The notes under the pieces: model-generated
Told to the model about the DNA's origin: nothing
The model's input: the letters and a program-made list of their open reading frames with translations, nothing else
The model's database searches: none
Shown: piece after piece, positions 1-11,456 of the stretch
How positions within the stretch are numbered: position 1 is the first letter of the stretch
How the letters are laid out: each line of letters starts with the position of its first letter
Translations under genes and position numbers: made by a program
DNA from: a virus
Taxonomy: Duplodnaviria; Heunggongvirae; Uroviricota; Caudoviricetes
Direction: 5' to 3' (one strand)
Virus record (IMG/VR): IMGVR_UViG_2671180770_000008
Coordinates: 1-11,456 of that record
DNA: 11,456 nucleotides

Positions 1-47
1 TACAGTCCTTTTTTCTCCAGACATTCTGCCACGTGATCATGTAGCAT
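1..47 (-). CDS. 5' end of an unidentified CDS running off the left edge (MLHDHVAECLEKKGL...)
   Basis: ATG at 47..45 preceded by GGAGG (RC of 54..58) with a 6-nt spacer; only 15 codons visible, product not recognisable. Confidence 0.4.
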   Translation of the reverse strand, partial: MLHDHVAECLEKKGL

Positions 48-101
48 AAGTGACCTCCGATTATCTACAGACTGCCATCCTGAATTTACCTTCCCTTAAT
101 G

Positions 102-199
102 AAATAACAATAAAAAACAAACCACACAAAAACAATAAAATAACACACAAAAAAAACTAAATAATAAACAAAAATAATCACCTTATTTTATTATTTTTT
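102..199. repeat. 98-nt G-free A/C-rich low-complexity tract in the AT-rich region upstream of the edge ORF
   Basis: Direct reading: no G on the plus strand from 102 to 199 (aaataacaataaaaaacaaaccacacaaaaac...). Confidence 0.7.
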
Positions 200-281
200 G
201 AGGGGGCAATTACTGAACAAAAAACGCTGACTATATACTCAAAACCAAACAACTATTCTGCCAATCAGGTATCATGGCAAC

Positions 282-303
282 ACACGGAATTACCGTGTTT
301 TTG
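282..303 (+). terminator. Candidate Rho-independent terminator on the plus strand
   Basis: Stem acacgg (282..287) / ccgtgt (293..298), loop aatta, then ttttt (299..303). Confidence 0.4.
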
Positions 304-512
304 CCTTCTCTGCCCATACAATACGGGCATATACTTCATACTCTATTGTAATATTTCTATCCATGCGCCCCACTCCATTTACCTGTAAATAATATTCAAA
401 ATATTTATCACAGAAATCGTTTTTGTCCATGAACTGAGCACACTATAAAGTCCGGAACTGACTCTTTGTTAAATTACCTTAACGTTACCAGTAACACCTT
501 CATAACAAAACA

Positions 513-980
513 TCACGGTATACACTGGGTACGGATATATTCCTGTGCTCCTTCCAGTTGCTTCTGCATTGCCATCAGCCGTTCTCTGAGGATGAAATAA
601 TCCCGTTCAGCGGCTTCTGCCAGTCGGGGACCGGTTGCATTATCCACGCCGGAGGTGATGGGGGCTTTACGCAAGGAGCCTGGACAGTTGGCGTTGATGC
701 GCAGGCGCTTACGACCAGCGGCAACATCAGCACGCAGAGTTTCATTTTCAGCTCTCGCATCGGCTAATTCCCTCGAGTATCTGGCATCAAGTGCAGCGAC
801 ATCACGCTGGCGTACCTGCATATCAGTAATTGTCACGTTCGCCAGCTTCAGCTCACTGGCTTTTTTATCGCGTTGCGCTTTGTAGGTAATGGCGTTATCG
901 CGGTAATGATTCAGCCCCAGACTAAGCACACCACAGGCTACCAGCAGGACAATAATCACCACACACAGAACACGGTTCAT
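513..980 (-). CDS. Rz: Rz i-spanin (inner-membrane spanin subunit)
   Basis: 155 aa; N-terminal TM segment then coiled-coil; strong similarity to lambda Rz as I recall it ([43 protein letters not shown]); ATG at 980 preceded by GAGGGGGA. Confidence 0.93.
575..760 (-). CDS. Rz1: Rz1 o-spanin lipoprotein, embedded in the +1 frame of Rz
   Basis: 61 aa; lipobox LVVSAC, proline-rich [26 protein letters not shown] closely matching lambda Rz1; entirely nested inside Rz. Confidence 0.9.
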
Positions 981-987
981 ATCCCCC

Positions 988-1119
988 TCACCCCACCAGC
1001 CATGACAAAGTTAAGACGCGCCAGGCAGTGGAAAAGCAAATAGCAACCAGCATTAGTGAAAATGAAATGCCGACGATTACACAGAGGATCTTCGCCAGCG
1101 TTATGAGCTTGTCTGACAT
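988..1119 (-). CDS. 43-aa small hydrophobic protein ([43 protein letters not shown]), unknown function
   Basis: ATG at 1119 preceded by AGAGGA plus 6-nt spacer; stop TGA 990..988 lies 7 nt before the Rz start; one predicted TM helix. Below the ORF-track size cutoff. Confidence 0.45.
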
Positions 1120-1131
1120 GCTTAATCCTCT

Positions 1132-1314
1132 TCACGATTTCAACGCAATGACCAGTTTTGCCAGCCCATACAGCATCGGAGACACAGCAATACCGACCGC
1201 CACCCACTTAATAGCAAAAGCCAGCGCTCTGCTGACGTCATCAGTTACAGGCGCTTTCAGTTCAAGGCCGTTTTTCATAGTCAATCTCAACAGAATTCGT
1301 TTATACTTTCCCAT
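1132..1314 (-). CDS. 60-aa small protein with C-terminal TM helix (MGKYKRILLRLTMKNGLELKAPVTDDVSRALAFAIKWVAVGIAVSPMLYGLAKLVIALKS), unknown function
   Basis: Internal ATG of track ORF 1132..1392; the longer N-terminal extension reads through a terminator hairpin and is rejected; AGGGAG-like RBS upstream; stop 12 nt before the next RBS. Confidence 0.45.
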   Translation of the reverse strand: MGKYKRILLRLTMKNGLELKAPVTDDVSRALAFAIKWVAVGIAVSPMLYGLAKLVIALKS

Positions 1315-1351
1315 GTTCTCCCTTGCCTTACTCAAGGTCAGAAACACAAAA

Positions 1352-1380
1352 CCCCGTTTGCGGCCAACAAACGGGGTTTT
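1352..1380. terminator. Bidirectional intrinsic terminator
   Basis: Perfect 9-bp inverted repeat ccccgtttg (1352..1360) / caaacgggg (1368..1376), 7-nt loop, A-tract on the left and T-tract on the right. Confidence 0.7.
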
Positions 1381-1469
1381 ACTTTTATTCACTTAGTTTT
1401 TGCCAGTTCGCAGGATTTCGTGTTATCCGCCCGCGTTGGCCAACGTCATTTTTCAGCAAAATATTCTGC

Positions 1470-1860
1470 TTATCTGTCAATTCCCCAGCACGCCAGTGCA
1501 CTTTCCTGGTCTCGCCGGGATACCTGGCCGTAGCAATTATTTGAGCGGATACGGCAGTCTCTGCCACCGTCCTTAATCCACCAGCGAATCGCTTCGCAGG
1601 CACCTTTTCGATCACCTGCATTAATCCGTCTGTAAAACGTAGACGGGAAACACTTACCGGGGCCAATGTTATAAGGACAAAATGACGCGATACCCGCCTT
1701 CTGGGGTTCGGTCAGCGGTACTTTAATATTGCGCTCCACCCACTCCAGCGCCTTATCACGTTCAATGGCGTTACCCACCAATTTCCGGTGCCACAGTAAC
1801 AGTAATCTTATCCGGGTAATTATTTATCCCTTTAACAACCAGTTCGTATTTTTTCTTCAT
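1470..1860 (-). pseudogene. Disrupted endolysin: C-terminal ~100 aa of a GH24 phage lysozyme (RrrQ / Stx-phage R type) joined out of frame to an unrelated 29-codon ORF (MKKKYELVVKGINNYPDKITVTVAPEIGG)
   Basis: Frame 1470..1781 encodes NAIERDKALEWVERNIKVPLTEPQKAGIASFCPYNIGPGK...GACEAIRWWIKDGGRDC...ALACWGIDR, matching the C-terminal half of lambdoid lysozymes; there is no SAR/signal segment or catalytic Glu-Asp-Thr region; the ORF starting at 1860 (good RBS GGGGAGAG) stops at 1773..1771 in a different frame. Confidence 0.7.
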
Positions 1861-1864
1861 CGCT

Positions 1865-2080
1865 TTACTCTCCCCGCGCCGCCTTACGACGGTCCTCTCT
1901 GATTTTGAAATACAGGTTAGTCAGATACGTCAGCAGGCCAAACAGCAGACTCCCCAGCACACCTATCGCCACCCACTGGGACGGAGAGACTTTGTCCAGC
2001 AGCTGCAGTAACCAGTATCCCGTCCCCACCGCTGACGTGGTGTATGACACACCTGTTGTGATTTTTTCCATCTGGTACAT
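1865..2080 (-). CDS. S: Class II holin (S21-type pinholin), 71 aa, with dual-start motif
   Basis: [10 protein letters not shown]...[40 protein letters not shown] closely matches phage 21 S / EssD-EssQ holins; Met1 and Met4 dual start; RBS GGGAGA upstream. Confidence 0.92.
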
Positions 2081-2155
2081 ACCCCGTCTCCCGCAATCCG
2101 GAAGCTCACAACAACAGGAGGGGCATCAGCTCACACCGACAGCCCCTGCGTATGG

Positions 2156-2425
2156 TTACATCATCATTTCGCCGCCAGGCTGAGGCTCACTGCTACCGTC
2201 AGGCTGAGACACAACGCCATCTGAAACAGCACTGTCACCCGCGCCGTCTTCAGGCTCAGGAGCAGCCGGTCCCCCCAGCAGCTCATCCAGAATGGCATCC
2301 ACTTCAGCATCAAGACGCGCCTCAAGATTCTGGCGGAGTTGCTGTTTCAGTGCGCTTCTGACTTCTTCAGAGCGCAGGACGTCCTTCACTGCTTCAGCAG
2401 TGACCAGAGATTTTATTTCTGACAT
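2156..2425 (-). CDS. Hypothetical acidic protein, 89 aa (MSEIKSLVTAEAVKDVLRSEEVRSALKQQ...)
   Basis: Internal ATG of track ORF 2156..2581; the upstream extension overlaps the better-supported 60-aa gene in another frame; weak RBS. Confidence 0.5.
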   Translation of the reverse strand: MSEIKSLVTAEAVKDVLRSEEVRSALKQQLRQNLEARLDAEVDAILDELLGGPAAPEPEDGAGDSAVSDGVVSQPDGSSEPQPGGEMMM

Positions 2426-2462
2426 GGGATTTTCTCGTTGAAAGGTGTTGTTAAGAAAGTTG

Positions 2463-2645
2463 CTACGAAATGAGAGGCTCTTCGGGTTTTGTTCCGGCTG
2501 ACTGGCTGGCGCTGATTTTTTCCGCCGCCGCGGCATCAATCTTTTTGCGTATATAGTTCCGGATAACCTTATACCCGCCACTTACCAGATATAACGTGCA
2601 CACCACCGTGCAGAAATACAATAAAATAAGCTGTACAAATCTCAT
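2463..2645 (-). CDS. Small membrane protein, 60 aa (MRFVQLILLYFCTVVCTLYLVSGG...)
   Basis: ATG at 2645 preceded by GGGAGG; hydrophobic N-terminal helix. Confidence 0.55.
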   Translation of the reverse strand: MRFVQLILLYFCTVVCTLYLVSGGYKVIRNYIRKKIDAAAAEKISASQSAGTKPEEPLIS

Positions 2646-2739
2646 TATCCCTCCCGGTTATTGATATGGTGTTGACATCGTTAATACCTGTTGGTTAAAA
2701 AAGTGTCCTGCATGTTTTGCTTTGGATATAACGACATTT

Positions 2740-2787
2740 GCCGCCGGTTCTGGCTCCTTGTTTTCCCTGCCCCGGCGGCCTTTTTTT
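2740..2787 (+). terminator. Intrinsic terminator on the plus strand (antisense to the late operon)
   Basis: 8-bp GC stem gccgccgg (2740..2747) / ccggcggc (2772..2779) followed by ttttttt (2781..2787). Confidence 0.55.
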
Positions 2788-2792
2788 CCTGC

Positions 2793-4730
2793 TTACGGGT
2801 TATTCACTTCCACTGTTATACTTTCAATCAGCACCGGATATGTCGCACCGCTAGTGATATCGGTCACGCGCAATTTGTCTGCCGTAAACGTGCCGACCGG
2901 TGACTGTGACAGCATGAACGGCGTCCCGTCCTTACCATCAATGACCGGCGTCACCTCAATACTGTTGTTACCGGCAAAACGGAAGCCCAGCGTATGCCAT
3001 TCGTTATCAAATGCGCCGAATGACCCCAGCTTCGTGTTCTGACCAGCATTTCCCTTGTGGTACATCACATTAAGGTCTGTGGCATCGCTCTGTACGTAAA
3101 ACGACGCCAGCAGGTTATGACCGGCATTACCTTCCAGTGTGACGCCCTGAGGCAGTGAAGAAACCGGCCAGTACAGCGCCAGTGCGTACTGATTAGCTGT
3201 CAGTGTGCCATCAACTTTAAAACGACAACTGATAAGCCCGCCCTTCTCCAGCAGGTCTGCGCCATTACCGGCATCATGCTGCATAAACCACGAGGAACTT
3301 CCTGTCTGTTTGGTCCACCTCAGCGCCTTACCTCCTGCAGCACCTGCATCATCAACTACCAATGCACGCCCTCCTTCAGCTCCCCATCCCTGCGGATTCA
3401 GTAAACCACCTGACTCTGTTGCACGGTAATAAAGCAGCGTTGTCACTGATTTCCCGTCCGTTGACGGTGTTGATGGTGTGTCCGGTGACGGCTTCTCATC
3501 CGGCGGCATCACAACCTGTTCCCCACCCACCAGTTCAGCCGTCCGTCCTGCATGGAGAAGAATCGCTGAGGCAAGACGGTCAGAAATAATCCCCCTGCGT
3601 GCCCATGAGCTGAAATGGCTCGCACGGTCTGCTGACGTCCAGTTTGCCGACGTCCGGGAGGCCGCACCGTAATATCCTGATGCCGGAATATCCGGGTCTT
3701 CTTCCGGTTTGTTCGTCGGGACATTTGCTCCGTTCTCATCGGTCATGAACGGCACAAAGTGAATATTCTTTTCCGTTTTGTTTTTGTAACTGCCGTACAC
3801 CGTCTGGTAAGTGGATTCGCTCTTCTGCTTCCAGAAATAAGTTGTGTCTCCACATATCCAGGGAACACCGTCAGCAGAACCACCAGCGCACTGTCCCACC
3901 ATATCTGCAAGGTCCGTACGATATTGTTCCACTACTTCTGTAAAACGGGCTGTGTGATTTGCTGGCGTTCCGTCAAAGTCAAATTCCCCCTGCATCCACA
4001 CCACGGCAAGCAGCACATTTTTCGGGTTCTTTGCCAGCGCGGCTTTTGTACGACCGATGAGATCCTTATACAGCGGCCTGCCCACACCCCAGCGGGTATA
4101 ACTCTCTGAGGCACCGGTCACGTCACTGTATGTTCCATCTGCCCCGGTGGTGAAAGCTGAACCACCACGGCAGCACGGAACCAGAAGAATACCCGCATTC
4201 GCCGGTATAAACGGCAGCAGCTTTTTGGCAATATGCAGCCCGTGCCCCACGGTTCCGTACTGACCTTTCGACAGGTCAGCTTTCGGATGGTTAAGACGGC
4301 TCATGTCCTGTACATCATGCAGACAGTGGTCTGCCGGAATAATGTCGTTATATTTACAGGGAGCGCCATCCGGCGTCACTGTGCTGCGACGAGCCAGTTG
4401 CTTTATACGCGGGTCAGGACGGTCATATGTCTGCGGCAGAGGAAGCCCCTCACCGTAAGCCATGCCGTTCGACTGCCCGGCCAGTGGAATAACGTAGTAA
4501 TAATCTGGCTCCGTGGTGACCACTCCCGGATAGCCACCATCCCCCGTGCCGGGCACAACCACTGGCGTGGTCACATCCCCCTCCGCGGCAATCGCCTGCA
4601 TCAGGGTATAAGGGGTTATGGCCACAGGACTACCAAACGGCTGCCAGCCCTCTTTCAGTTTGTGTGTCAGCTTTTCCGCAAGATCTGACGGCGACGCCGC
4701 CCTGACAACATCATAATGTTTAATCGACAT
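2793..4730 (-). CDS. nanS: NanS-p-type prophage sialate O-acetylesterase, 645 aa
   Basis: Strong RBS GGGAGA; N-terminal MSIKHYDVVRAASPSDLAEKL... segment, esterase-type motif YYVIPLAGQSNGMAYG, size and position (between Q and S) as in the NanS-p proteins of E. coli O157 prophages. Confidence 0.88.
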   Translation of the reverse strand: MSIKHYDVVRAASPSDLAEKLTHKLKEGWQPFGSPVAITPYTLMQAIAAEGDVTTPVVVPGTGDGGYPGVVTTEPDYYYVIPLAGQSNGMAYGEGLPLPQTYDRPDPRIKQLARRSTVTPDGAPCKYNDIIPADHCLHDVQDMSRLNHPKADLSKGQYGTVGHGLHIAKKLLPFIPANAGILLVPCCRGGSAFTTGADGTYSDVTGASESYTRWGVGRPLYKDLIGRTKAALAKNPKNVLLAVVWMQGEFDFDGTPANHTARFTEVVEQYRTDLADMVGQCAGGSADGVPWICGDTTYFWKQKSESTYQTVYGSYKNKTEKNIHFVPFMTDENGANVPTNKPEEDPDIPASGYYGAASRTSANWTSADRASHFSSWARRGIISDRLASAILLHAGRTAELVGGEQVVMPPDEKPSPDTPSTPSTDGKSVTTLLYYRATESGGLLNPQGWGAEGGRALVVDDAGAAGGKALRWTKQTGSSSWFMQHDAGNGADLLEKGGLISCRFKVDGTLTANQYALALYWPVSSLPQGVTLEGNAGHNLLASFYVQSDATDLNVMYHKGNAGQNTKLGSFGAFDNEWHTLGFRFAGNNSIEVTPVIDGKDGTPFMLSQSPVGTFTADKLRVTDITSGATYPVLIESITVEVNNP

Positions 4731-4816
4731 CGAATTTCTCCCGTGTACAGGAACAGAGTTAAAAAGCCGGAACCGGAATCAAATCACAGGATGACCATCT
4801 GCCAGTGGCTGGTCGT

Positions 4817-4843
4817 AAAAAAAAGGCCGCGCCATGCGCAGCC
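4817..4843 (-). terminator. Intrinsic terminator on the minus strand, upstream of nanS-p
   Basis: Minus-strand RNA GGCUGCGCAUGGCGCGGCC (8-bp stem, 3-nt loop) followed by UUUUUUUU (RC of 4817..4824). Confidence 0.7.
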
Positions 4844-5044
4844 GGAAATAAAGGGATAACGATGATAGTTTGAGAAAAACAGAAATAACACTTTTGTGGC
4901 AAAGCATGGTGCCGGGTGCCTCCCGGTGAATTCAGTACCAGCACCTGAATCCGCGATTATCCCATATACCTGGTTGCTGATTGCCCCTCCGCACAGGGGG
5001 ATTCACCATGCAGTAGTATTTTTAATAAACAGTAAACAAAAAAA

Positions 5045-5212
5045 TCAAGCATTATGCAGGCTGTTTCTTTTTATCACCGGCCACAGCAATACCACAATGC
5101 CGCAGACCAGCCCCCCATCCGCCAGCACCGACATGATTCTGCTGGTGAAATCCACCATCACCACCAGAAACAGCAGGAGTGCAGCCACAGCCAGGCGCAG
5201 TTTTACCGTCAC
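5045..5212 (-). CDS. 55-aa small membrane protein (VTVKLRLAVAALLLFLVVMVDFTSRIMSVLADGGLVCGIVVLLWPVIKRNSLHNA), GTG start overlapping the TerB-like stop
   Basis: GTG 5212..5210 overlaps TGA 5211..5209 (GTGA); GGAG 8 nt upstream; two hydrophobic stretches. Below the ORF-track cutoff. Confidence 0.4.
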   Translation of the reverse strand: MTVKLRLAVAALLLFLVVMVDFTSRIMSVLADGGLVCGIVVLLWPVIKRNSLHNA

Positions 5213-5680
5213 AGGTGATTCTCCAGACGAAGCCCCAGAACACCGGCAATCTCTTCCAGCACCTTGCGCTCTTCCGGCTCAATTTCGCCGTCTGCCTCCG
5301 CAATGGCCACCGCCACATCCAGCACATCTTCCGCTTCACGCGTATCGTGTTTCACATCCTCGATCTCACGTAACGCCGCACGACGACCAATTTTAAAGTT
5401 CGTATCCAGCTGACCGATAATGGTTGCGCTAATCGCATTAATTTCTGACGTAAACGCGGACAGCGCTGGCTGATTACGCAGTACCTGTTCGATCTTCGCT
5501 TTCTAGGAAGCCTCACATTCACCATCTGCACAGGCCACCAGGTATGCGGCGTTAATCACCGTCTGTGCCAGATCGCGTTTCTCAAACTTTCCTTTTTCCG
5601 GTTAACGTGACACACCAATAACTCTTGTCGAAAAAGCCAGCAAGCTGAAAGACCGGTATTCACAACCACCAGCGCGTTTA
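5209..5680 (-). pseudogene. TerB-family (tellurite-resistance TerB-like) gene disrupted by an in-frame amber codon and a 5' frameshift
   Basis: Frame 5601..5209 encodes ...EKGKFEKRDLAQTVINAAYLVACADGECEAS*KAKIEQVLRN...DVLDVAVAIAEADGEIEPEERKVLEEIAGVLGLRLENHL with TAG at 5505..5503; the N-terminal part (..GFFDKS..) sits in another frame; no usable start codon. Confidence 0.55.
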
Positions 5681-5704
5681 CTGTACTGGCGTGATTTCAG
5701 TCAT

Positions 5705-5727
5705 AAAAAAACCCGCCTGGCGACGGG
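5705..5727 (-). terminator. tR'-like terminator of the short pR' leader transcript
   Basis: Minus-strand RNA CCCGUCGCCAGGCGGG (6-bp stem, 4-nt loop) followed by UUUUUUU. Confidence 0.75.
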
Positions 5728-5763
5728 TGTAAAAAATCTTCTAACGTCAGGCATAAAACGCCC

Positions 5764-5803
5764 ATCGTTAGGGCAAATTTACCACAGATTCGGGAAAAAT
5801 CAA
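5764..5803 (-). promoter_or_regulatory. pR'-like late promoter with qut / pause element
   Basis: On the minus strand: -35 TTGATT (5803..5798), 16-bp spacer, -10 TAAATT (5781..5776), then TGCCCT AACGAT GGG, closely resembling my recollection of the lambda pR' -10 / pause region (GGGTAAATTTGACTCAACGATGGG); starts directly after the Q stop codon. Confidence 0.7.
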
Positions 5804-5808
5804 CAAAG

Positions 5809-6630
5809 CTATCTGGTCACCTTTTTCAGTTGTTGTTCTGCCCATGCTTCTTCAATATCAAACTGCACCACCAGCGTATCGTAAAAACGTTTAACTGTTT
5901 TTTTCCATGTATCAAGAGATATGGCATCGGTTACATTACATATGGCATTAAATGCCTCCGTTGAAGGTAATCTTTCATAGCCACGACCACCACAACGCTG
6001 GCAGTCTCTGATAACAGGCATACCACGTTTTACCGACTCTTCACGATGAATGGCAACACCGCGCCCACGACAATCTTTACAGGCGGTGGAAACCTCCCCC
6101 TTCCCTCCACACTCCGGACAGGCAACTTTTACCACCTCCCTGACTTTTTTCCATTCCTCCCAGTAAGACGGATACACGCCTTTTGTGCACTTTGCCCACA
6201 CTGGCGGCTTACCATCCGGATACTGGATCTTGTTTGTAAAAACCTCGCTTTCAATAAATTTTTTTCCGTGACAACAGGGGCACTGTTTTTTGCTCGCCGC
6301 GCTACGGGCATAATCTTCAAACGCATACGAAGCCATAATACGCATCACTGCCGGTTTTATTTCTGCCGGGAGTTTTTTTAACGCCGCCACGCGATCACAC
6401 CGACTGAGTGCATATTCTGTCAGCAATTCTGTTGCCCGCTCTCTGTCATTCATACTAATGCCCATTTTCCCAAGGAACGCAGAAAACCCCATCTCAGCCC
6501 AATTCTGTGTCATGCCCTGCGCGGCCATCACATCAGTGATACTCAGCGTATCTTTCGACGTTGAGGCCGATGCATCAGTCAGGCCGGGGGATTTTGGGGA
6601 GTAGTATTTCGGTAAATCTTCCAGTTTCAT
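5809..6630 (-). CDS. Late-gene antiterminator Q (Q-like, zinc-binding), 273 aa
   Basis: Immediately upstream of the pR'-like promoter; several CxxC pairs (CPCCHGKK, CPECGGKG, CKDCRGRG, CQRCGGRG); position equivalent to quuQ / quuD. Confidence 0.8.
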   Translation of the reverse strand: MKLEDLPKYYSPKSPGLTDASASTSKDTLSITDVMAAQGMTQNWAEMGFSAFLGKMGISMNDRERATELLTEYALSRCDRVAALKKLPAEIKPAVMRIMASYAFEDYARSAASKKQCPCCHGKKFIESEVFTNKIQYPDGKPPVWAKCTKGVYPSYWEEWKKVREVVKVACPECGGKGEVSTACKDCRGRGVAIHREESVKRGMPVIRDCQRCGGRGYERLPSTEAFNAICNVTDAISLDTWKKTVKRFYDTLVVQFDIEEAWAEQQLKKVTR

Positions 6631-7001
6631 TTTTTGACCTGCCCTCCAAGCATTATGGGGTAAATCTTCACCCCCAGACGTCCACCAGATACTGGCTGAG
6701 CACGAACGATATTGATTTCATCAAACTGCTCATCGTCCATTAGCAACCCCGCATGCGTCAGCGCATCCAGCGGCGCTTTCAGAATATTGTCCAGGTCACG
6801 GCGGCGCTTATCCGGTGGCTCGGCAATAATCTTTATCGCCAGCCTTCCGGACAGGCTTAATTTCAGCCGCTGCTGGCGAACAATAAGCGCCACAGCCCGG
6901 CGATAACGCTCACCGGCTTTTGATACAAAATATGTGCTGCCACGACGTCGCCAGTAGGTGTTCACCGTCGGCGGGTAAAGCAAAACAAACTCTATACGCA
7001 T
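6627..7001 (-). CDS. rusA: RusA-family Holliday-junction resolvase
   Basis: PDKRRRDLDNILKAPLDALTHAGLLMDDEQF and SGGRLGVKI align with E. coli RusA ([40 protein letters not shown]); RBS GAGG; stop overlaps the Q start (ATGA). Confidence 0.92.
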   Translation of the reverse strand: MRIEFVLLYPPTVNTYWRRRGSTYFVSKAGERYRRAVALIVRQQRLKLSLSGRLAIKIIAEPPDKRRRDLDNILKAPLDALTHAGLLMDDEQFDEINIVRAQPVSGGRLGVKIYPIMLGGQVKK

Positions 7002-7013
7002 CAGTAACCTCTT

Positions 7014-8063
7014 TTACCCGAGCACGCCGGTTGCAAAGGCGTGATCAAGAAAACGAAAAATTAAATCAACCTGGGAACCATGCTTTTCTTCGAACGCCAG
7101 CGGATCCGCATGAAGCTCGTTGTGATGCTCCCGACACAGCGGTAGCGTGAAAATATCGTGGGATTTTGTTCCCATTCCGCCCTGACCATGACCAATCAGA
7201 TGATGAGGATCGTCCGCTGGCTTACCACAACACGCACACGGCTGTGTCTTTACCCAGCGTGTGTATTTCTCATTTACCCAGCGGCGACGTTTAGGTCGTT
7301 TCATGAAGGATTCCGGAGACTCCGGATCAACGGCAATGCTGACCACCGTCTTTTCCTGTGGTGGGTTCTGTTGCTGGTGGGTGTGAGACGGTAGCGCAAT
7401 ATTTTTTGTGCGCTGCTTCAGTATGCTGGTGGCGGTCTGTTCTCCCGGTATGATGTCGCTTTCACGGTATACGGAGCGGATTTTTTCCGCACGCAACCCC
7501 AGCGAAAGACGTAATACCGCTTCCGGTAGCGCGTCCGCCACCTGATTGCGGACCGCCCACCAGGATAATTCAGCCAGAGATAATTCACGCTCCTGTGCGC
7601 CATTCATTGCGTGACGGATGATGTCAATCATCCAGGCGGCCAGATTCTGTTGAGCAAGTTGATCCAGTGAATCAGATGTCTGCTCCCGCAGCTGGTTGTC
7701 GCAGTGCCAGCACAACACCATCGCGCCGGTACCGTAACGGTGAATGACGGTTTCGCTGTGATGATAATCACCGTGTAGCCACTGGCAGGATTTCACGTGA
7801 CGTAATAACCAGTCAGACAGTGCACCAGCGCCACCCGCAGCACGGATCACCCGCTCATCGCTGAAAAATGGCAGTAGTGATTTATCTTCCGCCAGCGGCT
7901 GGTGAACGGCAGGTACAACCCCGGACGGCAGAGCTCGCATGCTTTTTGGTTCCGGCTCCACCAGTATTCTGCCGTTATGGAATGCTGACATTGATTCACG
8001 GCCTGGCTTAACGATAACCAGACCGAGTTCCGGTACCAGAACAGGTCGAAGTAATACCCGCAC
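7014..8063 (-). CDS. DUF968-family prophage protein (YdfU-like) with C-terminal HNH-like Cys/His motif
   Basis: 349 aa, position as ydfU in Qin (rem - ydfU - quuQ); motif CACCGKPADDPHHLIGHGQGGMGTKSHDIFTLPLCREHHNELH; GTG start 8063 with GGAGG upstream, overlapping the upstream stop. Confidence 0.65.
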   Translation of the reverse strand: MRVLLRPVLVPELGLVIVKPGRESMSAFHNGRILVEPEPKSMRALPSGVVPAVHQPLAEDKSLLPFFSDERVIRAAGGAGALSDWLLRHVKSCQWLHGDYHHSETVIHRYGTGAMVLCWHCDNQLREQTSDSLDQLAQQNLAAWMIDIIRHAMNGAQERELSLAELSWWAVRNQVADALPEAVLRLSLGLRAEKIRSVYRESDIIPGEQTATSILKQRTKNIALPSHTHQQQNPPQEKTVVSIAVDPESPESFMKRPKRRRWVNEKYTRWVKTQPCACCGKPADDPHHLIGHGQGGMGTKSHDIFTLPLCREHHNELHADPLAFEEKHGSQVDLIFRFLDHAFATGVLG

Positions 8064-8064
8064 A

Positions 8065-8343
8065 TTACCTCCAGATCCGTTGCTGGAATGTGCGGGACGG
8101 ACGCGGTGGCCGTTCGGAGTAAGGGAGCCTGACGGAGATTATCCAGTGACGGTAGTCGAGGCTAAGGGCTTTTTTAACCTCGCATCCGCGCCTGCGGTAA
8201 CACTGAATGAGCCATTCGGCCTGTTCTTCAGTGCATGGGGGATGCTGGTACCAGTCAGATTTGAATGCGTGAAAACACCGTCCGCGCCTGCTGGCAAAGA
8301 CGGCAGAATCATCAGAATTGTATAATTTGGTATCGTGCGCCAT
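8065..8343 (-). CDS. Hypothetical Cys-containing protein, 92 aa, in the position of rem
   Basis: Internal ATG of track ORF 8065..8424 (MAHDTKLYNSDD...); the longer extension would read through the hok terminator. Confidence 0.5.
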   Translation of the reverse strand: MAHDTKLYNSDDSAVFASRRGRCFHAFKSDWYQHPPCTEEQAEWLIQCYRRRGCEVKKALSLDYRHWIISVRLPYSERPPRPSRTFQQRIWR

Positions 8344-8415
8344 CGGTTGTCTCTGCTGGCGCAGCAGGTGCCAGTTGTTCAGGCTGGCGTGCGAATTGTA
8401 AACCAGAATGCCAGG

Positions 8416-8440
8416 AAAAAACAAAACCCGCCGAAGCGGG
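8416..8440 (-). terminator. Intrinsic terminator at the 3' end of the hok mRNA
   Basis: Minus-strand RNA CCCGCUUCGGCGGG (5-bp stem, UUCG loop) followed by UUUUGUUUUUU. Confidence 0.7.
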
Positions 8441-8510
8441 TTAAGTGCGGGTGCGTTGAGGATGCCTGATTCATCAGAGGTGGCGAGGGATTTCTCCCTC
8501 GCCGGGTCTC

Positions 8511-8666
8511 TTACTCCTCAGGTTCGTAAGCTGTGAAGACAGCGACCTCCGTCTGGCCGGTTCGGATTCGTACCTCGCAGAGGTCTTTCCTCGTTACCAG
8601 TGCCGTCACTATGACGGTTAAACAGATGACGATCAGGGCGATTAACATCGCCTTTTGCTGCTTCAT
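8511..8666 (-). CDS. hokD: Hok-family type I toxin (HokD/RelF-like), 51 aa
   Basis: MKQQKAMLIALIVICLTVIVTALVTRKDLCEVRIRTGQTEVAVFTAYEPEE, which I recall as identical or near-identical to E. coli HokD; RBS AAGGAG 9 nt upstream. Confidence 0.9.
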   Translation of the reverse strand: MKQQKAMLIALIVICLTVIVTALVTRKDLCEVRIRTGQTEVAVFTAYEPEE

Positions 8667-8871
8667 AGCCTGCTTCTCCTTGCCTTTCGGCACGTAAGAG
8701 GCTAACCTACATGTGTCTAGCATGAAATTGACCTCAGATTAATGTTAGGCGTCTTGCAGGACGCGTAATGTTAACTGGGGCTTTTCTCTGTCTGCCTTTT
8801 GGTGTTCATGCCTGAGGCAGATAGCCTCAAGCACCCGCAGCAATTCTACTTAACTCTCGCTTTACAGCAAA
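8667..8871 (-). promoter_or_regulatory. hok mRNA promoter and leader: -10 TAGAAT (8848..8843), tac-like hairpin, mok-like upstream reading frame (ATG 8723) in frame with hok
   Basis: Leader UUGAGGCUAUCUGCCUCA... parallels the plasmid R1 hok 5' end; the 5' element (RC of 8825..8840) is complementary to a 3' element at 8445..8461 (fbi-type long-range pairing). Confidence 0.6.
8715..8790 (+). ncRNA. Putative Sok-like antisense RNA (approximate extent)
   Basis: Plus-strand promoter candidate TTGCCT (8680..8685), 17 bp, TAACCT (8703..8708); transcript would be antisense to the mok-like start/RBS; no clean terminator found, 3' end uncertain. Confidence 0.25.
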
Positions 8872-8882
8872 CCGTTTTTACC

Positions 8883-8904
8883 CGATATGGGAATTCCCAT
8901 ATCG
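8883..8904. repeat. 22-bp perfect palindrome CGATATGGGAATTCCCATATCG
   Basis: Direct reading; centred on GAATTC; between the 34-aa ORF stop and the hok promoter -35. Confidence 0.8.
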
Positions 8905-8912
8905 TAATGAAT

Positions 8913-9017
8913 TCAGTTCCCTAGTCGATCCATCAAAAACACAACCAGGCAGTAAACGCCCACAACAGCAACAACAGCCAGCGCACCTTCCATTGCCAGT
9001 GAGATATCATCCGACAT
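8913..9017 (-). CDS. 34-aa small hydrophobic peptide (MSDDISLAMEGALAVVAVVGVYCLVVFLMDRLGN)
   Basis: ATG 9017 preceded by AAAGGAGGG with a 4-nt spacer; single predicted TM helix; verified codon by codon. Below the ORF-track cutoff. Confidence 0.45.
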   Translation of the reverse strand: MSDDISLAMEGALAVVAVVGVYCLVVFLMDRLGN

Positions 9018-9052
9018 ATTCCCTCCTTTGGTGTTAATCCCGGCGAACGTTT

Positions 9053-9136
9053 TTACCCCCACCGACAAATAACATATACTAAAAAAGCGATAGCCATAGC
9101 AACGCCTGTAATTGCAAATGCTTCAGGCCAGTTCAT
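9053..9136 (-). CDS. 27-aa small hydrophobic peptide (MNWPEAFAITGVAMAIAFLVYVICRWG)
   Basis: ATG 9136..9134 overlaps the TGA stop of the upstream DUF551 gene (ATGA); GGAGG 7 nt upstream; single TM helix. Confidence 0.45.
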   Translation of the reverse strand: MNWPEAFAITGVAMAIAFLVYVICRWG

Positions 9137-9717
9137 TGGCGCACCTCCTGCGGCGGTTCTGGTAGCGGCATCCAGTCGGTTACATTGCGGCTCTGTGTTT
9201 CGAAAAATTCATCACCATCACGGACTACATCAAAAAACTCACCGTCTCGATATTGCGCATAAAGAACGAATGCGCCATCACATAAAATAATTACGTGCTG
9301 ACCGTCATCCGGCATTCGCTCACTACAGCTTATCCAACCATCCAGAGTTACCGGATAGTTGGTTGACGTTTCCGAGATTTCCCGAAAATTATTGGTTGAC
9401 GAACCCTTCTTTTCCCGAAAGTTTCCAGCCTGAAGCATGGCGGCGCTGTCTGGCGGGGCAGCATATAGCGGCACGTATATTTCCGGTTCCTTATCAGCAC
9501 CGGGTTGCTCTTCCAGTGAGAATGTCTTTCCGGTAAATCGATTCATATAAAGCACGGGCTCTGCTTCCAGCGAAGCCTGAGCAACAAGGGCCAGTGCTAA
9601 ATCCAACTCAATTGCCTCGAGAGAATTTTTGAATGCTGTCTGTTTTACTGCAAATTTCATCGCCTTTACATTTTCACTAACATGACTGATTAACTGCTCT
9701 TTTGTAAAAGTGGTCAT
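9133..9717 (-). CDS. DUF551-domain phage protein, 194 aa from ATG 9717 (alternative GTG start at 9777)
   Basis: C-terminal DUF551-like signature WISCSERMPDDGQHVIIL...DWMPLPEPP; AGGAG RBS 6 nt before ATG 9717. Confidence 0.7.
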   Translation of the reverse strand: MTTFTKEQLISHVSENVKAMKFAVKQTAFKNSLEAIELDLALALVAQASLEAEPVLYMNRFTGKTFSLEEQPGADKEPEIYVPLYAAPPDSAAMLQAGNFREKKGSSTNNFREISETSTNYPVTLDGWISCSERMPDDGQHVIILCDGAFVLYAQYRDGEFFDVVRDGDEFFETQSRNVTDWMPLPEPPQEVRQ

Positions 9718-9773
9718 CTCATTCTCCTTTGATGCGAATGCCAGCGACAATTGAAGCCTGATAGCTAATTCAC

Positions 9774-10169
9774 TCACAATACCGCCTCCTGAAAATTGCC
9801 CTGATAGAACGCCAGTACACGCAGCATAACTTCACTCTTCCGGCACTCGCCACAGATTATGTTCTGTTGTCTGTCGTAGCGGTGTATTTCTCCGTCTGGT
9901 AACTTTCGAATCAATGTCTGGTCGGTTGTTTTCTCCGCTGCCTTACGCCATACGCGATACACCTGTTCTGATGTAAAAACACCGTATTTACCGGGCATGT
10001 ATAAATTGCCGCAAGCCAGTACATCCACAAGGCAACGTCTGACTGAATGCCAGCCTGCTCCCGTCGCTCTCTCCAGTTGTGATATCGTCATGCGTTCATT
10101 TTTGCGTACCAGCCCGATAATTCGGGCCTTCAGTTCTTCACGCTGTTCGTGTGTAAAAGGTTTCGCCAT
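9774..10169 (-). CDS. Hypothetical protein, 131 aa, with predicted N-terminal HTH-like segment
   Basis: ATG 10169 with GGAGG at a 5-nt spacer; RMTISQLERATGAGWHSVRRCLVDVL resembles an HTH; function not recognised. Confidence 0.7.
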   Translation of the reverse strand: MAKPFTHEQREELKARIIGLVRKNERMTISQLERATGAGWHSVRRCLVDVLACGNLYMPGKYGVFTSEQVYRVWRKAAEKTTDQTLIRKLPDGEIHRYDRQQNIICGECRKSEVMLRVLAFYQGNFQEAVL

Positions 10170-10184
10170 AAGCGCCTCCGGCTA

Positions 10185-10910
10185 TCACTTTTCCGACACA
10201 ATACGACCGGATGAATCGACAATCTGCCGAACAATATCCCAGTGCTTGTTCAACTCCCGCAGCGCGGCGCAGACTCGCTCCCACTTCTGAACCTGACCTT
10301 TTGCTCGGCGCAGCTCGCGGTTAGCCACATGCAGCGATGGTAGAATCAGGTCATCTGCTTTCGTTTCAGTGAACGATTGCTGCAACTTCACAATGTCCTC
10401 CACCGCTTCTGTTTTAATTTCTTCCTGTGCAGCCGTTTCCTGGACTGGTAACGCAACACCTGCTGGCTGAGGAAGGGCTTTACCCTCCGTTTCAGCTACG
10501 GATGCAGCTTTCTGCTCTGCCGGTAAATCAACGCCCGGTATGCAGTAACGAAATTTACCATCCTGATTCACGCGAATCAGACGCCCTTTGCTGATTGCCA
10601 TTGCCAGCGATGAATTCGCACGGCGGGAGGTAATTCCGAACATCAATGCCAGCTCATCCGCCGTTTGTGGGCCATGATGTTCAATCGCCTCAGTCAGCAT
10701 TTGCGCTGTCACTTTCGGTACCGGTGACACTGGTTCACTTTCACCAGTCTGAGTCAGCCACCACATCGACCCCTTGTTATCCGCTTCACCACGGCGCTTC
10801 AGTTTCCACAGTTCGTTGACAGCATCTTCGCGGCTGATTCCAAGGCGCGATGCCACTACCTGTGAAGAGGCTTTTTTCAGTGCTTTCAGTGCGTCAAATA
10901 CAGTTTCCAT
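10185..10910 (-). CDS. Hypothetical protein, 241 aa, with two winged-helix-like segments and an acidic linker
   Basis: ATG 10910 (METVFDALK...) preceded by GGAGGA; track ORF begins 6 codons earlier at a TTG; function not recognised. Confidence 0.7.
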
Positions 10911-10931
10911 TAAAACGTCCTCCAACAAAAA

Positions 10932-11456
10932 TTACTTCACAACCCTCTGATTGCTGACATTTGGACGCCAGCTATCCCAGTTAAACGTCACCCATCGACC
11001 ACCGCTCATGGTCATCCGGTCCATAATCCTCTCACCAAGAAGCGTGCTCATTGCGGCATGATTCAGGTTTGTTAACATCCCGACACTGCACAGTGATGCT
11101 GTCCGGCGATCAATTATCTGGTGTAATACCACCTGCTCGTTTTTCGTCTCCCGCTGAACGCCTATTTCATCCAGGACCAGCAAATCAACCCCGCAAAGCT
11201 CCTGTAAAAATTTTTCCCCGGATTTGCCGTTGTCGTAGCTGTCATGCAACACGCTCATGACATCAGACACGGTGACGATAATCACGCTGCGCCCCTTCGC
11301 CATCAGCCGGTTACCCATCGCCGCTGCAAGGTGATTTTTCCCGGTGCCGGTTTTACCGCTGAACACAAAATTCGTGCACCCGGTCATCAGTTCGTCAGCT
11401 ATGGATTTGGCCTGGCTCAGCGCGTATTTTTGCCCGTCGTTCTGCACCTGATAATT
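10932..11456 (-). CDS. DnaC-like helicase loader / replication protein (IstB-type AAA+), C-terminal part; N-terminus beyond the window
   Basis: Walker A GKTGTGKNHLA, Walker B LLVLDEIG, and tail GERIMDRM...WVTFNWDSWR align with E. coli DnaC (GPVGTGKTHLA, LLVIDEIG, GERVMDRM...WVIFNWDSYR). Confidence 0.9.
   Translation of the reverse strand, partial: NYQVQNDGQKYALSQAKSIADELMTGCTNFVFSGKTGTGKNHLAAAMGNRLMAKGRSVIIVTVSDVMSVLHDSYDNGKSGEKFLQELCGVDLLVLDEIGVQRETKNEQVVLHQIIDRRTASLCSVGMLTNLNHAAMSTLLGERIMDRMTMSGGRWVTFNWDSWRPNVSNQRVVK

Follow-up and report, generated by a model that had tools for sequence, protein, structure and literature searches.

Genes and signals between the endolysin remnant and Rz

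The window analyzed here is the whole stretch of 11,456 nt (positions 1 to 11,456) of the Caudoviricetes virus record IMGVR_UViG_2671180770_000008. R and Rz are separated in the window by 489 nt from stop to start, in agreement with the approximately 490 bp of the preliminary description, and both open reading frames, the hairpin and the promoter-like site were all present where that description had placed them (table 1). The genes p60 and p43 occupy this interval on the minus strand, hereafter the gene strand. Rz is the neighbor to which p43 is coupled, and the equivalent of the embedded Rz1 gene carries an Rz1 or lipoprotein annotation in 933W and Sakai. The endolysin gene was confirmed to be a remnant: with Sakai Sp10 as the reference, a YdfR-family gene, cut at codon 29, has been fused by a 535-bp deletion to the 3′ 60% of R. 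Thus, the endolysin is destroyed in the window, whereas p60, p43, and both spanin genes have stayed intact. The S21-type holin (PF04971) has its own gene (1865..2080), Q is located upstream of p60 and p43 on the same strand (5809..6630), and a true hok/sok copy is found elsewhere in the window (8511..8836). In the Qin prophage of K-12, R directly precedes Rz with no insert.

Table 1. Features of the R–Rz region in the window
Feature	Position	Strand	Basis
Rz i-spanin gene, 155 aa	513..980	-	Pfam PF03245 Phage_lysis, E 2e-46; ORF list
Rz1 o-spanin gene, 61 aa, lipoprotein, embedded in Rz	575..760	-	ORF list
p43, gene for a predicted 43-aa single-pass inner-membrane peptide	988..1119	-	ATG, AGAGGA 6 nt upstream
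p60–p43 intercistronic spacer with the p43 Shine-Dalgarno AGAGGA (1126..1131)	1120..1131	-	sequence
p60, gene for a predicted 60-aa tail-anchored membrane protein	1132..1314	-	ATG; Shine-Dalgarno AAGGGAG 1318..1324
Possible 48-aa isoform from Met13 (AUG 1276..1278)	1132..1278	-	own Shine-Dalgarno
p60 codons 3-18, nucleotide-constrained, holding the complements of the proposed -35 (1278..1283) and -10 (1302..1307)	1261..1308	-	synonymous-site comparison
Conserved leader, 33 nt	1315..1347	-	alignment, folds
Intrinsic-terminator hairpin with A-tract and T-tract flanks; left end of the p60 cassette	1348..1380		terminator scan
AAAAGT, distal A-run of the cassette edge; ACTTTT on the plus strand lengthens the U-tail	1381..1386		alignment
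Endolysin remnant: first 29 codons of YdfR family (DUF1327) plus C-terminal 103 codons of lysozyme R	1470..1860	-	Pfam PF07041, PF00959

The p60 protein corresponds to WP_001303555.1 (ECs_2740) and the p43 protein to WP_001280929.1 (ECs_5740) of O157 Sakai Sp14, where RefSeq labels both as hypothetical proteins; p43 belongs to the XECs191/ECs_1966 family, and the p60 reading frame is nested in a longer GTG-started frame (1132..1392). The earlier view that both are real small genes with ribosome-binding sites was borne out by their starts, Shine-Dalgarno sequences, purifying selection, and wide conservation. Both were conserved in related prophages far above chance, with the exact proteins each on at least 996 contigs and with hundreds to thousands of genomes retaining p60 and p43. 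For p60, pN/pS was 0.15, 22 of the 31 variable sites fell at codon position 3, and the membrane helix was nearly invariant from Escherichia coli to Salmonella; judged by these substitution patterns, p60 is a real coding gene under purifying selection. In the transmembrane half of p43, synonymous change exceeded nonsynonymous change (e.g., 6.0/20.5 vs. 2.0/54.5). Its N-terminal 26 residues were nearly invariant while synonymous sites varied, and the C-terminal 17 residues showed fast, nearly neutral evolution.

A single membrane helix was predicted in each peptide, at residues ~30-58 of p60 and ~4-33 of p43 by hydropathy. The AlphaFold2 model of p60 placed helices at residues 3-14 and 24-59; the N-terminal helix is basic, and the C-terminal one is the predicted membrane helix. 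The BLASTP or HHpred check that had been suggested was run as profile and fold searches, and only PHROG families of unknown function were matched: phrog_1115 by p60 (E 6.6e-42 over residues 1-60) and phrog_4906 by p43 (E 7.3e-24 over residues 1-43). Neither peptide matched Pfam, NCBIfam, or PADLOC, and no homology to holins, antiholins, releasins, or spanins was detected for p60 or p43 with Pfam, NCBIfam, profile and fold searches, and BLASTP. Comparison of the AlphaFold2 p60 model with BFVD returned no match, a family profile scan of the GTDB species-representative genomes returned no relative, and 1.84 billion representatives searched exhaustively by HMM yielded 20 small relatives, none of which was informative on function. 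No functional study was found in the literature searched by accession, by locus tag, and for lysis-cassette small proteins.

Independent p43 and p60 modules

The two genes had been regarded as one insert, a view that did not hold, as Stx phages have p43 in the absence of p60, and Salmonella, among others, has p60 in the absence of p43. In 933W, Sp10, and Sp11, ant fills the R–Rz slot, which is taken by p60 in the window and Sp14. The possibility that p43 is a paralogue of p60 was rejected (hhalign probability 6%), and that of a duplicated Rz membrane anchor was rejected as well, since BLASTP gave no alignment between p43 and the anchor.

The linkage of p43 to Rz persists with p60, ant, or a P22-type antirepressor as the upstream cargo, and p43 was found in 276 phage records, including 933W. 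The gap between p43 and the Rz ATG was 2 or 7 nt across 143 scored loci, and the p60–p43 spacer was 12 or 14 nt across 144 loci. In the window, the 7 nt that the preliminary description had measured from the p43 stop to the Rz ribosome-binding site in fact reach the Rz ATG (980), and the Rz Shine-Dalgarno GAGGGGG overlaps the p43 stop. Taken together, the conservation of sequence and spacing indicates that p43 is a real coding gene and a separate module belonging with Rz.

The direct p43 homologue XECs191 (ECs_1966) of O157 Sakai lies between ant and Rz and is likewise a predicted one-helix inner-membrane protein; it differs from the p43 of the window in being a 933W-type allele, of 49 aa in the original report (PMC5597208) and of 48 aa in the current RefSeq. 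It was reported there as a "novel small gene," as a translated ORF only and with no function assigned. Its RIBOseq signal (PMC5597208 supplement) was weak, with RPKM values of 30 and 12.6, and came from cultures that were not deliberately induced, which is compatible with an origin in spontaneous induction.

The p60 gene moves as a unit with the hairpin and the leader. This cassette was observed behind SAR-type lysozyme R, ant, M15 endolysins, Salmonella lysozymes, and tail-fiber genes, and its upstream flanks were unrelated between these contexts. A hairpin pattern was present at most 60 nt upstream of the leader in 99 of 113 IMG/VR loci, and the cassette matched 1,710 of 5,426 complete E. 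coli genomes; approximately 10% of the IMG/VR copies were frameshifted or truncated. The phage records PhiR12 and PhiR5, deposited as complete phage genomes with K-12 and E. coli C as the listed hosts, also carry p60 and p43. Some p60-family copies, tandem paralogues included, are located after tail-fiber genes or at prophage ends, outside lysis cassettes, and therefore a strictly lysis-tied role is not required. In each paralogue copy a separate hairpin precedes the start by 30-75 nt, and one tail-fiber copy (L168) is also followed by a terminator-like hairpin and T-run, as judged by eye. As far as gene order and alignment can tell, p60 is the cargo of a mobile cassette that is independent of the p43 module.

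Terminator hairpin, leader, and the constrained 5′ end of p60

The stem of the hairpin comprises 13 bp, with TTTTGTGTTTCT on the gene strand and TTTTACTTTT on the plus strand. The hairpin was terminator-like on the plus strand in the scan, and its folding energies were -19.7 kcal/mol (gene strand) and -17.9 kcal/mol (plus strand). In 12 of 16 variants, G·U pairs gave the gene-strand form the higher stability. The hairpin was kept in at least 15 variants, and its covariation score (0.159 vs. 0.104 ± 0.019 in shuffles) revealed compensatory changes. The bidirectional terminator proposed previously is thus supported by sequence criteria, namely a GC-rich stem and a U-tract on both strands, structural conservation, and compensatory changes. 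The adjoining AAAAGT was conserved in 15 variants, and the sequence further upstream was unrelated. In its moves the hairpin accompanies p60 rather than R, and it was therefore rejected as the R terminator.

In the leader, UUUCUGACCUUG is predicted to pair with CAAGGGAGAA, which would occlude the p60 Shine-Dalgarno; in the alignment the arms of this fold were constant and the loop variable. A second leader form contains an 8-codon upstream ORF that overlaps the start (GUGA). In the 113 evaluable IMG/VR loci the leader was always followed by a p60-family reading frame, disrupted in approximately one-tenth of them, and the leader was therefore rejected as a portable element for other genes.

Met1 and Met13 of p60 are both conserved, each with a Shine-Dalgarno sequence, and many gene callers choose the Met13 start. 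Of 23 alleles, 22 have GAGG as the Met13 Shine-Dalgarno, whereas the window has GAGA, and GAGG-N6-ATG is retained in all paralogues, even where the residues differ (LR vs. VE). Such retention suggests that the gene probably also yields a 48-aa product from AUG13.

The 5′ end of p60 was strongly constrained at the nucleotide level. Between E. coli and Salmonella pairs, synonymous differences numbered 0-1 of 10.3 sites in codons 3-18 and 18-25 of ~34 in codons 19-60 (Fisher p 1e-5 to 3e-4). The heptamer AAGTATA, the complement of TATACT, did not vary in any of the 20-odd cassette variants or the 64-aa paralogues, and the rare Arg codon CGA beside it was retained in five deep lineages (AGA in the lineage L086). 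A conserved overlapping antisense ORF was rejected as the cause of this conservation, as the frames are open in E. coli and contain stops in Salmonella alleles. The frozen 5′ end points to control at the RNA level, and the element responsible may possibly be an antisense RNA.

The candidate promoter for such an RNA, TAGTCA (1278..1283) and TATACT (1302..1307) separated by 18 nt on the plus strand, is indeed present, and its -10 is invariant within the constrained stretch; however, the match is at chance level (two such sites in 1.8 kb vs. 2.0 expected), and the -35 is not conserved. RNAalifold gave a covariation term of ~0 for the putative antisense RNA, a result that was uninformative because the first stem-loop is nearly invariant. 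A search of the window for a trans-encoded complementary RNA yielded only chance 10-11-mers.

Expression and possible roles of p60 and p43

Apart from a site at 429..400, downstream of Rz, the scan of 400..2200 gave no promoter-like site on the gene strand. Because there is no promoter from the hairpin to the gene and the DNA upstream differs by context, p60 would be transcribed only by polymerase that reads through the terminator. We proposed, with about as much confidence as doubt, that p60 and p43 are late-only membrane proteins produced from Q-antiterminated transcription, as two modules, with p60 in a terminator-first cassette. In the lysogen, the hairpin would silence p60, with contributions from the occluded ribosome-binding site and perhaps from a short antisense RNA. 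The Q-modified late complex would then read through the hairpin, and after induction p60 would insert into the inner membrane and act on the envelope in the lysis phase. The p43 product would be an inner-membrane peptide translated together with Rz, which starts 2 or 7 nt downstream, and would most likely work with or on the spanins and the lysis machinery. The terminator activity, Q dependence, membrane insertion, and effect on lysis are the parts of this proposal that we infer. The suggestion of accessory lysis-phase proteins, raised in the preliminary description, fits the position of the genes in the late operon, and a precedent exists in the prophage membrane toxin HokW, which aids lysis and the release of Sp5 (PMC8621323). 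For the Sakai Sp14 locus, the published TSS, Hfq-CRAC, and RIBOseq supplements, as far as accessible, listed neither a transcript nor a novel ORF, a weak negative. Terminator gating alone leaves the constraint on codons 3-18 and the invariant TATACT unexplained, and a dead endolysin beside intact p60, p43, Rz, and Rz1 would also fit a selfish or lysogen-beneficial module.

A type I toxin-antitoxin-like module, the first reading in the preliminary description, is possible but doubtful. According to this reading, a plus-strand antisense RNA of ~70 nt would start ~7 nt downstream of TATACT, end at the hairpin, and base-pair with the p60 mRNA from the leader to the start codon, ribosome-binding site included, thereby blocking the synthesis of a putatively membrane-toxic protein that would be released once the RNA is lost or late transcription surges. 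The invariance of AAGTATA, the retention of CGA in deep lineages, and the near lack of synonymous change in codons 3-18 speak for it, as do the long U-tail that the A-run of the cassette edge gives the plus-strand hairpin and the presence of one hairpin per paralogue copy. The predicted RNA adopted a two-hairpin fold in all 26 variants (-24.5 kcal/mol in the window, z -4.2), type I loci typically include tandem paralogues, p60 is a small protein directed to the membrane (60 or 48 aa, with the predicted C-terminal helix), and the upstream ORF with its GUGA overlap recalls mok-hok coupling. Nevertheless, the chance-level promoter match has a weak and variable -35 (TAGTCA, TAATCA, TGTTCA, TGGACA), no sense promoter was found for the putative toxin and the DNA upstream is unrelated, so that the locus is not autonomous, and the G·U pairs favor the hairpin of the gene strand. 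A cis-antisense RNA alone also leaves unexplained why the leader and the promoter spacer are conserved. Rfam gave no match at 988..1392 (E ≤ 1), though it found sok at 8661..8836; the accessible supplements of the Sakai Hfq-CRAC study list no sRNA at ECs2740/2741; and Pfam, NCBIfam, and the exhaustive HMM search returned no homology to known type I toxins. Neither peptide could be placed in a described toxin or antitoxin family such as Hok/Sok, Ldr/Rdl, Ibs/Sib, TisB/IstR, or Zor/Orz with Pfam, NCBIfam, or Rfam. The architecture described earlier is partly supported, with the small membrane peptide, the invariant TATACT, and the constrained codons 3-18 set against the undetected toxin promoter, the chance-level match, and a hairpin favoring the sense strand. 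A broader and more speculative view, which we regard as rather unlikely, is that the cassette represents a new mobile family of RNA-gated membrane toxins lodged in phage late operons, in which Q overrides both the terminator and the antisense RNA, the 60- and 48-aa isoforms act as a holin/antiholin-like timer or depolarizer in the tuning of lysis, and p43 is a partner or regulator of the Rz spanin. If this were true, p43 would be a previously unrecognized spanin partner or regulator across Stx1, Stx2, and related phage records that carry it.

The genes might also be ordinary morons without a role in lysis, that is, membrane proteins for host benefit or superinfection exclusion that are expressed in the lysogen and entered the late operon at a permissive junction. 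We consider this improbable. The slot between R and p43 does accept different cargo, namely the p60 cassette or any of several antirepressor genes; members of the p60 family are also found at classic moron sites, after tail-fiber genes and at the ends of prophages; and p60 and p43 are intact in a prophage with a dead endolysin. However, there is no promoter-like site on the gene strand, and a terminator upstream of p60 is the reverse of the promoter-gene-terminator layout. The gaps flanking p43, 12-14 nt on the p60 side and 2-7 nt on the Rz side, are those of a translationally coupled late operon, and PADLOC found no defense match. The XECs191 RNA and ribosome signal without deliberate induction would suit expression in the lysogen, but so weak a signal is compatible with spontaneous induction. 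Finally, one or both genes might have no protein function, p43 being a translated leader that feeds ribosomes to Rz and p60 a decaying remnant. The overlap of the last p43 codons with the Rz ribosome-binding site, the nearly neutral C-terminal 17 residues, and the disruption of approximately 10% of the IMG/VR cassette copies would be expected under such a view, which the purifying selection on p60 with its nearly invariant membrane helix from E. coli to Salmonella, the near invariance of the first 26 p43 residues despite varying synonymous sites, and the retention of both genes in hundreds to thousands of genomes render highly improbable.

Several known systems resemble parts of the locus. Like p60, hok/sok and the hokW-sokW pair of Sakai Sp5 (PMC8621323) encode a small inner-membrane peptide in a lambdoid prophage. 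The likeness extends to a possible short antisense RNA over the p60 initiation region that ends at a terminator and, in one leader form, to a mok-like upstream ORF overlapping the start. However, hok/sok has no sequence or Rfam similarity to the p60 cassette, the membrane helix of p60 is C-terminal rather than N-terminal, and the p60 mRNA is without its own promoter, in a cassette lying in the late operon directly behind a terminator, with both the antisense RNA and the toxicity being putative. In P22, sar is an antisense RNA of ~69 nt that starts near the ant start, is complementary to the ribosome-binding site, and ends at a two-strand terminator; it prevents leakage of a harmful phage protein, and its promoter and RNA have been demonstrated experimentally. 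The layout of the p60 cassette is alike in sequence alone, and the product is a membrane peptide rather than an antirepressor. Dual-start holins, such as lambda S105/S107 (with its sdi stem-loop) and S21 68/71, resemble p60 in being small membrane proteins of a lysis cassette, in having two conserved in-frame starts (the second only a candidate start in p60) with their own Shine-Dalgarno sequences and a conserved stem-loop over the first of these, and in a longer form with extra positive charge. Their starts are 2-3 codons apart and those of p60 are 12 apart; moreover, p60 has a single C-terminal membrane helix, no holin homology, and copies outside lysis cassettes, and a separate S21-type holin is already encoded in the window.

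Classical morons (bor, lom, HK97 gp15; the concept of Hendrix and Juhala) are preceded by a promoter and followed by a terminator, and the lysogen expresses them. Like these morons, p60 is present or absent between collinear late genes, encodes a small membrane or envelope protein, and shares its junction with alternative cargo; unlike them, it has an upstream terminator, no detectable promoter, and p43 only 12 nt behind it. Accessory lysis membrane proteins are known as well, among them P2 LysA. The Mu gp25 "releasin" (PMC9239132) is another. Mu gp25 and P2 LysA are, like p60 and p43, small inner-membrane proteins encoded beside endolysin and spanin genes; they tune lysis rather than perform a core step, as p60 and p43 might, and they show no sequence or fold match to p60 or p43.

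The lambdoid lysis cassette is among the best-studied gene sets, yet it contains in p43 a gene without an assigned function, directly before Rz in 933W and in Sakai Sp10, Sp11, and Sp14, and p60 in its cassette form is found in about one-third of complete E. coli genomes. Shiga-toxin release depends on phage-mediated lysis; if p60 or p43 modulates lysis timing or phage release, it would bear on the release of the toxin. An upstream terminator without a promoter suggests a simple and general route to a mobile gene that is strictly "late only," and the frozen 5′ end of p60 offers a concrete candidate for a new antisense or translational control element.

Gene status and arrangement of p60 and p43

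The window is a segment of an E. coli lambdoid prophage that spans the Q-to-Rz region, its genes lying on the minus strand, and all genes from below Q to Rz probably form a Q-dependent late operon. The ORFs, the hairpin, and the promoter-like site of the preliminary description were all recovered. The R stop lies 489 nt from the Rz start, close to the 490 bp proposed; 7 nt separate the p43 stop from the Rz ATG, and this stop is overlapped by the Rz ribosome-binding site. The endolysin gene is a true remnant, in which a 535-bp deletion relative to Sakai Sp10 left a YdfR-family gene fused, at its codon 29, to the final 60% of R; thus, the lysis cassette is defective, but the holin, p60, p43, Rz, and Rz1 are still intact.

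Features of the window, in gene order
Feature	Coordinates	Strand	Remarks
DUF1627, DUF977, DUF551 genes		minus	first in gene order
hok/sok type I toxin-antitoxin locus	8511..8836	minus	canonical; resembles hokW-sokW of Sp5
sok match (Rfam)	8661..8836		113.5 bits
Hok-like ORF	8511..8723		ends ...MKQQKAMLIALIVICLTVIVTALVTRKDLCEVRIRTGQTEVAVFTAYEPEE
isrK-like match	8421..8502	minus	adjoins hok; weak, 27.7 bits, under the gathering score of 50
DUF968, RusA, antiterminator Q	5809..6630 (Q)	minus	
STnc100 sRNA match (Rfam)	4871..5037	minus	101.6 bits; at the pR'/tR' moron site, between Q and the esterase gene
645-aa SASA/DUF6645 esterase, DUF1378, DUF826		minus	after the STnc100 match
S21-type holin	1865..2080	minus	
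Damaged endolysin region		minus	between holin and p60/p43 interval
Deletion junction	1774..1776		first 29 codons of the YdfR-family (DUF1327) gene fused to the 3' part of R
Conserved R 3' flank	1385..1469		the first 80 nt or so following the R stop, conserved with 933W, partly with Salmonella; contains GGCGGATAACAC(G/A)AAATCC, able to form a short hairpin
Hairpin	1348..1380		13-bp stem, A-run on one side, T-run on the other
p60	1132..1314	minus	ATG start, 3 nt after AAGGGAG
p43	988..1119	minus	ATG start, 6 nt after AGAGGA
Rz with embedded Rz1	513..980	minus	
46-aa ORF	290..430	minus	RefSeq hypothetical protein WP_001096932.1
Very AT-rich tract	60..230		beside the 46-aa ORF, upstream of the PerC/Pch-family gene
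PerC/Pch-family regulator gene			starts just past the left end

Both p60 and p43 are genuine genes, and both are widely kept. RefSeq holds them as hypothetical proteins (WP_001303555.1 and WP_001280929.1), and in Sp14 of O157 Sakai they are ECs_2740 and ECs_5740, flanked by the endolysin ECs_2741 and Rz ECs_2738. Identical proteins were found on at least 996 contigs in each case; of 5426 complete E. coli genomes, 1710 held a match to the p60 cassette DNA; for p43, at least 1220 matched. Among 20 p60 alleles, third codon positions accounted for 22 of 31 variable sites, and the pooled pN/pS was 0.15. The N-terminal 26 residues of p43, which comprise its membrane helix, showed clear purifying selection against the synonymous background, and the C-terminal 17 residues changed nearly freely. 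One membrane helix is predicted in each protein, with agreement between hydropathy and the AlphaFold2 model. According to study supplements, a p43 homologue, XECs191 (now ECs_1966), is a translated novel gene in Sakai (RNA RPKM 30, ribosome RPKM 12.6), predicted at the inner membrane with one helix (PMC5597208).

Neither protein matched Pfam, NCBIfam, or PADLOC; each belongs to a PHROG family of unknown function, and just 20 small p60 relatives emerged when 1.84 billion representative proteins were searched exhaustively with a profile. The named homologues are, with one exception, from Escherichia, Shigella, or Salmonella, and every one is called hypothetical. Thus, the existence of both genes is already known, through these annotations and the listing of one homologue as a translated small ORF. 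Our literature search found no functional study of either gene, and no description of the split into two modules, of a terminator-first mobile cassette, of a frozen 5' segment of p60 that may hold a dual start or an antisense promoter, or of near-universal p43-Rz pairing in Stx phages. Morons, accessory lysis genes, and type I-like modules are the known kinds to which they may be compared.

Two modules in different genomic contexts

The two ORFs had been regarded as one insert; however, each occurs without the other in other phages and prophages, and they are two modules. p43 goes with Rz: in 143 loci, a gap of 2 or 7 nt separates its stop codon from the ATG of Rz. Phage records with p43 numbered 276, among them 933W and many Stx1 and Stx2 phages, in which an antirepressor gene replaces p60. 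In 933W, the reading frame of p43 and the stop of ant overlap. Sakai Sp10 and Sp11, like loci with other types of antirepressor, showed the same linkage with an antirepressor in the place of p60. p60 without p43 was observed in Salmonella prophages (order holin-lysozyme-p60-Rz), directly 5' of Rz in E. coli variants, in cassettes having M15-peptidase endolysins, and past tail-fibre genes or at prophage ends, in part as tandem paralogues of 55-66 aa. In K-12 Qin, R overlaps Rz directly. These arrangements indicated a regional order of R, variable slot, p43, and Rz/Rz1.

The p60 cassette and its proposed expression

Alignment of eleven divergent loci showed the p60 cassette to be a unit whose left edge, AAAAG[T/C], is sharply defined; then come the hairpin (AAAACCCCG…CGGGGTTTT), a 33-nt leader ((G/C)TGTTTCTGACCTTGAnTAAGGCAAGGGAGAAC), and the start codon and gene. 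The DNA 5' of this edge is unrelated among contexts (R 3' flank, ant end, end of a 93-aa gene, or tail-fibre terminator), which indicated that the hairpin belongs to the p60 unit and ruled it out as an element of R. The leader preceded a p60-family reading frame in 113 of 113 evaluable IMG/VR loci, about a tenth of the frames being disrupted, and a hairpin pattern was matched at most 60 nt upstream in 99 of the 113. Compensatory changes were observed in the upper stem, with five standard pair types at one pair, and the covariation score (0.159 vs 0.104 ± 0.019 shuffled) was reached in 3 of 500 shuffles. In the leader, UUUCUGACCUUG is predicted to pair with CAAGGGAGAA, covering the Shine-Dalgarno sequence; the loop is variable and the arms are invariant. 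A second leader form has a 26-nt insertion after GGGAGAA, creating an upstream ORF of 8 codons that ends in a UGA overlapping a GUG start. This form was observed in two loci (L165, 2960..3005; L186, 1575..1615), where the overlap, GUGA, lies at the start of the p60/p57 gene; the upstream ORF reads MCREVYSL-stop in Salmonella and MGREVLSL-stop in E. coli, and the overlap recalls mok-hok coupling.

Codons 3-18 of p60 are constrained at the nucleotide level. E. coli and Salmonella alleles showed 0-1 differences at approximately 10 synonymous sites in this segment, compared with 18-25 of approximately 34 in codons 19-60 (Fisher p 1e-5 to 3e-4), and the contrast was repeated when two Salmonella alleles were compared, as well as in the E. 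coli allele adjoining hya. The segment contains AAGTATA, invariant in all members including the 64-aa paralogues; the adjacent rare Arg codon CGA was kept in five deep lineages and is AGA in L086, an M15-endolysin locus. Because GAGG-N6-ATG (Met13) persists even where the encoded residues differ, its conservation suggests a second start with a putative 48-aa product; several gene callers already choose Met13. An antisense ORF was rejected as the cause of the constraint, as no conserved one exists, and no trans-complementary sequence accounting for it was found in the window.

The preliminary description raised the possibility that p60 is a type I toxin controlled by a cis-antisense RNA from a plus-strand promoter, TAGTCA-18-TATACT. 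This site is present, and its -10 is complementary to AAGTATA, which is invariant; however, the match is at chance level (2 vs 2.0 in shuffled sequence), and the -35 is weak and varies between variants. The extra A-run at the cassette edge would give the plus-strand hairpin a long U-tail, paralogue copies have their own hairpins, and a two-hairpin RNA of 73-108 nt is predicted in all 26 variants (-24.5 kcal/mol, z -4.2, for the window version). Nevertheless, the hairpin was more stable on the gene strand in 12 of 16 variants, its G·U pairs corresponding to C·A mismatches on the plus strand (for example, -20.5 vs -13.6 and -22.3 vs -15.9 kcal/mol), and a cis-antisense RNA stays complementary under any mutation, thus leaving the frozen leader and promoter spacer unexplained. 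For the supposed toxin mRNA, the scan from holin to Rz yielded no promoter-like site on the gene strand. Rfam placed sok elsewhere in the window and nothing at the p60/p43 interval, and in the available Hfq-CRAC and RIBOseq supplements for Sakai, nothing is listed at the Sp14 locus. This reading of p60 is therefore a possible one only, and the interval does not qualify as an autonomous type I toxin-antitoxin locus.

Of the readings considered, the likeliest is that p60 is a "terminator-first" late-only cassette, with a terminator directly 5' and no promoter of its own, which would be transcribed by Q-modified polymerase only. Leakage would be held down by the occluded ribosome-binding site, possibly together with an antisense RNA. 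Such heavy insulation suggests a product that would harm the lysogen but be of use at a late stage, for example a membrane-active protein that assists the lysis phase. A precedent is HokW, which has a demonstrated role in the release of Sp5 (PMC8621323). The conserved helix of p43 suggests a membrane partner; p43, a separate module, would be an inner-membrane peptide produced together with Rz. The sequence comparisons establish that both genes are real, how they are linked, how the cassette is built, that the hairpin is conserved, and that codons 3-18 are under nucleotide constraint; Q dependence, silencing in the lysogen, insertion into the membrane, and any influence on lysis are inferred.

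Variant arrangements in related loci

Tandem paralogues at prophage ends (60 + 64 aa or 64 + 55 aa) were observed in L174 (130..760), with a hairpin for each copy, and in L172 (2730..3170) and L173 (60..530), with a hairpin at the 64-aa copy only and the 55-aa gene directly abutting that copy. The L174 pair is flanked by a terminator direct repeat, GCCGCTGAGATGCGGTTTTTTTGTGCCTG, which hints at the mode of cassette insertion. The M15-peptidase endolysin cassettes (L086, 2655..2837; L175, 495..700) carry p57, or p60 and p44, and then a 60-aa lipoprotein gene (lipobox LLVGC, mature part of approximately 30 aa; frameshifted in L175), and no Rz-type spanin was evident in them. Mosaics in which three small membrane ORFs separate R from Rz (L085, 612..1077; L187, 1367..1715; and L076) contained p43, a C-terminal p60 fragment, and a 28-aa peptide, MSAELIRAMAFAIRIVAIAVLVWAIRWW; these arrangements show that recombination within the small membrane genes is frequent.

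Follow-up and report, generated by a model that had tools for sequence, protein, structure and literature searches.

A deletion joining ydfR to the endolysin gene in the lysis cassette of a lambdoid prophage of Escherichia coli

The lysis cassette and its neighbours

The stretch of DNA analysed here, hereafter the window, is an entire 11,456-bp draft contig of Escherichia coli (CYAV01000093.1, assembly GCA_001277695.1), and all feature coordinates are given as window positions with the stop codon counted in. The lysis genes occupy the minus strand in the 5′ to 3′ order holin, ydfR stub, lysozyme remnant, two small ORFs and Rz/Rz1. Every element described in a first-pass annotation of the sequence was found in its place and on this strand. 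The same annotation had called the holin and the spanins intact, which is borne out by Pfam matches and by 100% identity to annotated proteins of O145 and of the Sakai prophage Sp14.

The holin (71 aa, 1865..2080, minus strand) is a class II holin of the phage-21 S type. It matches PF04971, “Bacteriophage P21 holin S”, with E = 1e-32, covers positions 1–63 of the 64 of this profile, and shares 100% identity with WP_000284518.1, annotated as a class II holin in O145 RM12761. As read from the sequence, the protein starts with the dual-start motif MYQM (M1-Y-Q-M4) and continues with two hydrophobic stretches (about residues 15–28 and 35–57), followed by a charged C-terminus. On the basis of family membership it is presumed to be a pinholin. 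At the other end of the cassette lies the gene of the inner-membrane spanin subunit Rz (155 aa, 513..980, minus strand; PF03245, E = 2e-46), whose product is 100% identical to ECs_2738 of Sakai Sp14. Embedded in it, in another frame, is the gene of the outer-membrane lipoprotein spanin subunit Rz1 (61 aa, 575..760, minus strand; PF06085, E = 4e-19), which carries a lipobox-like LVVSAC and is 100% identical to ECs_2739 of the same prophage.

Two small ORFs, both intact and on the minus strand, separate the spanin genes from the lysozyme remnant. The first is a hydrophobic ORF of 43 aa (988..1119), 100% identical to WP_001280929.1 and without a Pfam match. The second, of 60 aa (1132..1314), is 100% identical to WP_001303555.1, as found in O145 and Sp14; a longer GTG-start reading that contains it (1132..1392) gave no Pfam match. 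Between the lysozyme stop, which it closely follows, and the 60-aa ORF lies a perfect, G+C-rich hairpin of 13 bp (1348..1380) with A/T runs on both sides. This hairpin is terminator-like in both directions and is kept in all related contigs that were aligned; presumably it lies inside the Q-antiterminated late transcript.

The late antiterminator Q (273 aa, 5809..6630, minus strand; PF03589) equals the antitermination protein of FRIK1989 in length and is encoded upstream of the late operon that holds the lysis cassette. The upstream genes further comprise RusA, DUF968, a NanS-p-type SASA esterase, DUF1378 and DUF826. The 11.5 kb visible here thereby has the make-up of a defective lambdoid prophage, with a truncated endolysin next to Q, RusA, DUF968, holin and spanins.

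The endolysin remnant and the ydfR stub

What is left of the endolysin gene, which encodes a GH24 lysozyme of the SAR-endolysin type, spans 1470..1772 (minus strand) and comprises codons 78–177 plus the stop, N78 being the first residue. All 100 of its residues are identical to the C-terminus (78–177) of the intact lysozyme of the FWSEC0007 prophage. Within the ORF at 1470..1781, the match to PF00959 (Phage_lysozyme) is restricted to positions 52–125 of 125 (E = 7.3e-13). Gene callers place the start of the remnant at GTG 1778, and the resulting 102-aa protein was deposited with the contig as CTT71436.1, “phage lysozyme”.

The lysozyme of intact relatives is 177 aa long, and it can be aligned from end to end with the phage 21 lysozyme structures (3HDE and 3HDF) and with that of DLP12 RrrD (4ZPU). 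This alignment takes in the N-terminal Gly/Ala-rich region as well as E35/D44/T50, which, counted on the sequence of the intact relatives, are spaced as E-X8-D-X5-T, the canonical lysozyme motif (PMC9239132). The motif E35-X8-D44-X5-T50 falls wholly within the deleted part, leaving the remnant without it. Residues 8–24 of the intact relatives, GLSAAVLALIGAGASAP, align with R21 in its N-terminal region and are judged to be the SAR segment from their Gly/Ala/Ser-rich composition; this segment is likewise deleted in the window. The comparison thus agrees with the earlier proposals that only the C-terminal ~100 residues of a GH24 lysozyme are left and that the catalytic N-terminal part is missing: 100 codons remain, and the SAR segment, E35, D44 and T50 are all found in the deleted interval. 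The remnant itself lacks catalytic residues, an export signal and any obvious ribosome-binding site, and is expected to be without muralytic activity, the catalytic Glu being gone. Matches to muramidase families were not obtained for any other ORF of the 11.5-kb window. In its present state, the endolysin gene is a pseudogene.

The position directly upstream is taken by a 29-codon ORF, MKKKYELVVKGINNYPDKITVTVAPEIGG (1771..1860, minus strand), which is the remnant of a ydfR (DUF1327) gene. It matches PF07041 (DUF1327/YdfR) at positions 1–29 of 93 with E = 9.3e-13 and corresponds to the first 29 of the 114 codons of YdfR in Sp14 and O145, so that homology stops well short of the full-length family. 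Both the assignment of this ORF to a YdfR N-terminus and the description of its stop as lying one frame off from the lysozyme, as put forward in the first-pass annotation, are sustained. The TAA (1773..1771) is a product of the junction and stands one base out of step with the lysozyme frame. Homologues with this short lysozyme N-terminus were not found besides the same deletion allele or contig-edge fragments. Among the other short lysozymes of the same 90% cluster, most of those read were without a start Met and were named “partial”; these are taken as fragments cut by contig ends and hence as uninformative here.

The new stop at the junction (1771..1781, minus strand) reads GGG-TAA-C, and the lysozyme frame corresponds to skipping one base. 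Both GTG (1778) and TTG (1781) are situated in the lysozyme frame just ahead of this stop; the 103-aa reading that starts at TTG had no match in the exact-protein look-up. Reinitiation or a +1 slip at the junction is conceivable and would provide a C-terminal fragment or a fusion, the active site being absent either way. A +1 slip at GGG-TAA-C that fuses YdfR(1–29) to lysozyme 78–177 was considered and rejected as a source of an active enzyme, its product still lacking the catalytic motif and the SAR domain.

Breakpoints and recurrence of the deletion

Nucleotide alignment to Sakai Sp14, O145 RM12761 and O103:H2 FWSEC0007 revealed one gap in otherwise 97–99.8% identical alignments. A deletion junction between the 5′ end of a ydfR-like gene and the 3′ part of the lysozyme gene had been suspected from the window alone, with alignment to intact relatives proposed as the check; all three alignments bear this out and place the breakpoint at 1772..1773 (minus strand) as a single clean gap. 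The dinucleotide TA at this position is common to both parental ends (GGTGGG-TA-ACGCC). Compared with Sp14 and the O145:H28 prophage, the window reads ...GGAAATTGGTGGG-TA-ACGCCATTGAA... across the junction, and in the intact loci the left end is ...GGTGGGTATCCG... and the right end ...CCAGGTTAACGCC... The sequence GGTGGGTAACGCC spans the junction. The ends have no bases in common other than TA (window 1773..1772), or GGGTA versus GGTTA when one mismatch is allowed.

The lost interval was computed as 538 bp versus Sakai Sp14 and 995 bp versus O103:H2 FWSEC0007, the larger figure being due to a 457-bp insert in the latter. The end points of the deletion are identical in the two versions, either of which could be the actual parent. 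Lost with the deletion are ydfR codons 30–114, the intergenic region, and the start, ribosome-binding site, SAR segment and catalytic motif of the endolysin. As 538 bp is no multiple of three, the ydfR frame runs into the junction-made TAA and the lysozyme frame comes to lie one base off. The 111 bases around the junction match Sp14 with 100% identity, in two pieces. In a megablast search with 1400..2100, 4,055 of 5,426 complete E. coli genomes proved to have the region; the full-length matches listed were all in two pieces, spread over a longer stretch of the record, and these two-piece matches are annotated as “class II holin”, “YdfR family protein” and “lysozyme”.

The closest relative of the window is the prophage of FWSEC0007 (lysis cassette at NZ_CP031908.1, 2521774..2524336), in which both flanks of the junction are found within one prophage, in the same order and orientation. 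Identity is 99.78% (4 mismatches) over window positions 1..1776 and 99.44% over 1772..4781. Taken by itself, the left flank (1130..1776) matches several genomes with an intact lysozyme at 99.7% identity. Window and relative share the NanS-p-type esterase, DUF1378, DUF826, the class II holin, ydfR and the lysozyme, and the gene order continues alike with the 60-aa ORF, the 43-aa ORF, Rz/Rz1 and a PerC-type regulator. FWSEC0007 differs in that it has a full 177-aa lysozyme, a longer ydfR and the 457-bp insert between them. An identity of 99.4–99.8% on either side of a single gap argues that the observation is no chance effect, and we are confident that a single deletion, by illegitimate recombination at the 2-bp TA microhomology, linked codon 29 of ydfR with codon 78 of the endolysin gene (GH24, SAR type).

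The 457-bp insert itself occupies the ydfR/lysozyme interval in FWSEC0007 and in strain 2014C-3011, the closest intact relatives. It carries a reverse-strand hypothetical ORF of 87 aa, MNEENTALFDRIF... (3385..3648 in L011, on the minus strand of the locus, and also 3385..3648 in L010), cuts off the 3′ end of ydfR and resembles a moron-type insertion in a lysis cassette. Its absence from the window is explained by the deletion. The deletion might represent an imprecise excision of this insert, beyond which it extends for about 240 bp in one direction and about 295 bp in the other; repeats or mobile-element features were not noted.

A larger rearrangement was also considered, in which an illegitimate crossover of two prophages contributed ydfR from one and the lysozyme from the other. 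Such a mosaic junction was suspected from the comparison with FRIK1989, where identity amounts to 99.5% to the right of the junction (1772..9449) and only 88–93% to its left. However, a jump of this kind is ordinary lambdoid mosaicism, and the FWSEC0007 prophage matches both flanks at 99.4–99.8%, which makes a second parent unnecessary and rules out the suspicion raised by FRIK1989. The crossover is therefore regarded as very unlikely, and the single deletion is retained as the origin of the junction.

The deletion allele is not confined to the window. An exact-protein look-up found the 102-aa GTG-start remnant on five further contigs, one from isolate assembly GCA_002522165.1 and four from ENA metagenome assemblies, at least one of which is labelled human gut. 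Alignment showed the junction to be base-for-base identical in all six assemblies, and the copies differ from each other by 0.1–0.5% (13–21 differences over about 5.1 kb). Judged by contig names, the four metagenome contigs and the isolate contig would seem to come from different assemblers. A junction shared by six assemblies shows the allele to be real and inherited. In metagenome contig L009 (550..1007), the same junction is followed by a 72-aa ORF that replaces the 60-aa and 43-aa ORFs, and by an Rz of 89% identity; here the deletion allele has recombined downstream, or a second phage type holds the deletion. With copies that have diverged and a recombinant downstream module, the deletion is old enough for both processes to have taken place.

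Larger collections were searched for the junction as well. As a contiguous 111-base match it was found neither in the 5,426 complete E. coli genomes nor in GenBank phage records, and exact junction patterns of 26–32 bases were absent from species-representative genomes (one per species), from JGI metagenomes and from IMG/VR. The deletion allele is rare.

That the allele has persisted in at least six samples, its copies having diverged and one of them having a recombinant downstream module, could be read as a sign of selection. The cassette would then be domesticated, serving cargo expression or acting as a pinholin-only suicide module without phage release, or the C-terminal lysozyme fragment would itself be functional. 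If this were true, the host could express the NanS-p-type sialate esterase and the PerC-type regulator from a selected late operon without burst or phage release; alternatively, induction would trigger a self-killing response by the pinholin only. Selection would also explain why the same deletion is met in diverged gut E. coli lineages with all neighbouring genes intact. In addition, the reading that starts at GTG 1778 overlaps the new stop codon, making translation reinitiation conceivable. Conversely, the allele is rare and absent from every large collection scanned, the remnant is devoid of catalytic residues, export signal and obvious ribosome-binding site, and a neutral or mildly beneficial prophage pseudogene can persist without any special function. 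The single synonymous difference among copies of the remnant is too little for a test of selection. Positive support comes from the persistence in six samples and from nothing further. We consider domestication, including a functional fragment, very unlikely, and the same low probability is given to the narrower claim that selection, not drift, kept the endolysin-less cassette.

That the junction is an assembly or sequencing artefact, i.e. a short-read misjoin of near-identical prophage cassettes whose true locus encodes a full endolysin, might be argued from the short draft contig, from a source genome that probably holds several similar prophages and from the lack of the junction in complete genomes, but this is extremely improbable given the identical junction in another isolate genome and four metagenomes, SNPs that exclude simple duplication of a record, and a 2-bp overlap far too short for an assembler misjoin. 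The sequencing or frameshift error that the first-pass annotation had named as a way out for a full-length endolysin fails on the same ground, the junction being reproduced without a base change in five further independent assemblies.

Consequence for lysis and related cassettes

Pinholins of the phage-21 type form holes on the nanometre scale and are paired with SAR endolysins. These holes depolarise the membrane, which brings about the release and activation of the tethered SAR endolysin, and the folded enzyme does not pass through them (PMC9239132). For a prophage with the deletion described above, the following course can be proposed. Upon induction, Q-dependent late transcription would still make the pinholin, which would depolarise the membrane and kill the cell, its holes finding no muralytic enzyme to activate. 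The peptidoglycan would remain undegraded and the spanins, whose action has to await degradation of the wall, would idle, so that no burst is to be expected. Release of particles would need the endolysin of a co-resident lambdoid prophage, unless the prophage is a decaying remnant. Based on the 11.5 kb of prophage visible, it is likely lysis-defective on its own while still encoding a putative pinholin, as the first-pass annotation had proposed, unless an unrelated endolysin is encoded elsewhere in the element or the genome.

Lambdoid prophages of EHEC are known to carry single-function defects, arising from deletions or insertions, that can be complemented by co-resident prophages (Asadulghani et al. 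2009, PMC2669165). The number of places with a cassette homologous to that of the window has a median of 2 per E. coli genome and reaches 19, and FWSEC0007 has 6 places with the lysozyme segment. Where several lambdoid prophages reside in one strain, a homologous endolysin will usually be available in trans. Considering both the multiple cassettes per genome and the complementation between EHEC prophages (PMC2669165), the lysis defect is probably often masked in nature. The breaks at both ends of the contig would fit in with this, being what is expected where flanking sequence recurs in the genome. In contrast to the pool of defective EHEC prophages, the window is defective in its lysis cassette. 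A complete lysis gene set was reported for 11 of 11 lambdoid prophages of Sakai (PMC2669165), which makes a defect in the lysis module less usual than defects in morphogenesis genes.

Among individual systems, a close counterpart is prophage Sp14 of O157:H7 Sakai (ECs_2743-2738: holin, YdfR-like protein, endolysin, Rz/Rz1), with which the window shares the cassette and 100% identical Rz and Rz1; in Sp14, however, ydfR (114 aa) and the endolysin gene (177 aa) are both intact. The relation to the S21-R21-Rz/Rz1 cassette of phage 21, with its pinholin and SAR endolysin, is seen in the holin, a member of the Pfam family P21 holin S, whereas the endolysin partner of the window's putative pinholin is a remnant without SAR domain and active site. 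In phage 21, no ydfR gene is known to separate S from R. The window cassette is a lambdoid lysis cassette of the essQ-ydfR-rrrQ / Sp14 type with a dead endolysin, essQ-ydfR-rrrQ being the cassette of the K-12 cryptic prophage Qin.

The loss of the endolysin is ordinary prophage decay of a well-known kind and does not amount to a new system; it introduces no new family, mechanism or open question. Still, the locus is a tidy natural case of a pinholin deprived of its SAR-endolysin partner, and a strain that carries it could serve as a natural test for the extent to which lysis functions are complemented between prophages. With regard to annotation, both the 102-aa “phage lysozyme” CTT71436.1 and the 29-codon ydfR stub should be flagged as pseudogene fragments.

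Several further features of the window were recorded. The interval from Q to the NanS-p-type esterase (window 4731..5808) corresponds to the site of the tRNA and stx genes in Stx phages. In the window no tRNA or toxin gene was found there, the sole contents being an ORF of the DUF3927 family (about 5045..5212) and a TerB fragment of 48 aa (about 5209..5355). In FRIK1989, the counterpart of the TerB fragment has an internal stop and bears a pseudogene annotation. An ORF at 8511..8723 (minus strand) encodes a type I toxin of the Hok/Gef family (PF01848, E = 3e-23) and corresponds to the hokD annotation in FRIK1989. In the FRIK1989 prophage, which is otherwise 99.5% identical, the segment 9450..10220 has no counterpart; it takes in a DUF977 ORF (9774..10169) and part of a DUF551 ORF and represents a mosaic replacement in the early region. 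As for the ends of the contig, the spacing in the related contig L005 indicates that the gene of the PerC-type regulator should begin about 47 bases from one end of the window and be cut off there. At the other end, an IstB/DnaC-like ATPase ORF (10932..11447), with an alternative GTG start near the contig end, may be cut off as well. Both ends probably fall in sequence that is repeated among co-resident prophages.

Follow-up and report, generated by a model that had tools for sequence, protein, structure and literature searches.

A promoter–terminator cassette in the esterase–lysis gap of prophage Sp6 matches the published Hfq-bound small RNA EcOnc33 and points to arcA as a candidate target

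What occupies the gap that separates the sialate esterase gene from the lysis genes in an Escherichia coli O157:H7 prophage? We analyzed an 11,456-nt stretch of a Caudoviricetes genome (IMG/VR record IMGVR_UViG_2671180770_000008, positions 1 to 11,456; hereafter, the window). The window is prophage Sp6 of E. coli O157:H7 Sakai (NC_002695.2), with which a 161-base segment enclosing the element studied here shares 100% identity. According to the Sakai annotation, the genes follow the order Q antiterminator, nanS-p, ECs_1528 (DUF1378), DUF826, holin S, endolysin, antirepressor, and Rz, and all of them, from Q to Rz, lie on the minus strand of the window. The DUF1378 gene is the first gene of the lysis-side block, and the gap between ECs_1527 (nanS-p) and ECs_1528 holds no annotated feature in the Sakai annotation. 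It is in this gap that a sequence-only reading, made without database searches, had proposed a small RNA of about 80 nt on the plus strand, transcribed from its own promoter and convergent with nanS-p. Transcription of such an RNA opposes the late transcription of the phage.

Rfam searches returned no family over 2672-2787, whether the gathering score or a cutoff of E up to 10 was applied. Two weak snoRNA matches were discarded as noise, and the tRNA scan detected none. Two further Rfam matches are noted here as observations on the window. An STnc100 match (4871-5037, minus strand, 101.6 bits) lies just downstream of the Q gene, is accompanied by a terminator-like hairpin (4843-4825, minus strand), and occupies the position of the PR′ leader or PasD-like sRNA, so placed that STnc100 and EcOnc33 flank nanS-p as PasD2 and PasA flank the esterase gene in EPEC E2348/69. 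A sok antitoxin match (8661-8836, minus strand, 113.5 bits) adjoins the annotated mokC/hok gene of Sp6.

All the signals named in the sequence-only reading are present in the gap, namely a TTGACA at 2672..2677, a −10 within 2695..2701, and an 8-bp GC stem followed by T7 within 2740..2787. We assessed how readily such a combination arises by chance by means of a custom scan for perfect G/C stems of at least 8 bp followed by at least T6, and for TTGACA placed 16–18 nt from a −10-like hexamer; as the control, we generated 300 random sequences of matching composition with a first-order Markov model. The window contains exactly one terminator-type and one promoter-type site, which share a strand and are correctly ordered, and the TTGACA at 2672 is the sole TTGACA in the window paired with a −10-like hexamer at that distance. 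Of the random sequences, 0.7% contained the terminator type and 34% the promoter type, and not one combined the two. Generic scans listed neither element: the promoter was missed because its −10 lacks the final T, and the hairpin because its 24-nt loop exceeds the 8-nt limit of the terminator scan. The coordinates of the features are collected in Table 1.

Table 1 Features of the EcOnc33 locus in the window.
Feature	Position	Strand	Basis or remark
−35 hexamer TTGACA of the EcOnc33 promoter	2672..2677	+	read directly in the sequence
Predicted −10 hexamer TAAAAA, 18-nt spacer	2696..2701	+	sequence and conservation
Alternative −10 TTAAAA, 17-nt spacer, TG at 2692-2693	2695..2700	+	sequence
Published Hfq-CRAC peak (old Sakai 1557089-1557136)	2701..2748	+	mapped via CLASH reads
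EcOnc33 sRNA, ~81 nt predicted	2707..2787	+	probe match, Table S2, 5′ ends of CLASH reads
5′ single-stranded seed region CUGCAUGUUUUGCUUUGGAU	2708..2727	+	EcOnc33 half of CLASH chimeras with arcA and ECs0890
Terminator hairpin: 5′ arm GCCGCCGG (2740-2747), loop (2748-2771), 3′ arm CCGGCGGC (2772-2779)	2740..2779	+	sequence, fold, chance test
Loop motif CTTGTTTTCCCT	2757..2768	+	identical in all EcOnc33-type variants
T7 run of the intrinsic terminator, after C2780	2781..2787	+	sequence
nanS-p (ECs_1527, 9-O-acetyl-N-acetylneuraminic acid deacetylase)	2793..4730	−	ORF list and Sakai annotation; convergent with the sRNA
DUF1378 gene (ECs_1528)	2463..2645	−	ORF list and Sakai annotation; divergent from the sRNA promoter

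The promoter reads as a sigma-70-type promoter (TTGACA, 18 nt, TAAAAA), and about 40 nt separate its −10 from the terminator hairpin. The stem of the hairpin comprises 8 bp, all of them G/C, and closes a 24-nt loop that contains a 3-bp inner helix. Folding of 2700-2790 gave −29.3 kcal/mol (z = −3.9), a value equaled by none of 200 dinucleotide shuffles. Read on the minus strand, the hairpin has AAATGTCG after it in place of a T-run, and it therefore should not stop late transcription. Sequence, fold, chance test, and the conservation described below together provide what is expected of an Hfq-type trans-acting sRNA at the gene level: a promoter of its own and a Rho-independent terminator with a 3′ U-tract. 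The U-tail at the 3′ end of an intrinsic terminator is a typical Hfq binding site.

This small RNA had already been published in 2014, under the name EcOnc33. By crosslinking Hfq to RNA in strain Sakai, Tree et al. (Mol Cell 55:199; PMC4104026) obtained 63 orphan Hfq-bound sRNA candidates, and Northern signals were seen for 17 of the 18 candidates tested. Their Table S2 places EcOnc33 in prophage Sp6, at chromosome position 1557089-1557136 on the minus strand, with an Hfq-CRAC peak in 5/5 datasets, a Rho-independent terminator flag, the 8th largest peak area of the table, and a Northern band of ~71 nt; the Δhfq stability column of the table has no entry for EcOnc33, which appears only in the supplementary tables, with no function assigned (PMC4104026). 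The published Northern probe, AAATGTCGTTATATCCAAAGCAAAACATGCAGGAC, matches 2705-2739 of the window on the minus strand with 0 mismatches and has no other match in the window. Since the probe is minus-strand sequence, the RNA detected is a plus-strand RNA. The published tables use an older version of the Sakai sequence, in which a coordinate equals 1559837 minus the window position, as two CLASH reads with stated coordinates agree in showing. Converted in this way, the Hfq-CRAC peak spans the 5′ part of the RNA through the first terminator arm.

The CLASH reads begin at CCTGCATG, that is, at C2707. The 5′ end is accordingly placed by two indicators, the spacing from the −10, which predicts a start near 2707-2708, and the 5′-most base of the CLASH reads; with a 3′ end within the T-run, the predicted length would be ~78-81 nt. 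As the Northern band is ~10 nt shorter than this prediction, either one end is misplaced or the RNA is trimmed. The plus-strand RNA of 2707-2787 is almost certainly EcOnc33, an sRNA of Sp6 of ~70-80 nt, and the exact probe match together with the Northern band bears out the convergent RNA of about 80 nt that had been predicted. The existence of EcOnc33, its size close to the predicted one, and its binding to Hfq in vivo have been shown by others. In a full-text search, the name EcOnc33 was absent from main texts, and no function was discussed in the searchable papers. Later EcOnc papers concern HnrS (EcOnc10-12) and EcOnc27, which are other RNAs.

We then asked how widely the element is conserved. 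Among 5426 complete E. coli genomes, 363 carry a relative. Identity is at least 99% in 309 of them, mostly O157:H7 and O55:H7 with some O45, O103, and O121 strains, and 60-95% in the other 54. The hairpin is also carried by 55 IMG/VR prophage contigs. A distant blastn search of the INPHARED phage collection and a search of the GTDB species representatives for the hairpin pattern gave no match, and within the collections searched E. coli genomes and IMG/VR prophage contigs were the only carriers of the element. Conservation of promoter and terminator in related prophages had been set beforehand as a point on which the sequence-only reading could fail; both proved to be conserved. TTGACA and TAAAAA at 17-18-nt spacing persist across ~20 EcOnc33-type variants despite indels. 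A subfamily with an 11-nt deletion (L100, L103, L096, L110, and similar loci; corresponding to window 2660-2740) has lost the original −35, and in it a TTGACA is restored at the right spacing from upstream ATTGACATGG. In the same subfamily, the seed-like motif GCAT(N)TTTTGCT is duplicated in tandem.

The terminator shows a comparable constancy. A run of at least 6 T is present in all ~20 EcOnc33-type variants and in nearly all of the wider sample described below; at locus L129 of that sample the run is interrupted (CTCTTTTT). The stem of EcOnc33-type (type-1) relatives is invariant except for a G-C to G-U change at the outer pair, an invariance that is uninformative for pairing, part of the sample having been selected by stem sequence. 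Within the loop, the motif CTTGTTTTCCCT is identical in every EcOnc33-type variant, and its neighbors vary, including a 5-nt indel (CTGGC) at 2750-2754. The motif is C/U-rich and predicted to be single-stranded. It may constitute a second interaction site, one that would lie outside the reach of a model built on the 5′ seed.

What might such an RNA act upon? From a start at 2707, the predicted fold leaves the 5′ 33 nt essentially unstructured, the remainder being the terminator. Waters et al. (2017, PMC5286369) applied RNase E-CLASH to the same strain and obtained RNA-RNA chimeras associated with RNase E. Their Table EV7 lists EcOnc33-ECs5359 with 5 unique hybrids, a small number, among which both replicates and both ligation orders are represented. 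The target coincides with an Hfq site; the interaction has an FDR of 2.7e-4 and a score of 5.4, which is among the higher ones of the EcOnc-mRNA pairs. ECs5359 is arcA. In the chimeric read, ATTTAGGTAGCAAACATGCAGACC is joined to CCTGCATGTTTTGCTTTGGAT, and the halves correspond to arcA −15 to +9 (Sakai) and to window 2707-2727; the arcA fragment is the true start region of the gene in Sakai. Complementarity comes in three stretches: sRNA CUGCAUG with arcA CAUGCAG, in which the start codon lies; UUUGCU, set off from the first stretch by a single bulged U, with AGCAAA; and UUGGAU with AUUUAG through G-U wobbles. The predicted duplex between the seed and the arcA start-codon region has an energy of −19.0 kcal/mol, which 0.25% of shuffled seeds equal. 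When the 5′ 33 nt of the sRNA were used, the arcA start was the best site from −100 to the stop codon, at −22.8 kcal/mol. A duplex of the full-length sRNA with arcA was discarded as unrealistic, for it ignores the sRNA's own terminator structure.

Two traits of a trans-acting Hfq-type sRNA, complementarity of the seed to a target mRNA and contact with that mRNA in vivo, are thus both represented at arcA, by the −19.0 kcal/mol duplex and the chimeras, respectively. A second partner in the CLASH rows examined is ECs0890, with 2 hybrids that involve the same 5′ region of the sRNA. Its read translates to LIDHLDTMAERAV, which we take to be Dps. The predicted pairing with arcA is weaker in variants of the seed (−14.4 kcal/mol in the HH35 type and −9.3 kcal/mol in L020), and arcA may therefore be a target of the O157 allele only, or incidental.

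These observations suggest the following model. EcOnc33 would be transcribed from its own promoter, end at the intrinsic terminator, and associate with Hfq, for which the terminator hairpin and U-tail would provide the handle. The RNA would act in trans by base pairing via its unstructured 5′ end, CUGCAUGUUUUGCUUUGGAU. Pairing over arcA −15 to +6 would hide the start codon, so that the expected effect is repression of ArcA synthesis; recruitment of RNase E at arcA is a possible addition. ArcA is a global aerobic/anaerobic response regulator. Trans action through the 5′ end is what we infer from the unstructured seed and the chimeras, and the direction and size of any arcA regulation are likewise inferred. 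Taken as a whole, the reading of EcOnc33 as an Hfq-associated, trans-acting sRNA with a 5′ seed and with repression of arcA as a candidate outcome appears very probable. The arcA translation start region is the best-supported candidate target, and we put the arcA step itself forward tentatively.

The gap that holds EcOnc33 is also of interest in other prophages. We built an unbiased sample from 80 loci with DUF1378 relatives, which yielded 36 distinct upstream sequences, 30 of which were scored. All 30 carry a perfect GC-rich hairpin followed by a T-run of at least 5, and 29/30 carry TTGAC(A/T)-17/18-TAAAA(A/C/G) in the same place and orientation. The lengths of the RNAs predicted from these cassettes range from 74 to 94 nt. 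Alongside the EcOnc33 type, a second body type occurs in the slot, with the stems CCGCCAG/CTGGCGG, CCGCCAGC/GCTGGCGG, CCGCCAGCG/CGCTGGCGG, or CCGCCAGT/ACTGGCGG. The stems of this second type, of EcOnc33, and of PasA/PasC differ from one another by compensatory changes (G-C to A-T, C-G to T-A, and C-G to A-T). Such differences, confined to comparisons between cassette types whose homology is plausible, not proven, support the predicted hairpin and a putative shared scaffold.

Two observations on individual cassettes may be added. The second type is found at L139 and at other loci among L113-L146, ~230 nt upstream of the DUF1378 gene on the opposite strand. It consists of TTGACA, 17-18 nt, TAAAAA, a body such as CCAGAGCACGAAAGTATCGTTCCTTTATTTTTTCTCCATAGGTAT, a stem CCGCCAG(CG)/(CG)CTGGCGG, and T7-8; it has no EcOnc number in Table S2 of Tree 2014 (PMC4104026), and no reads from it were present in the portion of the CLASH tables searched. 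In prophage PP2 of E2348/69 (L001 2362-2645, minus strand), the PasA locus is made up of two tandem promoter-body-terminator cassettes, the second of which corresponds to the EcOnc51/52 reads of EHEC and explains the minor PasA species of 236 nt; a slot can thus contain more than one cassette.

By position, the closest relatives of EcOnc33 are PasA/PasC of EPEC E2348/69 and EcOnc51/52 of EHEC (Pearl Mizrahi et al. 2021, PMC8550237; Zhu, Shabalina and Storz 2026, bioRxiv 10.64898/2026.05.13.724894). Like PasA/PasC, EcOnc33 lies between a sialate esterase gene and the holin/lysis genes, is convergent with the esterase gene, and has an STnc100/PasD-like RNA across that gene. PasA/PasC are Hfq-associated RNAs of 79-85 nt, similar to EcOnc33, and share with it a TTGACA promoter with an A-rich −10 and a terminator with a GC-rich 8-9-bp stem, an unusually large loop, and T7. 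In contrast, the transcribed sequences do not align; similarity is weak (z = 2.3-3.9) and limited to the promoter. The terminator arms differ as well (GCCGCCGG in EcOnc33 versus AGCCAGC(A/G) in PasA/PasC), the seed assigned to PasA is part of the terminator stem, in contrast to the 5′ end that takes part in the EcOnc33 chimeras, and the gene downstream of the slot is DUF1378 in the window but the holin gene in E2348/69. Because the PasA/PasC family is defined by blastn similarity, EcOnc33, whose body and terminator arms differ from theirs and yield no alignable sequence, was rejected as a member of it.

These comparisons raise the idea that the slot harbors a single kind of module. Between nanS-p and the lysis genes, a fixed promoter/terminator scaffold would carry a swappable seed, and PasA, PasC, EcOnc51/52, EcOnc33, and the undescribed second type would be variants of it. 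The combined proposal, in which EcOnc33 is a prophage repressor of ArcA synthesis and at the same time one allele of a hypervariable lambdoid (Stx-type) sRNA cassette, is possible, if doubtful. A precedent for the arcA part is HnrS (EcOnc10/11/12; bioRxiv 10.1101/2025.11.27.690950), a prophage sRNA from the same screens that represses hha by base pairing, so that a host global regulator is already on record as the target of an EcOnc sRNA. HnrS differs from EcOnc33 in sequence, to which it is unrelated, in locus, and in target.

The same arrangement of the slot bears on a different explanation, in which the RNA serves in cis, as an antisense or interference element for the late operon that, in lysogens, damps or cuts nanS-p read-through into the lysis genes. 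All of the RNA is complementary to the late transcript, within the interval from the nanS-p stop to the DUF1378 start. Because its terminator is active on one strand only, late transcripts have to traverse the sRNA gene. Every DUF1378-linked prophage sampled keeps this position and orientation, and PasA and PasC sit in the corresponding slot. However, the sRNA overlaps neither coding region, nor does it reach the ribosome-binding site of the DUF1378 gene (2650-2656). Between prophages, the cassette body is hypervariable in contrast to its flanks, a pattern that fits target-switching trans regulators better, and Hfq binding together with chimeras formed with chromosomal mRNAs indicates trans action. 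We consider the cis explanation unlikely as the main function; a cis role would nonetheless be compatible with a role in trans.

Trans action could also be directed at other small RNAs. EcOnc33 might be an anti-sRNA, or sponge, that mainly titrates a core-genome sRNA in the manner of AgvB and AsxR (Rfam RF02702 and RF02703), which were described for the same organism in the same study, are borne by prophages of the same kind, and are likewise short, Hfq-bound, and convergent with late-operon genes, in the case of EcOnc33 a moron gene. Yet EcOnc33 resembles neither family in sequence, with no match to RF02702 or RF02703 at gathering score or at E up to 10, and it is without the conserved 42-nt 3′ domain that characterizes AgvB/AsxR, RNAs of 51-60 nt. 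The slot differs too: AgvB/AsxR are located upstream of nanS-p, by the moron insertion site between PR′ and a conserved phage ORF, whereas EcOnc33 is downstream. Moreover, the CLASH table rows examined gave mRNA partners and an intramolecular hybrid, and no sRNA partner. A sponge of this kind therefore seems improbable, and pairing of the 5′ seed with an mRNA is the preferred reading.

That the motifs arose by chance without any RNA, as the 34% of random windows that contain a TTGACA followed by a weak −10 might invite one to think, or that the 70-codon ORF beginning at 2691 encodes a small protein, has next to no probability: a published Northern band and Hfq crosslinking contradict the former, as do the absence of the promoter–terminator pair from 300 random sequences and a conservation that persists through indels, and against the latter, ORF 2691-2903 on the plus strand, which had been judged probably non-coding from the outset, loses its TTG start in relatives (TTA in the HH35 type), has its frame broken by indels that are not multiples of three, and reads through the terminator with no stop before it.

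As a discovery, EcOnc33 adds nothing, since its publication in 2014 already included Northern and Hfq-binding data. It does provide a positive control, in that reading a sequence without tools recovered an experimentally verified sRNA that is absent from the RefSeq and Rfam annotations. The additions made here are modest: a promoter assigned and seen to be conserved despite an indel, a loop motif that does not vary, hitherto undiscussed CLASH chimeras confirmed to point at the arcA start codon, and an esterase-lysis gap that looks like a conserved sRNA slot with exchangeable bodies and seeds. If the module proposal holds, each cassette variant would plug a different host regulator into prophage control. 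The arcA link, if true, would add a new case of a prophage tuning host physiology via a master regulator of respiration.

Follow-up and report, generated by a model that had tools for sequence, protein, structure and literature searches.

Does a late-gene control region that places a NanS-p esterase between the antiterminator gene Q and the holin gene, as Stx2 phages do, and that carries no toxin genes, derive from a Shiga toxin (Stx) phage that has lost its toxin, or does it belong to another kind of lambdoid prophage? The question was raised by an 11,456-nt stretch of a Caudoviricetes genome (IMG/VR record IMGVR_UViG_2671180770_000008, positions 1 to 11,456; hereafter the window), which a preliminary description had read as Stx-converting-phage architecture without stx. 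All genes of the locus are carried on the minus strand, and their coordinates are collected in Table 1.

Table 1 Features of the late-gene control region, with coordinates given as positions in the window and listed in order of transcription.
Feature	Coordinates	Strand	Basis
Q late-gene antiterminator, QuuQ/PF03589 type, 273 aa	5809..6630	-	Pfam Antiterm 5.4e-50
pR' late promoter	5764..5803	-	read from sequence and alignment with the lambda segment 3' of Q
tR' intrinsic terminator, 7-bp stem ACCCGTC/GGCGGGT then T7	5704..5728 (hairpin 5728-5711)	-	terminator scan
tciA/TerB pseudogene, no start codon, codons 1-17 missing	5209..5589	-	tblastn, translation, alignment
tciB, intact 55-aa DUF3927 membrane protein	5045..5212	-	Pfam DUF3927 1.5e-16; PHROG 1470 'TciB-like' 1.5e-29
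STnc100-family sRNA gene (PasD/STnc100 family)	4871..5037	-	Rfam RF02076, 101.6 bits, E=1e-21
Second intrinsic terminator, 8-bp stem (7 GC pairs) then T8	4817..4843 (hairpin 4843-4825)	-	terminator scan
nanS-p, 645-aa prophage sialate O-acetylesterase, three domains	2793..4730	-	Pfam and PDB matches
DUF1378 small protein, conserved neighbour downstream of nanS-p	2463..2645	-	Pfam 5.8e-40
DUF826 small protein	2156..2425	-	Pfam 1.2e-34
Holin S, P21 class II type	1865..2080	-	Pfam Phage_holin_2_1 (PF04971) 1e-32

At this locus lies the late-gene control region of an Sp6-type (Sakai) prophage, a well-known lambda-like, toxin-free element of E. coli O157 that belongs to the O55:H7/O157:H7/O103:H2 lineages. 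Sakai prophages Sp12, Sp4, Sp14, Sp10 and Sp11 were checked first; Sp6 proved to be the match, aligning to window positions 1772-9449 with 99.43% nucleotide identity, and EDL933 matched likewise. In the annotation Sp6 lies between potC and potB; it corresponds to the EDL933 prophage at potB/potC. Sakai Sp6 (ECs_1524 to ECs_1530) shares with the window the gene order Q, TciA/TerB-like remnant, tciB, 9-O-acetyl-Neu5Ac deacetylase, DUF1378, DUF826 and S, whereas the window lacks ~535 bp reaching from the 3' part of ydfR into the 5' part of the endolysin gene, carries another segment where Sp6 has the antirepressor, and differs in the early region to the right of position 9449. The 4-kb core of the locus is present in 277 complete E. 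coli genomes with 99.8% identity; an Sp6-type locus is already known, being annotated in these reference genomes.

At the upstream end of the late region, Q was assigned to PHROG 127 (anti-termination protein Q-like) and is identical at 272 of 273 residues to the protein of the Stx2a phage Stx2_EH1910, and at 271 of 273 to Sakai ECs_1524. Its stop codon, ending at 5809, lies directly upstream of the -10 hexamer of pR' (TAAATT, 5781-5776), which is preceded by a candidate -35 element (TTGATT, 5803-5798) and a TG dinucleotide (5784-5783) and followed, in the early transcribed region, by a -10-like pause element (AACGAT, 5769-5764). The -10 hexamer and transcript start read GGTAAATTTGCCCTAACGATGGG in the window and align with GGTAAATTTGACTCAACGATGGG in lambda, within the segment established as the lambda pR' with its sigma70-dependent pause element. 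A generic sigma70 promoter scan called no minus-strand promoter in 4600-5900, pR' included, probably because its -35 element is weak, and we accepted pR' from the lambda alignment rather than from the scan. The terminator tR' is conserved in Stx2_EH1910, and phage 434 has a similar one. Both elements had been proposed in the preliminary description, and the alignment of the -10 and early transcript with lambda, together with the 5728-5711 hairpin and its T7 tract, bears them out.

The position of Q, a promoter with a pause element and an intrinsic terminator are all as in a lambda-type Q-antiterminated late operon. The late control region of lambda itself (Q, pR', 6S RNA/tR') has a nearly identical -10 and early transcribed sequence (TAAATT ... 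AACGAT) followed by an intrinsic terminator, although its Q is of a different family and its Q-to-S interval contains no esterase, tciAB or STnc100. On the lambda model, RNA polymerase would start at pR', just 3' of Q, and in cells lacking Q would halt at tR', yielding a transcript of ~65 nt; with Q, it would become termination-resistant and pass through tR', the tciA pseudogene, tciB, and STnc100 with its terminator, and then on into nanS-p, DUF1378, DUF826 and the lysis genes.

Downstream of tR', the preliminary description had noticed only a TerB-like remnant. The remnant is indeed present, but it is accompanied by an intact tciB, an STnc100 sRNA gene and a second terminator. Residues 18-143 of the JLK-2012 TciA match the tciA remnant at 96.8% identity (tblastn); the reading frame is interrupted by an amber codon (TAG at 5505-5503, GAG>TAG in the alignment), Pfam TerB is still recognised on its 48-aa tail (1.3e-07), and RefSeq labels it a pseudogene with an internal stop. 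There is accordingly no intact TerB-domain ORF (~143 aa) at tciA. The GTG start of tciB overlaps the tciA stop (GTGA), and its product is identical to Sakai ECs_5712 and differs by 1-3 substitutions from the Sp11, Sp12 and Sp14 copies. Plus-strand and other-frame ORFs in 4716-5531 had no family match and were rejected as genes.

The STnc100 match spans the full-length covariance model (5037-4871) and scores well above the Rfam gathering score of 47; the MFE z-score of the region is weak (-1.55), and it is the covariance model rather than the folding energy that supports the assignment. By eye, no convincing separate promoter was seen for STnc100. A gene of the same sRNA family separates the cargo from nanS-p in the Stx2 phages Min27 (where it follows stx2B by 75 nt) and Stx2_EH1910 as well as in the non-Stx phages of JLK-2012 and EDL933, and a synteny of PasD/STnc100, esterase, PasA/C and holin has been described (bioRxiv 10.64898/2026.05.13.724894). 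The EDL933 copies are transcribed, with reads for all 11 and a Northern signal for STnc100_4 (PMC5331693), which we infer from its coordinates to be the potB/potC copy. The hairpin of the terminator that follows STnc100 also appears in the MFE fold, and this terminator is 98-100% conserved in Sp11, Sp12 and JLK-2012. A search for the anti-sRNAs AsxR and AgvB gave no hit in the window at E<=1.

NanS-p occupies the position described for it, in a lambdoid prophage between Q with its cargo and holin S, and the Pfam assignments of the two flanking genes (PF03589 and PF04971) agree with this placement. The protein combines an N-terminal DUF1737 (PF08410, 3.4e-15, residues 4-50), a SASA/SGNH domain (Pfam SASA 5.6e-11, 42.9 bits, cut-off 24.8) and a C-terminal lectin-like DUF6645 (7e-71), a type of domain solved for vb_24B_21 of phage 24B. 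Whether it has an SGNH/SASA esterase fold had been left to structure prediction, a question already answered by its matches to two solved structures: residues 73-391 match NanS/YjhS (3pt5, E=3.7e-118), with the AGQSN serine S87 and SHF histidine H372 aligned to identical residues of NanS, and residues 429-644 match a solved C-terminal domain (6yp6, E=9.4e-97). It is identical to Sakai ECs_1527 at 643 of 645 residues. Near-identity to EDL933 alleles suggests that it removes 9-O-acetyl groups from sialic acids; nanS-p alleles of EDL933 are reported to encode active esterases (review PMC8065619; PMC10462455), and nanS-p is known in non-Stx prophages (PMC10462455, PMC8065619).

The absence of toxin and tRNA genes from the interval, as first reported, was confirmed by several searches. 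The best tblastn hit in the window had E=2.5 with Stx2A and Stx2B as queries, and E=0.39 once the Stx-phage methylase and IraM were included; no toxin-domain ORF was found in the Q-to-nanS-p interval, and neither ARAGORN (0 genes) nor an Rfam scan detected tRNA genes in the window. The locus therefore has neither the stxA/stxB genes downstream of Q/pR' nor the tRNA genes by which an Stx-converting phage would be recognised. tRNA genes (ileZ/argN/argO) upstream of stx are common, though not universal, in Stx phages.

Comparison with other phages showed the succession Q - pR'/tR' - cargo - STnc100 - esterase - holin to be a general feature of lambdoid phages. The non-Stx prophages Sp10, Sp11, Sp12 and Sp14 of Sakai, like phage 434, follow the same order as the window, namely Q, terminator, (tRNAs), tciA/tciB, STnc100-like region, SASA esterase and class II holin. 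They differ from it in having other Q types (Q82-like, 230 aa, or 184 aa), tRNA genes, and esterases of 616-617 aa that are just 57-59% identical to the NanS-p of the window; tciA, broken in the window, is intact in the four Sakai prophages and absent from 434, where TciB is found in the slot without TerB. As these phages share the layout, stx is one cargo among several, and to call the arrangement an Stx-converting-phage architecture is misleading. In the 933W/Min27-type Stx2a phages, tRNAs and cargo including stx2AB are followed by STnc100, a 645-aa NanS-p (73% identical), DUF1378, DUF826, S, R and Rz, but Q is of a different family (144 aa) and an AsxR anti-sRNA gene, lacking in the window, is present.

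Among Stx2-converting phages with the QuuQ-type Q, Stx2_EH1910 (LC567834) and the OkiPb01694 Stx2 prophage share with the window the Q-RusA-DUF968 module (98.5-99.6% identity, across Stx2a and Stx2c phages) and pR'/tR', as well as the downstream order STnc100 - nanS-p - DUF1378 - DUF826 - S, with NanS-p ~75% identical at the protein level; in place of the tciA pseudogene and tciB of the window, their cargo consists of orf65, a DNA methylase gene, three tRNA genes and stx2AB, to which Stx2_EH1910 adds iraM. In this sense the earlier suggestion of an stx-free relative was correct. The same Q module, found in 2,479 genomes, was also seen with a methylase and one tRNA and no stx, and tciAB is a common cargo type, filling the slot in Sp10, Sp11, Sp12, Sp14 and JLK-2012. 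The stretch from tR' to STnc100 is a variable lambdoid cargo slot, in which stxAB, tciAB and methylase/tRNA sets are interchangeable behind one Q module.

The boundaries of the cargo are visible as changes in identity. The window matches EH1910 at 99.6% identity as far as position 5588, where the match ends at a sharp joint (5588/5589) that leaves tciA without codons 1-17. The 1-kb cargo from tciA to the nanS-p 5' end (5600-4600) is 97-100% identical to the non-Stx siblings Sp11 and Sp12, and below 4600 identity to these drops to 42-86%. This joint, together with the occurrence of the same Q module with different cargo in Stx2 phages, supports cargo exchange by modular recombination. We are accordingly rather confident of the explanation as a whole, that this is an Sp6-type late regulatory and accessory segment without Shiga toxin that arose by modular recombination. 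In this process, the Q-pR'-tR' module would have been joined at 5588/5589, via A-rich microhomology, to codon 18 of tciA in a tciAB-STnc100 segment nearly identical to those of siblings Sp11 and Sp12, with a putative second breakpoint near 4600, inside the nanS-p 5' end.

A more specific history would have the prophage descend from a functional Stx2 phage of the EH1910/OkiPb01694 type, in which orf65, methylase, tRNAs and stx2 were deleted and replaced from a co-resident tciAB prophage. The near-identity of the Q-RusA-DUF968 module to Stx2a and Stx2c phages would fit such a descent, as would a joint falling exactly at the start of the Stx-phage cargo, a replacement segment matching Sp11/Sp12, a 645-aa nanS-p nearer in protein sequence to Stx-phage alleles (73-75%) than to those of 616 aa found in other non-Stx prophages (57-59%), and the presence of both locus kinds, Sp6-type and Stx2-phage type, in strains such as FRIK1989. 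We nevertheless consider it quite improbable. No remnant of stx, tRNA, methylase or iraM is left; no allele in the searched phage collection (>200 Stx-phage records) is more than 76% identical to this NanS-p at the protein level; and in 5,426 genomes the nanS-p allele occurs at either at least 99% or at most ~83% identity, with no intermediate linked to stx. Since the Q module also exists stx-free and is so widespread, an Stx-phage donor is not required, and the Q module of Stx phages may equally derive from an Sp6-like prophage. Loss of the toxin, one of the outcomes first proposed, thus found no support, there being no trace of a toxin ever present in the lineage; exchange, the other, is supported only for the cargo, given the joint truncating tciA and the Sp11/Sp12-like segment. 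It is correspondingly doubtful that the Sp6-type late region preserves, as a fossil, the replacement of the toxin by a copy of tciAB-STnc100 from a co-resident sibling prophage, with one joint at the 5588/5589 microhomology and the other formed by homologous crossover in the nanS-p 5' end near 4600.

The cargo left by modular recombination could also be read as a working moron, with the tciA remnant and tciB expressed in the lysogen independently of Q, in roles such as exclusion, colicin or tellurite tolerance, or envelope stress, rather than as mere debris. An intact and conserved tciB, the classification of TciA and TciB as morons in PHROGs, and the retention of TciB without TerB in phage 434 speak for this reading. 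However, tciA has no start codon and contains an amber stop, and the promoter scan found no promoter-like minus-strand site from tR' to tciB. Because its GTG overlaps the tciA stop, tciB probably once relied on translational coupling that is now lost, and the names TciA and TciB are annotation only, with no function demonstrated in the sources examined. We regard a working moron as unlikely, if somewhat less so than descent from a toxin-bearing phage.

As a discovery the locus carries little weight, being annotated already, with nanS-p documented in non-Stx prophages; the useful result is a corrected map that includes tciB, STnc100 and the second terminator, which the preliminary description had overlooked. 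The interchangeable cargo slot bears on the movement of toxin genes among co-resident prophages, and the window adds no new principle to it. Were toxin replacement true, recombination between co-resident prophages would be one way in which genomes of the O157 lineage convert Stx phages into toxin-free cryptic prophages, or the reverse.

Downstream of nanS-p, the DUF1378 gene is found in the same place in Min27 and Stx2_EH1910, and the DUF826 gene in Min27, Sp6 and EDL933. The endolysin gene is truncated in the window copy; the prophage is therefore probably lysis-defective, and the late operon of this copy may be decaying.

ORF mapping of the whole window placed all genes on the minus strand. 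The promoter segment after Q, GGTAAATTTGCCCTAACGATGGG, aligned with lambda GGTAAATTTGACTCAACGATGGG, which lies 3' of lambda Q and is the lambda pR' with its sigma70-dependent pause element. ARAGORN detected no tRNA in the window, tblastn of Stx2A, Stx2B, the Stx-phage methylase, orf65 and IraM against it returned noise only (E of at least 0.39), and the other-frame and plus-strand ORFs of the Q-to-nanS-p interval had no family match; the preliminary description was therefore correct that this interval holds neither toxin nor tRNA. Its statement that only a TerB-like remnant is present was wrong, as the interval also contains tciB, STnc100 (sRNA family RF02076) and a second terminator. The esterase–holin interval (2081–2792), the usual location of PasA/PasC sRNA genes according to bioRxiv 10.64898/2026.05.13.724894, contains ORFs for DUF1378 and DUF826 as well as some terminator-like hairpins.

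Features of the late region, in order of transcription (window positions)
Feature	Position	Strand	Details and evidence
Q antiterminator	6630–5809	-	273 aa; Pfam PF03589, 5.4e-50; DnaJ-type zinc-finger signature
Candidate late promoter pR', directly after Q stop	candidate -35 TTGATT 5803–5798; TG 5784–5783	-	read from sequence
pR' -10 region	-10 TAAATT 5781–5776; -10-like AACGAT 5769–5764	-	read from sequence
tR'	hairpin 5728–5711, then T7	-	terminator scan
TerB/tciA pseudogene	5589–5209	-	family match, tblastn, translation
tciB/DUF3927	5212–5045	-	intact, 55 aa; GTG start overlaps tciA stop
STnc100 sRNA gene	5037–4871	-	Rfam, 101.6 bits (gathering score 47)
Strong terminator	4843–4825, then T8	-	terminator scan, fold
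nanS-p	4730–2793	-	645 aa; Pfam and PDB matches
DUF1378	2645–2463	-	Pfam
DUF826	2425–2156	-	Pfam
P21-type holin	2080–1865	-	Pfam

Judged from its matches to domains and solved structures, the 645-aa product is a genuine NanS-p (sialate O-acetylesterase), as had been proposed. Pfam assigned it DUF1737, SASA and DUF6645 domains; residues 73–391 matched the solved chromosomal NanS/YjhS (3pt5, E = 3.7e-118), with the GQSN serine and SHF histidine kept, and residues 429–644 matched the solved NanS-p C-terminal domain (6yp6, E = 9.4e-97), so the refuting condition named in the preliminary description, a protein lacking the SGNH/SASA fold, fails. The protein is identical to Sakai ECs_1527 at 643 of 645 residues, 73–75% identical to its counterparts in the Stx2 phages Min27 and Stx2_EH1910, and 57–59% identical to 616-aa alleles. 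Genes for nanS-p are also present in non-Stx prophages, and EDL933 alleles give active esterases (PMC10462455, PMC8065619). The gene is mosaic at ~4500–4730: over the initial ~130 nt, which encode the DUF1737 N-terminus, it shares 98–100% identity with the alleles of Sp11/Sp12, the 100-nt linker that follows shows ~42% identity or less to all five compared sequences (32% to Min27), and the remainder is nearer to Stx-phage alleles.

The alignment suggested in the preliminary description for locating breakpoints did yield two, at 5588 on the left and ~4600 on the right. From 7331 down to 5588, where homology ends, the window is 98.5–99.6% identical to the Stx2a phage Stx2_EH1910, across part of DUF968, RusA, Q, pR' and tR'. 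The window joint reads CCGGAAAAAGGAAAG followed by TTTGAGAAACGC, the latter being tciA from codon 18 on; EH1910 has CCGGAAAAGGGAAAAAGACATG here (RBS and start of orf65), and tciA of the non-Stx comparator JLK-2012 has GTGGAAATTAAAAAG followed by TTTGAGAAACG. As read from these sequences, the left joint is an A-rich microhomology joint, with the tciA start and first 17 codons removed; the amber stop in tciA comes from a GAG>TAG change. On the right, 5600 to ~4600 is 97–100% identical to the non-Stx Sakai prophages Sp11 and Sp12, and comprises the tciA pseudogene, tciB, STnc100, terminator, leader and initial ~130 nt of nanS-p. Past 4600, in the direction of transcription, Sp11/Sp12 are only 42–86% identical and Stx-phage alleles are nearer (74–93% in places).

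The layout had been presented as Stx-converting-phage architecture, but it is not Stx-specific. Phage 434 carries a Q82-like Q, terminator, membrane protein, TciB, terminator, SASA esterase and class II holin; Sakai Sp10, Sp11, Sp12 and Sp14 carry Q, tRNAs, intact tciA, (tciB), esterase and holin; and JLK-2012 carries Q, three tRNAs, tciA, tciB and yjhS. Sakai Sp4 has Q followed further on by tRNAs and esterase. In Sp12, Sp14, Sp10 and Sp11 the tRNAs are of Stx-phage type (ileZ/argN/argO or two of these), and intact tciA and tciB take the stx slot. STnc100 lies between cargo and nanS-p in all cases examined with Rfam, starting 75 nt past stx2B in Min27 and EH1910 and directly after tciB elsewhere (the gap is 8 nt in both the window and EDL933 but 66 nt in JLK-2012; compare PMC12370729). 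Given these varied contents and the fixed STnc100 flank, the tR'-to-STnc100 stretch is, on comparative grounds, a variable cargo slot, and its commonest filling in O157 prophages is tciAB.

The same Q module occurs with orf65, methylase, three tRNAs and stx2AB (EH1910 and the OkiPb01694 prophage), in O103:H2 FWSEC0007 with orf65, methylase and one tRNA but lacking stx, and with the tciA pseudogene and tciB (the window). Among 5,426 complete E. coli genomes, the Q module was counted in 2,479 (at least 80% coverage) and the orf65–methylase joint in 1,056. In the FWSEC0007 prophage (5373–7944 of its compared stretch), the genes for Q, orf65, methylase and one tRNA-Met lead directly into nanS-p; as an 'stx-less twin', this prophage comes closer to the Stx2 phages than the window does.

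The interpretation of the locus as an stx-free relative, or one that has lost or exchanged the toxin moron, is partly supported: cargo exchange by modular recombination is well supported, whereas toxin loss is not supported and is improbable. The window holds no stx, tRNA or methylase remnants, and transfer of the shared Q module in the other direction, into Stx phages out of an Sp6-like prophage, is just as plausible. For the body of nanS-p, alleles at least 99% identical occur in 308 genomes, the next class lies at ~83% and the 90–99% band is empty; in a phage collection including many Stx phages, the best NanS-p protein identity was 76%.

The finding is real yet ordinary, with annotation and description already in existence. 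Positions 1772–9449 are 99.43% identical to Sakai Sp6, annotated as lambda-like and inserted adjoining potC, and equally so to the EDL933 prophage between potB and potC. Sakai annotation lists ECs_1524 ("phage antitermination protein Q"), ECs_5711 ("TciA/TerB-like protein", a 48-aa remnant), ECs_5712 (tciB) and ECs_1527 ("9-O-acetyl-N-acetylneuraminic acid deacetylase"); in RefSeq the TerB gene is a pseudogene with an internal stop. The 4-kb core (2700–6700) with the tciA-joint arrangement was found in 277 of the 5,426 genomes at 99.7–99.8% identity, in serotypes including O55:H7, O157:H7, O103:H2 and O121. The gene order PasD/STnc100–sialic acid esterase–PasA/C–holin, along with RusA, TerB, DUF1627 and Q, has been reported as syntenic in a 2026 preprint (bioRxiv 10.64898/2026.05.13.724894), and EDL933 STnc100 copies are transcribed (PMC5331693).

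The window diverges from Sp6 and EDL933 at 1120–1375 and right of 9449 (9450–11456), which identifies the source prophage as a mosaic Sp6 variant; FRIK1989 was the closest complete genome (83% coverage). At 1120–1375 an 86-aa ORF stands between R and Rz in place of the Sp6/EDL933 antirepressor, and the differing early region holds a DUF551-like 214-aa ORF, a 131-aa ORF, a DUF1627-like 247-aa ORF and a replication gene. Within 1470–1860 the window also lacks ~535 bp present in Sp6/EDL933; at the junction (~1772–1776) the ydfR 5' end runs into the 3' portion of the endolysin gene. The 103-aa endolysin remnant matches only Pfam lysozyme positions 52–125, the N-terminal half of the domain being gone, while all best-matching complete genomes have the undeleted form; this prophage copy is probably lysis-defective.

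By analogy with lambda, pR' would fire constitutively and transcription would stop at tR' when Q is absent; Q made after induction would modify polymerase at the pause site, so that neither tR' nor the terminator behind STnc100 would keep it from transcribing nanS-p and the lysis genes. The esterase NanS-p would, according to the literature, de-O-acetylate Neu5,9Ac2, permitting growth on mucin-derived sialic acids. Its coding sequence suggests that tciA is dead, and translation of tciB, the start of which was coupled to tciA, may or may not persist. Probably STnc100 is made as a discrete sRNA with its 3' end at 4817–4843.

A hok/sok type I toxin–antitoxin locus is also present: a Sok RNA (RF01794, 8661–8836, minus strand, 113.5 bits) adjoins an ORF at 8511–8723 (minus strand) of hokD/mokC type as annotated in Sp6 and EDL933. 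At 8421–8502 (minus strand) there is a weak isrK-like match with a terminator-like hairpin at its end; it reaches 27.7 bits, below the gathering score (50). Min27 and EH1910 carry full isrK/C4 elements.

Follow-up and report, generated by a model that had tools for sequence, protein, structure and literature searches.

Positions 5045 to 5680 of the viral stretch IMGVR_UViG_2671180770_000008, whose full 11,456 nt we refer to as the window, very probably hold a decaying copy of the tciA-tciB moron, located in a lambdoid prophage, within the late operon, at the slot in which Stx phages carry stxAB. The copy consists of a tciA pseudogene of the TerB family, which lacks its 5' end and is interrupted by an amber codon, followed by a complete tciB reading frame encoding a 55-aa membrane protein. 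All features described below lie on the minus strand unless stated otherwise.

The late operon starts with the Q antiterminator gene (5809..6630; Pfam Antiterm, E = 5.4e-50), which is followed at 5705..5802 by a pR'-like promoter, a short leader and a tR' hairpin, defined by a terminator scan, by folding and, for the promoter, by eye. More specifically, the promoter (TTGATT, 16 nt, TAAATT) is a by-eye reading and is absent from the promoter scan output, the leader from pR' to tR' (5703..5785) folds into two hairpins with -30.1 kcal/mol in all, and the terminator scan places the tR'-like hairpin with its U-run at 5728..5711 (-12.0 kcal/mol). The region 5705..5802 is 92% identical to its counterpart in phage Evi, and the stretch 5810..5588, running from the 3' end of Q through tR' up to the junction with tciA, is 99.6% identical to a Stx2a-converting phage record. 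In Stx phages, a regulatory sRNA (StxS) has been described that corresponds to short transcripts from pR'.

Further along the operon lie a Stx2-phage-type post-tR' leader (5591..5704), a recombination joint (5588..5600), the tciA pseudogene (5209..5590), tciB (5045..5212), an STnc100/PasD-type sRNA gene followed by an intrinsic terminator (4817..5037) and a NanS-p-type esterase gene of 645 aa (2793..4730), which forms the downstream boundary of the slot and carries the Pfam domains DUF1737, SASA and DUF6645 (RefSeq: 'SASA family carbohydrate esterase'). The promoter scan returned no sigma-70-like promoter between tR' and tciB on the minus strand, and ARAGORN found no tRNA gene within the window. 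In Stx2 phages, STnc100 is located 75 nt 3' of stx2AB (PMC12370729). Because STnc100 directly follows tciB here and follows stx2 in Stx2 phages, tciAB fills exactly the stx slot, which lies after Q, pR', tR' and a tRNA cluster and before STnc100 and the nanS-p-type esterase gene. The first-pass annotation had placed the locus directly downstream of pR'/tR', at the position of stx, and the positions of Q, of the tR' hairpin and of STnc100, 8 nt after tciB, bear this out. The stxAB moron of Stx-converting phages thus shares with the present locus the same late-operon slot, with Q, pR', tR' and tRNAs on one side and STnc100 and nanS-p on the other, but its genes are unrelated to tciAB and no toxin is encoded here.

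By homology, the pair is the tciA-tciB phage cargo module, already named and annotated, which the first-pass annotation had not recognised. GenBank and RefSeq list tciA and tciB in JLK-2012, TciB in phage 434 and tciA, tciB and tciC in P1; the annotations of P1 and P7 cite homologues in O157:H7 cryptic prophages; and the moron category of PHROGs holds both families, as 632 ('tellurite resistance') and 1470 ('TciB-like inhibition of cell division or resistance to colicin'). At the DNA level, the module in the window is 91-92% identical to tciA-tciB of phages Evi and JLK-2012. The intact products are a TciA of 143 aa with a single TerB domain and a TciB of about 55 aa, a two-helix membrane protein. 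TciA-like proteins are found in 131 phage records, including jumbo Erwinia, Vibrio and Pseudomonas phages, and TciB is detectable in 20. TciA has been treated as a terB homologue, with no reported tellurite, colicin or phage phenotype (PMC9603915, PMC6799933, PMC8421299).

The first-pass annotation had suggested asking whether the two genes co-occur, and they do: tciB comes directly after tciA, with stop and start codons overlapping or abutting, in P1, P7, the N4-like phage Pollock, a Klebsiella phage, Evi, JLK-2012 and O157:H7 OK1. This arrangement in intact copies implies translational coupling of tciA and tciB. In the window, tciA is likewise immediately 5' of tciB and overlaps it, but the two genes are not both intact, tciA being truncated and carrying the amber codon.

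Several known systems come close to this copy. P1 and P7 (Punavirus; NC_005856, NC_050152) carry the same two families (TciA 42-52% and TciB 50% identical) in the same order, with overlapping or abutting stop and start codons and with phage tRNA flanks as in the intact lambdoid copies. In P1, however, the genes belong to the C1-controlled ban operon of a phage-plasmid and are accompanied by a third small gene, tciC, whereas the present locus is in a Q-dependent late operon, has no tciC, has a dead tciA and has its tRNA cluster deleted. The intact lambdoid copies (Evi, LR597642; JLK-2012, NC_049942; O157:H7 OK1, WP_000466957.1/WP_000216636.1) share 91-96% DNA identity with the window and occupy the same slot, bounded on the upstream side by Q and tRNAs and on the downstream side by STnc100 and the SASA esterase gene. 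They differ in having a 143-aa tciA reading frame with a start codon, Glu46 and an upstream tRNA cluster; the window is without nt 1-50 of the gene and without the tRNAs, and has the amber codon, Y37C, an Ala-to-Thr change and, in TciB, V34G. TerB of the terZABCDE operon (Klebsiella, 2JXU, PF05099) belongs by sequence to the same single-domain fold family, but no other ter gene is near tciA, whose partner is DUF3927 and not TerC. More specifically, none of terZ, terA, terC, terD and terE was found in the homologous RefSeq stretch, which covers most of the window, or among the scanned neighbours; the genes around tciA are Q, DUF3927, the SASA esterase gene and lysis genes.

We also observed that tciAB is linked to phage tRNA clusters across unrelated phage types (L001 2049..2282; L003 2724..2965; L008 2149..2401; L015 849..2509; L018 158..1888). 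The pair lies between tRNA-Asn/Thr and tRNA-Ile in P1 and P7, after tRNA-Asn/Thr/Gly in JLK-2012, and after Met/Lys/Arg or Ile/Arg tRNAs in Evi and the O157:H7 prophages, and in D6-like phage-plasmids tciA and tciB are located in the tRNA region (PMC6799933). The tRNAs and tciAB seem to travel together.

The assignment of the upstream frame to the TerB family, made in the first-pass annotation from the sequence alone, holds in profile searches. The 97-codon remnant after the amber codon scores by itself 32.3 bits against PF05099 (cut-off 24.4), an intact tciA homologue scores 60.2 bits (E = 2.9e-16), and residues 14-137 of intact Evi TciA align with residues 20-144 of the TerB structure PDB 2JXU (E = 4.4e-8). 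Matches to NCBIfam were sub-threshold only, for example 28.6 bits to DjlA against a cut-off of 162. Among the PADLOC defence models, TciA gave just 14.5 bits (E = 0.0035, PDC-S48) and TciB no match, and a link to defence systems was dropped for want of a meaningful hit.

Homology to tciA spans 5590..5209 and ends with a TGA at 5211..5209. The window keeps the gene only from codon 18 on, and the frame is broken at codon 46 by a TAG (5505..5503). This amber codon is genuine, and it stands in place of the GAG for Glu46, a residue that is invariant in six TciA homologues (29-97% identical). Beyond it, as the first-pass annotation had described, 97 codons with no usable start run up to the TGA; the protein they would specify is identical to the corresponding part of intact Evi TciA. 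On the upstream side, the tciA frame is closed by an in-frame TAA at 5603..5601. The remnant carries two further changes, Y37C and an Ala-to-Thr replacement at 5562. With no start codon and with Glu46 replaced by TAG, the window does not encode a complete translatable TerB domain with its conserved acidic residues. Judged by its sequence, this tciA copy is a non-functional pseudogene member of the TerB family.

The sole in-frame start 3' of the amber codon opens a 48-aa reading frame (5355..5209), with a GAGG just 2 nt ahead of its GTG. Its counterpart among the phage protein families is PHROG 3920, whose 48-position profile aligns with residues 96-143 of TciA (E = 7e-36). This reading frame is probably not a real gene and is better seen as a fragment picked by gene-callers; PHROG 3920 probably collects such 48-aa fragment calls from phage annotations.

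The first-pass annotation had also described a frameshift near the 5' end of the gene. This part of the description does not stand, as the window contains no indel there. Homology to intact tciA (Evi, JLK-2012 and an O157:H7 prophage) begins abruptly at 5590, which is nt 51 of the gene, and alignments found no similarity between 5591..5704 and the region upstream of intact tciA. These 114 nt (5704..5591) are instead part of a 144-nt stretch, 5732..5588, with a match of about 90% to the sequence after Q in Stx2a phages, where the leader runs to the ribosome-binding site (RBS) of a 65-aa reading frame upstream of a DNA methylase gene, tRNAs and stx2AB. A three-way alignment, in which the window is set against Stx2 phages and against intact tciA, resolves the joint at 5588..5600 and reveals a microhomology, CGGAAA..AAA(G), between CGGAAAAGGGAAAAAG in the Stx2 leader and CGGAAATTAAAAAG in tciA. 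Because homology to tciA is lost upstream of 5590 and the adjoining sequence matches the Stx2 leader, we interpret the lesion as a deletion by illegitimate recombination. As judged from these alignments, the joint lacks the tRNA cluster as well as the RBS, start codon and initial 50 nt of tciA.

A MAFFT alignment had hinted at a remnant tRNA in 5591..5704; ARAGORN and Rfam returned no tRNA, and the candidate was rejected, the segment being Stx2-phage leader. Separately, the post-tR' leader contains a Chi sequence, GCTGGTGG, at 5673..5666 on the minus strand, about 75 nt upstream of the joint, which is conserved in Stx2-phage leaders.

The spread of these lesions was assessed in a census of 5426 complete E. 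coli genomes, using short queries whose matches must include the diagnostic base; these genomes hold roughly 3000 tciA-tciB places in all. The amber allele (exact 43-mer) is present at 962 places in 577 of the 5426 genomes and the joint (identical 44-mer) at 638 places in 502 genomes. The 5' end of intact tciA is found in 789 genomes, often the same ones, the intact copy then being on another prophage; genomes of O157:H7 and O103:H2, for instance, hold the broken copy plus intact tciAB copies. At the homologous locus, RefSeq annotates a 'tellurite resistance TerB family protein, pseudo, internal stop' followed by a 'DUF3927 family protein', and we saw the pseudo label in O55:H7 RM12579, O103:H2 12009, O157:H7 86-24 and O145:H28 RM13516. 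Two bases separate the window from the O55:H7 copy over 5830..4700, one at 5562 (the Ala-to-Thr change) and one at 4988 (within the STnc100 match). Since the same broken copy resides in hundreds of pathogenic E. coli and is annotated as such where checked, the locus is an ordinary one.

The alleles found in other genomes also bear on the order of the lesions. Two loci, L012 and L013, have full-length amber alleles behind tRNA-Ile/Arg clusters and a different Q gene, both with an additional +1 frameshift in an A-run. Residue 37 is Tyr in L012, and Cys in L013 and in all joint-bearing copies. Given that the amber allele occupies 962 places and the joint 638, that full-length amber copies exist and that L012 retains Tyr37, the most economical order suggested by these sequences is E46* first, then Y37C, then the 5' deletion.

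Constraint on tciA was evaluated over codons 18-143 in three intact and eight amber-linked alleles. Variable codons are 27 synonymous against 1 non-synonymous in the intact alleles and 7 against 9 in the amber-linked alleles, in which the non-synonymous changes reach into the 3' part of the gene (S to Y, H to R, H to Y, L to Q). This difference reflects relaxed constraint and therefore marks tciA as a genuine pseudogene.

Two other remnants came to our attention. In E. coli FORC 064 (L014 1334..2527), a further deletion has fused a truncated DUF968 gene directly to the same joint in tciA; it took rusA, Q and pR', and tciB there carries W44*, so that this locus represents a more advanced decay of the same allele. 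Some non-EHEC E. coli chromosomes contain a fragment of about 150 nt that is 84% identical to the tciA upstream region and the first 29 or so codons (L007 2566..2679). RefSeq labels fragments of this type 'DUF3927 domain-containing protein, pseudo, missing C-terminus', a label that looks inconsistent with a tciA-like sequence; at the one locus examined, IS100 borders the fragment on one side and an IS200/IS605 transposase pseudogene on the other.

The second gene, tciB (5045..5212), is complete as a reading frame. Its GTG overlaps the TGA of tciA (GTGA, 5212..5209) and is preceded at 8 nt by a GGAG, and hydropathy indicates two hydrophobic segments, in agreement with the overlapping two-helix membrane protein and its RBS seen at first pass. 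The product matches PF13064 (DUF3927; 60.5 bits, cut-off 25, E = 1.5e-16) and PHROG 1470, 'TciB-like' (E = 1.5e-29); sequence comparison with the PDB returned no relatives of TciB. It keeps all 14 columns that are invariant in an 8-member alignment, including D21, F22, S24, L30, D32, G33, L35, V36, P45 and K48, and it is the same product as that of the O55:H7 and O157:H7 copies labelled WP_000216629.1 by RefSeq. Position 34, which adjoins the invariant Asp32-Gly33 in the conserved core, is Gly here and Val or Ala in seven homologues. The V34G change creates a run of six G at 5116, and O103:H2 has one G fewer at this run, resulting in a frameshifted 45-aa product. Another amber-linked copy carries a W44* allele of 43 aa.

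Contig counts for tciB alleles were obtained from a collection of 15 billion proteins. The exact allele of the window is on at least 999 contigs and full-length alleles are each on at least roughly 970-999, while shortened forms are on at least 992 (43 aa), at least 889 (37 aa, N-truncated) and at least 217 (45 aa). Across the eight amber-linked loci, tciB shows 2 synonymous and 3 non-synonymous changes (W44* included), with V34G and the frameshift counted apart from this tally and the codon holding the frameshift set aside. Between intact loci there are 13 synonymous and 9 non-synonymous changes, that is, tciB evolves fast there too, which makes the contrast between amber-linked and intact loci weak. 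For this reason, and because the sample of substitutions is small, relaxed constraint on tciB is suggested and no more than that. The amber codon leaves the nearest translated codon 291 nt upstream of tciB, so that coupling is lost and any translation of tciB must use the GGAG alone. In phage 434, tciB occurs with no tciA, behind an unrelated 247-aa membrane protein, and phage 2B8 has a TciB match as well.

The STnc100 gene that follows matches RF02076 at 5037..4871; the hit covers the model from end to end (1-206) and reaches 101.6 bits, the gathering score being 47, and the primer sites for STnc100 given in PMC12370729 are present in the window. It starts 8 nt past the tciB stop codon, compared to about 5 nt where the locus is intact, in Evi and O157:H7 OK1. 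The strong terminator that the first-pass annotation had noted after the two reading frames is confirmed as a GC-rich hairpin at 4843..4825 (-15.4 kcal/mol) with a U-run to 4817; it probably ends the STnc100 sRNA gene rather than the moron. Within 10 kb of the PasA/PasC sRNAs, the conserved genes include TerB (preprint 10.64898/2026.05.13.724894). In E2348/69, PasD2 and PasA flank an esterase gene, and a common ancestry of PasD and STnc100 has been proposed (10.64898/2026.05.13.724894).

Several other observations concern this part of the window. By eye, a promoter-like TTGATT...TAAAAA is seen at the stop codon of tciB, which it overlaps, and the arrangement of STnc100 after tciB is the same in the intact loci L003 and L008. 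In the intact copy of O157:H7 OK1, a gene for the anti-GcvB sRNA AgvB (Rfam, 96.5 bits; L008 3364..3425, minus strand) lies on the opposite strand directly after STnc100; Rfam gave no AgvB match in the window. A 47-aa reading frame on the plus strand (4716..4859) overlaps the terminator and the start of the esterase gene, and its homologue is an incomplete pseudogene in RefSeq and a 'hypothetical protein' in JLK-2012; this reading frame is probably spurious. At a distance from the moron, the window also contains a hok/sok type I toxin-antitoxin locus (8511..8836; Rfam sok, 113.5 bits at 8661..8836), with a Hok-like reading frame within 8511..8723 and hokD annotated at the homologous RefSeq locus.

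Two explanations would restore a working tciA. One holds that the window is in error, through sequencing or assembly, at the amber codon and the missing 5' end, and that the gene is really intact; nothing speaks for this beyond the general possibility. We regard it as scarcely conceivable, as the exact amber 43-mer and joint 44-mer recur in 577 and 502 independently finished genomes, respectively, and RefSeq records the internal stop in O55:H7, O157:H7, O103:H2 and O145:H28; the census thereby refutes it. The other holds that the amber codon is decoded, through suppression or programmed read-through, or that translation re-initiates downstream, giving a functional TerB fragment. In its favour are the identity of the 97 post-amber codons to Evi TciA at the protein level and the 48-aa GTG frame, whose homologues are called as genes in phages. 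Against it, no start codon precedes the amber codon and the frame is closed by the TAA at 5603..5601; the window holds no tRNA gene; the GAGG is just 2 nt from the GTG of a 48-aa frame that is without more than half of the TerB domain; and across the amber-linked copies the 3' part of tciA has accumulated non-synonymous changes. A functional TerB fragment from this copy is accordingly very improbable.

The alternative that bears on tciB carries more weight. It states that tciB is a functional orphan encoding an inner-membrane protein, expressed from the late transcript with its own Shine-Dalgarno sequence and acting alone or with TciA supplied in trans by a sibling prophage. The first-pass annotation had likewise considered a small membrane protein that outlived its partner, and several points favour it: the frame and its GGAG are intact, all invariant DUF3927 positions are kept, phage 434 has tciB with no tciA, so that TciB may work alone, O157:H7 and O103:H2 carry intact tciAB next to the broken copy, and the allele occurs on at least 999 contigs, which would fit a function that persists. 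Against it, V34G sits beside the invariant Asp32-Gly33, frameshifted, nonsense and N-truncated alleles are about as abundant as full-length ones among the matches listed, coupling to tciA is lost, and successful EHEC clones may have carried the allele to its high frequency by hitch-hiking. We therefore consider an orphan function of tciB unlikely, and joint decay of tciA and tciB the better reading. The decaying two-gene moron, which the first-pass annotation had put forward as its other option, is the one supported, with tciA a pseudogene under relaxed constraint.

For the decaying tciA-tciB copy, we propose the following course of events. GAG would have changed to TAG at the invariant Glu46 of tciA, followed by the change of Tyr37 to Cys; illegitimate recombination at the microhomology would then have dropped the tRNA cluster together with the RBS, start codon and first 50 nt of tciA, joining the remnant to a Stx2-type post-tR' leader; and the Ala-to-Thr change in tciA would have arisen last, in this window only. 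No TciA protein could then be made from this copy. The remnant and tciB would be transcribed only within the Q-antiterminated pR' late transcript, and tciB would perhaps be translated at a reduced, uncoupled level from its own GGAG, the V34G copy belonging to a population in which tciB too is apparently being lost. By analogy with the ter operon, TciB in an intact pair may anchor the TerB-domain protein TciA at the inner membrane and alter envelope or stress physiology, such as tolerance to colicin, phage or tellurite.

As a discovery, the locus carries little weight, since RefSeq already has the TerB-family pseudogene and DUF3927 and tciAB is named in the P1 annotation. Should TciB nevertheless be kept as a stand-alone late-operon membrane protein (e.g. 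in envelope stress, lysis timing or exclusion), alone or with TciA in trans, which we hold to be doubtful at best, polylysogenic EHEC would tolerate or favour losing a redundant tciA and keep tciB. The value of the analysis is corrective: the 5' lesion is a joint with a Stx2-phage leader, the terminator is probably that of STnc100, the amber allele has a long history and a wide distribution among EHEC prophages, and tciAB sits in the exact slot of stxAB.

Follow-up and report, generated by a model that had tools for sequence, protein, structure and literature searches.

The toxin gene considered in the present study is identical in its coding DNA to hokD (relF) of Escherichia coli K-12, where hokD is the third gene of the relBE operon and is read from the relB promoter. 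The question raised by this locus is whether it represents another relBEF-type hokD or a module that carries its own signals for expression and control. In the window, that is, the whole stretch of 11,456 nucleotides that was analysed, the minus strand from 8417 to 8870 is interpreted with high confidence as a hok/mok/sok toxin-antitoxin module (type I, hokD/hokW subgroup) with an intact structure, which appears to form a self-contained insert within the early-right (nin) part of a lambdoid prophage. A previous sequence-only reading had described a complete hok/sok-type locus at this place, and all of the sequence features it listed were found on the minus strand, with coordinates that were off by 2-4 nt at most. 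The features are as follows.

8843..8870, minus strand: putative promoter of the hok mRNA, read from the sequence, with a -35 box TTGCTG (8870-8865), a 16-nt spacer and a -10 box TAGAAT (8848-8843)

8417..8836, minus strand: predicted full-length hok mRNA of ~420 nt, with the start deduced from the Rfam model and the position of the -10 box, and the end set by the terminator

8661..8836, minus strand: 5' leader of the hok mRNA (Rfam RF01794), with the tac hairpin, the Sok-target hairpin and the ribosome-binding regions of mok and hok

8825..8836, minus strand: G-rich 5'-terminal element GGGUGCUUGAGG, the 5' partner of the fold-back, defined by the fold and by conservation

8833-8809, minus strand: 5' hairpin TGCTTGAGGC-TATCT-GCCTCAGGCA, which forms in the fold of the 3'-shortened RNA

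8736..8778, minus strand: Sok-target stem-loop just upstream of the mok start, defined by the Rfam alignment, the folds and the alignment of 39 loci

8511..8723, minus strand: mok frame of 70 codons, with GAGG at 8735-8732 and ATG at 8723, in frame with hok and ending at the shared TAA stop (8513-8511)

8511..8666, minus strand: hok toxin gene of 51 aa, with AAGGAG at 8681-8676 and ATG at 8666

8449..8461, minus strand: 3' fbi element CCUCAACGCACCC, with 12 base pairs and one bulged C against 8836-8825

8417..8442, minus strand: intrinsic terminator of the hok mRNA, with a 7-bp stem (5 G-C pairs), a 4-nt loop and a T run

8680..8708, plus strand: predicted Sok antisense promoter, with a -35 box TTGCCT (8680-8685), a 17-nt spacer and a -10 box TAACCT (8703-8708)

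8715..~8791, plus strand: predicted Sok RNA of ~77 nt, with both ends placed by analogy with the annotated sokC of K-12

First, the relation of the locus to relBE could be settled by alignment. Identity with the relE-hokD-rem region of K-12 was observed only over the stretch that runs from 8680, 14 nt ahead of the hok ATG, through the whole terminator, and the homology with K-12 hokD stops just past this terminator. The window and the hokD of the K-12 Qin prophage are identical in toxin, 3' UTR and fbi element, whereas K-12 hokD lacks all of the sequence upstream of 8680, with its promoter, 5' element, Sok target, mok start and Sok -10 box; in K-12, relE is fused upstream of hokD, and in the window a full hok leader is found at this place. 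Searches of the whole window using tblastn and blastn with K-12 relB, relE and the corresponding DNA recovered only the 14 nt of shared hok leader, which bears out the earlier statement that relBE is absent and identifies no relBE-derived sequence upstream of the toxin. The identity of the coding sequence and 3' UTR with K-12 hokD might suggest a relBEF-type gene transcribed from the relB promoter; however, with no similarity to relB or relE in the window and a complete leader beyond the break at 8680, this explanation has already been refuted and is left with practically no probability. The interpretation as an autonomous hok/mok/sok locus, which had been proposed before, is thus retained. 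A weak RelE match by tblastn was also obtained at 1966-2067 (E = 0.004 in a tiny database), within a 71-aa minus-strand ORF (1865-2080), and was dismissed as chance; this ORF is taken as a holin, based on its size and its position relative to the lysis genes of the nearest genome. In the closest genome (strain fS25a, locus L001 at 3603-4074), the same prophage contains a RelB/RelE-family pair, which is encoded on the other strand and separated from hokD, ~5 kb upstream and beyond the reach of the window.

Second, the form of the locus observed in the window is the common one. Of the 5426 complete E. coli genomes, 3953 contain the whole locus from promoter to terminator (at least 80% of its 454 nt), with a median copy number of two per genome, and 1173 contain the relE-hokD junction of K-12. 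The complete locus is therefore an ordinary component of approximately three-quarters of complete E. coli genomes, often present in several prophage copies. Features that the sequence-only reading had presented as unusual are accordingly normal for the subgroup, as in-frame mok genes have been annotated elsewhere and the relBE-free form is approximately three times as common as the K-12 fusion. Previous studies have reported that K-12 hokD has lost canonical components or has been inactivated by rearrangement (PMC12214031), and such a loss is also stated in PMC7232551, which cites Pedersen and Gerdes 1999. Taken together, the identity break at 8680, the genome counts and these reports indicate that the window represents the intact, common state and that K-12 represents a derived state. 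What is gained is thus a clarification, namely that the relBEF arrangement of K-12, which is often taken as the reference for hokD, is a truncated derivative. The locus itself is already known; it is a textbook type I module, which carries the RefSeq name hokD in the nearest genomes and in thousands of genomes overall, and in phage records the names mokW/hokW, with the gene labelled MokW, host killer protein or gef homolog.

Third, the predicted mRNA contains the structural elements of the family. The leader (8836-8661) matched Rfam RF01794 over the full model length with 113.5 bits (gathering score 59; E = 8.6e-26); this model is named "sok", yet it matches the hok-sense strand. The minimum-free-energy fold of the 420-nt RNA was -166.9 kcal/mol (z = -7.0 compared with shuffled sequences) and was closed by the pairing of the 5' and 3' ends, in which the first 12 nt of the RNA pair with 8461-8449. 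When the 3' end was removed, the 5' element in the fold of the shortened RNA switched to the local hairpin at 8833-8809, which corresponds to the tac-like hairpin of the sequence-only reading. A switch of the 5' end to its own hairpin upon removal of the 3' end is the established model for the R1 hok mRNA. The terminator that had been assigned to the locus was likewise found, at 8442-8417.

The complementarity between the two ends was evaluated within this sequence and in relatives. Upon shuffling of the 3' UTR, 30 of 2000 shuffles (~1.5%) paired equally well, so that the complementarity in the single sequence exceeds chance only moderately. The relatives comprised 54 loci from GTDB genomes, obtained with a three-protein Hok alignment as the query, together with K-12 hokB and hokC, R100, a plasmid variant and Sp5; 39 distinct full-length loci entered the alignment. 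Per-sequence duplex folding revealed that the 5'-3' duplex is kept in every intact locus, with energies from -17 to -30 kcal/mol, and these loci span Escherichia, Kluyvera, Pseudocitrobacter, Photorhabdus, Pantoea and R1-type plasmids. The pairing was lost only in K-12 hokC, which lies adjacent to IS186, and in L012, a degenerate copy with a mutated 5' end. With the alignment columns fixed, 89.9% of the cells in the 39 loci were paired, compared with 35-56% when the partner was slid; this manner of counting gives too low a score for the distal half of the fbi helix, as the bulged C is missing in some lineages, and the per-sequence folding dealt with this effect. Compensatory changes were also observed: 26 sequences have U-A at pair 46/478, and the 11 sequences with C-G are from Photorhabdus, Pantoea and the R1 type. 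Further matched changes in the fold-back helix occur in hokB and Photorhabdus. It is this conservation with compensatory changes that makes the predicted pairing convincing, and the fbi-type pairing noticed earlier can be placed at 8836-8825 with 8461-8449 and is retained in all of the intact relatives.

The Sok-target stem-loop is lengthened in the window by an extra hairpin of 16 nt (GCGUCCUGCAAGACGC, 8750-8765, minus strand), which is absent from the Rfam consensus, hokC, hokB, R1 and Photorhabdus. This extra hairpin is common to the hokD/hokW group and several other aligned loci, including those from Kluyvera, and would make Sok ~16-18 nt longer than sokC.

Fourth, promoters for both RNAs can be proposed. 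The -10 box TAGAAT, from which the sequence-only reading had deduced that the mRNA has a promoter of its own, is located at 8848-8843, and the corresponding box sits 6-8 nt before a conserved GGGYGC start in all 39 related loci of the alignment. Both promoters, that of hok and that of Sok, were missed by a generic promoter scan of the window, since its thresholds are not reached by the -35 box of either one or by the -10 box of Sok; for hok, the -35 box matches only 3 of 6 positions. The promoter calls are based on positional conservation across the family and, for Sok, also on identity to a tested sokW promoter. Window positions 8678-8707 match exactly a published 30-nt hokW probe (Takada et al., PMC8621323) that spans the -35 box of sokW, the spacer and 5 of the 6 bases of the -10 box. 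In Sp5, a promoter-less mutant in which this sokW -10 box was replaced unmasked the toxicity of HokW, and sokW supplied in trans relieved this toxicity (PMC8621323). Moreover, the Sok boxes hold their position across the family and occupy the same place as the promoters of R1 (TTGCGC, 17 nt, TATCCT) and hokC. The antisense promoter had been described before as plausible but weakly supported; the identity over the tested sokW promoter indicates that this assessment was too cautious, and the support for Sok by homology is strong, with the transcript of this copy being predicted. In K-12, sokC has its start 8 nt within mokC and its end at GGGGCUUUUCUCUAU, and the Sok RNA predicted by analogy folds into a single-stranded 5' tail followed by a long hairpin (z = -4.2). 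No match to the published sokW probe YO-592 was found in the window within 3 mismatches; the differences affect the stretch from the ribosome-binding site of mok to its first codons and are harmless for an antisense RNA that is encoded in cis.

The weak boxes raise the alternative that the locus is structurally intact yet silent, a decaying remnant like the chromosomal hok loci of K-12 that produces neither toxin nor Sok. In addition to the poor -35 boxes missed by the consensus scan, the passage quoted in bioRxiv 10.1101/2025.08.07.668861 states that the chromosomal hok loci tested by Pedersen and Gerdes showed no post-segregational killing, and degenerate relatives exist, including L012 with its mutated 5' end and L050, L054 and L061 with frameshifted coding sequences. 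However, the toxin frame, the mok start, both ribosome-binding sites, the fbi pairing and the terminator are all intact in the window, the -35 box, the spacer and 5 of 6 -10 bases of Sok are identical to those of the active sokW promoter, and the complete form has been kept in the 3953 genomes mentioned above. Furthermore, the HokD peptide was used as the toxic control in the 2026 survey (bioRxiv 10.1101/2025.08.07.668861). A silent remnant is therefore considered very unlikely. Candidate roles of such hok copies are prophage maintenance, lysis timing and phage defence.

Fifth, the relation between the mok and hok frames was compared across the family. The toxin was recognized by Pfam PF01848 (HOK_GEF) with 81.6 bits (cut-off 22; E = 3e-23) over residues 25-66 of the 70-aa frame, and PHROG 251, "MokW-like host killing", matched the 70-aa frame with E = 7.7e-33. 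The distance from the mok ATG (8723) to the hok ATG (8666) is 57 nt, and with the common stop the two starts give products of 70 aa, reading MLDTCRLASYVPKGKEKQA followed by the Hok sequence, and 51 aa; the in-frame read-through product suggested previously thus agrees with the spacing. The contrast that had been drawn with the out-of-frame mok of R1 also holds, as R100 and many plasmids with an identical sequence have a spacing of 58 nt. In-frame mok has already been annotated for K-12 mokC/hokC, which share a stop, for K-12 mokA/hokA and for orf74 (70 aa) of VT2-Sakai, and mokB is out of frame. Among the 37 intact loci with a readable mok start, which are the 39 aligned loci minus K-12 hokC and L012 (both without fold-back pairing), the spacing was 57 nt in 24, 58 nt in 10 and 56 nt in 3. 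Moreover, near-identical pairs differ in frame through single-base insertions or deletions, as observed for the window and L012, for R100 and pMTY1886, and for hokC and L026/L028. Variation in spacing is listed for loci L004, L005, L012, L020-L022, L025, L026, L028, L036, L038, L040 and L041.

These results bear on the possibility that it is the in-frame 70-aa Mok-Hok protein that functions, as one longer toxin gene product like the annotated orf74 of VT2-Sakai, with the 51-aa start being secondary. Despite the open frame with its own GAGG ribosome-binding site, the in-frame spacing in 24 of the 37 relatives and the annotation of the 70-aa form in some phage records, the spacing switches between 57, 58 and 56 nt in close relatives, so that a fused product is not conserved, and an in-frame mok selected as a fusion protein is judged unlikely. 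In addition, the stronger ribosome-binding site (AAGGAG) lies at the hok start, and both the Pfam and the PHROG profiles begin at the Met of hok. The 19 leader codons of mok overlap conserved RNA and promoter elements in the alignment, and their conservation therefore needs no explanation at the protein level. The 70-aa protein as the functional product is thus regarded as highly improbable, with the 51-aa Hok remaining the likely product, and the frame relation of mok and hok is concluded to be incidental, one of several interchangeable states with no evident special role. The frame flips between relatives support the accepted view that translation through mok is important, and not the Mok peptide. 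Mok coding sequences were left unanalysed in the 2026 survey, as they are hard to identify (bioRxiv 10.1101/2025.08.07.668861). In the hok gene, the Tyr47 codon (8527-8529, minus strand) lies in CUUACGAA. Low-level A-to-I editing has been reported to recode Tyr47 from tyrosine to cysteine in K-12 hokD (PMC12214031), and since the coding sequence in the window is identical to that of K-12 hokD, the same editing site is present.

Herein, a mechanism for this copy can be proposed by analogy with the models for R1 hok/sok and Sp5 hokW/sokW, with the window itself contributing the sequence features. A weak constitutive promoter would produce a stable mRNA of ~420 nt, whose 5' end would pair with the 3' element, resulting in a locked form that can be used neither by ribosomes nor by Sok. 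Slow trimming from the 3' end would take off the 3' element, and the 5' end would then refold as its own hairpin, which would make the ribosome-binding site of mok accessible. With mok translated across the start of hok, hok could be translated as well and the 51-aa membrane-damaging peptide produced. A short and unstable Sok, made from the opposite-strand promoter inside the mok frame, would pair with the region of the mok start, block the translation of mok and hence of hok, and mark the duplex for cleavage by RNase III. When the supply of Sok stops, as upon induction of the Sp5 prophage, Hok would be made.

The genomic context is that of a lambdoid prophage. All neighbouring genes are of the lambdoid early-right type and lie on the same strand as hok, with a DnaC-like ATPase, DUF1627, DUF977 and DUF551 upstream and DUF968, RusA and antiterminator Q downstream. 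The homology with phage records begins at ~8855-8883 and ends near the terminator, so that the module behaves as a self-contained insert. The window as a whole is absent from all complete E. coli genomes; O157-type prophages gave the best match, which covered 83% of it at 98.3% identity. The window is thus a mosaic segment of a lambdoid prophage. Because the module is co-oriented inside the early-right operon, induction of the prophage could trigger Hok directly by read-through. In this scheme, pR read-through would hit the convergent Sok promoter and silence Sok, and 5'-extended hok transcripts would escape the fold-back lock. This idea is tentative and rather unlikely, and if true it would explain the reported RecA-dependent loss of sokW and appearance of HokW in Sp5. 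In a weaker variant of it, the in-frame 70-aa Mok-Hok would act as a second active isoform.

The module was also compared with known systems. The closest counterpart is hokW/mokW/sokW of Sp5 (VT2-Sakai), which lies at the same lambdoid early-right position, encodes a 51-aa HokW that is 92% identical to the Hok of the window, has an in-frame mok of 70 aa (orf74) and shares the leader architecture, including the extra 16-nt hairpin, with a DNA identity of ~92.6%. The two differ in the last residues of the toxin (TAYEPEE versus VDYESEK) and in the 3' end, which is of the K-12 type at the terminator in the window and diverges in Sp5 after the fbi element. By experiment, Sp5 hokW/sokW is a working type I toxin-antitoxin pair, in which HokW appears after mitomycin C in a RecA-dependent manner and roughly doubles phage release (PMC8621323). 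The hokC (gef) locus of K-12 encodes a toxin that is 82% identical, has the same 57-nt in-frame spacing and shared stop in mokC/hokC, and has sokC annotated at the equivalent antisense position; however, it is chromosomal and outside prophages, IS186 adjoins it, the fbi partner is lost and the 16-nt extra hairpin is missing. The hok/mok/sok (parB) locus of R1/R100 has the same order of elements as the window (promoter, 5' element, Sok target, mok, hok and fbi), a leader that matches the same Rfam model and a Sok promoter in the same position, although its toxin is only 37% identical to that of the window. In R100, mok starts 58 nt upstream and is out of frame, whereas in the plasmid variant pMTY1886 the spacing is 57 nt and in frame, as in the window. 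The R1 locus is plasmid-borne and has a demonstrated role in post-segregational killing.

Several other observations were made around the locus. A perfect 22-nt palindrome (CGATATGGGAATTCCCATATCG, 8883-8904), with no T run on either strand, lies between the hok promoter and a 34-aa ORF, near the point where the homology with most phage hok modules starts. This hydrophobic 34-aa ORF (MSDDISLAMEGALAVVAVVGVYCLVVFLMDRLGN; 8913-9017, minus strand) is located directly upstream of the hok promoter, has a strong ribosome-binding site (AAAGGAGGG) and corresponds to the RefSeq hypothetical protein WP_001278454.1 in the nearest genome; it had no Pfam or PHROG match and might represent a further small membrane peptide. 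A search for tRNA genes in the window gave none. A match to Rfam RF02076 (STnc100 sRNA) was obtained at 4871-5037 on the minus strand with 101.6 bits (gathering score 47), between the antiterminator Q gene (5809-6630) on its upstream side and a 645-aa ORF (2793-4730) on its downstream side; in the region of this ORF, the nearest genomes annotate a SASA-family esterase. This match sits where the leader RNA of the late promoter would be expected.

Follow-up and report, generated by a model that had tools for sequence, protein, structure and literature searches.

Several Escherichia coli peptides of 20–50 residues, including AcrZ, MgtS, MgrB, PmrR, and CydX, consist of a single helix and act by binding a larger membrane protein. 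Temperate phages carry small membrane proteins of another kind in their accessory regions: the "moron" or superinfection-exclusion proteins are non-essential and expressed from the prophage, and PHROGs files their genes under "moron, auxiliary metabolic gene and host takeover." Type I toxins such as Hok are likewise small and hydrophobic; they damage the membrane, and their translation is repressed by an antisense RNA. Here we set against these systems two very small open reading frames, ORF27 and ORF34, that are neighbors in an 11,456-nt stretch of tailed-phage DNA (IMG/VR record IMGVR_UViG_2671180770_000008, positions 1–11,456; hereafter the window).

Our preferred reading, to which we assign a probability of roughly 0.6, is that ORF27 and ORF34 are two independent small genes for single-pass inner-membrane micro-proteins, situated where a prophage early operon ends and directly ahead of hok/sok. 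We infer that the products are putative small inner-membrane modulators. Like Hok, they would be small hydrophobic peptides of the inner membrane encoded in the same prophage region, and the translation of Hok, too, is coupled to that of a frame that overlaps it from upstream (mok). Unlike Hok, they are only about half as long, lack its periplasmic Cys-containing tail, and come with neither a Sok-like RNA nor a long folded leader. The invariant G-x3-A face of ORF27 and its conserved juxtamembrane motifs fit the style of AcrZ, MgtS, MgrB, PmrR, and CydX, although none of these five is similar in sequence to ORF27 or ORF34, and both of ours are phage-borne rather than chromosomal core genes. That ribosomes occupy ORF34 heavily in an uninduced lysogen is in keeping with the moron class; what sets the pair apart from that class is that PHROG matches were inconsistent and non-significant and that ORF27 is found in lytic Vequintavirinae as well.

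The locus and its neighbors

All relevant genes lie on the minus strand, and the window is the part of a lambdoid, Rac-like E. coli prophage that runs from early-right to lysis. Read 5′ to 3′ on that strand, the genes are a DnaC/IstB-like ATPase, DUF1627, DUF977, DUF551, ORF27, ORF34, and hok/sok, followed by a hypothetical gene, DUF968, RusA, antiterminator Q, a NanS-type esterase, DUF826, a holin, and Rz. E. coli strain fS25a contains a stretch 100% identical to the window locus, and close relatives occur in O157:H7, O104:H4, O111, O103, and O145 strains.

The downstream neighbor is a hok/sok/mok type I toxin–antitoxin locus (8511–8872, minus strand), which is separate from ORF27 and ORF34 and serves here as context only. 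Its hok ORF (8511–8723), of the hokD/hokW type, matched Pfam HOK_GEF (PF01848) with E = 3e-23 and 81.6 bits and is named hokD by PGAP, and the Rfam sok/hok model RF01794 matched at 8836–8661 (113.5 bits). The hok-locus homology is common to ∼4000 genomes and begins between 8883 and 8849. The upstream neighbor is an Ea22-like mosaic gene (9133–9777, minus strand) with a C-terminal DUF551 domain (Pfam PF04448, E = 1e-20); where the identical gene is called by PGAP, it is a 585-bp gene for a DUF551 domain-containing protein.

ORF27 and its family

ORF27 (MNWPEAFAITGVAMAIAFLVYVICRWG; 9053–9136, minus strand) comprises 27 codons, from an ATG at 9136–9134 to a TAA at 9055–9053. Its ATG and the TGA stop of the DUF551 gene (9135–9133) share the four letters ATGA, and a GGAGG Shine–Dalgarno sequence (9144–9148, minus strand) lies 7 nt 5′ of the ATG, within the upstream coding sequence. 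Overlap and spacing, both on the minus strand, are exactly as an earlier note on this DNA, made from the sequence alone, had described them. A GGAGG, GAAGG, or GAGG-like block is held at the same distance from the ORF27 start in all upstream contexts. The peptide has one hydrophobic segment (residues 7–24, summed Hessa ΔG −1.8) flanked by a single charge per end (E5 and R25). ORF27 and ORF34 each have one hydrophobic stretch of 17–18 residues on the Hessa scale, which bears out the single helix that the earlier note had seen in each; the charged ends that it also mentioned amount, in ORF27, to just one charge apiece.

From sequence comparison, ORF27 appears to be a member of a conserved and widespread family of phage micro-proteins, 22–28 residues long with a single predicted helix. 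The family signature is M-x-W-P-x-A-F-x3-G-x3-A, and the window's ORF27 fits it in both signature and length. A tblastn search of a phage collection returned ∼95–100 full-length homologs (55%–100% identity) from Stx phages (933W, VT2-Sakai, BP-4795, Min27), other lambdoid phages, and lytic Vequintavirinae (Av-05, TH18), and scans of IMG/VR and GTDB yielded many further copies. With a 104-nt probe, ORF27 was detected in 1621 of 5426 complete E. coli genomes, a lower bound (at least 30%) given that the probe covers the commoner ORF27 subtype. These hits fell at 2919 places, 163 of them on plasmids.

At every locus that we inspected, the start of the homolog falls right on the stop of the gene before it. 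All 35 unique E. coli-type contexts have the ATGA overlap, and the upstream C-termini in them fall into at least five classes (...PEPPQEV[RNS]Q, ...LISVEDVLR, ...IEQKVNQ, ...KKKGMNQ, and ...ATQGENQ, each followed by the stop). What comes downstream of ORF27 varies as well: some loci have the ORF34 cassette there, others go straight to hok, and others continue with an intrinsic terminator or with other genes; in BP-4795, Av-05, 666R9, and Klebsiella-type prophages no hok follows, and ORF27 is still conserved.

Weak tblastn matches in Klebsiella prophages turned out to be 22-codon ORFs (e.g., MDWPTAFCIVGCAFAIAWLFRS), with 20 unique sequences among 54 IMG/VR loci. Their start overlap reads TGATG or TAATG in most contexts, and the genes 5′ of them often end in a DUF551-type ...PPQEVK plus stop. 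Intermediates of 23–28 residues bridge the E. coli-type and Klebsiella-type clades. In a joint alignment of both clades, M1, P4, A6, G11, and A15 never vary, and at least 90% of the sequences have W3 and F7; the conserved part is therefore the N-terminal M-x-W-P-x-A-F together with the G-x3-A face, which lies in the helix's first half. Toward the C-terminus, the family peptides vary.

To judge by codon statistics, purifying selection on ORF27 is clear in both clades. Among 27 unique 81-nt variants, variable sites were distributed 11/9/24 over the three codon positions, and pN/pS was 0.26 in frame versus 1.07 and 1.96 in the two shifted frames; one ORF27 variant carries an in-frame 6-nt deletion. 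The Klebsiella-type clade gave the same picture, with variable sites of 7/6/15 and a pN/pS of 0.20 in frame versus 1.69 and 1.32 out of frame. The check for conservation and purifying selection by TBLASTN that the earlier note had proposed thus came out positive, and it did so for both small genes: both frames are open in hundreds of related loci, with a synonymous excess.

Within the cassette-bearing loci (n = 80, IMG/VR), ORF27 carries A17D, inside the helix, in 25/80, a stop at W26 in 10/80, and a frameshift in 1/80; the copy in Sakai prophage Sp6 is one with A17D. Since such alleles are common there, the pattern suggests that constraint on ORF27 is relaxed in the defective prophages of the window's lineage. 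The window alleles of ORF27 and ORF34 are of the intact majority form.

The ORF27 family is new, in that we found it in no family library (Pfam, NCBIfam, PHROGs) and in no searchable paper; ORF34 was already known. Searches of Pfam, NCBIfam, PHROGs, and PADLOC with ORF27, ORF34, and several variants gave nothing consistent, only inconsistent sub-threshold transmembrane-like matches, and a PDB sequence search with ORF34 and one ORF27 variant also gave nothing consistent, in agreement with the impression, formed by eye, that the peptides belong to no named small-protein family. None of the inspected RefSeq or phage records annotates the ORF27 homolog; in 933W it sits, unannotated, between L0139 and sokW/hokW. 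By exact look-up, ORF27 is called as a gene in just a handful of GenBank records. Searches of the searchable literature (full text and supplements) with peptide strings found only XECs145, which is ORF34, and no ORF27-family string, and the ea22 paper does not mention the small ORF downstream. The RIBOseq study of strain Sakai scored ORFs of at least 30 codons only, which excludes ORF27 with its 27. ORF27 illustrates how a conserved phage gene can be overlooked on account of its length, and one small HMM in annotation pipelines could recover thousands of genes of this family.

The upstream partner of ORF27

Most of the upstream proteins that we tested have an N-terminal region in common, although their C-termini differ. 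Residues 3–89 of the window's upstream protein, for instance, are 56% identical to the protein at locus L005, and residues 1–48 at locus L004 are 83% identical to those at L096; L0139 of 933W is an exception at the BLAST level. By these alignments, the upstream proteins are a mosaic "Ead/Ea22-like" set, in which DUF551 is one among several alternative C-terminal domains. The partner's final codons (...V-N-Q and stop, with the GGAGG block) travel with ORF27, for which they are the translation-initiation region. Ea22 of lambda and Stx phages reportedly favors lysogeny. The fixed coupling of ORF27 to Ea22-like/DUF551 genes gives experiments a way into an accessory region of Shiga-toxin phages that is poorly understood and that influences the choice between lysis and lysogeny.

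ORF34

ORF34 (MSDDISLAMEGALAVVAVVGVYCLVVFLMDRLGN; 8913–9017, minus strand) comprises 34 codons, from an ATG at 9017–9015 to a TGA at 8915–8913. Its Shine–Dalgarno sequence (AAAGGAGGG; 9021–9029, minus strand) ends 3 nt from the ATG; the spacing of 4 nt given in the earlier note holds when counted from the GGAGG core. The leader is 35 nt long, with the Shine–Dalgarno sequence and the AUG unpaired in the centroid fold. The peptide has an acidic N-terminus and one hydrophobic helix (residues 13–29, summed Hessa ΔG −2.7).

Neither small gene was in the ORF list that came with the window, but ORF34 is not unannotated in general. PGAP/RefSeq carries it as a hypothetical protein (WP_001278454.1, WP_001278450.1, and ECs_5710 in Sakai prophage Sp6), and WP_001278454.1 covers the same coordinates in the 100% identical locus. 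ECs_5710 differs from the window's ORF34 by one residue (V16I).

ORF34 is the core of XECs145, one of the novel translated ORFs reported from RIBOseq in E. coli O157:H7 Sakai (Hücker et al. 2017; PMC5597208), and the XECs145 peptide contains the Sakai allele of ORF34. In LB, XECs145 had 79.1 RPKM of RNA and 346.1 RPKM of footprints, with a ribosome coverage value (RCV) of 4.35 and a coverage of 0.99; the corresponding RNA, footprint, and RCV values in BHI were 121.3, 150.1, and 1.14, and the RCV dropped to 0.01 under cold/osmotic stress (PMC5597208), where reads may be multi-mapped, the ORF34 sequence occurring 4–5 times per genome. The published model takes the longest ORF and so places the start 20 codons 5′ of the ORF34 ATG, where there is no Shine–Dalgarno sequence (PMC5597208). 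The strong ribosome-binding site precedes instead the internal ATG, which is the start used by PGAP and by the earlier note. In Sakai, ECs_5710/XECs145 has the same ribosome-binding site, palindrome, and hok neighbor as ORF34 in the window. RNA and footprints stand at 79/346 RPKM for XECs145 versus 25/49 RPKM for the upstream ECs1517, a comparison that is confounded by multi-copy mapping and that gives a hint of independent expression of ORF34, from its own promoter, in lysogens.

The distribution of ORF34 is narrow. It is present in 732 of 5426 E. coli genomes at 2049 places (92%–100% identity), and we detected no relatives by tblastn in 50,697 phage records or among GTDB species representatives; a phmmer search of 1.84 billion representative proteins returned near-identical copies only. 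All 80 IMG/VR loci have ORF34 between the "...VYVICRWG" subtype of ORF27 and hok. Its conservation is partly simple linkage, as there is this single genomic context and an identity of 92%–100%. Among 21 variants, the ratio of synonymous to non-synonymous changes was 11:10 in the ORF34 frame versus 2:19 and 3:18 in the other frames, a synonymous excess with a binomial p of 0.01–0.04 depending on the transition bias, and in natural variants the mutated start and stop codons are still valid ones (ATG to GTG, TGA to TAA). On these variation patterns, ORF34 is probably a functional but young gene, confined to E. coli prophages, with thinner support than ORF27 has. Well translated and restricted to one prophage lineage, it could serve as a model of recent gene birth.

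The term "tandem pair," which the earlier note had used, describes the adjacency of the two frames in the window correctly, but ORF27 occurs widely without ORF34, ORF34 is part of a lineage-restricted indel unit, and the two have no detectable homology. Paralogy through tandem duplication was considered and rejected: hhalign gave a probability of 2.5%, Smith–Waterman scores against shuffles gave p = 0.03–0.1 with inconsistent alignments, and there is no similarity at the DNA level.

Alternative explanations

The shape of the two peptides had earlier been likened to that of type I toxins or small membrane regulators, and of this the small single-helix membrane peptide stands, whereas the anatomy is not that of a toxin. 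We consider it quite unlikely that one or both act as Hok-like toxins. ORF27 and ORF34 are indeed short and very hydrophobic single helices, the only toxin trait that their sequence shows, and a bona fide hok/sok locus adjoins them, yet neither matches the Hok/Gef HMM (PF01848) in the same scan in which the adjacent hok ORF does. The opposite strand holds two weak sigma-70-like matches (9/12; 8993–9020 and 9052–9080), but antisense matches are not enriched over shuffles (promoter-like matches: 3 versus 1.7 ± 1.2), and no Rfam family matched within 8913–9136. A conserved overlapping antisense RNA gene is also unlikely at ORF27, since 24 of its 27 codons have a variable third position. Further points against a toxin are the coupling of ORF27 to an ordinary phage gene, its retention of specific end motifs and of a G-x3-A face, where type I toxins are loosely conserved, and the behavior of ORF34: with a leader of only 35 nt and an exposed Shine–Dalgarno sequence, it is well translated in exponentially growing cells (RCV 4.35 in LB), unlike a silenced toxin. 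Another reading, which we think unlikely, grants translation and denies the locus a present function: ORF34 would be a young hitch-hiker in a 175-bp insertion, and ORF27 would be decaying in the largely defective O157-type prophages. Consistent with this are the lack of ORF34 relatives outside near-identical E. coli copies, its invariable placement in the order ORF27–ORF34–palindrome–hok, the non-synonymous nature of about half of its variants, and the frequency of A17D, W26 stop, and frameshift alleles of ORF27 in the cassette-bearing lineage. Set against it, the synonymous excess of ORF34 is frame-specific (11:10 vs. 2:19 and 3:18), its start and stop stay functional when mutated, its ribosome-binding site is near-optimal and its ribosome coverage value high, and the window carries the intact majority allele of both genes.

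It is highly improbable, in our judgment, that ORF27 is a C-terminal membrane anchor joined to the DUF551/Ea22-like protein through programmed ribosomal frameshifting. The two frames do overlap, and NCBI names contig-edge fragments in the ORF27 frame "DUF551 domain-containing protein, partial" (P0028, P0033). Each ORF27 homolog, however, has its own ATG and a correctly spaced Shine–Dalgarno block, and there is no conserved slippery site, because the junction nucleotides differ between contexts (CGCCAATGA, TTTACGATGA, GAATCAATGA, GAAGTGATGG); in addition, the 121-residue DUF551 proteins of the same cluster lack the ORF27 peptide. We give hardly any credence to the idea that the sequence is conserved for a function at the DNA or RNA level, for instance in hok regulation or as an operon terminator, and not for a protein. 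In many cases the hok promoter region or a terminator directly adjoins ORF27, but substitutions are codon-periodic, with amino acids preserved while the DNA diverges to ∼70% identity, and ORF27 is conserved in the phages and prophages named above that have no hok downstream.

How the two micro-proteins may work

If ORF27 and ORF34 are independent genes for membrane micro-proteins, as we favor, their expression and action can be sketched as follows. Ribosomes ending the upstream Ea22-like/DUF551 gene would re-initiate at the overlapping ORF27 start (ATGA, or TGATG or TAATG in the sister clade), using the Shine–Dalgarno block that lies within its final codons. Given this stop–start overlap and embedded Shine–Dalgarno sequence, the ORF27 peptide would be made in step with its partner. 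The positive-inside rule predicts an N-out/C-in orientation for ORF27, with E5 near the N-terminus and R25 near the C-terminus. Its invariant small-xxx-small face (G11-x3-A15) may pack on another transmembrane helix, be it of its own kind or of a host or phage protein, and such packing would modulate the partner instead of killing the cell. ORF34, the younger of the two, rides on the 175-bp cassette with its own strong ribosome-binding site and is translated in growing lysogens, and the palindrome would form an RNA hairpin that stabilizes or ends the transcript ahead of the hok promoter. The reality of the genes, their distribution, the anatomy of the coupling, the selection, and the translation of ORF34 are observed; the topology, the helix packing, and the role of the hairpin are predictions.

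A bolder proposal, which we regard as speculative and on balance doubtful, is that the Ea22-like/DUF551 mosaic proteins have in the M-x-W-P-x-A-F micro-protein an obligate partner at the membrane, synthesized alongside them, which would make the micro-protein an overlooked component of the exo-xis/accessory circuitry in 933W and many enterobacterial phages. Its G-x3-A face would then link a variable soluble domain to a membrane target in the host, and ORF34 would be a recently born gene captured alongside.

The 175-bp cassette and its palindrome

The leader, ORF34, and the palindrome together make up a 175-bp indel, bordered on both sides by an exact 11-bp direct repeat (GGGTAAAAACG; 100% identical, spacing 175). 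The left copy (9048–9058, minus strand) spans the last Gly codon and the stop of ORF27 plus 5 nt, and the right copy (8873–8883, minus strand) marks the end of the cassette and the start of the hok-locus homology. Cassette-free loci, which have the other ORF27 subtype, run through ...TGGGGATAAAAACGGTTTGCGGG... directly into hok, with one copy of the repeat at the junction. As far as its borders tell, the 175-bp difference is the signature of a single insertion or of a repeat-mediated deletion. The cassette is not a typical mobile element, and its identity as an insertion sequence or MITE is not supported: it has the direct repeats at its ends but lacks terminal inverted repeats, and it occurs in one genomic context (80 IMG/VR loci). 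A repeat search of the cassette for inverted repeats found the internal palindrome only.

The earlier note had the pair of ORFs followed at once by a perfect 22-bp palindrome. The repeat search located it at 8883–8904 (CGATATGGGAA/TTCCCATATCG), 8 nt past the ORF34 stop and hence just outside the interval 8913–9136, directly upstream of the start of the hok-locus homology. A palindrome of 11 + 11 bp without a spacer is expected by chance ∼0.003 times per 11.5 kb. As minus-strand RNA it would form a 9-bp stem with an AAUU loop, and a 61-nt segment that includes it has a predicted fold of −16.7 kcal/mol (z = −2.4). A Rho-independent terminator was considered and rejected. The hairpin is followed by GGGUAAAAACGG, and the palindrome is not a canonical terminator because there is no U-tract; a terminator scan called it on neither strand. 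Most likely, the palindrome acts as a 3′ stabilizing or insulating RNA hairpin of the upstream transcript. In natural variants, central bases are changed, one arm is shortened, or a G-U pair is created on the minus strand only. At L008, a hok locus with an unrelated left flank, the palindrome extends to 24 bp.

A 175-bp cassette between ORF27 and hok

The 34-codon membrane-peptide gene ORF34 and the adjoining palindrome lie on a 175-bp segment flanked by an exact 11-bp direct repeat, GGGTAAAAACG (window 9048-9058 and 8873-8883). This segment is missing from otherwise collinear loci in which the 27-codon membrane micro-protein gene ORF27 is followed by hok, for example that of the Stx phage 933W. 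The difference looks like the outcome of one insertion or of a repeat-mediated deletion. A 24-bp version of the palindrome was found upstream of hokD in locus L008 (NZ_CP027331.1, about 1500-1540). On its left side the locus has unrelated sequence, a paa adhesin gene with a frameshift, and its homology to the window begins inside the last codons of ORF34. It therefore seems to derive from the cassette arrangement by truncation.

Within the cassette-bearing lineage, 25 of 80 ORF27 copies (L101-L180) carry A17D, a substitution in mid-helix that is shared by the copy in Sakai Sp6 (L181, 2344-2427). A stop at W26 was present in 10 of the 80, and one copy of the 80 had a 1-nt deletion. The pattern of these alleles suggests decay in defective prophages.

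Sequences around hok

Directly downstream of hok, a sub-threshold Rfam match to the Hfq-binding sRNA isrK was detected on the minus strand (8421-8502; 27.7 bits vs. a gathering score of 50, E = 0.0009), and it ends in a predicted intrinsic terminator (8442-8425). The ORF34 leader (GGGATTAACACCAAA, minus strand) and the 5' region of the hok mRNA (GGCATGAACACCAAA) share an imperfect 15-nt direct repeat (9027-9041 and 8798-8812; 13/15 matching), a likeness that is probably due to chance.

Database labels of ORF27-type sequences

Contig-edge fragments in the ORF27 frame (P0028, P0033, and P0034; e.g., GGESMTWPEAF...) are named "DUF551 domain-containing protein, partial" by NCBI, a mislabel that arises because ORF27 overlaps the genuine DUF551 frame. 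In the 90% cluster, the 27-residue peptide is also grouped together with DUF551 proteins of 121 residues. ORF27-hok sequence of the E. coli-phage type was also found under the record name Actinobacillus phage vB_Apl-pPE4 (L005, PP818812.1) and on contigs of very small size that are attributed to Segatella copri, Acinetobacter idrijaensis, and Xanthomonas pisi (L093, L094, and L095); contamination or mis-assignment is likely.

Lysis genes and the Q-esterase gap

The holin (1865-2080) and Rz (513-980) genes would be expected to flank a gene for an endolysin of about 170 residues. In the window, the open frames of this interval (about 980-1865, minus strand) are fragments of 76-103 codons only, and the endolysin may be disrupted. 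Between the antiterminator Q and the NanS-type esterase lies a 1.1-kb gap (4731-5808), in which a search for tRNA genes found none. Toxin genes occupy the equivalent position in Stx phages, and a related locus (L001) has a methyltransferase and tRNA-Ile/Arg between the RusA/DUF1133 genes and the esterase.

Follow-up and report, generated by a model that had tools for sequence, protein, structure and literature searches.

Three DUF-family genes behind the helicase-loader gene of a Rac-like Escherichia coli prophage recombine independently, and one encodes a putative homologue of lambda Ren

The ren gene of phage lambda, defined in 1980, follows P directly in the order O-P-ren, and Toothman and Herskowitz reportedly found in 1980 that Ren gives resistance to Rex exclusion. 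Ren interacts with the Rex proteins in two-hybrid analysis, which gives an O-Rex signal too, and ren is described as 'likely involved in DNA replication' (Thomason et al., bioRxiv 10.1101/2021.04.19.439022). The corresponding place after ydaV in the Rac prophage of E. coli K-12 is taken by ydaW (b1361), which encodes a 186-aa protein of the DUF1627 family, truncated by the Rac deletion and without the conserved C-terminal hairpin of longer members. YdaW is one of 58 predicted E. coli transcription factors listed as uncharacterised (PMC9308461), and the only functional datum for it, which concerns this truncated K-12 form, is that multicopy ydaW blocked the toxicity of the retron-Sen2 toxin RcaT (bioRxiv 10.1101/2020.06.22.160242). 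DUF551, finally, is a domain described as portable (PMC10834534); in the Ea22 variant V2 of Stx phages and in YfdS of CPS-53 this domain (PF04448) makes up the C-terminal end of predominantly acidic proteins, and the pro-lysogenic phenotype of Ea22 and the oxidative-stress phenotype of YfdS are not mapped to it.

The window, the whole stretch of 11,456 nucleotides analysed here (IMG/VR record IMGVR_UViG_2671180770_000008), is part of a lambdoid, Rac-like prophage carried by Shiga-toxigenic E. coli (STEC), with 99.4% identity to annotated genomes, and carries the following features:

10932..11447, minus strand: DnaC-like helicase loader, C-terminal part (YdaV homologue); the ORF leaves the window at its end
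10185..10910, minus strand: gene 1, DUF1627 / YdaW-family gene, 241 aa (ORF and ribosome-binding site, PF07789, phrog_630)
9774..10169, minus strand: gene 2, DUF977 gene, Ren-like, 131 aa, from ATG 10169
9718..9773, minus strand: spacer of 56 nt, from the DUF977 stop to the next start codon
9133..9717, minus strand: gene 3, DUF551 gene, 194 aa from ATG 9717 (PF04448, phrog_60)

Upstream of the trio, the loader matches PF01695 (IstB, 5.2e-18) and phrog_50 (DnaC-like loader, 5.9e-65) and is 80% identical to K-12 YdaV, and downstream are Hok (PF01848, 3e-23) and sok RNA (Rfam, 113 bits). The initial annotation had described three tightly packed ORFs with good ribosome-binding sites between a DnaC-like gene and the hok locus, and we recover the same minus-strand ORFs with GGAGG-type sites and the same flanks, with the correction that two tiny hydrophobic ORFs (27 and 34 aa) separate gene 3 from hok. 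Its reading of the products as a 241-aa protein with two winged-helix segments and an acidic linker, a 131-aa HTH-like protein and a DUF551 protein is borne out by the structural models and Pfam matches given below. Its placement of the genes in a nin-equivalent region is right in that they lie in the early-right operon, with the replication module on one side and the Q gene on the other; their slot, which immediately follows the helicase loader, is, however, better named ren-equivalent. Promoter-like and terminator-like matches in 8400-11456 are not above shuffled expectation, which fits co-transcription of the trio with the replication genes.

We find that gene 2 (ATG 10169 to 9774, GGAGG upstream, 15-nt gap to gene 1) encodes a 131-aa protein that matches the Pfam DUF977 model (PF06163) from end to end (model 1-134 of 134; E 9.3e-71, 236.6 bits, cut-off 22.1), passing the gathering threshold. 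The window protein and lambda Ren both match phrog_142, each along its full length (1.4e-42 over profile 1-115 of 116, and 1.6e-41 over profile 11-110 of 116, respectively), and BLASTP aligns the two at 1e-5, with 28% identity over 87 residues with gaps. Both have an N-terminal winged helix and a C-terminal ECRxSxxMxRVLAxY motif, and their genes have similar places past the replication genes of the PR operon; in the window, though, gene 1 comes between the loader gene and gene 2, whereas lambda ren follows P directly. The DUF977 protein exceeds Ren by 35 aa and has an additional conserved segment, LPDGEIRRYDR. The Pfam DUF977 model does not match lambda Ren at E up to 1, and a fold search of viral models in BFVD gives no structural link between DUF977 and Ren at E <= 0.001. 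Judged from these sequence matches, gene 2 encodes a homologue of lambda Ren (PHROG 142). In the model, its winged helix belongs to the fold for which genes 1 and 2 show MarR-, ArsR- and IclR-type structural neighbours, and the C-terminal half is of low confidence; this half is highly conserved, more so than the recognition helix. A genome-wide scan with the DUF977 alignment returns only 12 loci, all in Escherichia/Shigella or in likely contaminated MAGs, and the families of the trio are largely confined to Escherichia/Shigella lambdoid prophages, a confinement tested for DUF977 only.

Gene 1 starts at ATG 10910, 21 nt past the DnaC-like stop at 10932 and with GGAGG 8 nt upstream, and stops at 10185. 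Its 241-aa product matches the whole Pfam DUF1627 model (PF07789; model 1-155 of 155 on residues 76-230; E 4.8e-81, 270.5 bits, cut-off 28.1) above the gathering threshold, and phrog_630 over its full length (3.5e-115). YdaW of the K-12 Rac prophage, of which the window protein represents the intact form, shares 56% identity with it over the first 151 residues, covering both winged helices, and has the same family and the same position after ydaV. An AlphaFold (AF2) model, with a mean pLDDT of 80, predicts two winged helices (WH1, 1-55; WH2, 69-124), a disordered stretch at ~125-190 with a net charge of -8, and a helical hairpin at 193-240; both winged helices and the hairpin are basic. L34, W50 and R201 are invariant, and the C-terminal parts are better conserved than the recognition helices, which are poorly kept. 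Foldseek with model residues 1-125 gives tandem winged-helix proteins as best matches (E 3.5e-5 to 2e-3), namely ScpB, ESCRT-II subunits, the SelB C-terminus, AlkX/YcaQ and DIP2311, at identities of 14-20% and with TM-scores that are low (0.2-0.3) because the relative domain orientation is not fixed. The modelled resemblance to these scaffolds is a likeness of fold only, and the vicinity of gene 1 encodes no partner such as ScpA. Paralogy of genes 1 and 2 was considered and rejected, as hhalign gives only a 45-column wHTH match with a probability of 36% and BLASTP nothing. The proteins of both genes have no match in NCBIfam, and all three proteins give weak matches only (E >= 0.003, <15 bits) to the PADLOC-DB defence models.

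The ORF of gene 3, as called mechanically, starts at GTG 9777, overlapping the stop of gene 2, and encodes 214 aa. The gene start is likely ATG 9717, which is preceded by AAGGAG and is used by PGAP in the 99.4%-identical genome. In related loci the same ~55 nt are followed by a gene of the DUF551 type (atgaccactttt...) or by one of phrog_1621 (atggaaataaaa...). This conserved spacer speaks against GTG 9777 as the true start and places the mosaic junction at the ribosome-binding site and start codon. The protein matches PF04448 over the entire model (1-68 of 68; E 1.1e-20, 74.7 bits, cut-off 22) with its C-terminal residues 147-210 in the 214-aa ORF (127-190 from ATG 9717), and phrog_60 at 9.9e-45; it is acidic, with a pI of 4.5, and its N-terminal part is variable. 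Window DNA at 9087-9361, which includes the 3' end of gene 3 (9133-9361) and with it the DUF551 domain, is 91% identical to a Stx2a-phage stretch that takes in the 3' end of an ead/Ea22-like gene next to int/xis. The likeness of gene 3 to Ea22 is in the C-terminal domain; its N-terminal part differs and is without the Ead/Ea22 coiled-coil signature, and gene 3 lies in the early-right operon, whereas the Ea22-like gene lies in the early-left operon (exo-xis region). A ubiquitin-like segment in the N-terminal part of gene 3, suggested by phmmer against the PDB with polyubiquitin E-values down to 3e-15, was rejected: a single repeat scores ~5 bits (independent E > 100) and di-ubiquitin gives E 0.01-0.03, and the low values come from sub-threshold hits summed over tandem repeats.

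The gene neighbourhoods of the 80 closest relatives per query establish how these genes travel, with the proviso that the samples are redundant E. coli isolates and the fractions therefore count contigs and not independent events. A helicase-loader gene lies upstream of DUF1627 in 69/70 related contigs, whichever the loader type (DnaC-like in 26/70, lambda-P-like, PF06992, in 43/70), and downstream is DUF977 in 22/74 and an 84-aa HTH gene in 49/74. At the end of DUF1627, the last ~10 residues (tail variants ..SGRIVSEK and ..TATREQQR) show complete co-variation with the gene that follows, and the loader type assorts freely, independent of that gene. DUF977 is preceded in viral contigs by DUF1627 (57/72), a DnaC-like loader (8/72) or a P-like loader (7/72), and in species-representative genomes by DUF1627 in only 1/10 and by replication genes in 9/10; it is followed by the DUF551 gene in 42/74, the phrog_1621 gene in 20/74 and others in 12/74. 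We find that all three junctions are recombination points. One apparent fusion of the DUF1627 C-terminus to DUF977 (P0303) arises in one contig only, where the reading frame continues through the stop codon and the 15-nt spacer, and is not evidence of a functional fusion. Among 5426 complete E. coli genomes, at >=80% coverage, the DUF1627 gene is present in 842, the DUF977 gene in 469, the DUF551 gene in 382 and the whole 2.46-kb stretch in 372; partial matches extend to 2628 genomes for DUF1627 and 2376 for DUF551, the latter including plasmids.

The initial annotation had taken the trio for one block, and the corresponding reading, a single co-functional anti-defence or host-takeover cassette, could draw on the tight spacing, on internal promoter and terminator matches that do not exceed chance, on the exact arrangement in the 372 complete genomes, and on the closest DUF977 relatives, which show the trio more often than any other arrangement. 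The genomic recurrence is explained by clonal STEC prophages, however, and the neighbourhood data largely refute a cassette, which we regard as highly improbable: every junction recombines, DUF977 also stands directly behind a loader without DUF1627, it is followed by at least four gene types other than DUF551, and the DUF551 domain recurs in Ea22-like genes of the early-left operon and on plasmids. The three genes recombine independently and are not one functional cassette; genes 1 and 2 may form a looser functional pair, for which the DUF1627 gene upstream in 57/72 of the closest DUF977 relatives leaves room. Matches to characterised housekeeping phage functions, the other outcome that the initial annotation had named as telling against a block, are not found for the trio. 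Its statement that none of the genes can be assigned a function holds in that none has a demonstrated one, and is slightly too strong given a Ren homologue and an intact YdaW; the trio consists of already catalogued E. coli prophage families (YdaW/DUF1627, the Ren homologue/DUF977, and DUF551).

A role for genes 1 and 2 as accessory replication parts, whose winged helices would bind the origin, the initiator or the loader/DnaB and tune initiation or helicase loading, is in our view somewhat unlikely, despite the constant position of DUF1627 behind the loader gene and of DUF977 behind a loader or DUF1627, the basic winged helices and hairpin, a tandem fold that resembles nucleic-acid or complex-scaffolding proteins (ScpB, SelB, AlkX), and the replication role suggested for ren together with its Ren-Rex and O-Rex two-hybrid signals. 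The same DUF1627 body is found after either of two loader types that are unrelated to each other, which speaks against a specific partner among the loaders; DUF1627 or DUF977 is missing from many related prophages that have these loaders, so that neither is required for replication; and the recognition helices are poorly conserved. This last point bears equally on the proposal that genes 1 and 2 encode ordinary transcription regulators that act sequence-specifically on genes of the prophage or the host, as the MarR-, ArsR- and IclR-type neighbours and the listing of YdaW among predicted transcription factors might suggest: it is the non-HTH C-terminal parts that are conserved, promoter-like matches near the genes (8400-11456) do not exceed shuffled expectation, operator-like repeats were not noticed in the vicinity, and the tandem module has its best structural neighbours among scaffolding or RNA-binding winged helices and not among dimeric repressors. 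We hold such regulators to be very unlikely.

The reading that we favor, and consider probable, is that the trio consists of independent accessory genes of the early-right (PR-equivalent) operon that are neighbours by chance, with genes 1 and 2 possibly having a replication-linked anti-exclusion role. All three would be delayed-early products, transcribed and translated together with the replication genes. The variable winged-helix domains of genes 1 and 2 would recognize targets, and their conserved C-terminal segments would supply a common activity, residing in the basic helical hairpin with invariant R201 in DUF1627 and in the segment LPDGEIRRYDR...ECRKSxxMxRVLAFY, shared with Ren in its latter motif, in DUF977. 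This activity would most plausibly shield phage replication from Rex- or retron-type systems of exclusion or abortive infection, as we infer from Ren genetics and one overexpression screen of truncated YdaW, and gene 3 would be an unrelated acidic adaptor-type protein. The more specific proposal that DUF1627/YdaW is a second Ren-type factor that, with DUF977 or an alternative HTH partner, whose identity would co-vary with the last ~10 residues of DUF1627, shields replication from Rex or retron toxin-antitoxin abortive infection is one that we think doubtful.

As the genes belong to annotated DUF families, and as DNA matching them occurs, according to the gene, in between about a tenth and about half of the complete E. 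coli genomes, finding them matters little as such. The slot behind the loader gene in Rac- and lambda-like prophages appears to hold a set of Ren-type winged-helix proteins (Ren, DUF977, DUF1627/YdaW and the 84-aa HTH protein), which sharpens the question to whether this slot encodes counter-measures to replication-sensing abortive-infection systems. The widespread STEC prophage alleles are the intact versions, as compared with the truncated ydaW of K-12.

All long ORFs of the window lie on the minus strand, and we find that three of them follow the DnaC-like gene with the hok locus beyond, an arrangement proposed in the initial annotation and confirmed here by the ORFs themselves, their GGAGG and AAGGAG sites, PF01695 and PF01848:

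10932-11447, minus strand: DnaC-like helicase-loader gene, running off the window (PF01695, 5.2e-18; phrog_50, 5.9e-65)
10910-10185, minus strand: gene 1, 241 aa, GGAGG upstream
10169-9774, minus strand: gene 2, 131 aa, GGAGG upstream
9718-9773, minus strand: gene 2/gene 3 spacer, about 55-56 nt, after the DUF977 stop and conserved in related loci
9777/9717-9133, minus strand: gene 3, 214 aa from GTG or 194 aa from ATG
8511-8836, minus strand: complete hok/sok type I toxin-antitoxin locus (PF01848, 3e-23; Rfam sok, 113 bits, 1-157/157)

The loader stop and the gene 1 start are separated by 21 nt, and gene 1 and the gene 2 start by 15 nt. Gene 3 has two candidate starts: a GTG at 9777, overlapping the stop of gene 2, and an ATG at 9717, which follows an AAGGAG and is the PGAP start in a 99.4%-identical genome. 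In related loci the 9718-9773 spacer is conserved before two unrelated downstream genes, one DUF551-type and the other phrog_1621 (product zinc-ribbon-like, from a CxxC motif seen by eye, or coiled-coil), and we therefore read 9773-9718 as non-coding; the changeover between these genes comes at most a few bases from the start codon, as is typical of lambdoid module boundaries. Across 8400-11456, matches resembling promoters or terminators stay within the shuffled expectation. Downstream of gene 3 come two tiny hydrophobic ORFs, hok/sok, DUF968, RusA and antiterminator Q.

RefSeq annotates the three sequences as DUF1627, DUF977 and DUF551 proteins, families present in Pfam and PHROGs, and the finding is already known in kind and the arrangement unremarkable. 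PADLOC and NCBIfam searches with all three proteins return no significant match. The gene 1 protein matches Pfam DUF1627 (4.8e-81) and phrog_630, and shares 56% identity across 151 residues with YdaW of the K-12 Rac prophage, itself truncated at 186 aa; the family is small, comprising 146 clusters at 50% identity out of 1.84 billion representatives. The AlphaFold model, made from 33 diverse members (mean pLDDT 80), places winged helices at residues 1-55 and 69-124, disorder at about 125-190 and a helical hairpin at 193-240. With a net charge of -8 in the linker and a basic character in the two winged helices and the hairpin, the protein bears out the earlier description of two winged-helix segments and an acidic linker. 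Foldseek matches of this model in the PDB (DIP2311, ScpB, ESCRT-II, SelB and AlkX/YcaQ; E 3.5e-5 to 2e-3) are tandem winged-helix proteins. L34, W50 and R201 are the only invariant residues of the family alignment, in which the recognition helices vary and conservation peaks in the C-terminal 'EIRRTKxxLxxLEKLR' region.

The gene 2 protein matches Pfam DUF977 (9.3e-71) and phrog_142, 'Ren-like exclusion protein' (1.4e-42), which lambda Ren also matches (1.6e-41). Gene 2 and Ren align by BLASTP (E 1e-5) and have in common a C-terminal ECRxSxxMxRVLAxY motif; the relationship is distant, since the Pfam DUF977 model does not reach lambda Ren. The gene 2 model has an N-terminal winged helix with generic structural neighbours (Zalpha, MarR, ArsR), and the C-terminal half of DUF977 is nearly invariant in the family alignment. 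Gene 1 matches phrog_142 weakly at residues 71-120 (2.3e-4), and phrog_633 (residues 2-77) and phrog_1687 (residues 3-60), also weakly, both PHROGs being matched by Ren too; these matches fall in the wHTH parts, and profile-profile comparison of genes 1 and 2 finds nothing beyond generic wHTH similarity. P0303, a 204-aa database protein in which the C-terminal hairpin of DUF1627 continues, by translation of the 15-nt spacer, into a full DUF977 protein, was set aside: it occurs on one contig only and probably arose from a mutated stop codon or an error in sequencing.

Gene 3 encodes an acidic protein (pI 4.5) with DUF551 at its C-terminus (1.1e-20) and a variable N-terminal part (phrog_660/5117). 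Window DNA at 9087-9361, of which 9133-9361 belongs to gene 3 as its 3' part, has a 91%-identical counterpart in Stx2a phages; this covers the 3' end of an ead/Ea22-like gene that lies next to int/xis and so in the other early operon. DUF551 has been described as a portable domain, without assigned activity, in Ea22 variant V2 and YfdS (PMC10834534, PMC4776307). A likeness of residues 50-113 (9380-9570, minus strand) to polyubiquitin was rejected as a tandem-repeat summing artefact without homology: whole-sequence phmmer E-values reach 3e-15, yet each repeat scores ~5 bits.

The initial annotation took the three genes to be one block at 9133-10910. Neighbourhoods were sampled from the 80 closest IMG/VR loci for gene 1, 80 for gene 2 and 12 species-representative loci for gene 2; ORFs were annotated with HMMs from our own alignments and immediate neighbours were clustered.

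Immediate neighbours of DUF1627 and DUF977 (fractions are of contigs from redundant isolates, biased to close relatives)
Upstream of DUF1627: DnaC-like 26/70; lambda-P-like (PF06992) 43/70
Downstream of DUF1627: DUF977 22/74; 84-aa HTH (phrog_323) 49/74
Upstream of DUF977, viral contigs: DUF1627 57/72; DnaC-like 8/72; P-like 7/72
Upstream of DUF977, species genomes: DUF1627 1/10
Downstream of DUF977: DUF551 42/74; phrog_1621 20/74; others 12/74

Near-identical DNA was counted in 5426 complete E. coli genomes. At >=80% coverage gene 1 is found in 842 (2628 with any match), gene 2 in 469 (487), gene 3 in 382 (2376, plasmids included) and the whole 2.46-kb stretch in 372 (3664). These counts, and the neighbour swaps at the flanks of DUF1627 and DUF977, contradict a single three-gene cassette; that the genes are independent members of known families is well supported. 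DUF1627 alleles are alike until shared residues near the C-terminus and then take one of two ends, one of them given as ILRDITATREQQR. The last ~10 residues co-vary completely with the downstream gene (..SGRIVSEK with DUF977, ..TATREQQR with the 84-aa HTH gene; no exception in 80 loci). Because both tails combine freely with the loader types, we place a mosaic junction inside the gene 1 3' end (about 10185-10250, minus strand; compare 6592-6682 of related locus L021); the co-variation could be a recombination scar or reflect partner specificity.

Functional leads for the three genes are thin. By position, Ren-type winged-helix genes occupy the place immediately after the helicase-loader gene, the ren slot; the order is O-P-ren in lambda and loader, DUF1627, Ren-like DUF977 here. 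Classical genetics established that Ren renders lambda resistant to Rex exclusion. Ren also gives two-hybrid signals with Rex proteins and has been termed 'likely involved in DNA replication' (bioRxiv 10.1101/2021.04.19.439022), and multicopy ydaW is among the prophage genes that block the retron-Sen2 toxin RcaT (bioRxiv 10.1101/2020.06.22.160242). The three are most likely independent delayed-early accessory genes, gene 3 probably encoding an unrelated acidic adaptor. We tentatively suggest that the conserved C-terminal segments of genes 1 and 2 would shield replication from exclusion or abortive-infection systems and that their variable winged helices would confer target specificity; this anti-exclusion mechanism is possible, if on balance doubtful. 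A replication-accessory role would account for the strict adjacency to the loader, but is weakened by the same DUF1627 body standing behind two unrelated loader types and by the many related prophages without DUF1627 or DUF977 genes. Plain transcription factors would be compatible with the fold but not with the conservation pattern: it is the recognition helices that vary, and the C-terminal parts outside the HTH that are conserved.

Chromosomal prophages of STEC strains, both bovine and human, match the 2.46-kb stretch at 99.4% identity. The prophage of strain UTAK-1 adjoins potC and begins with integrase, exonuclease, dicB, a LexA family protein, a Cro/CI family regulator, YdaT and a hypothetical protein in the place of Rac's YdaU, continuing with the DnaC-like gene, DUF1627, DUF977, DUF551, hokD, DUF968, RusA, Q, lysis genes and terminase. 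The prophage is Rac-like lambdoid, its loader being 80% identical to K-12 YdaV.

Three further features lie elsewhere in the window:

5209-5531, minus strand: TerB-family gene, a pseudogene by the annotation of a near-identical genome, where it has an internal stop
4871-5037, minus strand: STnc100 sRNA match (Rfam, 101.6 bits, E 1e-21)
2793-4730, minus strand: SASA-family carbohydrate esterase gene, 645 aa, upstream of the lysis genes

The STnc100 match is flanked by the esterase gene and the TerB-family pseudogene/DUF3927 region. According to a 2026 preprint (10.64898/2026.05.13.724894), RusA, TerB and DUF1627 genes are typically found no more than 10 kb from prophage PasA/PasC sRNAs, a neighbourhood that fits the gene content of the window. 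A near-identical genome carries the Hok ORF under the name hokD, and a longer in-frame upstream ORF (70 aa) has a 'MokW-like' PHROG as its match. The two tiny ORFs that separate the DUF551 gene from hok recur in many related loci by tblastn: one at 9053-9136 (minus strand; 27 aa, hydrophobic, MNWPEAFAITGVAMAIAFLVYVICRWG), which begins at an ATG overlapping the stop codon of DUF551 (ATGA) and goes unannotated by PGAP, and one at 8913-9017 (minus strand; 34 aa, hydrophobic, MSDDISLAMEGALAVVAVVGVYCLVVFLMDRLGN), 'hypothetical' in RefSeq and preceded by AAAGGAGG.
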